DNA of 64,000 bases from an uncultured Candidatus Rokubacteria bacterium (GTDB lineage: Bacteria > Methylomirabilota > Methylomirabilia > Rokubacteriales > CSP1-6): the NCBI GenBank assembly GCA_963789955.1, contig CAWBMV010000001.1, positions 851,954 through 915,953 on the forward strand, in the 5' to 3' direction. The notes under the pieces are model-generated. The model was not told the DNA's origin and ran no database searches. It saw only the letters and a list, made by a program, of their open reading frames with translations. Shown one piece after another: positions 1 to 64,000 of this stretch. How positions within the stretch are numbered: the first letter of the stretch is position 1; each line of letters begins with the position of its first letter. The position numbers and the translations under genes are program-made.

Positions 1-1300
1 TCGTGATGGTGGTGCGCGTGGTGGCTTCGTCTCCGTGCTGGTGATCGTGGTCGTGCTCATGCTCCGGAGCGCGGGAATGAGCGGGGCGCGTGGTGATGAT
101 GCGCGCCGTGATGGTGGTGGTCGTGCTCGGAGGCGTCGCCGGCGTAGCGCCGCCAGAACAAGGACAGGCCGAGTGCCGCGATCGTCAGCCCCGAGGCCAG
201 CGCGACCCACGGATAGAGGCGCTCGGGGACCACGTACTGCGAGGCGTAGAAGGTCACGCCACCCAGCAGATAGACGCCGGCGGTGTGCGACGCGGTGACG
301 ATCAGCCCGAGGATCAGCGCGTGGCGCGCGGTGCCCCGCGAGCCCACGAGGTACGCCGCGACGACGGTCTTGCCATGGCCGGGCTCGAGCGCGTGGAACG
401 CGCCGAGCGCGGCGGCCACGGCGAGGGCGACCGCGACGACGCTCAGGGTGAGCTCGCGCGTTGTGATCAGGTCGGTGAACGCGCCGCGCGAGACTGACTG
501 GACGTTGACCTTCGCGACGACCGGCGCCGCGGCGGTCGTCTCGGTCGGCGACGTCACAGAAGCCGACGCGGCGGACGACGCTGGTACCGGAGGCCGGCGC
601 TTCCGACGGCGCCGATGTATCGGACGGCGACGGACGCGGTGGCGGCGCTGGCGTGTTCGCCACGACGGCAGGCGCCGGCGGACGAGAGAACCGCACGCGT
701 GCCTCGCGCGCTTGCGGCGGGCTGTCGAGAAGATCGGTCGGGTAGTCGCTCAGCTCGCGGCTGCGGTCGCGGTCCGGGACCGAGCTTTCGATCACGGTGC
801 TCCCGGCGCGTGCCGACCGCGACGACTTCCTTCCATCCGGTTCGCGCCGCGAAGTTGTCGTCGCGATACCACAGAGTTTCGACACCCCCGCGCGGGCTCG
901 CGAGCGGTGCGGCCATGAGGAGGGCGATCTTCATCGTCGGGAGATCCGCGGCGCCCGGCGGGAAGATCACCTCGGCCGAGCGGACGTCGAGCGCCAGCCG
1001 CTTGCCGTCGACCTCCAACCTCAGATTCGCTTTCAGCGCGTCGGCCGTGTCCCGGAGATAGCGCGACACGCGCGGATCGGCCGGGTCGGCGGGGATCTCG
1101 CGCGACTGCAGCTCCTGGAACGTCGGGATCTCGGCCATGTCGATGAAGTACCGCAGGGCAATCGCGTCCCGCTCGATCTGGATGCCGGTGTACTGACTGA
1201 TGCTGAAGTTACCGAGCGGATGCGCCGGCGCCGGCGCGGGCGTTGCCAGCGCCAGGGCGGCGAAGAGCCAGAGCGACCGGACGATCCGTTGTCTGACCAT
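1..1300 (-). CDS. High-affinity Ni/Co transporter (RcnA/NicO-like) with N-terminal periplasmic domain and His-rich loop; frameshifted, runs off the window
   Basis: Signal peptide then HPLGNFSISQY; HALEPGHGKT motif of RcnA/NicO; HDHHHHGAHHHH tract; pieces 554..1300 and 57..557 joined by frameshifts. Confidence 0.8.
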
Positions 1301-1316
1301 GTTCTTCTGCAGACCC

Positions 1317-1343
1317 TACGGATCGCGACGGGGTTCGGATTCA
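1317..1343 (-). promoter_or_regulatory. Putative ECF (SigK-like) promoter, TGAATCC-N15-CCGTA
   Basis: Resembles the actinobacterial SigK consensus CCATCC-N15-CCGAA; lies ~16 nt upstream of the Ni-transporter ATG. Confidence 0.35.
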
Positions 1344-1396
1344 CGGCGGTCGGGACGATTCCGGGCTCGCCCCCATGGCGGAGGCGGCCTGCCGCG

Positions 1397-2302
1397 TCAG
1401 CGGCTGATGCCGACTTCGCGGAGGTAGCGGAGCACGCCGGGGTGGATCAGATCGGCTCGGGGCGCGGCGGCGAGCGTGTTGGCCGCGGTCGTTTCCTCGG
1501 CTTGCGGCAGACGGCGAGCGAGCGCGGCTTCGCCGCGATGCAGCGCCCGGGCGAGGCGATACGTCACGTCGTCGGACAGATCCGGCCGCCCGAGGATGAA
1601 GCTCCACGAGCCCACGGACGGGAGCGGCGCGGTGAGCCCTGGATAGGCGCCCGCGGGAACCGTCATGGGCTTGAGGAACGCGTGCTTGGCGAGGATGCGC
1701 GCGATCCCGCTCGCGTCGGGCGCGATGAACCTGCCGCCGCCCGGCCCCTTGGCGACGGCGCCGAAGCCCGGCCAGCCCTGGCCGCCGCCCCACAGCGCCG
1801 CGGCGCGGCCGTCGAGCACCATGGCCGGCCCGTCGCCGGCCCGATCGAGGTAGATCGCCTGAAAATCGCGTTCTTGATCGAGGCCGAGCCCATCGAGCAC
1901 GTACTTGGCCAGGATGACCAGCCCCGAGCCGCGCGCGCCGAAGATCACGGGCTTGCCTCGCAGGTCTTCGATTCGCCGGTACGGACTGTCGGCGCGCACC
2001 ACGAACATCCCCGGCGTCGAGTACATCGCGGCGACGATGCGAAGATCGGCCGGTGGCCGGCCGATCCCGTTGAACGCCTCGTGCGCGACCTCGCCCTGGA
2101 CGAGCGCAATGTCGAGGTGGCGGGCCTCGAGCATCGGGACGTTCTCGGTGCTGCCCTTGGTGTTGCGCTGCTCGATCGTGATGCCGGGGTCGGTCTCGTG
2201 AATGGTGTCGGCGACGGCCGCGCCATAGACGGGAAATCCGCCGCCGGGCGTCGCGGTTCCGAGGATCACCACGGCTTTCGCGGAGCTTGCCGTCGTCGAC
2301 AT
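1397..2302 (-). CDS. TAXI-family TRAP transporter solute-binding protein
   Basis: GTATPGGGFPVYG, TKGSTENV and IHPGVLRYLRE motifs; start placed at ATG 2302, 7 nt after TGaTAGGGT; in-frame upstream ATGs are also possible. Confidence 0.85.
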   Translation of the reverse strand: MSTTASSAKAVVILGTATPGGGFPVYGAAVADTIHETDPGITIEQRNTKGSTENVPMLEARHLDIALVQGEVAHEAFNGIGRPPADLRIVAAMYSTPGMFVVRADSPYRRIEDLRGKPVIFGARGSGLVILAKYVLDGLGLDQERDFQAIYLDRAGDGPAMVLDGRAAALWGGGQGWPGFGAVAKGPGGGRFIAPDASGIARILAKHAFLKPMTVPAGAYPGLTAPLPSVGSWSFILGRPDLSDDVTYRLARALHRGEAALARRLPQAEETTAANTLAAAPRADLIHPGVLRYLREVGISR

Positions 2303-2375
2303 GGCGGATACCCTATCATGTCCGCGCGCTATACTCGCCGCGGCCACCACGACGACTACCACATAGAGGAGCCCC

Positions 2376-2794
2376 ATGAAGCTCTTCGTCATCGCGGTCA
2401 TCATACTGCTCGCCGCGATACCCGCGAGCGCGCAGCCGGTCCAGATCACGATCTCGCAGCCCGCCGAGGCCACCACGATGGATCCGGGCCGGAGCACGCA
2501 GGTCTTGAGGGGAAAGCGCCGGGCATCGGCACCCGAACGGGTTCAACGGTAAATACTGGGTCGGCAGCCAGCCCGGGCAGCGTTTCCACGAGCTGATGGA
2601 GCAGGCGCGCTACTCGCTCGATCAGGCCAAGCGCCGGACCCTGTACGCCGAGGCCACGCAGATCGTCCACGACGAAAAGCCGTGGCTCGAGCTGTTCCAG
2701 GAAGTGATCGTGTGCGGCGATGAGCCGGCGGGTCGCCTTCAAGCCTCGGGCGGACTACCGGTTGATCGTGGCGGAGATGGCGCCTAGCCGGTAG
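2376..2794 (+). pseudogene. Internally deleted ABC peptide/nickel solute-binding protein (family 5)
   Basis: SD GAGGA + MKLFVIAVIILLAAIPASA-QPVQITISQPAEATTMDP (N-terminus) joined out of frame to MEQARYSLDQAKRRTLYAEATQIVHDEKPWLELF (typical C-terminus); most of the core is missing. Confidence 0.75.
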
Positions 2795-3206
2795 TCGGCG
2801 CCTCGAGACGGAGCAGCCGCCGGTCGACCCGGCGGAATTCTTCGGCGACCTCGCCGCGGAAACGATCGAGCTTCTGGTCGACGACGATGACGCCTTCGCC
2901 GACGAGCTGGATCTTGTCCATCAGACTCTCGGCGACCACGTCGAAGTGACGGCGGGTCTCCGCGGCGCTCGCCGAGATCTTGGCCTCGAAGTGCCGCTGA
3001 GTCTCTGCGGCGCTCGCCAGGATCTTGCCCTCGAAGTGCCGCTGAGTCTCCGCGGTGCTCGCCAGGATCTTGTCCTCGAGGTGACGGCGGGTCTCTGCGG
3101 CGCTCGCCAGAATCTCAGCGCGCAGTTCGCCAGTGATCTCCGACTTGAGCTCGGACTTGAGCTCCGCGAAGCGTCGATCGAGGTAGCCGACGAGCTCCTG
3201 ATCCAC
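2784..3206 (-). CDS. Hypothetical coiled-coil protein with four 15-aa tandem repeats
   Basis: ILASAAETRRHLEDK / ILASTAETQRHFEGK / ILASAAETQRHFEAK / ISASAAETRRHFDVV; GTG start at 3206 inferred. Confidence 0.7.
   Translation of the reverse strand: MDQELVGYLDRRFAELKSELKSEITGELRAEILASAAETRRHLEDKILASTAETQRHFEGKILASAAETQRHFEAKISASAAETRRHFDVVAESLMDKIQLVGEGVIVVDQKLDRFRGEVAEEFRRVDRRLLRLEAPTTG
2934..3113 (-). repeat. 45-bp in-frame tandem repeat, 4 copies
   Basis: Units of the form ATyyyGGCGAGCrCCGCrGAGACyCrsCGkCACyTCGA are visible in the DNA. Confidence 0.9.
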
Positions 3207-3362
3207 ACGGGTACTCTGATGGCCCGCGGCGGTCGCGTCAAGTGTGTCGCGTTGAAGACGGAGGCTCAGCCGCCCTTCAGCCTCGGATCGGGAGACCCCG
3301 AAGCGGGCCATTATCGCTCAAGGGCTCGGAGGCGCGGTCGGACTCTAGTGTAGAGTGAGGTC

Positions 3363-4022
3363 ATGATCAGAGCGGTTACCGCGCTGACGCTCGCTCTATT
3401 GGTGATGGCCACAACCGTCCCGGCCGTCGCCCAGTCGCTCGACGACGTCGTGCGCGAGATCGAGACCGTCTACAGCCGCATGACCGACCTGCGCGCCGAC
3501 TTCACGCAGACCGCGTTCAACAAGAGCCTCAACCAGACGATTCCGGCGCGCGGCACTGTCTACTTGAAGAAGGGCGGCAAGCTCCGCTGGGAGTACACCG
3601 AGCCCACGCCGCAGGAAATCGTGTCGGACGGCAAGAAGCTCTGGGTCTACACGCCGACTCTGAACCAGGCCAACGTCGCCGACGCGCCCGAGGCGCTGGC
3701 CGGTCCCGCCGGGAGCTTCCTGGCCGGGCTCGGCCGCCTGCGGACCGAGTTCCAGGTGCGCTTCCTGAACCCCGCGCAGCCGAAGGACGCCGAGGGGAAC
3801 TGGGCGCTGGATCTGACGCCGAAGCAGCCGTTGCCGACCCTGACGCGGCTGATCCTGTCAGTGGACCCGAAGAGCTGGGAGATCCGGAAGGCCATCGTGC
3901 ACGACCAGTTCGAGAACACGGTGACGATGCGCTTCACGAAGATGGCGGTGAACAGCGGGCTGCCGGAGCGGACCTTCACCTTCGTGGCGCCCAAGGGCGT
4001 CGTGATCGTCCCGCTCAAGTAA
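3363..4022 (+). CDS. lolA: Outer-membrane lipoprotein carrier protein LolA
   Basis: Signal peptide; ADFTQ, G.VYLKKGGKLRWEY..P..QEIVSDGKKLWVY motif. Confidence 0.9.
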   Translation: MIRAVTALTLALLVMATTVPAVAQSLDDVVREIETVYSRMTDLRADFTQTAFNKSLNQTIPARGTVYLKKGGKLRWEYTEPTPQEIVSDGKKLWVYTPTLNQANVADAPEALAGPAGSFLAGLGRLRTEFQVRFLNPAQPKDAEGNWALDLTPKQPLPTLTRLILSVDPKSWEIRKAIVHDQFENTVTMRFTKMAVNSGLPERTFTFVAPKGVVIVPLK

Positions 4023-4034
4023 GCGGAGGGGGCC

Positions 4035-4532
4035 ATGGCCGCCGAGAATTCATTCGACATCGCCTGCAAGATCGACATGCAAGAGGTCACGAACGCGCTC
4101 GACCAGGCGCGGCGGGAGATCGACACCCGCTACGATCTCAAGGGCGCCAAGTGCGGGATCGCCATCGAGAAGACCGATATCACCGCGACGGCGCCCGACG
4201 ACATGAAGCTCAAAGCGGTCGTCGACATTCTGCAGTCGCGCCTGCACAAGCGCGGCGTGCCGCTGAAGGCGCTCACGTACGGTGAGGTCGAGCAGGCCTC
4301 CGGCGGCACGCTCCGCCAGAAGATCGCGCTCCAGCAGGGCATTCCGATCGAGCGCGCCAAGGAGATCGTGCGCCTCATCAAGGACTCCAAGGTCCGGGTG
4401 CAGGCCTCGATCCAGGAAGACCAGGTGCGCGTGGCCGGCAAGAACCGCGACGATCTGCAGAAGATCATCGCGCTGATCAAGGAAAAGGATCTCGGCATCG
4501 CGCTGCAGTTCACGAACTATCGCAGCGCCTGA
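4035..4532 (+). CDS. yajQ: YajQ family nucleotide/c-di-GMP-binding protein
   Basis: SFDI..K.DMQEV.NALDQA.REI.TRYDLKG and VQASIQEDQVRV.GK.RDDLQ...LQFTNYR. Confidence 0.95.
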   Translation: MAAENSFDIACKIDMQEVTNALDQARREIDTRYDLKGAKCGIAIEKTDITATAPDDMKLKAVVDILQSRLHKRGVPLKALTYGEVEQASGGTLRQKIALQQGIPIERAKEIVRLIKDSKVRVQASIQEDQVRVAGKNRDDLQKIIALIKEKDLGIALQFTNYRSA

Positions 4533-5533
4533 TCACGCTACGCCGACATCCTGTTGCTCGCTCGCCGATGTCCGGCAATAGTCCTCTGCGAGATTCTCGC
4601 CGGATGACCCGGCCGTCCGTGACCGGGCCGCAGCGATCGCAAGCTCTTGGAGTGATCGGCAGCCAAAGCTCGAGCGGACCGTACGGCGAGATACACGGGA
4701 CTTGGACAGCGGAGTACTGTCCAGTTCGGGATCGAAGAGGTACTAGTTCGGATCGCCTCCACGCGATCGTTGGCCGGCGAACGAGTCGCGAAGCTGCTGA
4801 CGGCGACCCGATCGGCAGGCCGACCGGTTCAGGCGAGTGAACCGCCAAGTACTCATCAGGAGCAACTCCGGTCCAGTGCGCTGGACGAACGAGCCCGACA
4901 AGGCCAAGGCGAGCCCTATCGTCAAGGCGCGAACCGCTCCGCTGACGCGCAGGCGGTGGTCAGCGCAGCATGCCGGTCCGGTCGGCCGCCTGGCGCAACG
5001 TCGATGTACCTCCGGCCGTCTGGGTGGGACGACGACAACCACGCTGGTCAATGCACCGACGGCTTGAAGCACAGGCGCTAACCTATCGCAGGCTACCGCA
5101 GTTCGGTCTTTATTCGCGGCACGCCTCGCGCGCTCCGCTGAGGGCTGCGTTACATACTCTCGTTCAAGCCGACAGTCATGTGCAACCGACACGAGGCTCC
5201 GCGGCCGTCTTGGAATGCCTAGGCGCGAACTCCGGACGCTGGAGCAGATCGGCTGGATCGCCATCGGCTCCACGTGCTCCCGCAGCAGTTCGACGCCAGC
5301 AAGGCGTCAGGCTCGTCACCTCGCTGCGTAGGCTAAGAGCGCTCGCGGCCCGTCTCCGTTGGCGCTCACGAAACCGCTTACGGTCGAGGCCGCCCTGACA
5401 ATCAGAGCGGGCAGTGAGCTCCTGAATCCGGGTCGGTGGGTGACGCGTAGCGCTCGCTCACGCCGGCATGCTGTGGCTGCCCTGTTGCCTACCGCGGTTT
5501 GGCCCCGCGGGCACGGTATACTGGCTGCCGTCC

Positions 5534-6851
5534 ATGAAGGTCCACCTGACGACCCTCGGCTGCCCGAAGAACCAGGTCGATTCCGAGCTGATGCTCGGCA
5601 TGCTGACCGAGGCCGGATTCCCGCTGGCCGAGCGCCCCGAAGACGCCGAGTGCCTCGTCGTCAACACCTGCGCCTTCATCGACCGCGCGCGCGAAGAATC
5701 GATCGACACGATCCTGGAGCTCGCCAAGCTGAAGAAGCAGGGCTCCTGCCGCGCGCTCATCGTCACCGGCTGCCTCACCCAGCGCTACGGCGGCGACATC
5801 CTCAAGGAGATGCCGGAAGTCGACGGCATCCTCGGCACCTCGAACCTCTCGCGCATCGTCGAGTCTGGTCCGCCAGGCGTCCGGCCGTCAAGACTGGGCG
5901 AGCTCGGCGCCGCCCGGCTATCTCTACGACGCGACCACACCGCGCCTGCTGACGGGCCGCGTGCCCTATGCGTACGTGAAGATCGCGGAAGGGTGCGATA
6001 TGGGCTGCACCTTCTGCGCGATTCCACAGTTCCGCGGCCGTCACCGGAGTCGGCCGCTGGCCGACATCGTGAAAGAGGTCGAAGGGCTGGCGGCGCGCGG
6101 AATCCAGGAGGCGATCCTCGTCTCTCAAGACACGCTCGCGTACGGCCGCGACATTCCCGGCAACGGCGACATCGCCGACCTGCTGCTGGCCCTCGGCGAG
6201 ACGCGGATCCCGTGGATCCGGCCGATGTACCTGCATCCCGCGCACGTCAACGACCGGCTCATCGAGCGCTGGGCGCGCGCGCGGGTCGTCCCGTACCTGG
6301 ACATGCCGGTCCAGCACGGCGACGACGGCGTGCTGCGCGCTATGCGCCGGGCAATCACCGCCAAGCGCATGCGGGAGATCGTCCGCGCGTTCCGCGACGC
6401 GATCCCCGGGCTCACCGTGCGCACGACCGTGCTCGTCGGCTTCCCGGGCGAGTCCGAGGCGGCGTTCCAGAACCTCCTCGAGTTTCTGGAGGACACTCGG
6501 TTCGACCGGCTCGGCGTGTTCACGTATTCGCCCGAGGAAGGGACGCCGTCGGTCGCCTATCCCGATCAGGTCCCTGCCGAGATCGCCGCGGAGCGCGCCG
6601 CGATCGTCCAGGAGCACCAGGATCGCCGCGCGTGGGAGCAGAGCGCCGCGCTCGCCGGCACCGTGACGGACGTCCTGATCGACGGCCCGAGCGAGGATCC
6701 CGCGTTCGCGTGGGAAGGACGCACGGCCGGTCAGGCGCCCGAGATCGACGGCGTCGTGTACCTGCGCGATCGGGGTCTGAAGCCCGGCCGATTTGCCCGC
6801 ATTCGCATCGTCGAGGTCGAGGGATACGAGCTGGTCGGCGAGCGCGCCTAG
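5534..6851 (+). CDS. rimO: Ribosomal protein S12 methylthiotransferase RimO (one frameshift near 5865)
   Basis: LGCPKNQVDSE, VNTCAFI, CxxxCxxC (GCDMGCTFC), TRAM tail APEIDG. Confidence 0.93.
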
Positions 6852-7317
6852 CCTCAGCACGGCGCTCGACCGCGTAGCGCTCGTCGTCGCGACTGGCTTC
6901 GGCGCCGGCTACTCGCCGATCGCGCCGGGCACCGCGGGAAGCGCCCTCACCGTCCTCATCCTCTGGATCGTTCCGTTCTCGCGCGCGGGCCTCCTGTTGT
7001 TCCTCCTGGCCGTGATCGTCGCGGGAACCTGGGCGGCCCATCGCGCCGAGCGCTCGTTCGGCACCAAGGACCCCGGCGCGATCGTCATCGACGAAGTCGC
7101 GGGCATGACGTTGACGGTCGCGCCCTTCGCGCTCACACCCGCCGTACTGCTGGTCGGATTCGTTCTGTTCAGGATCTTCGACGTGACCAAGCCGTTCCCG
7201 GCGCGCGCCAGCCAGCACTGCATCGGCGGGATCGGCGTGATGGTGGATGATCTGATCGCGGGGTTGTACGCTCTGATCGTGATCGTCATCGGCCGAGCCG
7301 TTTTCGCCTGGCCATGA
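6838..7317 (+). CDS. pgpA: Phosphatidylglycerophosphatase A (start uncertain)
   Basis: ATGFGAGYSPIAPGTAGS, KDPGAIVIDEVAG, FRIFDVTKPFP, GVMVDDLIAG. Confidence 0.9.
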   Translation, partial: ASAPSLSTALDRVALVVATGFGAGYSPIAPGTAGSALTVLILWIVPFSRAGLLLFLLAVIVAGTWAAHRAERSFGTKDPGAIVIDEVAGMTLTVAPFALTPAVLLVGFVLFRIFDVTKPFPARASQHCIGGIGVMVDDLIAGLYALIVIVIGRAVFAWP

Positions 7318-8537
7318 CAGCGAGCGCCCACATCGTCACGGTCGGGGCGATGCCCACGCCCGGCGTCGACGGCGCGGCGGTCGCCACGGCTCTCGGCGCC
7401 GCCGGCGTCGCCGTCGTGAGCCGCGTCTTCGTCGAGGACGACGAGGGCGCGCTCGAGCAGGCGCTCGGATCCAACGAGGTCCTGACGGTGGTGCTGGCCG
7501 GCGCCGGCGGCTCGGCCGGCGACATCGTCCGCCGGGTCATCGCGCGCGTGACGGGCGCGCGGCTCGTGCTCCACGAGCGGCTCCTCACGACGTTGCAGGA
7601 GCGCTATCGTCGCCTCGACCGACCCCTGCCGCGCCGGGCCGAACGGCTGGCTCTCCTTCCCCAGGGCGCGACGGTGTGGGTGACCCCCGACGCGGAAGCC
7701 GGCTGGGCGATGGAGAACGGCCACCGCGCCTACGCCGTGCTGGCGCGCGACGCGACCTTGCAGACGATGCTCGCGCAATTCCTCACCCCGTTCGCCCGCG
7801 AGTGGGCGGGCACGCGTGGCGCCGCGGTCGCTCGAACGCTTCGCATCGCCGGCCTCACCGCGGCCGACGTCGAGGAGCGGCTCGTCGACTGGCTCGGTCG
7901 CGACGGCGAGGTGACCGTCTCGACCATCCCGGCGGACGGTGAGGTGTGGGTGAGGCTTCGCGCGCGCGCGTCGACGCCGGCCGAAGCGACTCGGAGTCTC
8001 GCGAAGGCCGAGAGCGGGGTCGCCGCGCTCCTCGGCGAGGACTGCTACGGTCGGGACGGCGACACCCTGGAGGCGGTCGTCGGCCGGACGCTGCTCGAGC
8101 GAGGGTTGCGCCTCGCGGTGGCCGAGTCGTGCACGGGCGGGCTTCTGGGCCATCGCCTGACCAGCGTTCCCGGCTCCTCCGCGTATTTCGAGCGAGGCGT
8201 CCTCGCGTACTCGAATCGCGCGATGGAAGAGCTTCTGGGTGTGCCCGAGTCGCTCCTGAAAGCTCACGGATCGGTCAGCGGGCCGTGTGCCGAGGCGATG
8301 GCGCGCGGGGTCGCGGCGCTCGCCGGCTCGCCGTGCGCGCTCGCGGTCACCGGAATCGCTGGACCGGACGGCGGCACGCCGACCAAGCCCGTCGGCACCG
8401 TCTTCGTCGGCCTCGTGGTCAAGGGAGAGGTGCTCGCTCGGCGCTTCCACTTCGCGGGAGACCGGGCTGCCGTGAGATGGCAATCGACCCAGGCGGCCCT
8501 CGACATGCTACGCCGCTCGCTGCGAGGGCAATCGTGA
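7314..8537 (+). CDS. cinA: CinA family protein with C-terminal NMN deamidase (PncC) domain
   Basis: AVAESCTGGL, VPGSSAYF, HGSVS, AVTGIAGPDGGT..KPVGTV; context pgpA..thpR..recA. Confidence 0.9.
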   Translation: MTASAHIVTVGAMPTPGVDGAAVATALGAAGVAVVSRVFVEDDEGALEQALGSNEVLTVVLAGAGGSAGDIVRRVIARVTGARLVLHERLLTTLQERYRRLDRPLPRRAERLALLPQGATVWVTPDAEAGWAMENGHRAYAVLARDATLQTMLAQFLTPFAREWAGTRGAAVARTLRIAGLTAADVEERLVDWLGRDGEVTVSTIPADGEVWVRLRARASTPAEATRSLAKAESGVAALLGEDCYGRDGDTLEAVVGRTLLERGLRLAVAESCTGGLLGHRLTSVPGSSAYFERGVLAYSNRAMEELLGVPESLLKAHGSVSGPCAEAMARGVAALAGSPCALAVTGIAGPDGGTPTKPVGTVFVGLVVKGEVLARRFHFAGDRAAVRWQSTQAALDMLRRSLRGQS

Positions 8538-9801
8538 AGGCGTGGGTCGTCGTCGCGCTGACCTTGGCGCTCACGGCGTGCTCGGCCGCGTCGGAGGTCG
8601 GCCGCGGCGTCGCCATGGCGTCTCAGGCTGACGATCAGCCCATCAAGGACTGGCCGACCTCAGCCGCCGAGTACGCGAATCGTGGCGTGGTACGCGCGCA
8701 CCAGGGTGATCTGGACGGTGCGATCGCGGACTACACCAAGGCGCTGGCGCTCGCGCCGCCCGATGCCGAGGTCCTGTTCAACCGTGGCAGCGCGATGATC
8801 GCGAAGAAGGACTATCAGGGCGCGATCGCCGACCTCACCCTGGCTCTCTCCATCGATCCGCATCACGCGAAGGCACTGTTCGCCCGCGGGACCGCGCGAT
8901 CGCTGAGCGGCGACCTCGACCTTGCCCGCGCCGACTGGGCCCGCGCGATCGAGCTCGAGCGGGACCCGGGAGAGAAGGCGTTGATGCTGGCTGCGGCCAA
9001 CGCGTCGGCGACCGAGAGCGCGCCGCAGGCTGCTGCGCCGCCGGCGGCAACGCCTGCTCCGCCGCCGGCCGGTGGACGCATCAGCGGAGCACCGCCTCCG
9101 CGGCCGGCGCCAACGCTGAGGTGCCGGCGGCACGCCGCCCGCGGTGGCCGTCGCGCCTGTCCGCCGCCATGCCGCCGCCCGCATCCCCACCGCCTGCGGC
9201 GACGGCCGACGCAGCAACGACACCCGCCGTCGAGACCGCGCCACCTCAGGAGTCGCCGACAGTGCCGGCACCAGCAGAAGCGTCACCGCCTGCTGTTGCC
9301 GCTGCTCCATCGGCCGACGCGCCCGCAGCGGCGCCCGCTCAGGCGGCCACGCCCCCCGCGGACGTCGCGCCGCCCGTGGCCGTCCTGCCGGCGACCGCAC
9401 CGGTTGAGACGTCGCCGACACAGCCGCCCGCGGCCGCAGCCGCGCCCGCGCCGCCCGATGCGGCGGGTTCGACGGCCGCTGCGCCGCCCGCCAGCGCGGC
9501 GCCCGGGCCGGAGTCTCCGGCGACCGCCACCGCTCCCGCCGCTGCCGCGCCTTCTCAGGCGTCCGAGGGCGCGCCGACAAGCGTCTCGCCCCCGCAAATC
9601 GCGGCCGTGCCGCCCGCTCCGGCTCCGGAGCCGGTGCCGCTCGACTCACAGGCGCTGGCGGCCCGCGGCCTCGAGAAAGAGCTCAAAGGGGACCACGACG
9701 GTGCGCTCGCTGATCTTCGTGCGGCGTTGGTTGTCGAGCCGGACCCCGAACGGCGGCAGGGCATTCGAAATCTGCTCCAGCTCCTGGGCGCGCCGCGATA
9801 G
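8534..9801 (+). CDS. TPR-repeat lipoprotein with long Pro/Ala-rich linker (frameshifted near 9070-9150)
   Basis: GTGA overlap with cinA; lipobox LTAC; three TPRs (NRG...GDLDGAIADYTKAL); P/A-rich segment; one C-terminal TPR. Confidence 0.75.
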
Positions 9802-10373
9802 CGGACGTTCGTGCGTTCGTCGCCATCCTCCTCGACGACGCCGTGCGACAGGCGCTCGGTGAGGCGATCGAGCAGCTGCGCCCTGCGGCGCGCGACGTCG
9901 CCTGGGTGGCGCCCGACAACCTGCACCTCACGCTCAAGTTCCTCGGCGCGGTGCCGGAGGCGCGGATCGATTCGGTCGCCGGCGCGTTGACCGATGCCAG
10001 TCGCGAGGCCAGCTCCTTCGAGGCGCGGATCCGCGGCCTCGGCGCCTTTCCGTCGGCCGGCCGACCGCGGGTCGTGTGGGCCGGTGTGACCGACGGTGCC
10101 TCGCAGATGACCGAGCTCGCGCGGCGCGTCGACGTGGCGCTCGCGGCGCTCGGGTTCGCGCGTGACGACCGACCGTTTTCGCCCCACGTCACGCTCGGCC
10201 GGGTGCGACGGCCCGGACGCATCCCGACCCTCACCGACGCGCTCGAGCGCGCGGCCACGCGTGAATTCGGCTGTATCGAGGTTCCGAGCGCATCCCTCAT
10301 GCGCAGTGATCTCGGGCCCCGCGGGGCCCGCTACACGGAGCTGGCCAAAATGAGGCTTGGCAGCCCTGTCTGA
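9798..10373 (+). CDS. thpR: RNA 2',3'-cyclic phosphodiesterase (2H phosphoesterase)
   Basis: RAFVAI N-terminus, HLTLKFLG and PHVTLGR 2H motifs; no canonical start before RAFVAI. Confidence 0.9.
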   Translation: MADVRAFVAILLDDAVRQALGEAIEQLRPAARDVAWVAPDNLHLTLKFLGAVPEARIDSVAGALTDASREASSFEARIRGLGAFPSAGRPRVVWAGVTDGASQMTELARRVDVALAALGFARDDRPFSPHVTLGRVRRPGRIPTLTDALERAATREFGCIEVPSASLMRSDLGPRGARYTELAKMRLGSPV

Positions 10374-10384
10374 GACTCCGGACA

Positions 10385-10414
10385 TTGACGGCCCCGAGCG
10401 GGGCCACCTAGAAT
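10385..10414 (+). promoter_or_regulatory. Sigma70-type promoter of recA
   Basis: TTGACG-18 nt-TAGAAT. Confidence 0.6.
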
Positions 10415-10478
10415 GGCCAAAAGCGATAACGAACGAAACGTGCAGTGGGCGTGCGAGGATAACTGAAGGAGAGGCCCC

Positions 10479-11498
10479 ATGGCTGAGGCCAAGAACGAGC
10501 GACGGCAGGCCCTAGAGCTCGCAATTTCGCAGATCGAGCGGCAGTTCGGCAAGGGCTCGGTCATGCGGCTCGGCTCGGGCGGTCCCCTCGAGGAGATCGC
10601 CGTCATTCCGACCGGCGCCATCACACTCGACGTGGCGCTCGGCGTCGGCGGCCTGCCGCGAGGCCGGGTCACCGAGATCTACGGCCCGGAGTCCTCGGGC
10701 AAGACCACGCTGGCGCTCCACGTCGTCGCCGAGGCCCAGCGCCTGGGCGGCATCGCCGCGTTCATCGACGCCGAGCATGCGCTCGACCCGATCTACGCTC
10801 GCAAGCTCGGCGTCAACATCGACGAGCTCCTGATCTCGCAGCCCGACACCGGAGAGCAAGCGCTGGAGATCACCGAGACGCTCGTCCGCTCCAACGCCGT
10901 CGACGTGATCGTGATCGACTCGGTGGCGGCGCTGGTGCCGCGCGCCGAGCTCGACGGCGACATGGGCGATTCGCTGCCCGGCCTGCAGGCGCGCCTCATG
11001 TCCCAGGCGCTCCGCAAGCTCACGTCCGCCATCTCGCGCTCGGGCGCGATCGTCATCTTCATCAACCAGATCCGCGAGAAGATCGGCGTGATGTTCGGCA
11101 ACCCCGAGACCACGACGGGCGGGCGCGCGCTGAAGTTCTATGCGTCCATTCGGCTCGACATCCGGCGGCAGGACGCGATCAAGCAGGGGACGGAGTCGCT
11201 CGGCGTCCGGACCAAGGTCAAGGTGGTGAAGAACAAGCTCGCGCCGCCGTTCCGAGAGGCGGAGTTCGACGTCATGTACGGCGAAGGGATCTCCAAGACG
11301 GGCAGCGTGCTGGACGCTGGCGTCGACAACGGCCTCGTCGAGAAGTCCGGGACTTGGTACACGTACAAGAGTGAGCGGATCGGACAGGGACGCGAGAACG
11401 CCAAGAAGTGGCTCCAGGAAAACGCGGCGACCTTCGCGGACCTCGAATCGAAGCTTCGCGACACTCTCGGACTTCGCCAGGCGGTGCCGATCAAATAG
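10479..11498 (+). CDS. recA: Recombinase A
   Basis: [58 protein letters not shown]. Confidence 0.99.
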
Positions 11499-11507
11499 GA
11501 GTCGTTC

Positions 11508-12664
11508 ATGCCGATGGAATTCGACAAGCTCCTGGTCACCGGCGTCGAGCGCGGCGCCTCTGACCTGCACCTGAAGGCCAACGCTCCGGTCATCCTCCGG
11601 ATCCACGGCCGTCTGGTGCCACAGGGGGACCTCGGCGTGATCACCGCCGAGGACATGGACGCGATCGCCCACCGGTGCCTCACCGAGCGGATGTACGGCC
11701 AGCTCATGGACGGGCGTGAGGTCGACTCGGCGTACGCGGTGCCGAACTTCGGTCGCTTCCGCGTCAACATGTTCCTGGCGCTCGGCGCGGTCCGCGCCGT
11801 TCTGAGATCGATTCCGTCCAAGAAGCCGAAGTTCGAGGAGATCGGACTGCCCGAGGTGCTCGAGCAGCTCTCGATGGAGCGCCGCGGGCTCCTGCTGGTC
11901 ACCGGCATCACCGGCTCGGGTAAGTCGACCACGTTGGCGGCCATGGTCGACTACATCAACCGCACGCGAAACGACCACATCCTCACGATCGAGGACCCGA
12001 TCGAGTTCACCCACGACGACATCGGCTGCGTGGTCAGCCAGCGCGAGATCGGCCACGACTCGCCGAGCTTCGCCACGGCGCTGCGCGCCGCGCTCCGCGA
12101 GGACCCCGACGTGATTCTCGTCGGCGAAATGCGCGACCCGGAGACGATGTCGGTCGCGTTGCACGCCGCGGAGACGGGCCATCTCGTGTTCTCGACGCTC
12201 CACACCCTGAACGCCAGCGAGACGGTCAACCGCATCATCGGCACGTTCCCGCCGCACCAGGAGCAGCAGATCCGCGACCAGCTGGCGGCGGTCATCGTCG
12301 GCATCGTCTCGCAGCGCCTCATCCCGAAGATCGGCGGCGAGGGCCGGATCCCGGCCGTCGAGATTCTCGTCGGCACCGGCGCGATCAAGGACTGCATCCG
12401 TGAGGCGAAGCGGACGCCCGAGATCCCGGCGTTCATCGCCCAGGGCCAGTCGCAGTACGGCATGCAGACCTTCGACCAGTGCTTGCTGAAGCTCTATCGG
12501 GACGGGATCATCTCGTACGAGACCGCGCGGGAAGCGGCGACCAACGCCGACGACTTCGACCTCAAGGTGCGCGGCATCTTCTCGACGGGCGAGCAATCGT
12601 TCGAACAGCGCGCGACCGATCGGGCGCCCGTGTCGCCCGCCGGCAGCTCCTTCTTCAAGAGATC

Positions 12665-12668
<4 letters not shown>
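11508..12668 (+). CDS. pilT: PilT/PilU-family type IV pilus retraction ATPase
   Basis: ASDLHL, GRFRVN, GSGKSTT, TIEDPIEF, LREDPDVILVGEMRD, AAETGHLVFSTLHT, GMQTFDQ. Confidence 0.92.
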
Positions 12669-15873
<3,205 letters not shown>

Positions 15874-15909
15874 GGGTTAGAGCACGTCCCTGGGGTAGAA
15901 TGTTGGTTG

Positions 15910-16588
15910 ATGGCCCTTGGGCGGATCCTGGTCGTTGACGACGAGGCCCCCGTGCGCGAGGTCCTGGCGGAGTACTTCGCCACCGAGGGGTATGCCGTCG
16001 AATCGGCGGGTAGCGGGCTCGAGGCCCTGACCGTGATTCGAGGGGGTCGGGCGGACCTTGTCCTGCTCGACGTCCGCATGCCCGGGCTCGACGGCGTCCA
16101 GGTCCTGCGCCGGATCCGGGAGCTCAACGAGCACGTGCCCGTCATCATGGTCACCGCCAACGAAGACGTCGGCCTCGCCAAGGAAACCCTCAAGCTGGGC
16201 GCCTTCGACTACGTCGCGAAGCCCTTCGACTTCGACTACCTCGACCGCGCCGTCGCGGCCGGTCTCGCCCGCGTGGGTGAGCGGTCGCCGGCGAGCCACG
16301 CGACCGAGGACGACCGCTGGGAAGCATCTGGCGCGCACCGTGTTCAGCGCCACGCGCGGCATGCCGCCACTCGCGCGGAGCGCGACCGGCGAGCGCCTCG
16401 AAGCGGCCGCGCTCGCCGCGGCACGCCACGCGGCCGCCGGCCGATGCCCGGACGCCGATGAGTATCTCGCCGAGATGCAGCTGCTCCTCGACATCGCCAC
16501 CGAATTCGGTGACCTCCCGGCCGCGGACCGGGCGCTCGTGGAGTCAGCGCTTGAAGCGGCGCGCCGGTCACTCTCTCTCGCCGGCTGA
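15910..16588 (+). CDS. Response-regulator receiver probably fused to a four-helix-bundle (IVS-encoded/Avd-like) domain; frameshift near 16320
   Basis: ILVVDDE, LLDVRMPGLDG, TA, GAFDYVAKPF; removing one G from TGGGAAG continues as WKHLARTVFSATRGMP... Confidence 0.7.
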
Positions 16589-17861
16589 CCGGCGCGGCCG
16601 GGGGCATCATCGCCGCCCCGACGTCGAGCCGCATCTCAAGATTCTCCACACCGTCGCGGAGGCGGTCAGCCGTACGCTCGACGTCGAGGAAGTCCTGCGC
16701 ACCGCGGTCGAAGCGCTCACCCATGTCACCGGTCACGAGATCTCGAGCCTCCATCTCCTGACCGAGGACGGCAAGACGCTCGAGCTGCGCGGCGAGCGCG
16801 GCATGTCGGCGCGTCTGCGTGAGGTGAATCGCGCCTTGCCCATGGGTGCGGGGCTGATCGGCCGGGTCGCGCTCACTGGTAAGACCGTCCGTCTCGACCG
16901 CAACTACGAGGACCCGAACGTGTTGCCGAGCGCCAAGGCGGCCGTTCGCCGCGAGCAGATCCGGGGATTCCTGTGCGTCCCGATCCACAGTCGAGGCCAG
17001 ATTCTGGGCACGCTCTCGCTCGGCCGGAAGACCGTCGATCCTTTCGACAAGCCCGAGCTGGCCCTGGTCCAGGCCGCGGCGGACCAGATCGGCCTGGCGC
17101 TCGACAACGCGCGGCTCTATTCCGAGTCGCTTCGCCAGCTCGACGAGCTCAAGCGCGCGCACGCGCAGCTGATCCATGCCGAGAAGATGAAGGCGGTCGG
17201 CGAGCTCGCCTCGGGCGTCGCGCACGAGATCAACAATCCGTTGACGACGATCCTCGGCCAGACGCATCTCTTGCTCACGCACCCCGAGACGACCTCGCAC
17301 GTGCGCGACCGCCTCGGCATCCTGGCGGAGGAAGCCGGGCGCGCCGCGCGCATCGTGCAGAACCTTCTCCTGTTCGCGCGGCACTACACGCCCGAGCGGC
17401 GGCCGTGCTCGGTCGCCGACCAGGCGCGCCGGGTCCTCGAGCTCAAGGGCTATCAGCTCCAGCAGGACAACGTCCGCGTCGTCACCGACTTCGCCTCGTG
17501 CCCGTTCGTGTGGGCCGACGAGAACCAGCTCCAGGTGGTGCTGCTCAACCTCGTCCAGAACGCCCACCAGGCGATGGCCAAGCACCCGTCGCAGCGCGTG
17601 CTGACGGTGCGGGTGTGGCCGTCCGACCGTCATGCCTGCGTCGAGGTGCGGGACACGGGCCCGGGCATCCCGGACGACGCGCTGCCGCGGATCTTCGATC
17701 CCTTCTTCACGACCAAACCGCCCGGAGAGGGGAGCGGCCTCGGCCTTTCCGTCTCCTACGGGATCGTGACCGAGCTCGGCGGCGTGCTTCGCGCCGAGAA
17801 CTGCGCGGACGGCGGCGCCTCGTTCGTCGTCGAGCTGCCGCTCGGGGAGCCGACCACCTGA
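16585..17861 (+). CDS. GAF-domain sensor histidine kinase (start uncertain)
   Basis: GAF (LCVPI...LGTLSL...ALDNARLY), H-box [11 protein letters not shown]-box [28 protein letters not shown]. Confidence 0.9.
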
Positions 17862-18896
17862 CCGTTCGGCTGACCGCCGCGTTCCTGCTGGTCCTCCTTA
17901 CGAGCGGGTGTGCGGCGGTCGGAGGGCCGGTGCCGGGCGCTCCCGCCCATCACCGCGAGAACGGCTTCGCGAACGTGAATCCGGCGTACGAGCCCGCGAG
18001 CGCCTGGACGCGCTTCACGTTCTTCATCTCACGCATCTGGTCCGCGACGTTCAACCCGCGCACCGCCAACTTCCCGTCGGTCGCCAGCGATCTGCCGGCG
18101 ATTCTCGACAATCGCGGCGCCGCGACCGTGACCTGGGTGGGCCATGCGACGTTGTTGCTCCAGCTCGACGGCGTGAACATCCTGACCGATCCCAACTGGT
18201 CGGAGCGCGCGAGCCCGCTGTCGTTCGCCGGCCCGCGCCGGGTCTCCGCGGCCCGGCCTGGCGTTCGAGAATCTGCCGCCGATCCACGTCGTCCTGATCT
18301 CGCACGATCACTACGACCACCTGGACGTCGCGACGGTCAAGCGCCTCGCCGCCGAGCATCGGCCGAAGTTCCTCGTGCCACTGGGCCTCAAGCGCTGGTT
18401 CGCGAGCATCGGGATCACCGACGTCGACGAGCTCGACTGGTGGGATCACCGCGCCGAGCGGGAGCTGACGTTCACGTGCGTGCCGGCCCAGCACTTCTCG
18501 GGCCGCTCGCTCTGGGACCGTAACCGCCGGCTCTGGAGCGGCTGGGTCGTCGCCGGTCGCGCCAAGCGGCTCTACTTCGCCGGCGACACGGCGTACTTCG
18601 CCGGGTTCAAGGAGATCGGCGCGCGGCTCGGCCCGTTCGACCTCACGGCGATCCCGATCGGCGCCTACCTGCCGGCGGTCATCATGCGCGCCAGCCACAC
18701 GAGCCCCGAAGAGGCCCTTCGCGCCTTCGCCGACGTGCGCGGCCGGCACTTCGTCCCGATCCACTGGGGCACCTTCGACCTGGCCGAGGAGCCGCTGGAC
18801 GAGCCCCCTCAGCGCCTCGTGACCGAGGCCCGCCGCCTCGACCTCGACCTCGACCGCATCTGGGTCCTCCGTCACGGCCAGACCCGTACCTGGTAG
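17858..18896 (+). CDS. MBL-fold metallo-hydrolase (NAPE-PLD/RomA-like) lipoprotein; frameshift near 18245
   Basis: Lipobox [47 protein letters not shown]. Confidence 0.88.
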
Positions 18897-18914
18897 CCGG
18901 GCGCGGCGAGAGGC

Positions 18915-20090
18915 TCACACGATCTCGAGCTGGAGCCCCTTGAGGTAGCGCGTCTCGGGAATCGAGAGCAGCACGGGATGATCGTGCGCCTGGGCCAGAC
19001 GGTCGACGATGCGCACCCGCACCCCGGCATCGGCAGACGCGTCGCGGCAAATCTCCTCGAACATCGAGTCGGACACGTGATGAGAGCAGGAGAACGTGAA
19101 GAGGGTCCCGCCCCGCGCGAGGAGCCGTAGCGCGCGAAGGTTGATCTCCTTGTAGCCGCGCGCCGCGGCGTCGAGCGCGGAGCGGCTGCGGGCGAACGGC
19201 GGCGGGTCGAGGACGACCACGCCGAAGCGCGCGCCGTCGCGCTCGAGGCGCCGGAGCTCGTCGAAGACATTCGACGCGCGCATCTCCGCCTGGGCCGTGA
19301 AGCCGTTGAGCTCCAGATTCTGGCGGGCGCCCAGGTTCGCCTCCGGCGAGGATTCGATGCACACCGCCCGCCGGGCGCCTCCGCGCAAGGCGTGGCAGGC
19401 GAAGCCCGCGGTGTAGCTGAAGGCGTCGAGGACATCGCGATCACGCGCCAGGGCACCGACACGAGCCCGGTTCTCGCGCTGGTCGAGGTAGAGCCCGGTC
19501 TTGTGACCGATCCCGATCGTCACCTCGAACGTGACGCCGCCCTCGACGACCCGCACGGTCCTGGGCCCGGAGCCGCCGGCCCAGCCCAGCGCCGCCGAAA
19601 ATCCCTCGAGCTGGGCCGCGTGGGGATCGTCCATGTCGAAGACCGACGTGTCGGGGAACATCGCACCCAGCGCCGCGGTCACGACCGGCCGGGCACGCGC
19701 CATGCCCAGGGTGAGGCACTGGGTCACCAGAACGGGCCCGTAGCGGTCGACGACGAGCCCGGGGAGCCCGTCGGCCTCGCTCCAGACCAGACGGCAGAGC
19801 GTCGGCGGGCCCTGGGCGTGGCCGCGCGCGCGCAGGGCCACGGCGGCTTCGAGGCGGCGCCGGAAGAACGCGGCGTCGAGCGGCTCGTCGGTCCAGGTGA
19901 GGATGCGGCAGCAGAGGGCGGGACGCGCATTGTAGAAGCCGCGCCCGACGAAGCGACCGCCGGCGTCGACGACCGCGATCGCCGAGCCCGCGTCGACATC
20001 GCTGACGTCGGCCACGTCACCCTTGAAGATCCAGGGATGGGTGCGCGCGGCCTCGTGTCCGCGCTTGAGCCGCAGCGCCGGTGGCTTCAT
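18915..20090 (-). CDS. rlmI: RlmI-family 23S rRNA m5C methyltransferase
   Basis: PUA HPWIF, SEADGLPGLVVDRY, GHKTGLYLDQRENR, LDPPPFA, FSCSHH, PETRYLK. Confidence 0.88.
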   Translation of the reverse strand: MKPPALRLKRGHEAARTHPWIFKGDVADVSDVDAGSAIAVVDAGGRFVGRGFYNARPALCCRILTWTDEPLDAAFFRRRLEAAVALRARGHAQGPPTLCRLVWSEADGLPGLVVDRYGPVLVTQCLTLGMARARPVVTAALGAMFPDTSVFDMDDPHAAQLEGFSAALGWAGGSGPRTVRVVEGGVTFEVTIGIGHKTGLYLDQRENRARVGALARDRDVLDAFSYTAGFACHALRGGARRAVCIESSPEANLGARQNLELNGFTAQAEMRASNVFDELRRLERDGARFGVVVLDPPPFARSRSALDAAARGYKEINLRALRLLARGGTLFTFSCSHHVSDSMFEEICRDASADAGVRVRIVDRLAQAHDHPVLLSIPETRYLKGLQLEIV

Positions 20091-20629
20091 CGTTTGAACG
20101 CCTCGGCGGTGATGGCCCAGCGCTCGTGGTCGCGCCAGCGCCCGAGGATTTTCAGATAGCGCGGAGAAAATCCTTCGCGCGTGAAGCCGGCACGCTTCAC
20201 GAGACGGATCGACGCCCGATTCTTCGGCTGGATGTTCGCCTCGAGCCGGTGCAGGCCGAGCGGGCCGAAGGCGTGGCGCACGACGAGGCGGAGCCCCTCA
20301 CGCATGTAGCCCCGGCCCATGAACGGGGCGCCGGCGTAGTAGCCGAGGTAGGCGCTGCGGAGATTGCCGTGAAAGATCTGGCTCATGTTGACCACGCCCG
20401 CGATCGCGCGATCGTCGCGCCGACAGATCAGAAACGCACGCTCCGTCGGCCGCCGGCTGCGCCGGAGATACGCGTCGAACGCCGCGCGGCTCGCCGGCGG
20501 CACGACCCAGGGCCGGAGCGCGCGGCGGCTCGTCTTCATCAAGGCCACGAACTCGTCGCGATGGCGGGCGGTCGGGGCACAGAGGAACACGCGCCGGCCG
20601 ATTTCGAGTGCGGCCGACCGCTTCGCCAC
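20087..20629 (-). CDS. RimJ/RimL-family GNAT acetyltransferase
   Basis: SAYLGYY, GRGYMREG, LHRLEANIQPKN.AS, GF.REG, WRDHERWA. Confidence 0.88.
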   Translation of the reverse strand: MAKRSAALEIGRRVFLCAPTARHRDEFVALMKTSRRALRPWVVPPASRAAFDAYLRRSRRPTERAFLICRRDDRAIAGVVNMSQIFHGNLRSAYLGYYAGAPFMGRGYMREGLRLVVRHAFGPLGLHRLEANIQPKNRASIRLVKRAGFTREGFSPRYLKILGRWRDHERWAITAEAFKR

Positions 20630-20635
20630 GGTGAC

Positions 20636-21424
20636 TTACTTTTTGCGGAGGACGACGACCATGATGATCGGATGCCGGGACCGCTCGAGCACCTGGTGCG
20701 GCTTGAAGCCGAAGAACCACTGCACGAACTCGAAGCCGCCCGCCAGCTCGACCACCGTCTTCAATTCTTGCGGGAAGACCATGCGCGACAGGTGGGTCTG
20801 CCGGTAGAGCCGCCGCGTGCCGTTCTCGATGGCCTCGAGCGTCATGCGCTCGCGGAAGACCTGGCTCACCGGATCGACGTCGTTGAGGGCCGAGAACGAG
20901 GCCCGGACGATCAGGCGGCCGCGCCGCTTGGACCACGTCCAGCGCCGCGCCGGGTTCGTCCACGAGGAGACCATGTAGCGGTCGAAGACGTAGAGCCCGC
21001 CGCGCTTGAGGCACCGCGCGACGGCCCTCAGGTGGGCCACGAGCTGCTCGGTTTTCAGCAGGTGCCCCTGGGAGTCCTGCATGCAGATCGCCGCATCGAC
21101 CGGCTGGGCGAGACGAAAGTCGGTCATGTCGCCGACGACCAGCTCGCCCTGGTGCCCCTTGTTGGCGAACCGCTCGCGCAGGAACTGGATGTTCCGCGGC
21201 GAGAGGTCGAGGCCCGACATCTTGTAGCCTCGGTCGGCCAGCCGCAGGAGGTGGGGTCCGGTGCCGCAGGCGATGTCGACGACCCGGCGGACCGGCCGCC
21301 GTGAAAACCGCTTGAAGCAGTGGACCAGGAAGTCGACCTCGCCCTTCCGATTCAGCTCGAACGCGATCTCGTAGTAGCGCGGGGCGCTGTACTCCCGGAC
21401 CCGGCTCTTCTCGCGAAGCTTCAG
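20636..21424 (-). CDS. Class I SAM-dependent methyltransferase
   Basis: VVDIACGTG, GLDLS, VGDMTDF, LKRGGLYVFD; start inferred at the CTGA overlap with the speB stop. Confidence 0.85.
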   Translation of the reverse strand: MKLREKSRVREYSAPRYYEIAFELNRKGEVDFLVHCFKRFSRRPVRRVVDIACGTGPHLLRLADRGYKMSGLDLSPRNIQFLRERFANKGHQGELVVGDMTDFRLAQPVDAAICMQDSQGHLLKTEQLVAHLRAVARCLKRGGLYVFDRYMVSSWTNPARRWTWSKRRGRLIVRASFSALNDVDPVSQVFRERMTLEAIENGTRRLYRQTHLSRMVFPQELKTVVELAGGFEFVQWFFGFKPHQVLERSRHPIIMVVVLRKK

Positions 21425-22298
21425 CGGAGCGTCCCCCACCACGCCAGGAACGCCTCGCGGATGACCCATGAGGCGATGATGCCGGTCCTGCCGGAGGGAT
21501 CCCAGGCGTGGGCGACCTCGACGAGATCGCCGCCGATGACCCGGCAACCTTCCAGCATCCGGACGATCTCCAGCAGCTCCGGCACTCTCAAGCCGCAAGG
21601 CTCGGGAGAGCCGGTTCCGGGCGCGTCCGCCGGGTCGAGGACGTCGATGTCGATCGTGACGTAGAGAGGATGGCGCTGAAGCTCGGGCAGCAGCCGGCGC
21701 ACGACCTCGACCGGATGCCCGGCCACCATCGGGTACATCGGGAAGAAGTGGGGCCGGTGACGGTGGTACTCCTCGCGAGCGCCCGCGCGAAGCCCGACCT
21801 GGTAGACGCGCTCGGGCGGGACGACGTCCATGACACGGGCGAGGGCCGAGGCGTAGTTGTAGCGCTCGCCGAGGAACTCCTCGCGCAGGTCGGGATGAGC
21901 ATCCAGGTGCAGGATGCGGAGGTCCGGGAACGCCGGGGCGAGCACCTCGATGACCGACACGGTGGCCGTGTGATCGCCGCCCAGCATGAACGGGATGCAG
22001 CCCTGGACGCCACCACTTGGCGATCTGCTCGCGCGCGGCGTCGAGCTGCTCGCGGGGCGTCACGCCGTCGGGGAGCTCGCAGTCGCCGATGTCGGCGATC
22101 GCCAGGTCTTCGAGGTCGCGCGCGAGCGCCGGCGAGTAGGTCTCGATCGACTCGGAGCCGAGCCGGACGTCGAGTGTGCCCGCGTCGGCGCCCTTTCTCA
22201 GATTGACCCGCCCCTCGAACGGAATCCCGTAGACGACGATGCGGGCGTCAGCGAGGGGAAGATCGGCAGCCGATGAACGTCGGAGAGACCGAGCGCAT
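21421..22298 (-). CDS. speB: Agmatinase / ureohydrolase (several frameshifts in the 5' third)
   Basis: YGIPFEG, IETYSP, LGGDHT, HLDAHPDLR, TIDIDVLDP..APGTG.PEP.G, DLVEV. Confidence 0.88.
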
Positions 22299-22604
22299 AT
22301 TTCTTCGTCACTCTAGCGGCTCGCCGATCGATTGCAAGTGGAAACTGCGGCTGCGCCGCTCGGCGCTGCGAGCGGCGGGCGGAACTCCGGTTCCTACTTC
22401 TCCGGTCGCGCACCCGCTCGGTGCGCGCTCGGCGGCGGTGCTGAAGCGCGCCGAGGTCGCGGAAGACGGAGTCGGTTGCGACTTTCGGCTCGTCGGGTCG
22501 CTCGCCGTGTCGCCGCGGCGCGCTCTGCGGCGTCAGCGCCACTCCGCGGCGCGCTCCGCAGCACTCCCGAAACACTCCCAGGTGGTCGGAAACGCGTTTT
22601 TTTC

Positions 22605-22633
22605 TTGCAATGGGTGAAAACGGACCCTACAGT
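22605..22633 (+). promoter_or_regulatory. Sigma70-type promoter of speD-speE in an AT-rich patch
   Basis: TTGCAA-17 nt-TACAGT with an upstream T-tract. Confidence 0.6.
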
Positions 22634-22744
22634 GAAACAAGTTTTTATTTAATAGCGAAATTTTTTCGGACTCTTTTCGGACTGTTTCGGACTTGGTGAG
22701 CGTGATCGCGACGTGAATGAAACGTCGCAGGAGAGGTGCGGTAG

Positions 22745-22777
22745 ATGAACGGATCGAAAGGGGGACCACTGGCTTGA
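22745..22777 (+). CDS. Putative 10-aa leader peptide MNGSKGGPLA overlapping the speD start
   Basis: SD AGGAGAGG at 22729-22736; ATG 22745; stop TGA overlaps the speD TTG (TTGA). Confidence 0.45.
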   Translation: MNGSKGGPLA

Positions 22778-23169
22778 ACGCCCTGGGACGACACCTGCTG
22801 CTCGAGATGTTCGACTGCGACCCTGACGCCATCAACAGCCTCGAGTCCGTCAAGGGGGCCTTGATCGAAGCCGCGAAGCGGGCCCAAGCGACCATCGTCG
22901 ACGTCGTCTTCCACGAGTTCAACCCGTTCGGAATCAGCGGAGTTGTCGTCATCGCAGAATCCCACCTGGCGATCCACACCTGGCCAGAATATCGGTACGC
23001 GGCGGTCGACATCTTCTCCTGCGGCGAAGTCCTGCAGCCGGAGGTCGCTGCCAACTACCTGGTCGAGCAGTTCGCCGCCGAGCGGACCTCGATCGTCGAG
23101 ATGCAGCGCGGAATGTTCCTCAACTCGGCAGTGCCGATCGTCAACAAGAGCCCGGTTCCGATCAGTTGA
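22774..23169 (+). CDS. speD: S-adenosylmethionine decarboxylase proenzyme (class 1b)
   Basis: LGRHLL.E, FHEF.P.GISGVVVIAESHLAIHTWPEY.YAAVDIFSCG; TTG start after AAGGGGG. Confidence 0.93.
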   Translation: MNALGRHLLLEMFDCDPDAINSLESVKGALIEAAKRAQATIVDVVFHEFNPFGISGVVVIAESHLAIHTWPEYRYAAVDIFSCGEVLQPEVAANYLVEQFAAERTSIVEMQRGMFLNSAVPIVNKSPVPIS

Positions 23170-24087
23170 TCAACTCGCAGTCCCATAAGTGGTTCATCGA
23201 GACCACGACCACCTTCGAGGGGCATATGCATGCCATCGCGAAGACGATCGTGGAGGCCCAGACGAAGTTTCAGCACGTCGAGATCCTCCAGACGGCGTCG
23301 TATGGCAAGACCCTGGTGCTCGACGGGCGCATCCAGTCCAGCCAGGGTGACGAGTTCATCTACCACGAGGCTCTGGTCCACCCGGGCCTCCTGGCGACCG
23401 AAGCGGCGCCCCGCAGCGCCCTGGTGATCGGCGGCGGTGAAGGCGCCACACTTCGGGAGATCCTGCGATACCCCTCTATCACCCGTGCCGTCATGGTCGA
23501 CATCGACGGTGAGGTGGTCGAGCTCTGCAAGACGCACCTGCCGGAGATGCATCAGGGCGCGTTCGACGACCCCCGGACCGAGGTGCGGAACGAGGACGCG
23601 CGCGGCTATCTCGAGAAGAGCAAGGAGCGGTTCGACTTCATCTCGATCGATCTGGTCGAGCCGCTCGAGGAAGGGCCGGCCTGCATGCTCTTCACGCGGG
23701 AGTTCTACACGCTCGTGAGAGGATCGGCTGACGCCCGGCGGCACGATGTCGATGCAGGCCGGGATGACCAAGCGTGGCGAGCTCGGCTTCTTCACGTCGA
23801 TCCATCGGACCCTGCGCGAGGTGTTTCCGATCGTCGCCGGGTACCAGACCTTCGTCTCATGCTTCGGCACGCCGTGGGGGTTCATCGTCGCCTCGAAGAA
23901 GGTCGACCCCAACAAGCAGGACGTCAAGGCGGTCGACAAGCTCATCGCCGATCGGATCAAGGGCTCGCTCGAGTACTGGGACGGCGTGACCCATCAGCAC
24001 GCCTTCAGCCTGCCCAAGTTCATCCGCAAGAGCATCGCGAAACAGACCCGGGTCGTCACCGACGCGAACCCTCTGATCGTCACCTGA
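23166..24087 (+). CDS. speE: Polyamine aminopropyltransferase (frameshift near 23720)
   Basis: LVLDGRIQS...DEFIYHEALVHP, LVIGGGEGATLRE, VDIDGEVV, LFTREFY. Confidence 0.93.
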
Positions 24088-24099
24088 GTCCTTCCCGCG

Positions 24100-24366
24100 A
24101 TGGCAGCCCAACGTGGCATCGGGCTGATCATCCTGGTGATCCTCGCCGGACTCGTGGTCGGCTCGCTCCTCGGAGAGCTTCTCGGCAGTCTCCTCCCGGC
24201 TGGCAACGCCCGCGAGCTGATCACTCGGGGCCCGATGATCGGCCTGATGCCACCCGCCACGATCGATCTGCGATTCCTCGCCATGACGTTCGGGTTGAGC
24301 CTCAAGGTCAACCTGGTGGGCGTCGCGGGGATTGTCCTGGCCATCCTCGCTCTTCGCCGTCTCTAG
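24100..24366 (+). CDS. Small membrane protein, DUF4321-like
   Basis: Hydrophobic segments; G..VGSLLGE...TIDL..L..TFG.SL.VN pattern; sits before maf. Confidence 0.7.
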   Translation: MAAQRGIGLIILVILAGLVVGSLLGELLGSLLPAGNARELITRGPMIGLMPPATIDLRFLAMTFGLSLKVNLVGVAGIVLAILALRRL

Positions 24367-24520
24367 GCGGGGCGCCGGGCGAGGGCCGGGGCCGGGTCGG
24401 CTGGGATCTGACTGCTGCGATCCTCGGCTTGGAAGTCATGTGCGCTGCGCGAGAGCGATGCTGCCTACACAGATCCCAGCCGACCCGCCCCCCGGCCCTC
24501 GCCCGGCGCCCCGCCTAGAG
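24361..24520. repeat. Near-perfect ~50-bp inverted repeat with 59-nt spacer, CTAG at both ends (MITE/REP-like)
   Basis: 24361-24410 is the reverse complement of 24470-24520 with one mismatch and one indel. Confidence 0.9.
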
Positions 24521-24522
24521 CC

Positions 24523-25102
24523 GTGAGATTGATTCTGGCGTCTCGATCTCCGCGGCGGCGGGAGCTTCTGCGTAGGATCTGGGCGGAGTTCGAGGTTCTG
24601 CCGAGCGACATCGACGAGGTGCTGGACGACGGGCCTGTTGGGGATGCGGTGGCTGGGCTTGCTTTGCGGAAGGGGCGGGCGGTGGCGGGGCGGGTGGGTG
24701 CTTGGGGTGGTGTTGGCGGCGGATACCGTGGTGGTGATCGATGGGGTTGTGTTGGGGAAGCCGGTGGGGGTTGAGGAGGCGACGGGGATGCTCGTGCGGT
24801 TGCGAGGGCGACTGCATGAGGTCGTTACGGGGGTGGCGGTCGTTGACGCTGAGACCGGGCGGTCGGCTTCGGCGACGGCGGTGAGCCGGGTGTTGATGGC
24901 GGCGTACTCGGACTCGATGATCGCGGACTACGTGGCGTCGGGCTCGCCCTTCGACAAGGCCGGCGGCTATGCGATCCAGGATCTGGGCGGCGCGCTGGTC
25001 GACGGCGTGATCGGTTCGTACACCAACGTCGTCGGGCTACCGGTGGAGGCGACGCGTCGTTTGCTGGAGGGGTTCGGGGTGCTCAGCGAACGGAGGGCTT
25101 GA
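24523..25102 (+). CDS. maf: Maf-family nucleoside triphosphate pyrophosphatase (frameshift near 24702)
   Basis: LILASRSPRRRELL, LAADTVV..DG..LGKP, HEVVTGV, DKAGGYAIQ, GSYTNVVGLP. Confidence 0.92.
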
Positions 25103-26036
25103 TCTGAAGCAGCATGTCCTCCGGCTTCGGGATCTTCACGGACTGCGGCAGCGGCGTGTGGGCCCGAATGATCGCGATGGTCTGCTGGAGCTGATCGGCC
25201 GAGACCTGGCCGTCCGGCAGATAGAGTCCGCGCGAGGCCGCGAGCCGCGCTTCGAAGTCGGCGAAGTCGCCGACGACTCGGGTTGGAAGGCGACCGGCCA
25301 GATCGCGCGCCTCGGCAGCCTGGATCCGCTGCTCGGCCTTTCTGAGCGCGCGAATCAGCCCCGCCAGATCGCGATCCGGCGCCCGCCGCTCGGCGCGGGT
25401 GAAGACCGCGGCGTTCACCGTGCTCGATCCGAGAATCGAGGCGGCGGCGCGCGGAGTTCGAAAATCGGCCAGCAGCTTGGCGCGGCCCTGACTCAGGAGC
25501 TGACTGGCCGCCGGCTCCGGGACCAGCGCGACGTGGACGTCGCCGGAGTCGATGGCGGTCACGAGACCGCGCTCGCCGAGGCTTCGCACGCGCACCTGGG
25601 CGATGCTCATGCCCGACCGGGCCAGGAGCCAGCCGAACCAGGCGTGCTCGGGTGCGCCCGGCGTCGTCACTCCCACGCGCATCGCGGACAGGTCCTCGAT
25701 GGAGCGCACGGCGCTCTCATGCGGGCCGGCGACCAGCAGCGCCACCGGGGGCGCTGCCGTCAGCCCGAAGATCAGCCTCGGAGACTGAGTCGACGTCGCC
25801 CGCAGGCCGAAGCGCAGGATCGCCTCGAGCGTCGTCGCGGCGAGATCCGCCTGGCCCTGAGCGAGGGCTTCGGCAGCTCCGGACTCAGCCCGCGTGGTCC
25901 TGACGGTGACGGCGAGCCCCTCCGCGGCGAAGTAGCCCTCGGCCTCGGCGACCCGGATCGGAAGGTATTCGGGTGAGGTGGGCGGGCCGCTCACCGCGAG
26001 CATCAGGGCCTGGAGCAGGATGATGAGCCCGGGCAT
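25083..26036 (-). CDS. ABC transporter substrate-binding protein (NMT1/SsuA-like), orphan
   Basis: YLPI.VAEAEGYFAAEGL.V, ALAQGQAD, SIEDL...RVGVT.PG, AI.SGDV. Confidence 0.8.
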   Translation of the reverse strand: MPGLIILLQALMLAVSGPPTSPEYLPIRVAEAEGYFAAEGLAVTVRTTRAESGAAEALAQGQADLAATTLEAILRFGLRATSTQSPRLIFGLTAAPPVALLVAGPHESAVRSIEDLSAMRVGVTTPGAPEHAWFGWLLARSGMSIAQVRVRSLGERGLVTAIDSGDVHVALVPEPAASQLLSQGRAKLLADFRTPRAAASILGSSTVNAAVFTRAERRAPDRDLAGLIRALRKAEQRIQAAEARDLAGRLPTRVVGDFADFEARLAASRGLYLPDGQVSADQLQQTIAIIRAHTPLPQSVKIPKPEDMLLQIKPSVR

Positions 26037-26056
26037 CAGGTCAGCTCCGCGGCGCC

Positions 26057-26748
26057 ATGGCCGGACCCCCGGTCCGCCCCGCGATCGGTCCAAGGCGAGG
26101 CTCCTGCGGCTCTACACGGCACTGCATCGGCGCTTTGGGCCGCAACGCTGGTGGCCGAGCCGCTCGCCGTACGAGACCGCGGTGGGCGCCGTCCTCACCC
26201 AGCACACCGCGTGGGTCAACGCGGCCCGCGCCATCGCGGCGCTGCGTGCCCGCCGGCTGCTGACCCCGGCGCGGCTGGCCGCCGTGGAGGCCGGCAGCCT
26301 GGCTCAGGTGATTCGCTCGGCCGGCACTCCTCGTGTCAAGGCGCGCCGGCTTCGCGCGCTGACCCGCTGGATCCTCGAGCGCGTGGGCGGAAGCCTGCGC
26401 CGGATGCGGACGATGCCGCTCGAGCCGCTCCGCGCCGAGCTGCTCGAGATTCCCGGCATCGGTCCCGAGACCGCCGACGCCATCCTGCTCTACTCGGCGG
26501 GGCGGCCGGTATTCGTCGCCGACGCGTACGCCCGGCGAGTCCTGGCTCGTCATCGGCTGATCGATTCGCGTGCGGGGTACGAGGAGGCTCGGCGCTGGCT
26601 CGAGGCGCATCTGCCATCCGATCCCGACCTGTTCAACGAGTTTCACGCGCTGCTCGTGGCCGTGGGCAAGTCGCACTGTCGTTCGCGGCCGCGGTGCGAG
26701 GGCTGCGCGCTGCGCTTCGACCTGCGCGGTCGTCGCCCCGCCCCCTAG
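26057..26748 (+). CDS. Endonuclease III-related HhH-GPD protein (probable frameshift near the start)
   Basis: GPQRWWP, VGAVLTQHT.W, IPGIGPETADAILLY, FVADAYARR, EFHALLV, C-terminal Cys cluster. Confidence 0.85.
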
Positions 26749-26794
26749 TCGACCGGGACGCCACGCGAGCTTCCGGCGCTCCGGGGGCTCGCGA

Positions 26795-27907
26795 TCATCG
26801 GCAGAATTCGGCCAGCACCGCGACGATCCGCTCCGCGGCGTCGGGTACGCCGAGCGTGCGCGCGTGCTCGCCCATCTGCTTGAGCCGCGCCGGATCGGAC
26901 ACGAGCGCGCCGAGCTCCTGCTCGAGCCGCTCGGCCGTGAGACTCGATTGCGGGAGCACGACGGCGCCGCCGGCACGCTCCACGAGTCGCGCGTTCTCGG
27001 TTTGCTCGTCGCCGCTGGTGCCGGGGAGCGGCACGTAGAGCGCGGGCACGCCGAGCTGGCAGCACTCGTTCACGGTGCCGGCGCCGGCGCGGGCGATCGC
27101 CAGCGCGGCCGCCGCGTAGATCTCGGCGAGCTCCGCGCCCACGTAGGGCACGACCGTGTAGCGCCGCGCCAGGCTCTCGGGCAGCGCGGCGCGCCGCTCC
27201 TCGAGCCACTGCCGGTCGCCGGTCGCGGGATTCTCGCCGCACTGGTGGATGATCTGAGCGTGCGCCAGGAGCCGGGGAAGCGCCTCACCCACGACCCGGT
27301 TGATCCGATGCGCCCCGAGCGCGCCGCCGGTGACGTACACGAGCGGGACGGCCGGATCGAGCTGGAAGCGCGCGATGGCGCCGGACCGCGTGCCCGTCCG
27401 AAGCTCCGGCCGAAGGGGATTGCCGGTCACGACCACCCGGGAGGCCGGGAAGCTGCCGGTCTTGTCGGGAAAGGTGACCGCGATGCGCTGTGCGAACCGG
27501 GCGCCGATCCGGTTCGCGAGCCCGGGCACCGCCGTCTGCTCGTGGAGCACGATCGGCACGCGCGAGACGGCCGCCGCGAACATCACCGGTAGCGCGACGA
27601 AGCCACCGGTGCCGAAGACGACCTTGGGACGCAGCGCGCGCAGCGCGCGAACGGCGCCGAGCATCCCCATCGGCACGTTCACGGCGAGATCGCCGACGTT
27701 CTGCCACGCCCAGTAGCGCCGGAGCTTTCCGGTGGAGATCGCGACGTAGGGAATGCCGGTCAGGGGAACGCGCTGGGCTTCGATACCGGAGCGAGAGCCG
27801 ATCCACGCGCACGGGATCGAGCGCTCACGCAGGAGGGCCGCCACCGCGAGGCCCGGGCTCGTGTGCCCCCCGGTGCCGCCGCCCGCGATGACGACGTCGG
27901 CGGTCAC
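26795..27907 (-). CDS. murG: Undecaprenyl-PP-MurNAc-pentapeptide GlcNAc transferase
   Basis: AGGGTGGH, GKLRRY, TGGFV, HEQ..VPGLANR, TGNPLR, RAGAGTVNE, EQTENA; GTGA overlap with ddl. Confidence 0.95.
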   Translation of the reverse strand: MTADVVIAGGGTGGHTSPGLAVAALLRERSIPCAWIGSRSGIEAQRVPLTGIPYVAISTGKLRRYWAWQNVGDLAVNVPMGMLGAVRALRALRPKVVFGTGGFVALPVMFAAAVSRVPIVLHEQTAVPGLANRIGARFAQRIAVTFPDKTGSFPASRVVVTGNPLRPELRTGTRSGAIARFQLDPAVPLVYVTGGALGAHRINRVVGEALPRLLAHAQIIHQCGENPATGDRQWLEERRAALPESLARRYTVVPYVGAELAEIYAAAALAIARAGAGTVNECCQLGVPALYVPLPGTSGDEQTENARLVERAGGAVVLPQSSLTAERLEQELGALVSDPARLKQMGEHARTLGVPDAAERIVAVLAEFCR

Positions 27908-29034
27908 CCGGTTCCCTTGCTCTGGTGTCGCTCGAGGGCGAGCTCGATCAGGCGGTCGACCAGCTCGGTGTAGCCGAGTCCGGAAGCCGCCCACATCTTG
28001 GCGTAGGCGCTCGTCGCCGTGAACCCGGGGATCGTGTTGATCTCGTTGACCAGCACGCGGCCGCGGTCGCGCTCCACGAAGAAGTCGACGCGTGCCATGC
28101 CGGAGCAGTCGATCGCGCGGAACGCCGCGACCGCGAGCTCCTGGAGCCGCTTGGTCGTCTCGGGCGGGACGGGGGCTGGGATGGTCAGGCGCGATTGGCC
28201 CTCGAGGTACTTCGTCGAGTAGTCGTACCATTCGGCGTCGAAGGAGATCTCACCGGGCAGCGACGCGATCGGCTCCTCGTTGCCGAGCACGCTGACCTCG
28301 ATCTCGCGCGCGTTCACCGCACGCTCGATGATGATCTTGCGGTCGTGCCGCGCGGCGAGGTCCATCGCGGCGGCGAGCGCGCCGCGGTTCGCTACCTTGC
28401 TGATCCCGACGCTCGAGCCCAGGTTCACCGGCTTGACGAAGCACGGGAAGCCGACGGTGTCGGCGACGCGCGCGGTGACCCGGTCGGGGGCCTGGCGCCA
28501 CTCGTGTCGGGTCACGACGAGGTGCTCGACGATCGGCAGGCCGTGGGCCTGGAACACGGCCTTCATCGTGGCCTTGTCCATGCCGACGGCGGAAGCGAGG
28601 ACCCCGGCGCCCACGTACGGAACGTCGGCGAGCTCGAAGAGGCCCTGGATCGTGCCGTCCTCGCCGTACGGGCCGTGCAGCATGATCACGACGACGTCGA
28701 GGCCCTGGCGGAGCTCGAGCGGGAGGCTTCCCGCGGGCTCGGTGCGGGCGAGCCCTTCGATCGCCGCGCTCTCCACGGCTTCGGCGCGGTTCGCGAGCGC
28801 CTTCTTCACGGCGCCGTCGGCATCGTTCGACGGGAGCGCGACGCGCGCCTCGGCGGCCAGCGCGCGCAGGGGCTCGCCGCCGACGACCCAGCGTCCATTG
28901 CGGGCGATACCGATGGGGACGACCGTGTGGCCGCGCTCTTCGAGGGCGGCGATGACCGAGGCCGCGGAGGCGAGCGACACCTCGTGCTCACCAGAGCGCC
29001 CACCAAAGACCACGCCCACACGCAGGCGAGGCAT
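27904..29034 (-). CDS. ddl: D-alanine--D-alanine ligase
   Basis: FGGRSGEHEVSL.SA, LHGPYGEDGTIQG, KP.NLGSSVGI, NEINTIPGFT. Confidence 0.96.
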   Translation of the reverse strand: MPRLRVGVVFGGRSGEHEVSLASAASVIAALEERGHTVVPIGIARNGRWVVGGEPLRALAAEARVALPSNDADGAVKKALANRAEAVESAAIEGLARTEPAGSLPLELRQGLDVVVIMLHGPYGEDGTIQGLFELADVPYVGAGVLASAVGMDKATMKAVFQAHGLPIVEHLVVTRHEWRQAPDRVTARVADTVGFPCFVKPVNLGSSVGISKVANRGALAAAMDLAARHDRKIIIERAVNAREIEVSVLGNEEPIASLPGEISFDAEWYDYSTKYLEGQSRLTIPAPVPPETTKRLQELAVAAFRAIDCSGMARVDFFVERDRGRVLVNEINTIPGFTATSAYAKMWAASGLGYTELVDRLIELALERHQSKGTG

Positions 29035-29079
29035 ACCAGCCATTCTAGCAGCAGAGGCCGGGCGGCCCGCCGAACCGGA

Positions 29080-29526
29080 TCAGGTCGGTCCGGTCGCGAT
29101 GAGGATGGCCTTGGCGATGAGGCCGACGAACTCCCAGGCGGGCCCGGTCCAGTAGGCGCGGGCGAGCCAGATGCCGATAGAAACGCCTACATACGCGATG
29201 GCCAGGAAGACATAGTCCGGCACCTCCCGTAGCGGCAGGACCGCCCTGAGGATGCCGGCGCCGATCGCGCCGAGGAAGGCGATGATACCGAGCGCGGCCG
29301 CGATCGCCAGCGGCGACAGCAGGACGAACATGAACGAGGTGACGATGGCTTCGCCGCGGCCGATCGGCGTCGCGAACCGCTCGCGCACGGCCGGCTGATC
29401 GGCGAGCCGCTCGAGGGCCTGGGCGACCTTGCCCCAGCTGATGAACCCTGAATACGACGCGAGGAAGAGGACGCAGGCCCCGAGGAAGATCCAGTGGCGC
29501 CGCTTGAGGAGATTGAGCGGCCACAT
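29080..29526 (-). CDS. Hypothetical membrane protein
   Basis: Several hydrophobic helices, coding-like codon usage, co-oriented in the operon. Confidence 0.7.
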   Translation of the reverse strand: MWPLNLLKRRHWIFLGACVLFLASYSGFISWGKVAQALERLADQPAVRERFATPIGRGEAIVTSFMFVLLSPLAIAAALGIIAFLGAIGAGILRAVLPLREVPDYVFLAIAYVGVSIGIWLARAYWTGPAWEFVGLIAKAILIATGPT

Positions 29527-29529
29527 GGC

Positions 29530-30880
29530 CTATACCCTAGGGCGTTGCCGCTCCGAGCGCCAGCGTCTCCACTCGGCGAGCCGGCGTCCGAGCTCGGCTT
29601 CGAGCCCGCGGTCGGTCGGGCGATAGTACTGCCGCCCCCGCAGCGACTCCGGCAGATCCTCCTGGCTCACGCGTGCGTCCGGCGCGTCGTGGGCGTACTG
29701 GTAGCCCGCGCCGTAGCCAACGTCCTTCATGAGCCGTGTCGGCGCGTTGCGGATGTGGAGCGGCACCGGCTCGGCCGGCCGCTGGGCCACGTCCTCTTTC
29801 GCCTCGTTGTGGGCGACGTACACGGCGTTCGACTTCGGCGCGAGCGCCAGATAGAGCGTCGCCTGGGCGAGCGCCAGCTCGCCCTCGGGATCGCCGAGGA
29901 AGTCGTACGCCTCCTTCGCGGCGAGCGTCAGGCTGAGCGCGCCGGGGTCGGCGTTGCCGACGTCCTCGGACGCGAAGCGCACGAGTCGGCGCGCGATATA
30001 GAGACGGTCCTCGCCGGCCTCGAGCATCCGTGTGAGCCAGTACAGCGAGGCGTCGGGATCCGAATCGCGCAGCGATTTGTGGAGCGCCGAGATCAGGTTG
30101 TAGTGCTCTTCGCCCGACTTGTCGTAGAGCAGGGTCCGCCGCTGCGCCGCTTCGCGGATCGTCGTGTCGGTGATCCGACGCGGCCCGCCGCCGGACGGCG
30201 TCAGCGCGACGGCCACCTCGAGCACGTTCAGCGCGACCCGCGCGTCGCCGTTGGCCACGCGCGCGATCGAGCGCAGCCCTTCGTCGGTGACCTCCGGGCG
30301 CAACGACGCGAGGCCGCGCGCGCCGTCGGCGAGCGCCCGGCGCATGATCGCGAGCAGATCGTCGTCCTCGAGCGCCCTGCAGGACATAGACCCGGCAGCG
30401 CGACAGGAGCGCCGAGTTCACCTCGAACGACGGATTTTCGGTCGTGGCGCCCACCAGGACGACCGTTCCCTTCTCCACGTGCGGCAGGAAGGCGTCCTGC
30501 TGGGCGCGGTTGAAGCGATGGATCTCGTCGACGAAGAGGATCGTGCGGATCCCGCGCCGGGCCCCTTCGCGCTCCGCCTCGGCGATCACCTCGCGGATCT
30601 CCTTGACGCCGGACAGGACCGCCGAGAACGCGACGAAGCGCGCGCCGGTCACGCTCGCCATCAGGGACGCGAGGGTCGTCTTCCCCGAGCCCGGCGGGCC
30701 CCAGAGGATCATCGAGTGGAGCTCGCCGGTCTCGATCGCGGCCCGCAGCACGCGGCCCGGCCCCAGCAGGTGCTCCTGGCCGACGATCTCGTCGAGCGAG
30801 CGCGGCCGCATCCGGTCGGCGAGCGGCGCCGGCGGCCGCGGCGCGCCCGTGCCCCGGTCGGACTCGGCGAAGAGCTCCAC
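29530..30880 (-). CDS. rarA: Replication-associated recombination protein A (frameshift near 30380)
   Basis: [62 protein letters not shown]. Confidence 0.95.
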
Positions 30881-30881
30881 G

Positions 30882-31547
30882 TCAGGGTCGTCCGTTGCGC
30901 TGCGCGGCAAGCCAGGCCGGGAGAAGTGCCAGATCCGCGAGGTGGACGATCGGCGTCACCTGCCAGCGGTCGAGATCTTCCTGCCGGGCCCGGTAGGCGA
31001 TGAAGGACACGCCCGCCTTGGCGGCGGCGACGCCGTCGACCCACGAGTCGCCCACCACGACCGCGTCGCGCGGATTGCCGGCGCCGTTCGCCAGCTTGCC
31101 AAAGTGCTCCGCGATCACCCGCCACCCGTCGGGATCGGGCTTCAGCGCGCGCATGTCGTCACGGGTGACGACCAGGTCGAGCTCGTCGGCCAGACCCAGC
31201 CGGGCGAGCGCCGGCACGGTGAGCTCCCGGGCGTTGTTGGTCCAGATCGCGGTCGCGAAGCCGCTGCGACGAGCCCCCACCACCGCGGCGAGCGCGCCGG
31301 GCTCGAGGGCGGCGACCTCCATGGCCCGGCGCTCGTGGTCCAGCGCGACCTCCCAGACGGCAGCTTCGAGCGCCGGCGCCCGGGTCTGGCAGTGCGCGAT
31401 CAGCTCGCCCACGCGATAGCGCTCCTTGCGGGTCGGCAGGGGGCCGTGTGTCCGCTCGATGAGCGTACGCATGTCGATGGCCATGGCGGCGAGGTCGAGC
31501 GGGGTCTGGATGAGGGTGTGATCGAGATCGAACACGCACAGAGCCAC
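30882..31547 (-). CDS. HAD-superfamily hydrolase
   Basis: [24 protein letters not shown]. Confidence 0.88.
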
Positions 31548-31588
31548 GCTGAGACCGTACCACAGGCGTGCTACCATGAGTTGTCATC

Positions 31589-32968
31589 ATGACGCGCCGC
31601 CTGCTTTCTATCTCGGCGTTGGCGTCGATTCTACTGGCTGGCCTTCCTGCGTCGCCCGCGCTCGCCCTCGACGAGGCCGACCGACTCTGGCTCGTGGGCG
31701 ACCGGGCGTTCGCCGACGGCCTGTATCCGGTCGCACGCCGCGTCCTGGATCGCTTCGTCATCGAGTACCCGAACGACACGCGGGTCGCTCCGGCCATGCT
31801 GCTCCTCGGCCGGTCGCGGCTCGCGCTCGGCGAGCCCGAGAAAGCGCTCGACGCGTTCCGTCGCCTCCGCGCGATCGCGACGCTTGCCGGCACAGCAGCT
31901 CGAAGGCCGCTTCTGGGAAGCCGAGTCGCTCTATCGCCTGAAGCAGTTCGCCGCAGCGCGCTCAGCCTACGACGATGTGCTCAGCAAGGACGCCTCCTCG
32001 GCAACTCGCGCCCGAGGCGCTCTATGGTCTCGGCCTGTGCGAGCTCGAGCTGCGCAGGCCGGAGCCGGCGATCAAGGCCTTCCGCGACCTGCTGACCTCG
32101 TGGCCCGAGCACTCGACGGCGGCGTCGGCGACCTTCTATCTGGCTCAGACGCTCGCCGAACAGAAGCGCTATGCCGAGGCCGTGCCGCTGCTGACCCCGT
32201 TCGCCACGAAGTATCCCAAAGAGCAAGCTCGTCCCCGACGCGCAGTACCTGCTCGGATCGACGCGGCTGACGATGGGCGAGCGCGACGCGGGTGTCGCCG
32301 AGCTCCAGGCGTTCATCGCGGCCTACCCGGGCCATCCGCAGGTGGCGGCCGCCCGACGAAAGACCACCGAGACGATCGCCAAGGCCGGCACGCCCGCCCA
32401 GCAAAAAGGCGCGCACTCGCAGCTGATGCAGCAGCCGTCGGCGACCGCCGAATCGCTCTACGACGCGGGCGTGATCGCGGGCAAGGCCGGCCAGGTCAAG
32501 GACCAGCAGGTCGCCTGGGGACGGCTCCGGAAGGAATACCCGAATCACCCGCTGGCGTACCAGGCGGCCTACGACTTGGCCGAGACGGCCTTCAAGAAGA
32601 AGGAATGGACCCAGGCGGCCGCGCAGGCCAAGGCGGCTGCGTCGAGTGAAGACGAGGCCGTCCGCGCCCGCGCGCTCTTGCTCGAGGGCGAGTCGGAGCT
32701 CAAGCTCAGCCGTTTCAAGGAGGCCGCGAAGTCGTTCGAGGCAGTCGCCCACGTGAAGAACGTCGAAGCCGGGGATCGATACCGCGCGCTGGCCGGGCTC
32801 GGCCTCGCCAGAGAGCAGCTCGGAGAGATTCGTGCCGCCCTCGCGGCCTACGACGCGGTCGCCAGCAAGAGCCCAGACGCGAAACTGCGCGACTGGGCGC
32901 GGGACCGGGCGGCGGTGGTCAGGGCGCAGCCCGCCAAGCCGGCCACGGGTGGCGAGAAGAAGTCGTGA
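31589..32968 (+). CDS. Secreted TPR protein (CpoB/BamD-like repeats), about three frameshifts
   Basis: Signal peptide ending ALA; repeated TPR units (YP..., A..Y.LG/A) across ORF pieces 31589, 31884, 31975 and 32273. Confidence 0.75.
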
Positions 32969-35944
32969 CGCGCCAGCTTTCAGCGCTCGTGATGATCGCC
33001 GCGCTGGTCGCGTTGCCGGGGACGGCGCAGGCTGCGACGGTGTTGCCGCTGACGCCGCCGCCGCCGGACATCGCGCAGCTCGTCCCGTTCGCCGAGGCGC
33101 CGATCGAGAAGCCTTCGATCGCGGTCGCCGACCTGCCGTTGCCGCCGTCGCCCTCGGAGCTGCCGGCGCTGCCGCTGGCGCCGATCGTCGCGCCGGCTGC
33201 GCCCAAGCCCACGGCGACCAACACGTCCACGGGGACGCTCGCGTGCGTCGGCGCCGCCTTCGGGATCGCGTCGAAGGCGCTCGAGTGCGGCCGCTCGCAC
33301 TTCGCCAAGGGCGAGTTCGACGACGCCGTCCAGGACCTCGAGGCCGCCGTCCGTCACGGCAAGGAGCGTGACTTCCTGACCGAGGCGCGCTACTGGCTCG
33401 CCGAGACCTACTACCGGCTCGATCGGTTCCAGCAGGCCGATGCGCTGTTCCGGCAGGTGGCCCGCGGGCCGCGCACCGCCGAGTTCACGGTCTGGAGCCA
33501 GCACTCGAGCGGCTGGACCGCGCTCCGGCTCAACGACATGAACCGCGCGCGCGACACGTTCGCCCAGTTTCAGTCCGCGACACCGCCCGAGCTCGAGGCC
33601 TGGGCGCGCCACGGACTGGGGCTCGCCAACTACTCGCTCGGACGGCACGACGATGCGGTGGCCGCGTGGACGGCGCTCGCGTCGCGCGCGCCCGCCTCGC
33701 TCGCGCGCGACGTCTCGTTCTGGCTCGGGGAAGCGCTCGGGCGCATCGGGCAGTACGACCGCGCGATCACCACGCTCACCCAGTTCGTGCAGGGCGGACC
33801 GCATCCGCTACTCGACTCGGGCCGGGCGCGGCTCGGGTGGTGGAGCGTCGCCGCCGGGCGCAATCCGGAGAGCGTGGCGGCGTTTCGCGCGTATCTCACG
33901 TCGCCGAGGGCCACTGGTCCGGAGCGCCCCTGGGTCGAGGCCGGCCTCGCGCTGGCGCTGTTTCCATCCGATCCCGACGCGGCGCGCGGGATGCTGCGCG
34001 GTCTCGAAGGGCGTCGCTCGCCGCTCGTCGTTCCGCTCCAGATCCGGTTGACGCGGGCCATGATCGACGCGAAGAAGCCGGCGGAGATCCCGGCGCTCAC
34101 GCAGGATCTCCTGAGCGCCACGCTCACGAACGCGATCCGCGCGCACGTGCTCTTGCTGAAGGGCGAGGGCTACCGGCTCGCCGGCAATCGCGACGAAGCG
34201 CGCACGCAGTACGAGCTCTCGCAGCGCATGGAGCCGACGAGCCCGACGGGCTGGTACGCCGCGTATCGTCTGGCGCAGTCGAACTTCGAGCTGCGCGAGT
34301 ACGCGCAGGCCGCGCGAGATCTTTCCGCCGTCGTGTCCGCTGCGCCGACGCCCGACGCGCGCGTCGCCGCGCTCCTGCTGCGGGGCGACGCTGCCTACTA
34401 CGCCGGCGATCACGTGACGGCGGCGGCCGCGTTCCGGCGCGTGCTCACCGACGTTCCCGGGCATGCGCAGGCGCCGGCCGCGCGGCTCGGGCTCGCGTGG
34501 TCTCTCATGCGTCACGACCGGCTCGAGGACGCGCGCAAGGAGTTTCTCGAGTTCGCCCAGGCGATGCCGGGAGATCCTCGCTCGCCGGACGCGCTCGAGC
34601 TCGCCTCGGAGCTGGCATTGCGGCGGGACGCCGATCGCGAGGAAGCCCGCCAGCTCCTCGACCGGGTCATCAACACCTTTCCGAGCGCACCGCGAACCGA
34701 CTTCGCGCGGCTCAACCGGGCGATCCTCATGCTGCGGATGGGCGACGCGACCGGCGCCGAAGCCCCGCTTCGCGACTGGATCAGACGGGCGCCGTTTCCG
34801 CCGCTCATCGGCCGGGCGCAGGCGGCACTCGGCGCCGCGGTCCTGGCCGCCGGGCGACCGACTGAAGCGGGGACGGCGTTCAAAAAGGCGCAGGCCGAGG
34901 GTGTCGGGCCGCTGGCCCAGCTCGGTCTCGGTGCTACCGCGCTGGCCGAGAGCCAGTGGGCCCCGGCGCAGACCAGGTTCACCGAGGCGCGCGACGGCGG
35001 TACGGCCGACGTCGCCGCGATCGCGGGCTACGGGCTCGCGGTGGTCGCCTTCCAGCGCGGCGACGCGAAAGACTTCAAGCAGCCGGCCCAGGCGGCCCTG
35101 GCCCAGGCACCCAAGGCGCGCTCGGCTCCGCGACTGCTCTACGTCCTGACCGCCATCGCCGTCGACGAGAAGGACTGGCCCGGCGCGCTCGCGACCGCGA
35201 AGCGGCTCACGTCCGAGTTTCCGTCCGACGAGGCGGCCGATGACGCGCTCGAGCGCGTCGGCGCCGGCGCCGCGGCGGGTGGCGCATGGCCCACGGTGAT
35301 CGACGCGTACGGTCTGATGGAGAAGCTCTATCCCAAGAGCCCGTTCCTCGAGCCCGCCCGCGTGACGGTCGCCGAGGCGCTGGTGGAAACAGGAAAGCCG
35401 GAGGCCGGTGCGCCCGATGCTCGAGCAATTCGTCTCGACGTCGCCGAACGATCCCCGCGCGCCGCGCGCGTGGGGCGCGCTGGCTCGCGCGCGTGACGCC
35501 GCCGGCGATCGCGCCGGCGCGGCCGACGCCTACACGCGGGCGCTGAAGGACGCGAATCCCGCCGACCTGCGACCGGAGATGGCACTCGGCTACGCGCGGG
35601 TGCTCACGCAGGAAAAGCGCTGGCCGGAGGCGCGCAAGCTGCTCGAGGGCTTGCTGCGAAACAACGACAACAACATCGTCGCGTCCGCCGCGACCGGCAT
35701 CGGCGAGGCGTATCAGGGCGAAGGCGAGAATCTCGCCGCCGCCGAGTATTTCATGACCGCGGCGTACGTCGCGCCCGAGACGCCGGCCGGACGCAGCGGG
35801 CTGCTGGGTGCCGGAGCCTGCTTCACCGCGCTCAAGCAGAACGATTCGGCCGCGGTCGTCTACAACAAGCTCATCGCCCAGAAAGACGCGCCCGCCGACG
35901 TCGTCGAGAAGGCCCGTAAGGGACTGAAAGACATCGGGCGGTGA
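32965..35944 (+). CDS. Large (~990 aa) secreted TPR solenoid protein (frameshift near 35408)
   Basis: Signal peptide, Pro-rich segment, many TPR-like repeats; GTGA overlaps on both sides. Confidence 0.8.
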
Positions 35945-37764
35945 AGGGGTACGGGGGCCGCCTGCTGTTCGTCGATCTGACGACCGGGACGGCCCGCGTC
36001 GAGCCGCTCGAGGAGACCACGGCGCGCGCGCTCCTCGGCGGCAACGGTCTCGCCGCCCGCGTGCTCTACGACCACGTGCCGCCCGGGATCGACGCGTTCG
36101 ATGCCGAGAACGCGGTCGTCTTCGGGGTGGGCCCGATCACCGACACGACGGTGCCCGGCAACAGCCGCGCGTGCGTCGCGTCCAAATCGCCCCTGACCAA
36201 TCTCTTCTTCGACTCGACGTTCGGCGGCCGCTTTCCGGCGACGCTCAAGCGCACCGGCTTCGACGCCGTGGCGATCACCGGCCGCGCGCCGTCGCCGTCC
36301 TATCTGCTGGTGACCGAGGCGGGCGCGACGGTGAAGCCGGCGCCCGAGCTGTGGGGGCGGTCGACGCGCGAGACCGTGAACGCGCTGATCGACGCCGAAG
36401 GCGCCGACGCGGATGCGATCGCGATCGGCCCCGCCGGCGAGCATCGCGTGCGCTTCGCGGCGATGGCGCACTACTGGAAGAATCGCGAGGGCGTGTCGGG
36501 GCGCGGCGGGATCGGCGCCGTGCTGGGCTCGAAGAATCTCAAGGCGGTCGTGGTCCAGGGCGCCCGCAAGACCGAGGTCGCCGATGCCGCGGGGCTCAAG
36601 GCGCTCATCGAGGGGACGCGCGAGCCGCTGAAGACCGGCACCAAGGCGCTCACGACGTTCGGCACGCCGTTTCTCGTCGGGCCGATCAACGCCCTCGGCG
36701 GCCTCGGCGCCTACAACCTGCGCCAGGAAACCTTCGCCGAGGCGCGCGCCGTCTCCGGCGAGGAGATGAAGCTTCACTACCACGATCGGGACACGACCTG
36801 TCTCAAGTGCCCGGTCGCGTGCGGCAAGCAATACGGGATCGCCGAGGGCGAGTTCGCCGGCACGAAGGCGAAGATGCCCGAGTACGAGACGATCTTCGCG
36901 CTCGGGCCCATGCTCGGCATCGCGAATCCCGAGGCGCTCATCCTGGCCAACGATCTCTGCGATCTGCTCGGGATGGACACGATCTCGATCGGCGTCACCC
37001 TGGCGTTCGTGGCGGAGGCGCTCGAGCGCGGCTGGCTCGACCGGCGCGAGGTCGGCGTGCCGTTCGGCTGGGGTGACTGGCGCGGCATGCTGAAACTGGT
37101 CGAGATGACGGCACGTCGCGAAGGATTCGGAGCCCGCGTGGCCGAGGGCGCGTGGCGGCTCGCCGCGTCGGTCCATCCCGAGGGCACGAAGCTCGTGTAC
37201 GCCGTCAAGGGGCTCGAGCTGCCCGCGCACTCGGCGCGCGCGCTCAAGGGGCTCTCGATCGGCTACGCGACCGCGACCCGCGGCGGGAGCCACCACGACA
37301 CGCGGCCGACGCCGCAATACGCGCAGGGCTTCGATCGGCGCGGGACGAAGGACAAGCCCGCGTTCGCCGTGCGGAGCCAGCACTTCACGGCCCTCGGCGA
37401 TTCGCTCGTCTTGTGCCGGTTTACCTCCGAGCGCGGCTTCGGCGTCTTCATCGGCGATCCGTACGCCACGATGGTGCGCGCCGCCACCGGCTGGGACGTC
37501 ACCGTCGAGGAGCTCGAGCGAATCGGCGAGCGCATCATCAACCTCGAGCGGCTCTTCAACGTGCGCGAAGGCGTGCGGCGGGCCCAGGACGTGCTGCCGT
37601 GGAAGGTGATGCACGAGCCGATCCCGGACGGGCCCTCCGCGGGCATGTACTGTCCGCCGGAGGAGCTCGCCGCGATGCTCGACGACTACTACGCGCTGCG
37701 CGGCTGGGACGCCGACGGCGTGCCGACGGCCGGCCGGCTGACGGCGCTCGGCCTCCGGGGCTGA
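35941..37764 (+). CDS. Aldehyde:ferredoxin oxidoreductase family (W/Mo-bis-pterin) enzyme
   Basis: GYGGRLL.VDL, KSPLT, GRGGIGAVLGSKNLKA, CxxCxxxC (CLKCPVAC), PEYET, CD.LGMDTIS, VKGLE.P, TRGGSH, DDYY..RGWD..G.P. Confidence 0.92.
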   Translation: MKGYGGRLLFVDLTTGTARVEPLEETTARALLGGNGLAARVLYDHVPPGIDAFDAENAVVFGVGPITDTTVPGNSRACVASKSPLTNLFFDSTFGGRFPATLKRTGFDAVAITGRAPSPSYLLVTEAGATVKPAPELWGRSTRETVNALIDAEGADADAIAIGPAGEHRVRFAAMAHYWKNREGVSGRGGIGAVLGSKNLKAVVVQGARKTEVADAAGLKALIEGTREPLKTGTKALTTFGTPFLVGPINALGGLGAYNLRQETFAEARAVSGEEMKLHYHDRDTTCLKCPVACGKQYGIAEGEFAGTKAKMPEYETIFALGPMLGIANPEALILANDLCDLLGMDTISIGVTLAFVAEALERGWLDRREVGVPFGWGDWRGMLKLVEMTARREGFGARVAEGAWRLAASVHPEGTKLVYAVKGLELPAHSARALKGLSIGYATATRGGSHHDTRPTPQYAQGFDRRGTKDKPAFAVRSQHFTALGDSLVLCRFTSERGFGVFIGDPYATMVRAATGWDVTVEELERIGERIINLERLFNVREGVRRAQDVLPWKVMHEPIPDGPSAGMYCPPEELAAMLDDYYALRGWDADGVPTAGRLTALGLRG

Positions 37765-37778
37765 ACGGCCCGATCGTC

Positions 37779-38567
37779 GTGCGAAAACTCCTCCGGCCCG
37801 TGCTCTGGGTCTGGTCGCTGATCGTGATCACGATGACGGCCGCCGCCGCGGATCCCGTGACGGTGCGCTTTCCAGAGGGCGAGACGCACGGCTTCCTCAT
37901 CCTCCGCTCGCTGCAGGGCCAGACCCTCGCCTACGGCGAGCTGACCGCGTTGGCGCATGGCGATCGAATGGAGAGCCGGCTCACGTGGCGGTTTCGCGAC
38001 GGCTCGCTCCAGGACGAGTTCGTCACGTACCTGCAGCGGCCGGTGCTCAAGCTGCTGAGCTACAAGCAGATCCAGCGGGGCCCGTCGTTTCCCGCGGACG
38101 TCGAGGTCGCGTTCACGCGTGACCCGAACCGCTACGAGGTCAAGCAACGCGAGAAGGGCAAGAAGGACACCGAGGAATTCTCGGGCACGGTCGAGCTGCC
38201 GGCGGATGTCTACAACGGGATGACGGCGACGATCCTGAACAACCTGGCGAAGGGCGAGATCGCCACGGGTCATCTCGTGGCGTTCACGCCCAAGCCTCGC
38301 CTGGTGAAGACGACCTATCAGCCGGTGGGCGAGGATCCCGTCATCATCGGCGAGTCGCGCCGCAGCGCGACGCGCTATCTCGTCGATCTCGAGGTCGGCG
38401 GCGTCGCCGGCGTGTTCGCGAAGGTCGCGGGAAAGGAGCCGCCCGATCTGAAGTTCTGGGTCCTCGGCGGCTCCCCGCCGGCGTTCGTGAAGTTCGAAGG
38501 CCCGTTCTTCGTCGCGGGCCCGATCTGGCGCGTCGAGCTCTTCGCGCCCCGCTGGCCGACCAAATAG
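37779..38567 (+). CDS. Hypothetical secreted beta-rich protein
   Basis: Signal peptide ending AAA-DP; good codon usage. Confidence 0.75.
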   Translation: MRKLLRPVLWVWSLIVITMTAAAADPVTVRFPEGETHGFLILRSLQGQTLAYGELTALAHGDRMESRLTWRFRDGSLQDEFVTYLQRPVLKLLSYKQIQRGPSFPADVEVAFTRDPNRYEVKQREKGKKDTEEFSGTVELPADVYNGMTATILNNLAKGEIATGHLVAFTPKPRLVKTTYQPVGEDPVIIGESRRSATRYLVDLEVGGVAGVFAKVAGKEPPDLKFWVLGGSPPAFVKFEGPFFVAGPIWRVELFAPRWPTK

Positions 38568-38706
38568 CCGCGTAGCCGGACGATCGCCCGCGGCGCGGCA
38601 ACGACCGTTCCGATATTTGTCACAGGCGTGCCAGCCTGTTCCGCGTGAGTCGACGCCGGCGCCCGCCGGCGCGCGTATGCGTCGAAATTTTCAGACTCTT
38701 TCCGTC

Positions 38707-38722
38707 TGGCACCTTTCGTGCT
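38707..38722 (+). promoter_or_regulatory. Putative sigma54 promoter
   Basis: TGGCAC-N5-GTGCT with GG and GC separated by 10 nt. Confidence 0.55.
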
Positions 38723-38737
38723 CATTTCTGCGTTCCG

Positions 38738-39031
38738 ATGCGTCTCGCGTGGCTTGCGGCGGTGAGTGCGGCAGCGATCCTGGTCGGGGGATGCTCGACC
38801 GCGCCGTTCGTCGGCTACCGCAACGGCCCCGTCACCCTCTATATCGGTGACGTGCGCCACGTCTGCGCCGCCGGTGGGAGCAACCGCGGGTGCACGATGC
38901 GCTACCCGAATGGCCGCGTCGAAGTCTATTGCGCCGATGGAGACTACGAGTGCCTCGCCCACGAGCTGCGCCACGTCGCGGATCCGACGTGGCAGCACGA
39001 CCTGGACTATCGCAGCGTGTCCGCTCGTTAG
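38738..39031 (+). CDS. Small lipoprotein with HExxH motif
   Basis: Lipobox VGGC; CLAHELRH...WQH; four additional Cys. Confidence 0.7.
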   Translation: MRLAWLAAVSAAAILVGGCSTAPFVGYRNGPVTLYIGDVRHVCAAGGSNRGCTMRYPNGRVEVYCADGDYECLAHELRHVADPTWQHDLDYRSVSAR

Positions 39032-39135
39032 TCGCGCCCCGGATCGCTCGCGCGCCGCAACAGCCCGATGACGACGACCGGAGGCCGAGTGTGTTGTTTC
39101 CTCTAAGGGGCAGGAGAGGGGAGGAGAGACCGGCG

Positions 39136-39885
39136 ATGTACAGTCGCACGATCGACCGGATGTCGGACGGCGCGAGCGAGTTCCTCGTCCAGTTCTATCT
39201 GAACTCGCCGAAGCTCTCCGTTTCGATCCTTCTCGCGGTGTGGCTGGTCGTGTTCTTTTCCGCGCTGTGGTATTTCGTCCTGCTGCCGGCCACCGCGAAC
39301 AACCTCGTGAACGGCTCCTTCGAGGCGCGCCTGGTGGGCTGGGGCACGGGCTGGCTCGAGGACTTTCCCGCGTATCGCGGCGCGGCGCGGCTCAACCAGT
39401 ATCTCGCCACGCGCAGCTCGCAGACGGGCCAGCTCGCCGTCGCCGACTGGCGCTCGGATCCGACCGAGCATCGGCCCGGCGGTCGATTCGCCCTCCTGGT
39501 CGAGCATCGCAGCGACAAGCAGACCGAGGTCTACTCGACGCTCGCCCAGCGCATTCGCGTCAAGCCGCGGACCGGCTACAACGTGCGGTTCTGGGCGAAG
39601 GTCGATCGCATGGAACACGACGGCGACCTGTGGCTGAGCCCGAACGGCGGCTCGGTCGCGTGGGACGAGCCGAAGGTCGAAGTGTCGGGCGCCGGCAAAG
39701 GCTGGCAGCTCTACAGGCTCGACTTCAACTCGGGTGATCGCGTCGATCTCGATATCCGGTTCGTGGCCGAAGGTCCGCTAAAGGCGTGGGTCGACGACGT
39801 CGTCGTCAGCCGAGTTCCGGCGGGCGAGACGTGGGTGGAGAAGGTCGGGATCTGGCTCCGATCGCTGTGGAGCATCTTGAGGTAG
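39136..39885 (+). CDS. Membrane-anchored protein with CBM4/9-like galactose-binding-fold domain
   Basis: SD GAGGAG; TM helix; NLVNGSFE, LAQRI.VKP.T.Y.VRFWAK, WVDDV. Confidence 0.7.
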   Translation: MYSRTIDRMSDGASEFLVQFYLNSPKLSVSILLAVWLVVFFSALWYFVLLPATANNLVNGSFEARLVGWGTGWLEDFPAYRGAARLNQYLATRSSQTGQLAVADWRSDPTEHRPGGRFALLVEHRSDKQTEVYSTLAQRIRVKPRTGYNVRFWAKVDRMEHDGDLWLSPNGGSVAWDEPKVEVSGAGKGWQLYRLDFNSGDRVDLDIRFVAEGPLKAWVDDVVVSRVPAGETWVEKVGIWLRSLWSILR

Positions 39886-39957
39886 ATCGTGCTGAGCTTG
39901 CGCGCGCCGGGCAATGTTAGGATGACGAACGTCCCGCTTCAGCGTTCACTCACGCCC

Positions 39958-40033
39958 GGGCGGATAGCTCAGTTGGAAGAGCGCGGCCCTTACAAGGCCG
40001 AGGTCCCAGGTTCGATCCCTGGTCCGCCTACCA
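39958..40033 (+). tRNA. tRNA-Val(TAC)
   Basis: Cloverleaf; anticodon loop CTTACAA; GTTCGA T-loop; encoded CCA. Confidence 0.97.
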
Positions 40034-40130
40034 GAAAAATAAACCGCGCGAATTCATTGGCAATTTTCGTTTCTGAATCCCTTCCGAATTTCATCGATGC
40101 CGTGAGAGGTTGGAAATAAGGAGGAGCACA

Positions 40131-40340
40131 ATGCACAAGCTGGTCGTCAAACTCGACAGGGCCGGAGCCGGCAAACACGTCTCTCGGTGGAAGAGACAAA
40201 TGGATCAGTCGATCCGTCGTGCCGTCAAGGCGAGCCGCCGGGCGATCCACGCGACGAACCATTCGGCGTCGCCCCACAAGGCCGAGCGCATGGCGCTCAA
40301 GACGAAGAAGGCGGTCCTTCGCGCGGCGATGGGCCTGTAG
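40131..40340 (+). CDS. Small basic hypothetical protein
   Basis: Strong SD AAGGAGGAG; 69 aa, K/R-rich. Confidence 0.55.
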   Translation: MHKLVVKLDRAGAGKHVSRWKRQMDQSIRRAVKASRRAIHATNHSASPHKAERMALKTKKAVLRAAMGL

Positions 40341-40482
40341 CACAGGACCACTCGCTCGACTTCGTCGAGCAGCCTGCGATCATGGGCCGGGGAAGCGCTT
40401 CCCGGCCCATTTCCTTTTCGTCCCGGACACCATGGTCGTGCTCGCCCGGACGCCCGCCATCGAGACGCGGTACGCTGGGGTC

Positions 40483-41253
40483 GTGACCTCTGACGTCACC
40501 CGTGCGATCGACGAGCTGTACGGCGTGCCGCCCAAGGATTTCTCGAGCGCTCGCAACGCGAAGGCGGCCGCGTTGAAAGCCGCGGGACGCACCGCCGACG
40601 CGCAGGCCGTTCGCCGTCTCGCCAAGCCGTCTCCGTTCTTGTGGGCGACGAATCAGCTCGCGCGGCAGGACCCCGAGCGCGTCGCTCACTTCGTCGACCT
40701 CGTGCGTCGAGTGCGTCAGAGCCAGTTGCACGATCCGCGAACCGCCGCCGAGGGCATGCAGACCATCCGTGCCGAGCTCCAGGCGCTGACGAATCGCGCG
40801 ACCGAGGTGCTGGGGAAGGCCGGCTATCGTGTTCCGATCTCGGGAACGTCTCGCATCTCGAATACGGTGCTTGGCGCCGCGGTCGACGCCGAGCTGGTCG
40901 ACGATCTGCGTCACGGCCGACTGACCGCAGAGCTGGCGGCGCCGGGGTTCGAGGTCCTCGCGGGTCTGCAGCCGGGTCGAAAGCTCCAGCTGCTGCGCGG
41001 CGGCAAGAGCTCGGAACGCCCACGCGATCAGGCCGAGGCCAAGCGCGCCGAAGAACAGGCCCAGCGCGCGCGCCGCGCCCAGGAGGCCGAGGCGCGCCGG
41101 CGCGAGGCCGAGCAGCGCGCGGCGGCGGCCGAGCGTGCCGCCGAGGAGGTTCGTAAGCTCGAGCGGCAGCTGGCGGACGCTCGACGCGAGCTCCGCAATG
41201 CCCAGCGCGAGGCCGAGGCGGCGGCCGATCGCGCGCGCCGGCACCCCGACTAG
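40483..41253 (+). CDS. Hypothetical protein with C-terminal coiled coil
   Basis: DELYG.PP..F..ARNA.A..LKAAG...VR.L.KP...WA.NQL; E/R/A-rich tail. Confidence 0.75.
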   Translation: MTSDVTRAIDELYGVPPKDFSSARNAKAAALKAAGRTADAQAVRRLAKPSPFLWATNQLARQDPERVAHFVDLVRRVRQSQLHDPRTAAEGMQTIRAELQALTNRATEVLGKAGYRVPISGTSRISNTVLGAAVDAELVDDLRHGRLTAELAAPGFEVLAGLQPGRKLQLLRGGKSSERPRDQAEAKRAEEQAQRARRAQEAEARRREAEQRAAAAERAAEEVRKLERQLADARRELRNAQREAEAAADRARRHPD

Positions 41254-41258
41254 CCGTC

Positions 41259-43051
41259 ATGGCCGCGCGGATCGAAGACTACGCCCTCATCGGTGATTGC
41301 CAGACCGCTGCGCTGGTGGCGCGCGACGGGTCGATCGACTGGCTGTGCGTGCCGCGCTTCGACTCGCCCGCGTGCTTCTCCGCCCTTCTCGGCACGCCCG
41401 AGCACGGACGATGGCAGATCGCGCCGGCGGCGACCGAAACCCGCGCCGTCCGGCGGCGATACCGCCCGGGAACGCTCGTCCTCGAGACCGACTACGAGAC
41501 CGACACCGGCGCGGTCACCTTGGTCGACTGCATGCCGGTAGGGGCCGAGACACCCACGGTCGTCCGGATCGTCGAGGGCACACGCGGTCGGGTGCCGATG
41601 CGCCTCGATCTCGCCTTTCGCCTCGACTACGGATCGCTGGTGCCATGGGTCCGCCGCACCTCCGACGGCATTCGGGCGATCGGTGGCGCGAACGCGCTGC
41701 GTCTTCGCGCGCCGATCGCGCTCCGCGGCGAGGGCTTTCACACGGTGTCGGAATTCACCGTCACGGCCGGACAACGCGTTCCGTTCACGCTCTCCTGGTC
41801 TCCGTCGTGCGGACCGGAAGCTTCCGCGGTGGAACCGGAGTCCGCGATCACGACGACGGAGCGGTGGTGGCGAGATTGGTCCCAGCGATGCCGCTACGAC
41901 GGCGAGTGGAGCGAGGCCGTGGTGCGCTCGCTCATCACGCTCAAGGCGCTGACGTACGCGCCCACCGGCGGCCTCGTGGCCGCCGCGACGACGTCGCTGC
42001 CGGAGAAGCTGGGCGGCGTGCGTAACTGGGACTATCGCTATTGCTGGCTCAGGGACGCGACGTTCGCGCTCTACGCGCTGATGACGGGAGGCTACGTGGA
42101 CGAGGCGCGCGCCTGGCGCGCGTGGCTGCTCCGCGCGATCGCCGGCGACCCGTCGCAGGCGCAGGTCCTGTACGGGGTGGCCGGCGAGCGGCTCGTGCCC
42201 GAGTGGGACGTTTCGTGGCTTCCGGGCTACGAGGGCAGCGTGCCGGCTCGTGTCGGGAACGCGGCCACGACTCAGTTTCAGCTCGATATCCACGGCGAAG
42301 TCGTGGACGCGCTGCACTATGCGCGGCGGATCGGGCTCGAAGCCGACGAGGACGCCTGGCGCGTCGAGGGCAACCTAGTCGAGTTCGTCGAATCCGCATG
42401 GCAGGAACCCGACGAAGGCATCTGGGAGGTTCGGGGCCCGCGCCGTCCCTTCACGCACTCGAAGGTGATGGCGTGGGTCGCGCTCGATCGTGCCGTGAAG
42501 GCGGTCGAGCGCTTCGGGCTCGAGGGACCGGTCGAGCGCTGGCGAGCGGTTCGCGCCGCGATTCACGACGACGTGTGCCGCAACGGGTTCGACCGGGAGC
42601 TCGGTGCGTTCGTCCAGTACTACGGGTCGAAGCTGCTCGACGCGAGCCTTCTGATGATTCCGCTCGTGGGATTCCTTCCGGCCACGGATCCGCGCATGCT
42701 GGGCACGGTCGCGGCCATCCAGAAGCACCTCACGAGCGACGGGCTGGTGGCGCGCTACCAGACAACGCCGGAGCTCGACGGACTGCCTCCGGGCGAAGGG
42801 GCTTTCTGCCGTGCACGTTCTGGCTTGCCGACAATCTCGCGTTGCAAGGCCGGCAGGGCGAGGCGCGCGCGCTGTTCCAGCGTCTCCTGGACGTTCGCAA
42901 CGACGTGGGCCTTTTGTCCGAGGAATACGATCCGGGCGCTCGACGGCTCCTCGGGAATTTTCCTCAGGCGTTCTCGCACGTCGGCCTGGTCAATACCGCG
43001 CGTAATCTCTCGCGGCGCGGCGGGCCCGCCGAGCACCGGAAGGAAAGCTGA
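41259..43051 (+). CDS. Glycoside hydrolase family 15 (trehalase/glucoamylase-like); frameshift near 42800
   Basis: IEDYALIGD, AATTSLPE..GG.RNWDYRYCWLRD, GIWEVRG, GLLSEEYD, GNFPQAFSH. Confidence 0.93.
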
Positions 43052-43064
43052 AGCGAGTCGGCGC

Positions 43065-43331
43065 TTACGCGGGTTGCTGCCGCTCGCGGAGCAGTGAGTA
43101 GCGCTCCTGCGTCCAGATCTCGAAGCAGCGGAGATGGAGCCGCACGGCGCGCTTCCCGGGCTTCCGGACGAGGGCGTCCATCGCCAGCTGTCCGGTTCCG
43201 ATGGTCAGGTCGCAGCCGTCACACGCTTCACCGGCCGGCGAGCGACCAAAGACTCTCGCGGCTCGTTCGAGCGGGAGACGACCGTTCTCGAGCTTGCGTC
43301 GGATCGTCAGGCGGATCGCTCCGAAGTCCAT
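43065..43331 (-). CDS. Small putative zinc-binding protein
   Basis: CDGC...HLRC (CxxC/HxxC) in 88 aa. Confidence 0.65.
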   Translation of the reverse strand: MDFGAIRLTIRRKLENGRLPLERAARVFGRSPAGEACDGCDLTIGTGQLAMDALVRKPGKRAVRLHLRCFEIWTQERYSLLRERQQPA

Positions 43332-43419
43332 GGCGTAGCGTTATCGCGGATGCCCGGACGCCGAGCCATCGGGTGTTTCCTGCAGCGCGGAGTCGGTGTT
43401 TCCCGGCCGCGCCGGCTCG

Positions 43420-43806
43420 TCAGGCTCGTCGCATCAGCTGCGTCAGCGTTTCGTAGAGCTGCGCGGGCGCGACCGGCTTGAGCATCTGGTCGTCGAACCC
43501 GGCGCGTAGCATGCCGTCACGCGGGAAGGGATGTCCGGTGACGGCCAGAACGGGCACGGTCGGCCTCGCCGCGAGCTGCCGGATCTGGCCGACGAGCCAG
43601 AAGCCGCTACGCCCCGGCATGGCCACGTCGGTCACGACCGCGTCGAACTCGGTGCGTTGCAGCGCGGCCAGCGCCTCCTCGGCGGTCGGCGTCGAGACAA
43701 CCTTGGCGCCGGCCAGCTCGAGCAGCATGGCCATCGATTCCCGCGAATCCGTGTCGTCCTCGAGGAGGAGGATCCGCTTTCCTCCGAGCGTCGCTGCGTC
43801 GTCCAT
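43420..43806 (-). CDS. Stand-alone response-regulator receiver
   Basis: ILLLEDD, VTDVAMPG.SG, AVTG, AGFD....KPV. Confidence 0.88.
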   Translation of the reverse strand: MDDAATLGGKRILLLEDDTDSRESMAMLLELAGAKVVSTPTAEEALAALQRTEFDAVVTDVAMPGRSGFWLVGQIRQLAARPTVPVLAVTGHPFPRDGMLRAGFDDQMLKPVAPAQLYETLTQLMRRA

Positions 43807-43893
43807 GACGGCCCCCAAAACGTGGTCGGGAAGCTCCGAACGAAACGCGATGCTCCCACGTTAGCCGCTCCGGGTGGAGCGGTCAACCCGCGT

Positions 43894-44433
43894 CTACATG
43901 GTCGGCCGATGCCCGACCAGGAGCTCGATCGCCTTCGGGTGCGTGAGCTTCGGGCTCGTCGACTTCACCGCGTACATCCCGAACTCGCTGAGGGTCAGGA
44001 GCAGCCGTCGCTCTTCCTCGGACGGATAGTTGCCGTCCTGCACCGCGACGAAGAGTCCGGTGCTGGCGACGTTTGCGGGCAGCGCGCGATAGACGCCGTG
44101 GGCGGGCCAACCGCCTTCCACGAAGACATCGAGCAGCTCCTGAGCAAAACGCACCGCTTCGTCGTCCGGCACCGCGACCACGCGAAACTCGATCGGCGCC
44201 GGCAGCTGCCGCAGACGGAGGACGAGATGCTCACGCTGGATCCGCCCCAGTCGCCGGTGAGTCGAGCGCTCGTACGCGCGATACCCCAGGATGGCGGTGA
44301 GCAGGGCGAGCGCGGCGGCCGCCACGTTGTAGCCCGGGTGGTCCCAGATGGCGGCCAGGCCCAGCGCGGCGCTGAGGGCGGCCGAGGCAATGCTCGCGAT
44401 CAGCAGGAACTTCGGGGACTCGTCCCAGCGCAT
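43894..44433 (-). CDS. Hypothetical membrane protein (2 TM plus soluble domain)
   Basis: Two hydrophobic helices; coding-like codon usage. Confidence 0.65.
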   Translation of the reverse strand: MRWDESPKFLLIASIASAALSAALGLAAIWDHPGYNVAAAALALLTAILGYRAYERSTHRRLGRIQREHLVLRLRQLPAPIEFRVVAVPDDEAVRFAQELLDVFVEGGWPAHGVYRALPANVASTGLFVAVQDGNYPSEEERRLLLTLSEFGMYAVKSTSPKLTHPKAIELLVGHRPTM

Positions 44434-44564
44434 GGTCCCCAATCATAGCTCGCGGCTCGGACGTGCACTCGGGCCCGGGTCTGAGCGAAAATGCCGGGGA
44501 GTCGAAACATTGCCGGCCACGATCCCGATGAAGCGGGATCCACACGAGCCATAGGAGATAGGTC

Positions 44565-44930
44565 TTGGCAGGAGCCCGGCGGTACCGCTTCCTGGGGATC
44601 TTGGCCCTGATCCAGACGGTGGCCGGCTGTCTGATCATCTTCGCGGCCGCGCTGACAGCCTTCGCCGTACTCTCGCCGTGGCCGGCGGTGATCGTCGCGC
44701 GGGTGCCGGGCGAGTGGCGCGGGAGTCTCGCGCCGGCCGCGATCGGCGGCGTCGCGGCCGCGATCGTCCTCGGCGGATCGCTGGCGATCACGGGCCAGAT
44801 GCTGCTCTTGCTGCGCGACATTCATCGTCACGCCGCCCGTCTCGACAAGCGCGACGCCAGGCGCGGACGTGATCCAGGCCGGTCGGCGGACCGGCCAGAC
44901 GCGACGTCTCGTCTCCTTCCCCGCCGCTGA
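44565..44930 (+). CDS. Hypothetical membrane protein
   Basis: SD AGGAG + TTG; two TM helices. Confidence 0.6.
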   Translation: MAGARRYRFLGILALIQTVAGCLIIFAAALTAFAVLSPWPAVIVARVPGEWRGSLAPAAIGGVAAAIVLGGSLAITGQMLLLLRDIHRHAARLDKRDARRGRDPGRSADRPDATSRLLPRR

Positions 44931-45189
44931 GAGACCCTGGAGGATCCGATGGCCAACGAACGCGGTCTCCTTCCGAAGGCGCGACGCGAGGAGCTGAACA
45001 CTGCCGCCACCCGTTCGAGCGCTCGCCGAATAGCTCGCAGCGGCCGCGACCCTGTAGTTTTTTCTCGCCGGCCGGTAATTCTTTCCACGGTGCAGGTTCT
45101 CCGCACGACGCGGTCGTTCTTTCCCCGCGCCGTCGGCTCGCCGGCGGCCTCGGATCAACGACGACGGCCACTTCGCGGCGGTCGACCAC

Positions 45190-45205
45190 TGGCACGGCCG
45201 ATGCT
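45190..45205 (+). promoter_or_regulatory. Putative sigma54 promoter
   Basis: TGGCAC-N5-ATGCT. Confidence 0.55.
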
Positions 45206-45245
45206 CTTTCAGGTCGGATCAACCACGAGATACCGGGGGTCGACG

Positions 45246-45632
45246 ATGCGTCGCAGAGCATTGCTCGTGACTGCCGCCACCGGGTTCGCCATCATTGCGC
45301 TGCCGATCGGCGCGGCCCGCGCCAATCACATCAAGATCGACGGCAACCCGCTGCCGGCCGCGCCACTGTCTCCGGCTCCGGCGTCGTCGCAGACGATCCA
45401 CGCCGATCACATCACGGCTCGGCAGATTCGCGCCGACACGATCTACGCCAACAAGATCGACGCCGACAACATCGACGGCCAGATCCACCAGTCGAAGGAC
45501 GTCAAGGTCGGCGATACGCGAGGCCAGATCAAGGCGCCCGAGGTGACCGCGTCGGTCATTTACGCCCAGGAGATCTCCGCGAACTCGATCGTGGCGCAGA
45601 ACGTCTACGTCCGCGATCTGCGGCGCCGTTGA
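45246..45632 (+). CDS. Secreted protein with I-x-A-x-x pentapeptide repeats
   Basis: RRR-type signal ending ARA; IHADH ITARQ IRADT IYANK IDADN and IKAPE VTASV IYAQE ISANS IVAQN. Confidence 0.75.
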   Translation: MRRRALLVTAATGFAIIALPIGAARANHIKIDGNPLPAAPLSPAPASSQTIHADHITARQIRADTIYANKIDADNIDGQIHQSKDVKVGDTRGQIKAPEVTASVIYAQEISANSIVAQNVYVRDLRRR

Positions 45633-45672
45633 TCAGCGCGGCAACCGGCGTTCGCGCCTGAGCGCCGCCCAG

Positions 45673-46679
45673 ATGGCGGCGCTCGTTCAGATCATCGTGA
45701 CGCCGGGCTCGGGCGCCGGCGGCGCGATTGCGATCGCGCGCGACGTGCGCAAGCGCCTCGAGCGCGACGGCTACACGGCCGTGATGCAGGCTTTTCGCTC
45801 GCTCCGCGAGCTGGTGGAGTGGACGAAGACGGGCCGCGCGACGTTCTCGTATCTCGTGGCGATCGGCGGCGACGCGACCTTGAGCGCCGCCGCCGAGGCC
45901 GCCGTGAGGCTCGCGGTGCCGCTGCGTGCCGGTGCCGTCCGGCTTCGGCAATCTGTTCACCGGCGCCTTCGAGCATCCCAATGACCCCGACGAGGTCGTC
46001 GCGCTCCTCGGACAAGGCGATCTGGTGTGGGCCGACGTGGGCGTCGTCCGAGGCGAGATATTCCTCTCGCACCAGAGCTATGGGTATCTGGCGCGTATTC
46101 AGGAGGACGTCGAGCGTCTCGAGCGACCGCGGCAACGGTACTCTGCGCCTTCTCGGCTATTACCGGATGGCGGCCCAGCAGCTTTCCAGCGGCTCGCTGG
46201 ACACGATCCAGGTCGAGATCGACGGGCATGTCGTCCCCGGCAAGGCTGGCCTGGTCACCGTCGCGAACGTGGAGACCTACCGGGGCTTCCTCAGTCTGAC
46301 ACCCGCCGCCTCACCGGCGGACGGAGTGCTCGACGTGTGCGTGATTCCTCGGACCACACAGGCCGGCGTCCTGGCTCAGCTGGTGAAGGTGATGCTCGAC
46401 GTGCCGGGCTGCCGGGACGAGATCAGTCTCTATCGCGGCCGTCACGTCCGCGTGCGCGTGAATCGGCGCAAGCCGGAGGACGTGCGGGTCCTCGACGGCG
46501 TGCTGCCGCTCCTGACGCCCGCCGGCAGCCTCGACCGCCTGCAAGCCCGTCAGTTCGCGGCGCAGGCCGAGATTCCGGCGATCATGCCGGCGACTCCGGA
46601 GCGAGCCGCATCCGAGCGCGCGCCAGCAGCAGGACGAGGACGCCCAGTCCGATCCACACCACCTGGCGTAGTCGCCTGA
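45673..46679 (+). CDS. Diacylglycerol/lipid kinase family protein (two frameshifts)
   Basis: IVTPGSG, IGGDATL, VPSGFGNLF, VTVAN, ASPADG.LDV. Confidence 0.8.
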
Positions 46680-47550
46680 GCAGGCTGAACGCCAGCCCGG
46701 CCTGGGCGCCGAACCCGAGCGCCGCGAAGGCGGCCGTGTTCGCGCCTTCGAGGGCTCCGAGGCTGCCGGGAATGAAGAAGGTGGCGAACCGCACGGCGGA
46801 GCCGAGCGTCTCGATCACCAGGGCGGTGGTGAGTGACGCGGGAATCTGGAGCACGCGCAGGAAGAGCCACGTCTCGAACGCGCCCATGATCCAGCCGAGC
46901 AGGTGAAATCCGACCGAGAGGACGAACCGCCGCCACTCGCGCCGATAGAAGCGTTGCAGGGTTCGGTCGAGATTCTCCGCGGCAGCCAGTGCCTGCAGCT
47001 TCTTGAACCGCTCGAGCAAGCGAGCCCCGCGAGTCACGAAGCCCGCAAGCTGGACGGCCAGGAAGCCGCCGGCGCCGACCAGCTCGACCAGCAGGAGCCA
47101 GAGCATCGCCCTCACGAGTCTGGCGTCGACCGCGAGCGCCAGCGCGGCCACCGCGCCCATCAGCAGAAACAAGGCTTGCGAGAGCGTGATGGTGGTCTTG
47201 GCGATGATCACCGACGCCACACTTTCGCGATAGGGCACGTGCGGGCGGAGAAACCATACCTTGATCGCATCGCCCCCGACCGGCGCCACCGCGGTCATGA
47301 CGCTGACGGACTCGCCGGCGATCCGCGCCGCCATCAGCCGAAGGAACGGCACGCGGTCGTACGCGAACGCATAGCGCCATCCCAGGGTGTCGACGGCCAT
47401 GATCAGCGCGAACGGCAGGCAGACGAGGAGCGAGCGCCAGCCGAGCGCGCGCGCGGCCGCGGTGAGGGCCTCGTCGCTCCCCACCCGGATGATCAGAATG
47501 ACCACGATCGCGAGACCGGCGACCGTCGCGAGCGAGCGGAAGGCACGCAC
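46582..47550 (-). CDS. Lysylphosphatidylglycerol-synthase TM / flippase-like membrane protein (UPF0104-like)
   Basis: VGGDAIK, IPGSLGALEG, LLRRLRQ; multiple TMs; GTG start at 47550 inferred. Confidence 0.8.
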   Translation of the reverse strand: MRAFRSLATVAGLAIVVILIIRVGSDEALTAAARALGWRSLLVCLPFALIMAVDTLGWRYAFAYDRVPFLRLMAARIAGESVSVMTAVAPVGGDAIKVWFLRPHVPYRESVASVIIAKTTITLSQALFLLMGAVAALALAVDARLVRAMLWLLLVELVGAGGFLAVQLAGFVTRGARLLERFKKLQALAAAENLDRTLQRFYRREWRRFVLSVGFHLLGWIMGAFETWLFLRVLQIPASLTTALVIETLGSAVRFATFFIPGSLGALEGANTAAFAALGFGAQAGLAFSLLRRLRQVVWIGLGVLVLLLARARMRLAPESPA

Positions 47551-47563
47551 GCGATTCTGATGT

Positions 47564-47579
47564 AGCAACGCCGGTGCCA
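47564..47579 (-). promoter_or_regulatory. Sigma54 promoter (near-consensus)
   Basis: TGGCAC-CGGCG-TTGCT on the minus strand. Confidence 0.65.
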
Positions 47580-47619
47580 TCGGTGGCACGAGCGTTGACG
47601 GCCGTGACATACTGCCGGG

Positions 47620-48339
47620 GTGAATACCGGAGGTCCGGTGTCGGCGATTTCACGGCGCCTGCTCGGCGCGACATCCCTGCCGCTGACCGCCTTTCTGGCG
47701 CTGGCGCTCATCGCGGCGACCCATCAGGTTTCTGATCTCGACCGGCAGACGCGAGGGCTGGTTCAGCTGATCAGGCTTCCAGCTCTGGACGTGGGGATGA
47801 ACGGAATCTCCGCACTCGGCGAGAACTACGGCCTGATCCCGCTGATCGCGCTCGGCGTCGCGATCGTGTGGCGCTCGAGCCGTCGCTGGGCCCTGATCCT
47901 GCCGCTCCTGATGGCCGGTACCGGCGTCCTGCAGCTCGTCGCGAAGTGGGCGATCGACCGTCCGCGGCCGAATCTCGCCGCGTGGGGCTTTCCGAGCGGT
48001 CACGTACTGAGCCTAGCGGTATTCTTCGGCCTCATGACCTATCTGCTGGCCGTGTCGACCGCGACGCGAGCCCGGCGGCGGCTCGGCTACGTGGGGTGCG
48101 CGGCGATCGTGCTCGCGGTCGCGTTCAGTCGCCTCTACCTGGACGCACACTGGATCTCGGACGTCGCGGGCGGATTGACCCTCGGCCTCGCCTATTTGCT
48201 GCTGACGATCTCTCTCGTCGAGCGCCTCGCCGCCGGCCGGCTCGCGGCCGTCGTCCGGCTCGACTCAGAAGCGCAGGTTCAGCTTGCCGACGATGAAGGG
48301 CGCGGCGCCGATGTCGATCCGATTGCTGAACCGGTCTGA
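47620..48339 (+). CDS. PAP2-family membrane phosphatase
   Basis: K...RPRP, FPSGH, SRLYL.AHW.SD. Confidence 0.9.
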   Translation: MNTGGPVSAISRRLLGATSLPLTAFLALALIAATHQVSDLDRQTRGLVQLIRLPALDVGMNGISALGENYGLIPLIALGVAIVWRSSRRWALILPLLMAGTGVLQLVAKWAIDRPRPNLAAWGFPSGHVLSLAVFFGLMTYLLAVSTATRARRRLGYVGCAAIVLAVAFSRLYLDAHWISDVAGGLTLGLAYLLLTISLVERLAAGRLAAVVRLDSEAQVQLADDEGRGADVDPIAEPV

Positions 48340-49263
48340 GTAGCCCTCACCCTCGAAGTAGAAACGATCGAACGCGTACCCGCCGGTGACCTCGACGCCG
48401 ACATACCGCAGATCGAACCGGATACCCGCGTAGATTCGCATCTCGCGGTAGAAGATCTTGTCGTCCGGGTCGCCGCGGTCGGCGCGGTAGAAGTGGTCGC
48501 TGTCCCACTGGAATCCCGCGTACGCGCGGAGCGGTCGGAAGATCTCCCAGGTGGCGCGCGTGCGCACGGTCCAGAACGGATAGTACTCGGCATCGAGGGT
48601 GAGGTTCTCGAACGGCTTGTACCGGATCATCGAGAACGGGAAACCGATCAACGCCTGAAACTTGTCGGACGGATTCCACCCGTAGGCGATGCCGGGGATC
48701 GGCAGTTTCTGGCCGAAGATTTGTTCGTCGCTCGCGTAGATCAAGGTGAAGATCCAGGAGTTGCGCTCGCCTGACGGGACACGCACCATCGCGACCGCGT
48801 GAATATACATTTCTTCGAAGGTGTTGAAGGGCTCGTCGCTCGAGGAGCCGAACGTGAGCGCCAGCCCCCCGGTCCAGTCGTTGTCGAACTTGTGCCGATA
48901 GCTGAGGCCGGCGCTTATGTCCCAGAGCTCGCTCGGGAACGCACCGCCCGCCTTCGGGAAGCGTGCGTGCGTGTCGATGTCCTGATACAGGGCCTTCGCG
49001 GCAAAGCCCCATTCGTCCTTGGAGTCTTGATAGAGCGGCGTGAACAGGGTGACCCGCTGCTCGGTCATCGCGAAGTGGGTGTCCTGATCTTCGACCTTGC
49101 GCTCCGGGTAGAAGGTGTACCGGTAGTCGGCTCGCGGAATCTGCTTGCCCATCTCCGGGTTGAGCCACATCTGGAGCTCGGCCTGCGCGGCGGCCGGCAC
49201 CGGTCGGACTGCCAGCAACGCCACGCCAAGGGCCAGCACACCCACCAGCCGAGCGGGAGGCAT
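48265..49263 (-). CDS. Putative outer-membrane beta-barrel protein
   Basis: SD GAGGAGG; signal peptide; alternating aromatic strands; C-terminal LNLRF. Confidence 0.75.
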   Translation of the reverse strand: MPPARLVGVLALGVALLAVRPVPAAAQAELQMWLNPEMGKQIPRADYRYTFYPERKVEDQDTHFAMTEQRVTLFTPLYQDSKDEWGFAAKALYQDIDTHARFPKAGGAFPSELWDISAGLSYRHKFDNDWTGGLALTFGSSSDEPFNTFEEMYIHAVAMVRVPSGERNSWIFTLIYASDEQIFGQKLPIPGIAYGWNPSDKFQALIGFPFSMIRYKPFENLTLDAEYYPFWTVRTRATWEIFRPLRAYAGFQWDSDHFYRADRGDPDDKIFYREMRIYAGIRFDLRYVGVEVTGGYAFDRFYFEGEGYSDRFSNRIDIGAAPFIVGKLNLRF

Positions 49264-49428
49264 CCGCGGTCCTCCTCGAAATAGAGTCGCCCTGCCGGCC
49301 TCGGTTGGTCTGGTGCCGTGAGCCCGGCGTACGCTCTTCTCAGGGTCAGCAAGAGCCGGGCCAACGGCCCCGGTCGGGCGGACCAATCGTCCACCCGCGC
49401 GGGTGCCGTTATGACGTAGTGTGGGGAC

Positions 49429-51070
49429 GTGAGCTCCGTCGAGCCGGCCACCGAAGGGCAAATCTCTTCCGCCCGCCGGTGGGCGATCACGTTCTCCGTG
49501 ATGATGGTCACGGTCATGCAGGTCCTGGACTCCAGCGTGACCAACGTGGCCCTGCCCCACATGCAGGGCTCGCTCTCGGCCGGCATCGAGGAAATGTCGT
49601 GGGTCATCACGTCGTTCCTCGCGGCCAACGCGATCATCATCCCGGCGACCGGCTGGCTCTCGGCCCGATTCGGCCGCCGCCGGTTCTTCCTGATCTGCAC
49701 GGTGATCTTCACCACGAGCTCGTTCCTGTCGGGGATCGCGCCGATCGCTGGAGTTCCTCGTCGCGATGCGCATCCTGCAGGGGCTCGGCGGCGGACCGGT
49801 CATCCCGATGGCGCAGGCGATCATGTGGGAGATCTTCCCGCTGCGTCAGCGCGGGACCGCCATGGCCGTCTGGGGCGCCGGGATCATGCTGGCGCCGATC
49901 CTGGGTCCGACCGTCGGCGGATGGATCTGCGACAACTGGTCCTGGCGCTGGATCTTCTACATCAACCTGCCGATCGGCCTCGCCGGCTTTGTGATGGTGA
50001 GCATCTTCCTGTTCGACGCGCCGTTCGTCAGGAAGCCGCGCGGGATCGATCTCGCGGGCCTCGTGCTGATGGTGCTCGGATTCGGCTTGCTCCAGCTGTA
50101 TCTCGATCTGGGCGAGAAGAAGGACTGGTTCGACTCGGGGCTGATCATCGCGCTGTTCATCCTGGCCGTGTGCGCGATCATGGCGTTCGTCATCCGCGAG
50201 CTCTTGGCTCCCGAGCCGATCCTGGACCTGACCGTGTTCAACGACCGGAACTTCGCGGTCGGCACGATCTGTATCGCCCTCGTCGGTCTCGGATTCAACT
50301 CGAGCGTGCTGCTGGTCGCGCTGTTCGCGCAGAACGTGCTCTCGTGGGACGCGTGGAACGCGGGGCTCGTGCTGGCGCCCGGCGGTCTGGGCACCATGAT
50401 CTCGCTCATGATCTCGGGCCGGCTGGTGGCGCGCGCGGACCAGCGCCTCATGCTGATCGGCGGATGTCTCCTGAACGCCGTGGCCGCGACCATGATGACG
50501 AGCGTCACGCTCGGGATGGATTATTGGAGCCTCGCGTGGCCGCGATTCCTCCAGGGATTCGCGATGGGCTTCATCTTTCCGCCGCTGCAGACCCTCACGC
50601 TCGCGACGATCCGGCTGGAGCGCCTCGGCAACGCCACCGCCGCCTACAACGTCGTGCGCAACATCGGGGGCAGCATCGGCGTCGCGCTCGCCACCACGCT
50701 CCTGGTCCGCCGCAGCCAGGCGCACCAGACCACCCTGGTCAGCCACCTCAACATCTGGGACGCCGACACCACCCTGAAGCTCAAGCAGTGGACGGATCAT
50801 TTCGTGAGCCAGGGCACCGACACGTATACGGCCAATCGCCGTGCCCTCGTCATGCTGTATCGCGGCGCCATCGAGCAAGCGCACATCATGGCCTACGCCG
50901 ACGACTTCTGGCTGATCTCGGTGCTGTTCGTCGTCATCGTGCCGCTGGTGCCGCTCATGCATCGTGTCCGGACCGAGCAGAACGAGCGCGCGCGCGAGCG
51001 CCCCGGGCGCGTCGAGGCGCTGCCCGCTCCCGACGACACGCCGATCCTGCCCGACCGCGGCATCGACTAG
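49429..51070 (+). CDS. DHA2 (EmrB/QacA) MFS efflux permease; frameshift near 49745
   Basis: MQVLD.SV.NVALP, WVITS, RFGRRR, RILQGLGGG, APILGP.VGG, WRWIFYINLP, RNIGGSIG. Confidence 0.92.
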
Positions 51071-51684
51071 CCGACGAGCTCGAAGAACGCCGTGACGATC
51101 CCGGCGACGGCGTCGCCGCCGGCGCGCTTGGGCGCCCGAAAGAGATCGTGGCCGGCGCCCTGGACGGCCAGCAGCGCCGTCCGCGCGGGGATGAGACGCC
51201 GCGCTGCCTCGACCTCCTCGAGCGTGCCGAAGGGATCACGAGAGCCGTGCGCGAACATGGTAGGCACGGCGAGCTTCGGCAGGTGCGCCGTGCGAAGCTC
51301 GGTCGGCCGCCCGGGCGGGTGCAGGGGATACGAGAGCAGCAAGAGCCCGTCGACGAGGTCGGCCTCGCCCGCCACCAGCATGCTCGCCTGACGGCCGCCG
51401 TACGATTGCCCGCCGAGAAACACGCGCCCACCGACGCGCGACTTCAGCGCCACGACCGCGGTCCGTAGCCCTTCGCGGTCGCGGGCGGCGCCGGCCGGGC
51501 GCGGCGGCGCCGTCCGGCTCGCCTGGCGGAAGGGCAGGTCGTAGCGCAGCACCGTGACGCCGCGCCCGGCGAACGCGTCGCCGAGCGCCACCAGCAAGGG
51601 CGCTCTCGCGTTGCCGCCGGCGCCGTGGGTCAGCACGAGCCCGTCGCCGGTCGGCGCCGGCGGCCGGTGGATCTCTTCAGTCAC
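51067..51684 (-). CDS. Alpha/beta hydrolase
   Basis: LTHGAG, GQSYGGR, SYPLHPPG, HGSRDPFG, GAGH. Confidence 0.88.
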   Translation of the reverse strand: MTEEIHRPPAPTGDGLVLTHGAGGNARAPLLVALGDAFAGRGVTVLRYDLPFRQASRTAPPRPAGAARDREGLRTAVVALKSRVGGRVFLGGQSYGGRQASMLVAGEADLVDGLLLLSYPLHPPGRPTELRTAHLPKLAVPTMFAHGSRDPFGTLEEVEAARRLIPARTALLAVQGAGHDLFRAPKRAGGDAVAGIVTAFFELVG

Positions 51685-51691
51685 GCCTCGA

Positions 51692-52045
51692 CTACGAGAT
51701 GCGCCGGTAGATCACGTGGCGGCGATTCGTGGTGTAGGGCCGCACGTGCTCCGCCCAGCGTCCTTCCTCGACCGCCTTCGCCCACGCGTCGCTGGTGAGC
51801 ACCGCCGGGCTCTCGATCTCGTAGAGCGCGTTGTAGGCGGGCTCGCTCTCGATCACGATCGTCTTGCGCTCGCCGCCGATCATCATCGTCACCGGCTCGC
51901 TCTTGAAGCGCGCGACCGCGATGACGCCCGGCACCCCGAGCAAGGACGGGACGTGCTCCGTGTCGTAGACCTCGTTGAAGATGGCGTCCTTGTCCGGACG
52001 GACGCTCATGGCCGCGCTGAACAGGTAGCGAGTCTGGATCGGCAT
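51692..52045 (-). CDS. Dimeric alpha-beta barrel (EthD/DUF4286-like) protein
   Basis: FNEVYD.EHVP.LL.VPGV, Y.ALYEIES; SD AAGGAG. Confidence 0.7.
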   Translation of the reverse strand: MPIQTRYLFSAAMSVRPDKDAIFNEVYDTEHVPSLLGVPGVIAVARFKSEPVTMMIGGERKTIVIESEPAYNALYEIESPAVLTSDAWAKAVEEGRWAEHVRPYTTNRRHVIYRRIS

Positions 52046-52198
52046 GCGCATGTCTCCTTGGTCGAGGATCGAACCGCCCAATCCTAGCTCATCATGTGGG
52101 CTTCCCGCCTGTCACCACTAGCGGCTGGGGCGGCCGCGAGCCCACGCGTTTGTCGGGCGCGCGGAGCCCCGATGCTACGATGATCGAGGAGGAATTTC

Positions 52199-52762
52199 AT
52201 GACGTTCGGTGGCGTCGTTTTCCTTCTGGTGCTGGTTGGCTTCATCGCCGCGATCATCCTGACGTACAACAAGCTCGTCGGGCTGCGTCAGCGGTCGGAC
52301 GAAGCGTGGTCGGACATCGACGTCCAGCTCAAGCGCCGCACCGATCTGGTGCCGAACCTGGTCGAGACGGTAAAAGGCTACGCGGCGCACGAGCGGGGCA
52401 CGCTCGATCAGGTCGTCCGGGCGCGGGGCGCCGCCGTGACCGCGCAGACTCCCGAAGCGCGCGCGCAGGCCGAGAACCAGCTGACCGGAGCGCTGCGCCA
52501 GCTCTTCGCGCTCGCCGAGTCGTATCCCGATCTCAAGGCGAATCAGAGCTATCAGGATCTGCAGAAGTCACTCGGTGAGCTCGAGGAGACGATCCAGAGC
52601 TCGCGCCGGTACTACAACGCCGTCGTCCGCGACCTGAACACGACGATCGACAGCTTCCCGTCCAACCAGATCGCGTTGTTCTTTCGATTCGTCAAGCGCC
52701 AGTACTTCGAGCTCGACCGACCCGAAGAGCGTCAAGTCCCCCACGTTTCCTTCGGGAGCTGA
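52199..52762 (+). CDS. lemA: LemA family protein
   Basis: YNKLV, WSDIDVQLKRR.DLVPNLVETVKGYA.HE, ESYPDLKANQ, RRYYN. Confidence 0.95.
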   Translation: MTFGGVVFLLVLVGFIAAIILTYNKLVGLRQRSDEAWSDIDVQLKRRTDLVPNLVETVKGYAAHERGTLDQVVRARGAAVTAQTPEARAQAENQLTGALRQLFALAESYPDLKANQSYQDLQKSLGELEETIQSSRRYYNAVVRDLNTTIDSFPSNQIALFFRFVKRQYFELDRPEERQVPHVSFGS

Positions 52763-52775
52763 GCGCATCGGCCGC

Positions 52776-54488
52776 TTGGCCGCGGCGCTGGCCCTCGTGC
52801 TGGCGACCGCGTCGGTCGCCGCCGCGCAGACGCGGGGCCAGTTCGCGATCGACAGCTTCGTCACCAGCCTCGTCGTCAACGGCGACGGCAGCCTGATCGT
52901 CCGCGAAGACATCACCTTCGACTTCCGCGGATCCCACCAGGGGATCTTCCGGCGGATCCCGCTGAGCTACACGCGCGAGGGATTCGAGTACCCCCACGTG
53001 CTGAGCGGCATCGGCGTCTACGACGAGGCCAGCCGTCTTCTCCGGACCGAGGTGTCGTACCCGAACCGCTCGGTCGTGATCAAAGCCTGGGTGCCCGGCG
53101 CGGTCAACACGAAGAAGACGGTCAGCATCGTGTACCACGTCCGCCGAGGCGTTCTCGCGTACGCGGATCACGACGAGCTCTACTGGAACGCCACCGGCAC
53201 CGAGTGGACCGTGCCGATCGCCAGCGCCGAGGTCTACGTGACCTTGCCCGGCGGTGTCCGCGATGCCGACGTGCGGACCGCCGGCTTCACCGGCCCGCTC
53301 GGCGCGGTCGGGCGCGACTACGCCATCGATCGGATCGAGGGCTACTGGCGATTCAAGACGACTCGCGCGCTACGCCCGCGCGAAGGCGTGACGGTGCTCG
53401 TCGACTGGCCGTCGGGTCACATCGCGCATCCCTCGGAGCTGCGACGCCTGGGGTGGGTGTTCTCCGATTACTGGCCGCTCGCCCTGCCGGTGCTCGCGCT
53501 CATCTGGGGCGGATTCGTCTGGTCGGCGTTCGGACGCGATCCTGGGGCGAAGCGCTCGGTGAAGCCCGAGTACGCGCCGCCGGCGGACCTGATTCCGGCG
53601 CAGGCGGGCGTGCTCCTGGACGAGCGCGCCCACACGCGTGACGTCGTGGCGACCATCGTCGACCTCGCGGTCCGCGGCTACCTGTCGATCGAGCCGATCA
53701 CCACCGCGTTCGGCGCCCAGGACTACATGTTCAAGCAGCTGAAGGCCGTCGGCGGCGACCCCGATCTGAAGGACTTCGAGCTCTTCGTGCTGGCGAAGGT
53801 CTTCGGCGGTGACTGGGCGATCAACATGCGGCTCTTCTCGGAAGTGAACCAGGACCACCAGAACGTGTTTCCGCCGATCCGTGACCGCCTCTATCGGCTC
53901 ATGGTCCAGGACGGGCTCTTTCCGGCGTCGCCGGGCCACGTGCGCGCCGGGTGGATGCTGGCGGGCGCGATCACGGCGGTCGTCGGATTCATGCTGCCGA
54001 GCTACGGGCCGGACTGGCTCGGCTTCTACGAGCCGTGGCTGCGCATCGCCATGGTCGCCAGCGGCCTGATCTTCGTCGGATGGGGCTGGGTCATGCCGCA
54101 CAAGACGTGGACGGGCGTGCAGCAGGCGGCGCACGTGCGCGGCTTCCAGGAGTTCCTGGAGCGAGCCGAGAAGGATCGTCTCGAGCGCATGCCGCCCGAG
54201 ACGTTCAACCGGTGGCTCCCGTGGGCGATCGCCCTCGGTGTGACCGAGCGCTGGATCCTCAACTTCCAGGGACTGCGCGTCGCCACGCCGTCGTGGTATT
54301 TGAGCAGCTCCGATTTCTCGCTGCCGAGCTTCGCGCACGATCTCGGTGCCTTCGCGCAACGCGCCGAGGAGGCGATCCTCACGGCCGGGCGTGGCTACGC
54401 CGACGTCGTCGGCGCCACCGGCGGAGGCGGCGAGTCGCGTGGCTCGTCCGGCGGCGGCATGGGTGGTGGCGGCGGCGGGACGTTCTGA
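52776..54488 (+). CDS. DUF2207-family membrane protein
   Basis: DGSL.V.E.I, ELYWN..G..W, ATIVDLAVRGYL, LPWAIALGV, Gly-rich GGGGGGTF tail; follows lemA. Confidence 0.88.
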   Translation: MAAALALVLATASVAAAQTRGQFAIDSFVTSLVVNGDGSLIVREDITFDFRGSHQGIFRRIPLSYTREGFEYPHVLSGIGVYDEASRLLRTEVSYPNRSVVIKAWVPGAVNTKKTVSIVYHVRRGVLAYADHDELYWNATGTEWTVPIASAEVYVTLPGGVRDADVRTAGFTGPLGAVGRDYAIDRIEGYWRFKTTRALRPREGVTVLVDWPSGHIAHPSELRRLGWVFSDYWPLALPVLALIWGGFVWSAFGRDPGAKRSVKPEYAPPADLIPAQAGVLLDERAHTRDVVATIVDLAVRGYLSIEPITTAFGAQDYMFKQLKAVGGDPDLKDFELFVLAKVFGGDWAINMRLFSEVNQDHQNVFPPIRDRLYRLMVQDGLFPASPGHVRAGWMLAGAITAVVGFMLPSYGPDWLGFYEPWLRIAMVASGLIFVGWGWVMPHKTWTGVQQAAHVRGFQEFLERAEKDRLERMPPETFNRWLPWAIALGVTERWILNFQGLRVATPSWYLSSSDFSLPSFAHDLGAFAQRAEEAILTAGRGYADVVGATGGGGESRGSSGGGMGGGGGGTF

Positions 54489-54572
54489 GCTCTCGAGCGG
54501 CGTGGCGCAGGCGACAGGGCTCGGCTACCATTCCGATACGGAATCGAGCTTGTTCGTCATGGAACGTGCGTC

Positions 54573-54827
54573 ATGAGCAGACACGTGATCGCGCTAGTCG
54601 ATGCCAGTGTTCGCGATCTCTCCCGTCGCCGGCCGGGCCTCGACAACGATCGGCAAGTACGTCAGGAGCTCGCCGGAACCTGGCAGGTAGCTCGGGTGAA
54701 CTCGCGCTCGCCGGCTCCGGCGCGTGCTCTGACGATCGAGGACAAGGGCAAGACGACCCTGACCCTCAAGCCGGAAGGCAGCAACAACCAGAACACCGGA
54801 CCGGCGGTCTACGAGCGGATGAAGTAG
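54573..54827 (+). pseudogene. Probable eroded small secreted-protein gene
   Basis: Coding-like 3' part (LTIEDKGKTTLTLKPEG...YERMK) with a frame-scrambled 5' part. Confidence 0.35.
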
Positions 54828-54857
54828 CGACCGTGGCGCACACGAAAGCTCGGGTGC

Positions 54858-55145
54858 ATGGCGAAGCGCGCTGAGAAGAAGCGCGAGAAGAACGGCGGCG
54901 CGCAGCCGCCGTTGCCGGGCACCCGCGCGCCGTCGGCTCCGGCGACGACGCGGATCCTACCGATGCAGCTCCAGGTGGGCGATCGAATCTCGGACGAGAC
55001 CGGCGAGTGGGAAGTCGCCAACCGGCCGCACACCACGGCGGGCGGAAAGATCGCGCACGCACGCGTGCGGAGAGTGGATCAGCCGGCCGTCGTCGAGGAG
55101 CGCACGTGGGGCGCCCACGAGCGCGTCGAGGTGAAGCGCGGGTAG
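54858..55145 (+). CDS. Small hypothetical protein (SH3/KOW-like beta fold suspected)
   Basis: LQVGDRI.D..GEWEV...ARVRRVD; good codon usage. Confidence 0.65.
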   Translation: MAKRAEKKREKNGGAQPPLPGTRAPSAPATTRILPMQLQVGDRISDETGEWEVANRPHTTAGGKIAHARVRRVDQPAVVEERTWGAHERVEVKRG

Positions 55146-55243
55146 GCCGCGAGCCGGCTCGCCGGATTACGCGGGCACATTCTCGGGTTACGCCTGGAGG
55201 CCCGTGATAGAATCCCGTACGCTAAATAGCTGATCCGTTTAGC

Positions 55244-55321
55244 GGGCTCGTGGTGCAGCCTGGTTAGCACACTGGACTGTCAATCCAGAGGTCGCGGGTT
55301 CAAGTCCCGTCGAGCCCGCCA
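55244..55321 (+). tRNA. tRNA-Asp(GTC)
   Basis: Cloverleaf GGGCTCG/CGAGCCC; anticodon loop CTGTCAA; GTTCAA T-loop; encoded CCA; upstream TGaTAGAAT. Confidence 0.97.
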
Positions 55322-55603
55322 TTTTTAATCCGCGAGTTCTCAGGTGGCCGAAGTGTGGCCACTTCCCGCCGGCGACTGACTGGTGACCAACTCGGAAAGA
55401 TTTCAGGGGACGACCGGCCGATCCCCGCACGAGCCGAGGTCTAGCGGCACTTCCGTGTTATCCACCACGGAGCCCGGATAGTCACGGCGAGTGCGCGTGC
55501 GTTCAGGAACTGCTCGAACAGGGCGCGCCGCGAGCGAACAGCTCTTAGGGCAGTTCGCGAGCGCACCCGGGCGTGACGCGCTTGCCGGGCGCGTTGTTGC
55601 GGA

Positions 55604-56035
55604 TCACTCGCTGCGTGTCCTGGCAGCCTGATCGGCCGCGATGGTCTTCAGCGAATCCTGTTCCAGCGCTAGCACATGCTTGCCCACCACTCGATAGGTC
55701 CAATGGCCTGGCGCCGTCTCGTGGTTGAATTGCTCGTCGGTCAGTCCAATGAGTGAGCCGATGAGACCCGCCCGCGCCTCCAGCCATTCGGCCAGGAGAC
55801 GTTGCATCCGCGAGGCAGTGATCCGAGATTCGTAACGCGCTTCGAGGATCTGTCCCGTGTGAATCTTCTCGTGGTCGATGTCATTCGTTATGAGCGTCCA
55901 AAGGTCTTTGGCCTGCGCGCATCCATGCGACGACCCCATCGTCAGTTCGCGATCCGAAGCCTCGAGCAGGGTGTCCATCGTCACCAGCGTTTGTGACATC
56001 AGCTCGCGGATTGCCTCTCGGACCGTTGCCGCCAT
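55604..56035 (-). CDS. DinB/YfiT-like helical protein
   Basis: SD AGGAGG; HEKIH.GQI; GLTDEQF....PGHWT...KH. Confidence 0.7.
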   Translation of the reverse strand: MAATVREAIRELMSQTLVTMDTLLEASDRELTMGSSHGCAQAKDLWTLITNDIDHEKIHTGQILEARYESRITASRMQRLLAEWLEARAGLIGSLIGLTDEQFNHETAPGHWTYRVVGKHVLALEQDSLKTIAADQAARTRSE

Positions 56036-56111
56036 GGTTACCTCCTGTGGGGGATCGGCGAAGCCTGGGCCGGCGCCGTTGCCGGCCGGTCCTTCAGGGC
56101 GAGGAGCAGCT

Positions 56112-56351
56112 CTACGGCTTGTGTGGCGTCCGGTCGAGCCCTTTGGCCAACGACGCGTTGCCATCATATTGCCACTTGCATTCTTCACGGCCGAAGGCGT
56201 CCAGGACGATCGCCATCGGGAAGATGTAGCGCAGGACGCCGAGATACCACCAACCACATTGTTCCGACGTCCCGCTCTCGGCCGCCCCTGCTGTCGTGGC
56301 GTACCCAGAGATCAGGAGGAGCAGCATCGCGACGACGATACGCTGTTTCAT
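56112..56351 (-). CDS. Small secreted hypothetical protein
   Basis: SD GAGGTG; signal peptide MKQRIVVAMLLLLI...AGA; two Cys. Confidence 0.5.
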   Translation of the reverse strand: MKQRIVVAMLLLLISGYATTAGAAESGTSEQCGWWYLGVLRYIFPMAIVLDAFGREECKWQYDGNASLAKGLDRTPHKP

Positions 56352-56608
56352 GATTCACCTCGCGTGAATGAGCTGATTTGGGCGGCCGAGTATAGGGTCG
56401 GATGTTGCTCGCTGGCCAGGACTTTGCGACCTGCTCACGACGTGAGCAGAACAGTTAACGATCTTAAGTGTCACACCGTCGCTCTACCTGTCGCCTCCCC
56501 GGTGGTCGAAGATCTGCCGATGGCCCGGAAAGGCCTGACAGCTCAATCAGGTATCGGCCTGACGCGCGTCGCTTCGGGCGGAGCGACGATAGAAGCAGGA
56601 GGTGCGTG

Positions 56609-56803
56609 ATGCGGGAATTCCATTGCAAGGACGTGGGAATGCCGGACTGCAACTTCGTCGCGAAAGGTAAGGACGACGACGAGGTCATGCGGAAGGCTAC
56701 GGAACACGCAAAGCGCGACCACAACATGCAGACCGTGCCACCGGACCTCGAGCGCAAGGCCAGAGGCGCGATCCGCGAAGCCGCTGAATCGAGCAAGCGG
56801 TAA
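56609..56803 (+). CDS. DUF1059-family small metal-binding protein
   Basis: CKDVG..C.FVA.G..DDEV....EHA..DH; SD AGGAGG. Confidence 0.85.
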   Translation: MREFHCKDVGMPDCNFVAKGKDDDEVMRKATEHAKRDHNMQTVPPDLERKARGAIREAAESSKR

Positions 56804-56810
56804 GACACAC

Positions 56811-56853
56811 CAGCGCGCCCCGGGGCTTCAAGTCTCGGGGCGTCGCTGTGTTC
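56811..56853 (+). terminator. Stem-loop, probable terminator
   Basis: CAGCG-CGCCCCGGGGC/GTCTCGGGGCG-TCGCTG hairpin followed by TGTT. Confidence 0.5.
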
Positions 56854-56967
56854 AGCAAGCCGGCTCCGTCAGGATTGGCTCGGCGCCGGCGGGCTGGCGA
56901 TCGATCGCGAATCGACGGTCGGCGAGCGCTCGAGCTCGACAGCGTATCCCGGGGCTGGTGCGCGCGA

Positions 56968-57378
56968 TCAGGGGATGGGGCTGCCCGGTGCCTGGAACCA
57001 CGTATAGTCCCAGATGCTGACGCGATAGCTCTGGGCCACCGGCAGGTTCGGGACCTCGAAGTACACGCGTCCGAACCCGCCGACGCCTCCGGGCACGTAG
57101 GCGATGCGGTGACCCACCACCGCGCCAGCCGGATCGATCGCTTGCGCGAGCACGCGCAGGTGCGTCGCGCGTTCTCCGTGGTTGCTGTAGATGTAACCGG
57201 AGACCTTGCGCGAGCTCTGGCTCTGCTCCTCCGCCGTCCAGTCGATCGAGAAGTGGTACTCCCAGCCGGACATCAAGGTGGTCGTGGTCGAAGGCGAGGG
57301 ACCGTAGGTGGCGCAGGCCGCGCTGGTCGTGAGCGCCACGATGATCAGGAGCCCCACTCGCATCGCCTTCATCGTCAT
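56968..57378 (-). CDS. Lipoprotein with FxLYD-like Ig domain
   Basis: Lipobox SAAC; VSGYIYSN, LAQAID..G.VVG, YFEV. Confidence 0.7.
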   Translation of the reverse strand: MTMKAMRVGLLIIVALTTSAACATYGPSPSTTTTLMSGWEYHFSIDWTAEEQSQSSRKVSGYIYSNHGERATHLRVLAQAIDPAGAVVGHRIAYVPGGVGGFGRVYFEVPNLPVAQSYRVSIWDYTWFQAPGSPIP

Positions 57379-57445
57379 GACCAGCGTACACCCGGCTACG
57401 CGCCGGGTCGGTCCGAGGACGTCCCGGTAGGTCGGTTAGGCCGTG

Positions 57446-58639
57446 CTACTCGCGCACGTCGAACCCGAACAGCCGCGCGGCGTTCAGGCCGAGGACCTTG
57501 GCGCGACTCACATCGGAGAGCCCGCCCATCGTCCGCTCGATCGCTTCGGCCGAGTGCGGCCAGGTGCCCTCGTGATGCGGGTAGTCGTTGCCCCACATGA
57601 AGTTGTCGATCAGACCGGTGGATTCGCCGAGCCCCAGCCCTGCCGGGTCCTCCTGGAACGACGCGAATCCGTGCTCGCGGAAGTAGTCGCTCGGCAGCTT
57701 CGCCAGCTTGGGACGAACCCAGAAGTGATGCTTCCTGTAGGCCTCGTCCATGGCGTCGAGCAGCCACGCGACCCAGCCGATACCCGCCTCGATCGTCGCG
57801 AAGCGCAGCCGTGGGAAGCGCGAGAGCACGCCTGACGCGCAGAGATTGGCGACCGGCTCGATCGTCGGCGACAGCGAGTGCGAGACGTAGTTGATGACGG
57901 CGCCGCCGTTGCCCCGTGACGCTCGCGGGTCGCGTCCCGTCGATACGTGGAACGTGATCGGCAGGTTGGCGTCCTGGATGACCGCCCACAACGGATCGAA
58001 CACCGGCAGGTTGTAGTTCGGATGATCGACGTCGTGGGCGCCCCACACCGGCTTGCAGGGGAGCGTCAGCGCGCGGAAGCCCAGCTTGGCCACGCGCTGA
58101 ACCTCGGCGATCGAGCCTTCGAGATCGGCCGTGGCGATGGCCGCGGCCGGCGACATGCGATGGTTATAGCTCGCGAACAGCTCCCACGCCCATTCGTTGT
58201 AGACGCGGCACTGCGCCATGGCGAAGGCGCCGTCCGGCGTGGCCCACATCGAGAGCCCCTTGTTGGGGAACATCACCTCGGCGTCGATGCCGTCGCGTTC
58301 CATGTCACGCAGCCGCTGCTCGGGATCGGCGCCGGCCAGCTGGCGCAGCCGGTCTTCACCCTCGAGCTCGTCGGTGCGCAGGCGATCGGGGCGGTGGCCC
58401 TCGGAGACGCGCCACTTCACGCCGTTGCCGTCGACGATGACACGGGGAATCCGCTCGCGATACTTGACATCGATCCGCGTGGCCCAGAGGTCGGCCGGCT
58501 CGTTGACGTGCGCATCGGCGGAGACGATGAAATACTTCCTCGGGTCGCCGGGACGCGCGCTGCGCGGCCAGCCGGCGTGACCGGGCGTCTTCGTGCGCCA
58601 CACATTGGGCTCGTTGATGGCCAGCTCGCTTGTGCTCAT
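57446..58639 (-). CDS. Amidohydrolase_2 family protein
   Basis: SADAHVNEP, DM..DGIDAEV.FP, FHV, RFP.L....IEAG.GW, WGNDYPH.EGTWP. Confidence 0.9.
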   Translation of the reverse strand: MSTSELAINEPNVWRTKTPGHAGWPRSARPGDPRKYFIVSADAHVNEPADLWATRIDVKYRERIPRVIVDGNGVKWRVSEGHRPDRLRTDELEGEDRLRQLAGADPEQRLRDMERDGIDAEVMFPNKGLSMWATPDGAFAMAQCRVYNEWAWELFASYNHRMSPAAAIATADLEGSIAEVQRVAKLGFRALTLPCKPVWGAHDVDHPNYNLPVFDPLWAVIQDANLPITFHVSTGRDPRASRGNGGAVINYVSHSLSPTIEPVANLCASGVLSRFPRLRFATIEAGIGWVAWLLDAMDEAYRKHHFWVRPKLAKLPSDYFREHGFASFQEDPAGLGLGESTGLIDNFMWGNDYPHHEGTWPHSAEAIERTMGGLSDVSRAKVLGLNAARLFGFDVRE

Positions 58640-59085
58640 CGTGTCACTCTCCAGTGCACCAGCGTGAACGGCGGCGTCGCGTCGTCGTGGGCCTCGAACG
58701 CGGCCTCGACCGGCGCGCCGATCCGAACCGCCTGCTTCGGATCACCGAGAAGGTTGCCGACCATGCGCACGTTGCCCGCGTGCGGCAACTCGACCAGGAC
58801 CACCACGTATGGCCCGTGCCCGCGCAGCGCGGGGTGCACGGGATGCCACGCGCGCTCCCAGGAATAGATCGTGCCGCGCGGCGCGACCGCGGCCCACTCC
58901 AGGTCGAAGGCCAGGCAACCGTGACAGATCCACTCGGGCCCCCACTGCCAGGCACGGCACGCTCGGCACCGCTGCACGCGCAGTTCCTGGGCTCGCGTGC
59001 CCTCCCAGTACGGCGTGTCGAGCCCGTCGGGTTCGGCCACGGGGCGGGGGAGGCCGGCCGGCAGATAGTAGGCCGGCGCGCTCAC
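58636..59085 (-). CDS. DUF35 Zn-ribbon/OB-fold protein
   Basis: YWEG, QRC..C, C..C, G.IYSW, PY.V.LVEL; GTGA overlap. Confidence 0.9.
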   Translation of the reverse strand: MSAPAYYLPAGLPRPVAEPDGLDTPYWEGTRAQELRVQRCRACRAWQWGPEWICHGCLAFDLEWAAVAPRGTIYSWERAWHPVHPALRGHGPYVVVLVELPHAGNVRMVGNLLGDPKQAVRIGAPVEAAFEAHDDATPPFTLVHWRVTR

Positions 59086-60277
59086 AGGACGTCCCCCGTG
59101 CCGACGAGCATGCTCGAGACCGGTGTGACCATCGGGCCCGAGATGACCATCGCCGACACGGGCGCCGGGCACCTGGTTGGTCGACTGGCCGCGCAGCTGA
59201 CGTACGGCTTCGATCTGAAGCTCGAGGCCGTGCATGTAGCACTCGGCCAGGTTGCCGCCGCTCGTGTTCAGCGGCAGTCGCCCCTTCGGCGCGATCAGAT
59301 TGTCGAGCGTGAGGAACGCGTTCGCCTCGTCGGCCTCGAAGAAGTCGTGCTCGACCAGGCTCATGAGCACGCCCCCGGTGAAGTTCTCGTAGCTCTGCAC
59401 GACCGACACGTCCTTGGGCGCGACGCCGGCCATCGCATAGAGGTGCGGCGCCACCGTCGTGAAGCTCGACGACGCGTACGTCGGCGCGTTGTGGCCGCGC
59501 GCGGCGTTGCGATACTCCGAGCCCTGGGCGACGCCGAGCAGATATGCCGGGCGCTGCCGTAGTGTCCCGAGCGCGCTCGGCCGACACGAGGATCAGCGCG
59601 GCGGCGCCGTCGTTCTCCATGCAGCAGTCGAAGAGCCGGAACGGCTCGACGATCCACCGCGACTCGTCGTACGCCTCCGCCGTCAGGGGACGCCCATGCA
59701 TCACGGCCCGCGGGTTGTTCTGCGCATGGTGATACGAGGCGAGCGCGATGGCCCGTTGCGCCCCGTCGGCGATGCCGTGGTCGTGCATGAATCGCATCAC
59801 CCGCATGGCGAAGCGCTGAGCCGGCGAGATCAGCCCGTAGGGGAAGGTCAGCGCCGCTTCGCCCGCGGCGGTCGCGGAAGGCGGCGCGGCGCCGAAGCGC
59901 TGGAACTGTCCCTGCGCCAGGGCGCGGAAGACGACGACGCACTCGGCGTAGCCGGCCGCGATCGCGGCCGCCGCGTTCCCGACGGCCGCGGAGCCGCCGC
60001 CACCACCGCCGCCCCACTGCATGTTCGAGAAGCGCAGCTCGGGAATGCCCAGTGCCGCGGCCAGGCGCGAGGGGTCGTTGCGGTCGTTGCTGTACGACGC
60101 GAAGCCGTCGATCGAGCGCGGATCGAGCCCGGCGTCGGCGCACGCCGCCAGGATGGCCTGCAGCGCGAGCTTGACCTCGGGGTCGGGAGCCTGGCCGTGC
60201 TTGTAGTAGGCGGTCTCACCGACGCCCACGATCGCGACCCGGCCGCGGATGCTGCGTTCCGGAATGACGTTCGACAT
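59082..60277 (-). CDS. Non-canonical thiolase-fold (Ltp2/SCP-x-like) protein; two frameshifts
   Basis: AIVGVGET, HAQNNPRA, LFDCCMENDGAAA, YENF, NTSGGNLAECYMHG, EAVRQLRG. Confidence 0.88.
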
Positions 60278-60334
60278 TCGCACGTCGGACTATAGTCCAC
60301 GCGGAACGCGAAGTCATCCGGACCGGCCGCGTGG

Positions 60335-61295
60335 CTAGCGCGTCGAGCCCTCCGCGCTCACACCTTCGCTCAGCACCAGCACCTCGACCCGGCGGTTCTG
60401 CTGACGACCGGTGGCCGAGTCGTTGTCGACCACCGGAAACTTCGGACCATAGCCCTTGGTGCGAATGCGCTGCGGGGAGATGCCTCTCGCGGTCAACAGG
60501 TCCCGAACGGCGTCGGCACGCTGCTGGGACAGCTTGATGTTGAAGTCCTCGTTGCCGAGGTTGTCGGTGTGGCCCTCGATCAGCACGTTGCGCTTGAAGT
60601 ACGCCCGGAGAAACTCGGCCAGCTTGTCGATGCTTCGCTGGGCGCCGGGTCCGACTTCGGCCCGGCCCGGCGCGAACAGCACGTCGCCGACCGTGAGCAC
60701 CATCCCGCGATCGGTGTGCTGCGCCTTGAGGCTCGCCAGCTCGTTCGCGAGGGCCGCGGCCTTGGCCTGCTCGGCCGCGAGCGCCTTGGCTTCGGCGTCG
60801 TCCGTTGGCCGGGCGGCGCGCGGCTTCGCCTCGTCCTCCTTGGTCCGAGCCTCCGCCAGGCGACGCCATTGCTCGGCCTCGCGCGCCTTCGTGTCGGACT
60901 CGGTACGCGCCGCCTTGAGCTCGCGGTCGCGCTTCTGGAGCAGCACGTCGGACGTTTCCCTGCGAAGCTGGTCCATGTTCTGTTCCGTCTTGCCGGTGGC
61001 GCCGGTCACCGAGGCGAGCAGCGCCTTCTTCTCCGCCAGATAGCTGAGATGCAGCCGCTCGTCGCTGTGCTTGGCCTGTTCGGCCTCGCGCAGCGTTTTC
61101 TGCGCATCGGCGAGCCGGCCCTGGGCGTACCTCTGCACGTTGGGATCCGCCTCGGCCTGCTGGTAGGCGGCTTGCGCGCGCTCAAGCTGACTGCGCGCCG
61201 CTCGCTGCTGGGCCGACGAGGCGCAGCCGCCAGCAGACGATCAGAAGACCGACGACCGATGCGACGCGTCGAAGTTGACCGTTACGCTCACTCAT
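60335..61295 (-). CDS. DUF4398/OmpA-family peptidoglycan-binding lipoprotein (5' frameshifts)
   Basis: AGC lipobox; coiled coil; TDRGMVLT.GDVLF, IEGHTD..G...N.KLS..RA, GRQQNRRVE. Confidence 0.85.
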
Positions 61296-61322
61296 CGAAC
61301 GGCACCTCCGCGCCGAGCCCTG

Positions 61323-61730
61323 TTACTTCGGAAGACGCTCGAGCTCCTGGCGCAACACCTTGATGTATTGCCCCATCTCGTCCGCCATCGTGGTGACACG
61401 CTGGTTGGCGGCCAGCGCGCGCGCGTACTCGCCGTCGATCACCGCCTGTTCCGCGGAGCGGATCGCCTGGTCGTTCTTGCCCTTGGCCATCTCGGTCTGC
61501 GCGACCCTCAGCTTTTCCTGCGCCGTTCGGAATTCGACCGGCGCGCTGACCGCGGCGCCCGCCTGTTGGGCATCGTCGACCACTCGTTCCGCCTGGGCGA
61601 CCTTCGCGTTCGCCAGGGGCCCATGGCTGGCGCACCCGACGAGCGACAACGCCGCCAGCGAGATCGCCATGACCGCGAGCGCCATCCAGAAGAAGTGACC
61701 TGGGTAGGGCTTTCGTGTTGACTCGTCCAC
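61323..61730 (-). CDS. DUF4398-family lipoprotein
   Basis: Lipobox LVGC; A.QAGA...APVE...A.EKL..A, AEQA..D...A; paired with the OmpA gene. Confidence 0.8.
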   Translation of the reverse strand: MDESTRKPYPGHFFWMALAVMAISLAALSLVGCASHGPLANAKVAQAERVVDDAQQAGAAVSAPVEFRTAQEKLRVAQTEMAKGKNDQAIRSAEQAVIDGEYARALAANQRVTTMADEMGQYIKVLRQELERLPK

Positions 61731-61986
61731 GGTGAACCTCCCTCGGCCGAGCGGCGTGACCGACGTTGGCCTCGTTGATCTCGCGACACGCAGCGCCGAT
61801 GTCGACCTCATATAGCGAAGATCCCATCCGCCGAGGGCTGCACGCCATCAGGGATATGCCCCATGAATCGCATCGGTGTTTCCCCGATGTCCACGTCGGC
61901 GCCGACCCGTTTCGAGCCGGCGGCACCCGTGTTTTCTACTGCTTCTCTGCTTGTCAAGGTGCGGATCTCGCGCGAGACTCGTCGGA

Positions 61987-63701
61987 ATGACGGCGTCACG
62001 GGTTCCGGCGGAGCGACGCGCCGCTGTTCTCGCCGAGATCGGTGCGCTCCTCGGCTCGGCACTGGACCATGAGCGCGCGTTGTCGCGCCTGGTCCGCCTG
62101 GCGGTGCCGGTGCTCGGTGATCTCTGCGCGATCGACCTCGTTCAGAACAAGGGCGAGCTCCACCGGGCCGCGTGCGCGCACGTTGACACGACCAAGGAAG
62201 CGCTCGTCTACGAGATCCGCGCCCGGCACGGGTTCAATCCCACGGCGGCGCAGGGGGCGCCGGCCGTCATTCGGACGCGTCGGCCGGCGCTGGTCGCCCG
62301 CGCCACCGAGGCTGATCTCGAGGCCGTCTCGCAGAACGCCGAGCAGCTCGCGCTGTTCCGGCAGCTCGGGCAGAAGTCCTGGATCATTGTGCCGCTCGTA
62401 GCTCGCGAGCGAGTCCTGGGTGCGATGACCCTGGCGATCACCGAATCCAGCCGGCGCTACGGTCGAACGGACCTTTCGCTCGCGACGGCGGTGGCGAGCC
62501 AGGCGGCGGCCGTGATCGAGAGCGCCCGACTGACCCGCGAGGCCGACGAGGCTCGCGCCGCCGCCGAAGCGGCGATCCGGGCGAAGGACGAGTTTCTCTC
62601 GACGCTCTCGCACGAGCTGCGCAATCCGCTCAACGCGGTACACGGGTGGGCGACCTTGATCGAGCGCGGACAGCTCGGGGAAGCGCAGACCCGGCGGGCG
62701 ATGCAGATCATCGTACGAAACGTCAACGCGCAGATTCGGCTCGTCGACGACCTGCTCGACATATCGAAAGTCGTGAGTGGCCGCATGCGCCTCGCGGTCC
62801 AGCCCGTGGATCTCGGCGAGCTCATCGAGGACGGTCTGGAGTCGGTTCGTCACGCGGCCGAGGCCAAGCGCATCCGGCTCCAGTCGGTGCTGGAGGCGCC
62901 CGGTCTTCTGGTCAGCGGCGACCCGGGGCGGCTCCAGCAAGTCGTCTGGAACCTCCTCGAGAACGCCGTGAAGTTCACTCCGAAGGACGGGCGAGTCCAG
63001 ATCCAGCTCCAGCGGGTCCGGTCACAGGTCGAGATCGTCGTCAGCGACACCGGGCAGGGCATCGGGTCCGACGTCCTGCCGTTCGTCTTCGATCGGCTCC
63101 GTCAGGGAGACAGCGGAAGCGCCCGTGGTCAGGGAGGGCTCGGGATCGGCCTCGCGCTCGTCCGGCATTTCGTCGAGCTTCACGGGGGCAGCGTGTACGC
63201 CGAAAGCCCAGGCGAGGGGCAGGGCGCGACGTTCGTGGTGAAGCTGCCCTTGATGGTCGCCGAAATTCGCGAGCAGCCGATCGCCCGTCACGACAGTCCG
63301 CGGCTCGACAGCGCCGTGCTGGCCGGTGCGCGGATCATCGTGGTGGACGACGATCCGACCGCCGTCGAGCTGATCACAGAGGTGCTCGTTCAGGCCGGCG
63401 GCGAGGTGATCTCGTGCGGGACGGCCGATGACGCACTGCAGGCGTTCGCGCGGTCGCGACCCGACGTCATCCTTTCCGACATCGAGATGCCGGGCCAGGA
63501 CGGCTACTCGCTGATACGAAAGCTGAGGGCCCTCGGGCCCGAGCAGGGCGGCAAGACGCCCGCGGTGGCGTTGACCGCGTTCGGCCGCCCGGAGGACAGG
63601 ATCCGAAGCCTGAGAGCGGGGTTCAACATCCATGTGTCCAGCCGGTGGATCCCGCCGAGCTGGTCGCCATCGTCGCGAGCATGCTCGGGCGCGCCGGGTG
63701 A
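61987..63701 (+). CDS. Hybrid sensor kinase GAF-HisKA-HATPase-REC (frameshift near 63640)
   Basis: KDEFLSTLSHELRNPL, NLLENAVKFT, DTGQGI, GLGIGL, VVDDD, SDIEMPGQDG; true C-terminus PVDPAELVAIVASMLGRAG. Confidence 0.92.
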
Positions 63702-63832
63702 TCGAGCGGCCGCGAGCAAGGCGCGGCTAGACATCGCCGGTTCGGCACGGTAGGCTCTGCGCAGTTCCCACCATAGTTCACTGCGGCCGTTGGTGTGGCC
63801 GGCGAGTCGAGCCAAACGAGGACTGAGGCGCG

Positions 63833-64000
63833 ATGGGTCGAGGAAGTACCGGGAGCAAGCCCACGATCGCCGTGTTCAACTCGAGCGACGATACCGTCGA
63901 GCTCTTGCGCACGGCGTTGGAGGCCGAAGGATTTCAGACGGTCGCGGGGCACATTCCAGACGTGAAGAAGGGCGAACTCGACCTGATCGACTTCGTCAAC
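63833..64000 (+). CDS. Atypical receiver-domain protein, truncated by the window end
   Basis: IAVFNSSDDTVELLRTALEAEGFQT. Confidence 0.65.
   Translation, partial: MGRGSTGSKPTIAVFNSSDDTVELLRTALEAEGFQTVAGHIPDVKKGELDLIDFVN

Follow-up and report, generated by a model that had tools for sequence, protein, structure and literature searches.

Dispersed hairpin repeats and a one-sided, strand-specific base shift in the neighbouring genes of a Rokubacteria genome

The hairpin between the DUF4321 gene and maf

The window analysed here is a stretch of 64,000 nucleotides from an uncultured Rokubacteria genome (G000; 6.77 Mb, 87% complete). A gene with a DUF4321 domain (Pfam PF14209; 24100..24366, + strand) is followed by maf, which encodes a Maf-like protein (24523..25102, + strand), and a foldback element of family B fills the gap between them. 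The stop codon of the DUF4321 gene abuts and overlaps the left, G-rich arm (24361..24410, + strand), which starts within the CTAG that holds this stop. The loop has 59 nt (24411..24469, + strand), and the right, C-rich arm follows (24470..24520, + strand). The loop-end motif GCCTACACAGATC (24463..24475, + strand) lies at the junction of the loop and the right arm; it is conserved in family B, and reads GTAG on the bottom strand. The pattern of this motif was present in 17/17 genus genomes. The hairpin folds with z of about -13 on both strands. A search of 23900-25200 against Rfam returned 13 matches at E up to 5, none above gathering, and most of them to miRNA hairpins. The right arm terminates in the reverse complement of the end of the DUF4321 gene and may thus have been copied from the left arm.

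To the right of the element, the + strand is depleted in C and A and enriched in G and T over 24530..24940, with a peak at ~24620-24820. A hand count in the earlier note on this DNA had given about 20 C and 85 G in 24631-24780, and it was exact: the segment contains 85 G, 34 T, 20 C, and 11 A. The note had also found no GGC, GCC, or CGC in the first ~135 codons of maf and a return of normal usage from ~24940. Both statements hold. In codons 1-135, GGC accounts for 0/14 Gly, GCC for 0/19 Ala, and CGC for 0/15 Arg codons (P ~6e-16 under genome codon usage); the first codon of this type is number 140, at ~24940. The GC skew of the zone is 0.57 per 200 nt, compared with a genome s.d. of 0.075, and the zone ranks second among the 16 genome peaks >0.4. 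The DUF4321 gene lies on the unaffected side, as had been thought, and has normal codon usage (4-fold C 31, G 20). The segment 24426..24626 (+ strand), which covers part of the loop, the right arm, and the first ~100 nt of maf, is tandemly repeated in a strain related to this one (run X5). The relative G013 has a similar duplication of the loop and the maf start, and G004 and G001 contain degenerate copies of the start of maf.

The same G-rich sequence was found in contigs of public runs, namely X1 (24687-24880, 7 differences) and X3 (24502-24900, 12 differences). Relatives in fragmented assemblies share the G-rich stretch with different substitutions. A basecalling or assembly artefact, which had been considered earlier, is thus excluded. 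One extra base in the window maf at ~24701-24703 is absent from X1, X3, and 19 aligned relatives. It most likely reflects a mistake of the assembly and not a defect of the gene; both pieces of the gene match Pfam PF02545. The speE gene is frameshifted by a single extra base at ~23719, which is absent in 4/4 public runs and is probably an assembly error. Further upstream, a degenerate GC-rich repeat remnant occupies the speB-speD gap (22330-22550), a place taken by a family-A element in a related genome (L128), and a mild G skew follows the remnant at 22575-22800.

Comparison of orthologues, as proposed in the earlier note, showed that most maf genes without the element are far less skewed. At the maf site, 10 genomes carry an element of family B, 2 of family A, and 1 of family C (the last read by eye), in one polarity throughout. 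Skew at maf outlasts loss of the element in G002, G006, and G014. Among 13 maf orthologues outside the genus, some reach a skew of 0.14-0.24 in codons 61-130 without an element. The element is present at maf in G003, G010, G015, and G016, yet the skew in these codons is just 0.01-0.05, which counts against the polar-tract reading discussed below.

Repeat families and their one-sided flanks

The hairpin at maf is one copy of a set of foldback repeats of ~150-170 nt, in which the loops are conserved (59-95 nt) and the arms are copy-specific (35-50 nt or more). A BLAST search with the whole element finds the element alone, because the arms vary between copies. By a hairpin scan and loop profiles, 36 copies of family A and 19 of family B were identified in the studied genome, at least 55 in total. 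A few copies of family C and four of the short-loop family D were also found. Family C was excluded from all counts, since 13 of the 20 sites matched by its initial pattern were false. The assembly includes co-assembled strain contigs (C1/C32/C33, C3/C4, C23/C34, C22/C26, C8/C13, and others; 92-97% identity, ~0.6 Mb aligned); a few copies sit on such contigs, which raise the copy counts slightly. Every copy reads G-rich arm, loop, C-rich arm, and its polarity is given by the loop alone. The A and B patterns occur in 17/17 genus genomes and the A pattern in 1 of 24 others; the named matches are Rokubacteria (Methylomirabilota) MAGs and one genome labelled Binatia. Among viral contigs, the family-A pattern had 0 matches, and the family-D motif had one, which lacks arms.

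Over 134 family-A copies, the arms contain 194 G.T-type, 205 A.C-type, 72 G.G, and 71 C.C mismatches. This symmetry points to copy-correction of DNA rather than to RNA selection on the arms; RNA-level selection was rejected, as G.T-type and A.C-type mismatches are about equally frequent and there is no G.U preference on either strand. Close pairs of elements in the studied genome face each other in 5/5 cases, and one same-orientation pair was seen elsewhere (L103). The outer ends are the most variable part of the element, and no fixed target duplication was seen at 22 empty orthologous sites inspected by eye, so that the elements do not behave as MITEs of a DDE transposase, whose ends carry conserved terminal inverted repeats with a target duplication.

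Several features of individual copies were recorded. A multicopy IS is inserted at the loop end of a family-A element (C23:35558-37171, C37:70036-71628, and C16:4879-6206). Its own end is G-skewed in at least 2 copies, and the skew beside C23:35558 belongs to the IS end. A family-B element lies ~40 nt upstream of a dinB-like gene (C6:188716-188864; L204), a family-C element lies directly after mutL (C30, ~89060), and in another genome an element lies beside a radC-like gene recognised by eye (L108). TAA stops are used by 7/20 right-zone genes and 6/27 left-arm genes, compared with 401/5557 genes genome-wide.

Flank skew was measured at +100..330 from the loop end, and 10 of the 55 copies, which form facing doublets, were set aside. 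In the studied genome, the right flank is positive in 43/45 copies, with a mean skew of 0.213; the mean of the left flank is 0.004. The null was -0.004 +/- 0.011, with a maximum of 0.031 in 5000 draws. With the small strain contigs removed, 38/39 right flanks are positive, and 4/4 family-D copies agree. In relatives, 219 motif matches gave 164 copies with a detectable arm and no doublet, 160 of them with enough right flank; the skew is positive in 142/160 right and 75/161 left flanks. Among metagenome loci, it is positive in 49/65 right and 30/68 left flanks, and 75 loci from short-read-style assemblies agree. Since these genomes are kin, the sets from relatives and metagenomes are replications, not independent tests. 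The skewed flanks beside other copies support what had been proposed from maf alone, that a cis element gives a one-sided, decaying, and strand-specific change in neighbouring genes. Next to these dispersed hairpin repeats, one strand of one flank is shifted from C and A to G and T, and functional genes are not spared.

The zone covers ~100-400 nt, with a decay length of ~125 nt beyond +170. The skew is 0.17-0.20 in the strong lineages (G004, G005, G006, G007, G011, G013, and G014) and 0.04-0.09 in the weak ones (G003, G010, G012, G015, and G016). Duplications were found in 4/160 right and 0/163 left flanks of relatives, a small contrast. Of the 44 genome skew peaks >=0.30, 17 lie beside a correctly oriented A, B, or D element. 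Among the others are tuf, low-complexity genes, a family-C copy, and probable remnants. Two G-rich gene starts without an upstream element (C3:64950-65225 and C4:14330-14600) are probably remnants after element loss.

The loop polarity, not gene strand, replichore, or expression, sets the skewed side. At +150..250, the fraction of C at four-fold sites falls to 0.255 in sense genes (against 0.47) and to 0.225 in antisense genes (against 0.43); across all genes, neither the first nor the last 250 nt has a comparable shift. The skew does not differ by replichore (0.27 for 17 copies and 0.21 for 20 copies, p 0.14). It is present with the left gene in either direction, which excludes read-through transcription from that gene, and ribosomal-protein genes are ordinary, which argues against high expression. 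The polarity of the loop is equal in 65/71 orthologous pairs and flipped in 6. The six relatives' flipped copies have the skew on their own right side (0.14-0.25). At C1:197363, for example, the skew is on one gene in the studied genome (0.35) and on the other gene in G007 (0.14). Two copies of the studied genome lack right skew; their orthologues have the opposite polarity, and these two copies keep a weak remnant on the left (-0.13 and -0.09). A flipped copy in G004 retains -0.30 on the old side, and the skew outlives the loss of the element at C4 near 15950.

Kind of change and possible mechanisms

Relative to the background, G/C in the zone is raised x2.25 (1.80-2.78). T/C is raised x2.17 at four-fold and x3.70 at two-fold sites, and G/A x1.62 (with an interval that includes 1) and x1.98. 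The ratio is x1.57 for T/A, x0.96 for T/G, and x1.38 for A/C (again with 1 in the interval). Thus, C is the main base lost, and the change from A to G or T is about half as strong as the loss of C. The GC content is unaltered (0.681 vs 0.686). C is lost in every neighbour context, and there is no deaminase-like motif. In comparison with empty orthologues in the studied genome over all aligned sites, from which two out-of-frame SBP rows were left out, C>G has an odds ratio of 1.50, C>T of 1.56, and A>G of 1.59; the direction of substitution rests here on pairwise tables and composition rather than on tree-based polarisation. At four-fold sites C>G alone is consistent, and A>G is mixed (OR 0.23 in strong lineages, 2.55 in weak). 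On the loop-pointed side, the strand that reads G-arm, loop, C-arm is driven from amino (C, A) to keto (G, T) bases.

The drive alters the direction more than the rate of substitution. At 51 loci, where the element is common to the studied genome and a strong-lineage relative, the zone/distal ratio of four-fold distance is 1.00 (0.79-1.24). A two-state model for these loci gave C>G x1.88 (1.44-2.39) and G>C x0.63 (0.46-0.84); this split assumes stationarity and is based on self-made crude gene calls. A fixation bias of B=1.08 would give x1.63 and x0.56, close to the observed values. Because the total rate is unchanged while C>G is up and G>C is down, a directional drive, not hypermutation, is indicated. 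The same pattern, in which the favoured change is raised and its reverse lowered at an equal total rate, is expected of biased gene conversion, assuming stationarity. The locus at maf itself is different. It diverges ~2x faster than its neighbours (26/73 vs 316/1770 four-fold sites against G004, p 0.0005), and pieces of public contigs differ at 19/591 positions in the zone and 50/4329 outside, a count that omits four more divergent pieces (three outside, one inside; 26/714 vs 81/4800 with them). The faster and more polymorphic maf fits added mutation and counts against a conversion-type reading. The local hypermutation of the earlier note therefore suits maf, but not the 51 loci. Between the co-assembled strain contigs, the divergence at +50..200 is 0.19-0.23 vs 0.085; these positions are mostly intergenic and lack an intergenic control, and the value was not used as evidence.

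The reading that we prefer, and to which we give an even chance, is that the loop is a polar start point for short strand-replacement or strand-exchange tracts with keto-biased resolution. A host factor recognising the loop might open or nick one strand there, and a short tract of strand replacement or strand exchange, with a mean of ~125 nt, would enter the skewed flank. Keto-keto mispairs (G.G, G.T, T.T) would be kept or resolved towards the top strand, and amino-amino mispairs (C.C, C.A) would not. Alleles would then be driven as in biased gene conversion, with a strength of B ~1. The same events might copy-correct the arms, flip or swap the loops, and leave tandem duplications of loop and flank, and purifying selection would keep Maf functional. 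Strand replacement of DNA from the loop is pointed to by the right arm that ends in a copy of the left gene end, by the duplications of loop and flank (run X5, G013, and the excess in right flanks), and by the facing orientation of close pairs. The fixation-type signal fits conversion or weak selection alike and cannot separate them, and the G-rich left arm has no account under the polar-tract reading.

Candidate enzymes were searched for by Pfam families, and because the MAGs are incomplete, enzymes without a match are given as not found, not as absent. Y1_Tnp (PF01797) was found in 0/17 genus genomes (66-99% complete) and in 7/41 genomes overall, and no element lies near the 10 Y1_Tnp loci inspected. 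This argues against the nicking by an HUH/RAYT/IS200-type nuclease that had been suggested for maf. Y2_Tnp (PF04986) was not found in the studied genome and occurs in 5/16 genus relatives; at 15 loci examined, no loop match lies within 1.5 kb of it. Rep_trans was found in 0/41 genomes, and RVT_1 was not found in the studied genome at its 87% completeness. IS110 is patchy (16/25) and was not found in the strongly skewed G004, G005, and G007. Among 701 neighbour ORFs, 637 have a match in the studied genome and 64 have none, and 62 of the latter were scanned with Pfam. No transposase or nuclease family was found among the 62, and 15 had no Pfam match. HUH and deaminase motifs, searched over ~6000 self-called genes, gave no useful candidate and no HUH match. 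The specificity of NucS would be the best fit to the proposed mismatch resolution. NucS was not found in the studied genome; MutS, which handles C.C poorly, and MutL are present. There are also four Y-family (IMS) matches and a Rho gene.

Several other explanations might account for the skew. One is selection at the RNA level. RNA of the bottom strand would act, on its way into the hairpin, as a rut-like loading site for Rho and would be kept rich in C/A, poor in G/U, and free of structure; the element would serve transcripts arriving from the skewed side, whether sense or antisense, as a Rho-dependent terminator or attenuator. REP/BIME sequences are known for attenuation by Rho, the gene is present, the length of the zone suits a rut region, and weak selection would also raise C>G and lower G>C. 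However, the shift is as strong in genes translated on the bottom strand, whose RNA would be covered by ribosomes, as in genes for which the bottom strand is antisense. The arms show no G.U preference on either strand, the skew survives loop flips or loss, and the arm copying and duplications are left without explanation. We regard Rho as an unlikely cause. An RNA-primed process like that of ColE1 seems slightly less probable again. The loop would fire a short RNA or primer rightwards, and in the resulting R-loop or D-loop Pol I or a Y-family polymerase would extend for a few hundred bases with its own error bias. The sign of the bias and the decay with distance match the Pol I footprint at ColE1, as described in the available text of PMC3167613, and the Y-family matches, the x3.7 gain of T at two-fold sites, and the one-sided duplications are in favour. 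But a pure excess of errors should raise the total and spare G>C, and the observed values are 1.00 and 0.63. In addition, C>T dominates the ColE1 errors (PMC3167613, in the part available), and C>G dominates here. No sigma-70-type promoter was found in 24000-25200, although this test is weak. A promoter role of a GCCTAG-like motif 60-130 nt downstream was set aside, as its spacing is variable.

The model of the earlier note, that an HUH/REP-type nuclease or processing of the hairpin exposes top-strand ssDNA in which cytosine damage raises the local mutation, appears somewhat less probable than either. It would explain why maf diverges ~2x faster and is more polymorphic. The loop ends also read GTAG (family B) or GTTC (family A) on the bottom strand, and GTTC is an IS91 signal. 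GTAG tags REPs (PMC3733652, available text), and oxidative mutagenesis in ssDNA targets mainly cytosines (PMC3799438, available text). Nevertheless, the enzymes do not fit: Y1_Tnp and Rep_trans gave no match in the 17 genus genomes and the 41 genomes, respectively, and Y2_Tnp is unlinked to the elements and was not found in the studied genome. The 51 loci show no rate excess, G>C is reduced, and C is lost in all neighbour contexts without a deaminase-like motif. Cruciform processing, also suggested earlier, would be symmetric, and the skewed side follows the orientation of the loop. Finally, an ordinary cause, such as codon or start-region bias, amino-acid composition, or a sequencing artefact at the hairpin, is very improbable. 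Indel errors do occur in the assembly, and the few skewed orthologues outside the genus without an element (0.14-0.24 in codons 61-130) are in its favour. It is refuted by gene starts and ends that are generally unshifted, by a shift on either gene strand that follows loop flips, and by the presence of the shift in the 75 short-read-style loci and the public contigs.

Relation to known systems

The phenomenon is real, lineage-wide, flip-controlled, and outside every family tested. One likeness is to REP/BIME/REPIN sequences, which are extragenic palindromes in tens of copies, often right after a stop codon and often in facing pairs (PMC3733652 and 10.1101/279083, available text); inverted doublets occur here as well, as the close pairs show. 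However, REPs have 20-40 bp with conserved arms (PMC3733652, in the part available), and the elements here have 150-170 nt with conserved loops and copy-specific arms. GTAG lies at the foot of the REP hairpin; in family B, GTAG occurs on the bottom strand, but within the loop, and families A, C, and D are without it there. The available portions of PMC3733652 and 10.1101/279083 report no one-sided base shift in REP flanks, in contrast to the shift present here, and the cognate Y1 transposase of REPs was found in none of the 17 genus genomes. In IS91/ISCR, a Y2 transposase is bounded by the element ends, an arrangement not found here, where the enzyme was not found in the studied genome and is unlinked to the elements in relatives.

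Other systems share single features with these repeats. Chi is an 8-mer that acts over kilobases via RecBCD in an orientation-dependent manner, and its surroundings are reported to be GT-rich. The likeness is an orientation-dependent cis signal with one-sided decay, but the signal here is a long hairpin with a reach of ~0.1-0.4 kb. Diversity-generating retroelements change A by using a template repeat and a reverse transcriptase. They resemble the present case in having a cis hairpin beside a locally rewritten coding region, but here C is chiefly lost, and RVT_1 was not found in the studied genome. The footprint of Pol I at the ColE1 origin is one-sided, decaying, and strand-specific, with A>G, C>T, A>T, and C>G in excess of their complements. 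It was obtained at a single plasmid origin as a readout of error-prone Pol I and is dominated by C>T (both from the available text of PMC3167613), whereas dozens of chromosomal sites, C>G, and no rate excess are found here. In the melting-pot model of the rolling-circle origin of porcine circovirus, a conserved loop signal is combined with arms that stay complementary (PMC2690592, available text). The elements here, known from sequence alone, are chromosomal and far longer, and Rep_trans was found in 0/41 genomes.

Gene conversion between tufA and tufB (PMC5485169, available text) is a further parallel, since in tuf, too, silent sites of one strand go from C to G where DNA copies overwrite each other. 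Both tuf copies of the studied genome (C34:297808-299001 and 313794-314988) have a four-fold G of 0.83-0.87, and the neighbouring ribosomal-protein genes are ordinary. All 20/20 tuf rows scored across the order (including L424-L442 and L444) have a four-fold G of 0.82-0.96. The G bias of tuf is also present in genera without elements, and there is no gain of T at four-fold sites, which counts against tuf as a parallel. Moreover, tuf needs a second gene copy and is gene-bounded, whereas the change here affects single-copy DNA, has its side set in cis, and also gains T. We regard it as possible, at somewhat below even chances, that these mobile and invertible hairpin families serve a dedicated host or selfish enzyme as polar entry points for short tracts of strand exchange or repair synthesis. 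They would then be portable hotspots of strand-biased conversion that recode the genes beside them, they would spread and swap their loops through this one reaction, and the mechanism would also explain the G bias of tuf.

A literature search, from which subscription journals were mostly absent, found no short cis element that steers the one-strand base composition of single-copy host DNA on one side. It also gave no account of the present repeats, or of skew in a single flank next to repeats of bacteria. That repeats rewrite adjacent host DNA in this way has apparently not been described before. If the drive is of the conversion type, the elements would provide hundreds of oriented, flip-controlled natural replicates for testing biased gene conversion in bacteria. 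The loci would then show how the mismatch class sets the direction of conversion, a long-open question that bears on the G-rich tuf. If the explanation by Rho is true, the phenomenon would be a variant of REP-like attenuators. A loop-binding factor would be a new DNA-processing activity. In codon-based analyses, the rewritten zones mimic foreign DNA, positive selection, or assembly error.

Two further regions of the studied genome have an extreme strand composition. At C37:198700-199560, three patches are nearly C-free on one strand (3 C in ~580 nt, A+T ~68%) and lie within ~5 kb of a tyrosine integrase; either an artefact of basecalling or an extreme loss of cytosine from foreign DNA might be the cause. 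At C20:40900-41800, the sense strand of a repeat-domain gene is saturated with C for ~1.1 kb, and no hairpin element lies close by; this is possibly the same conversion bias in the opposite direction.
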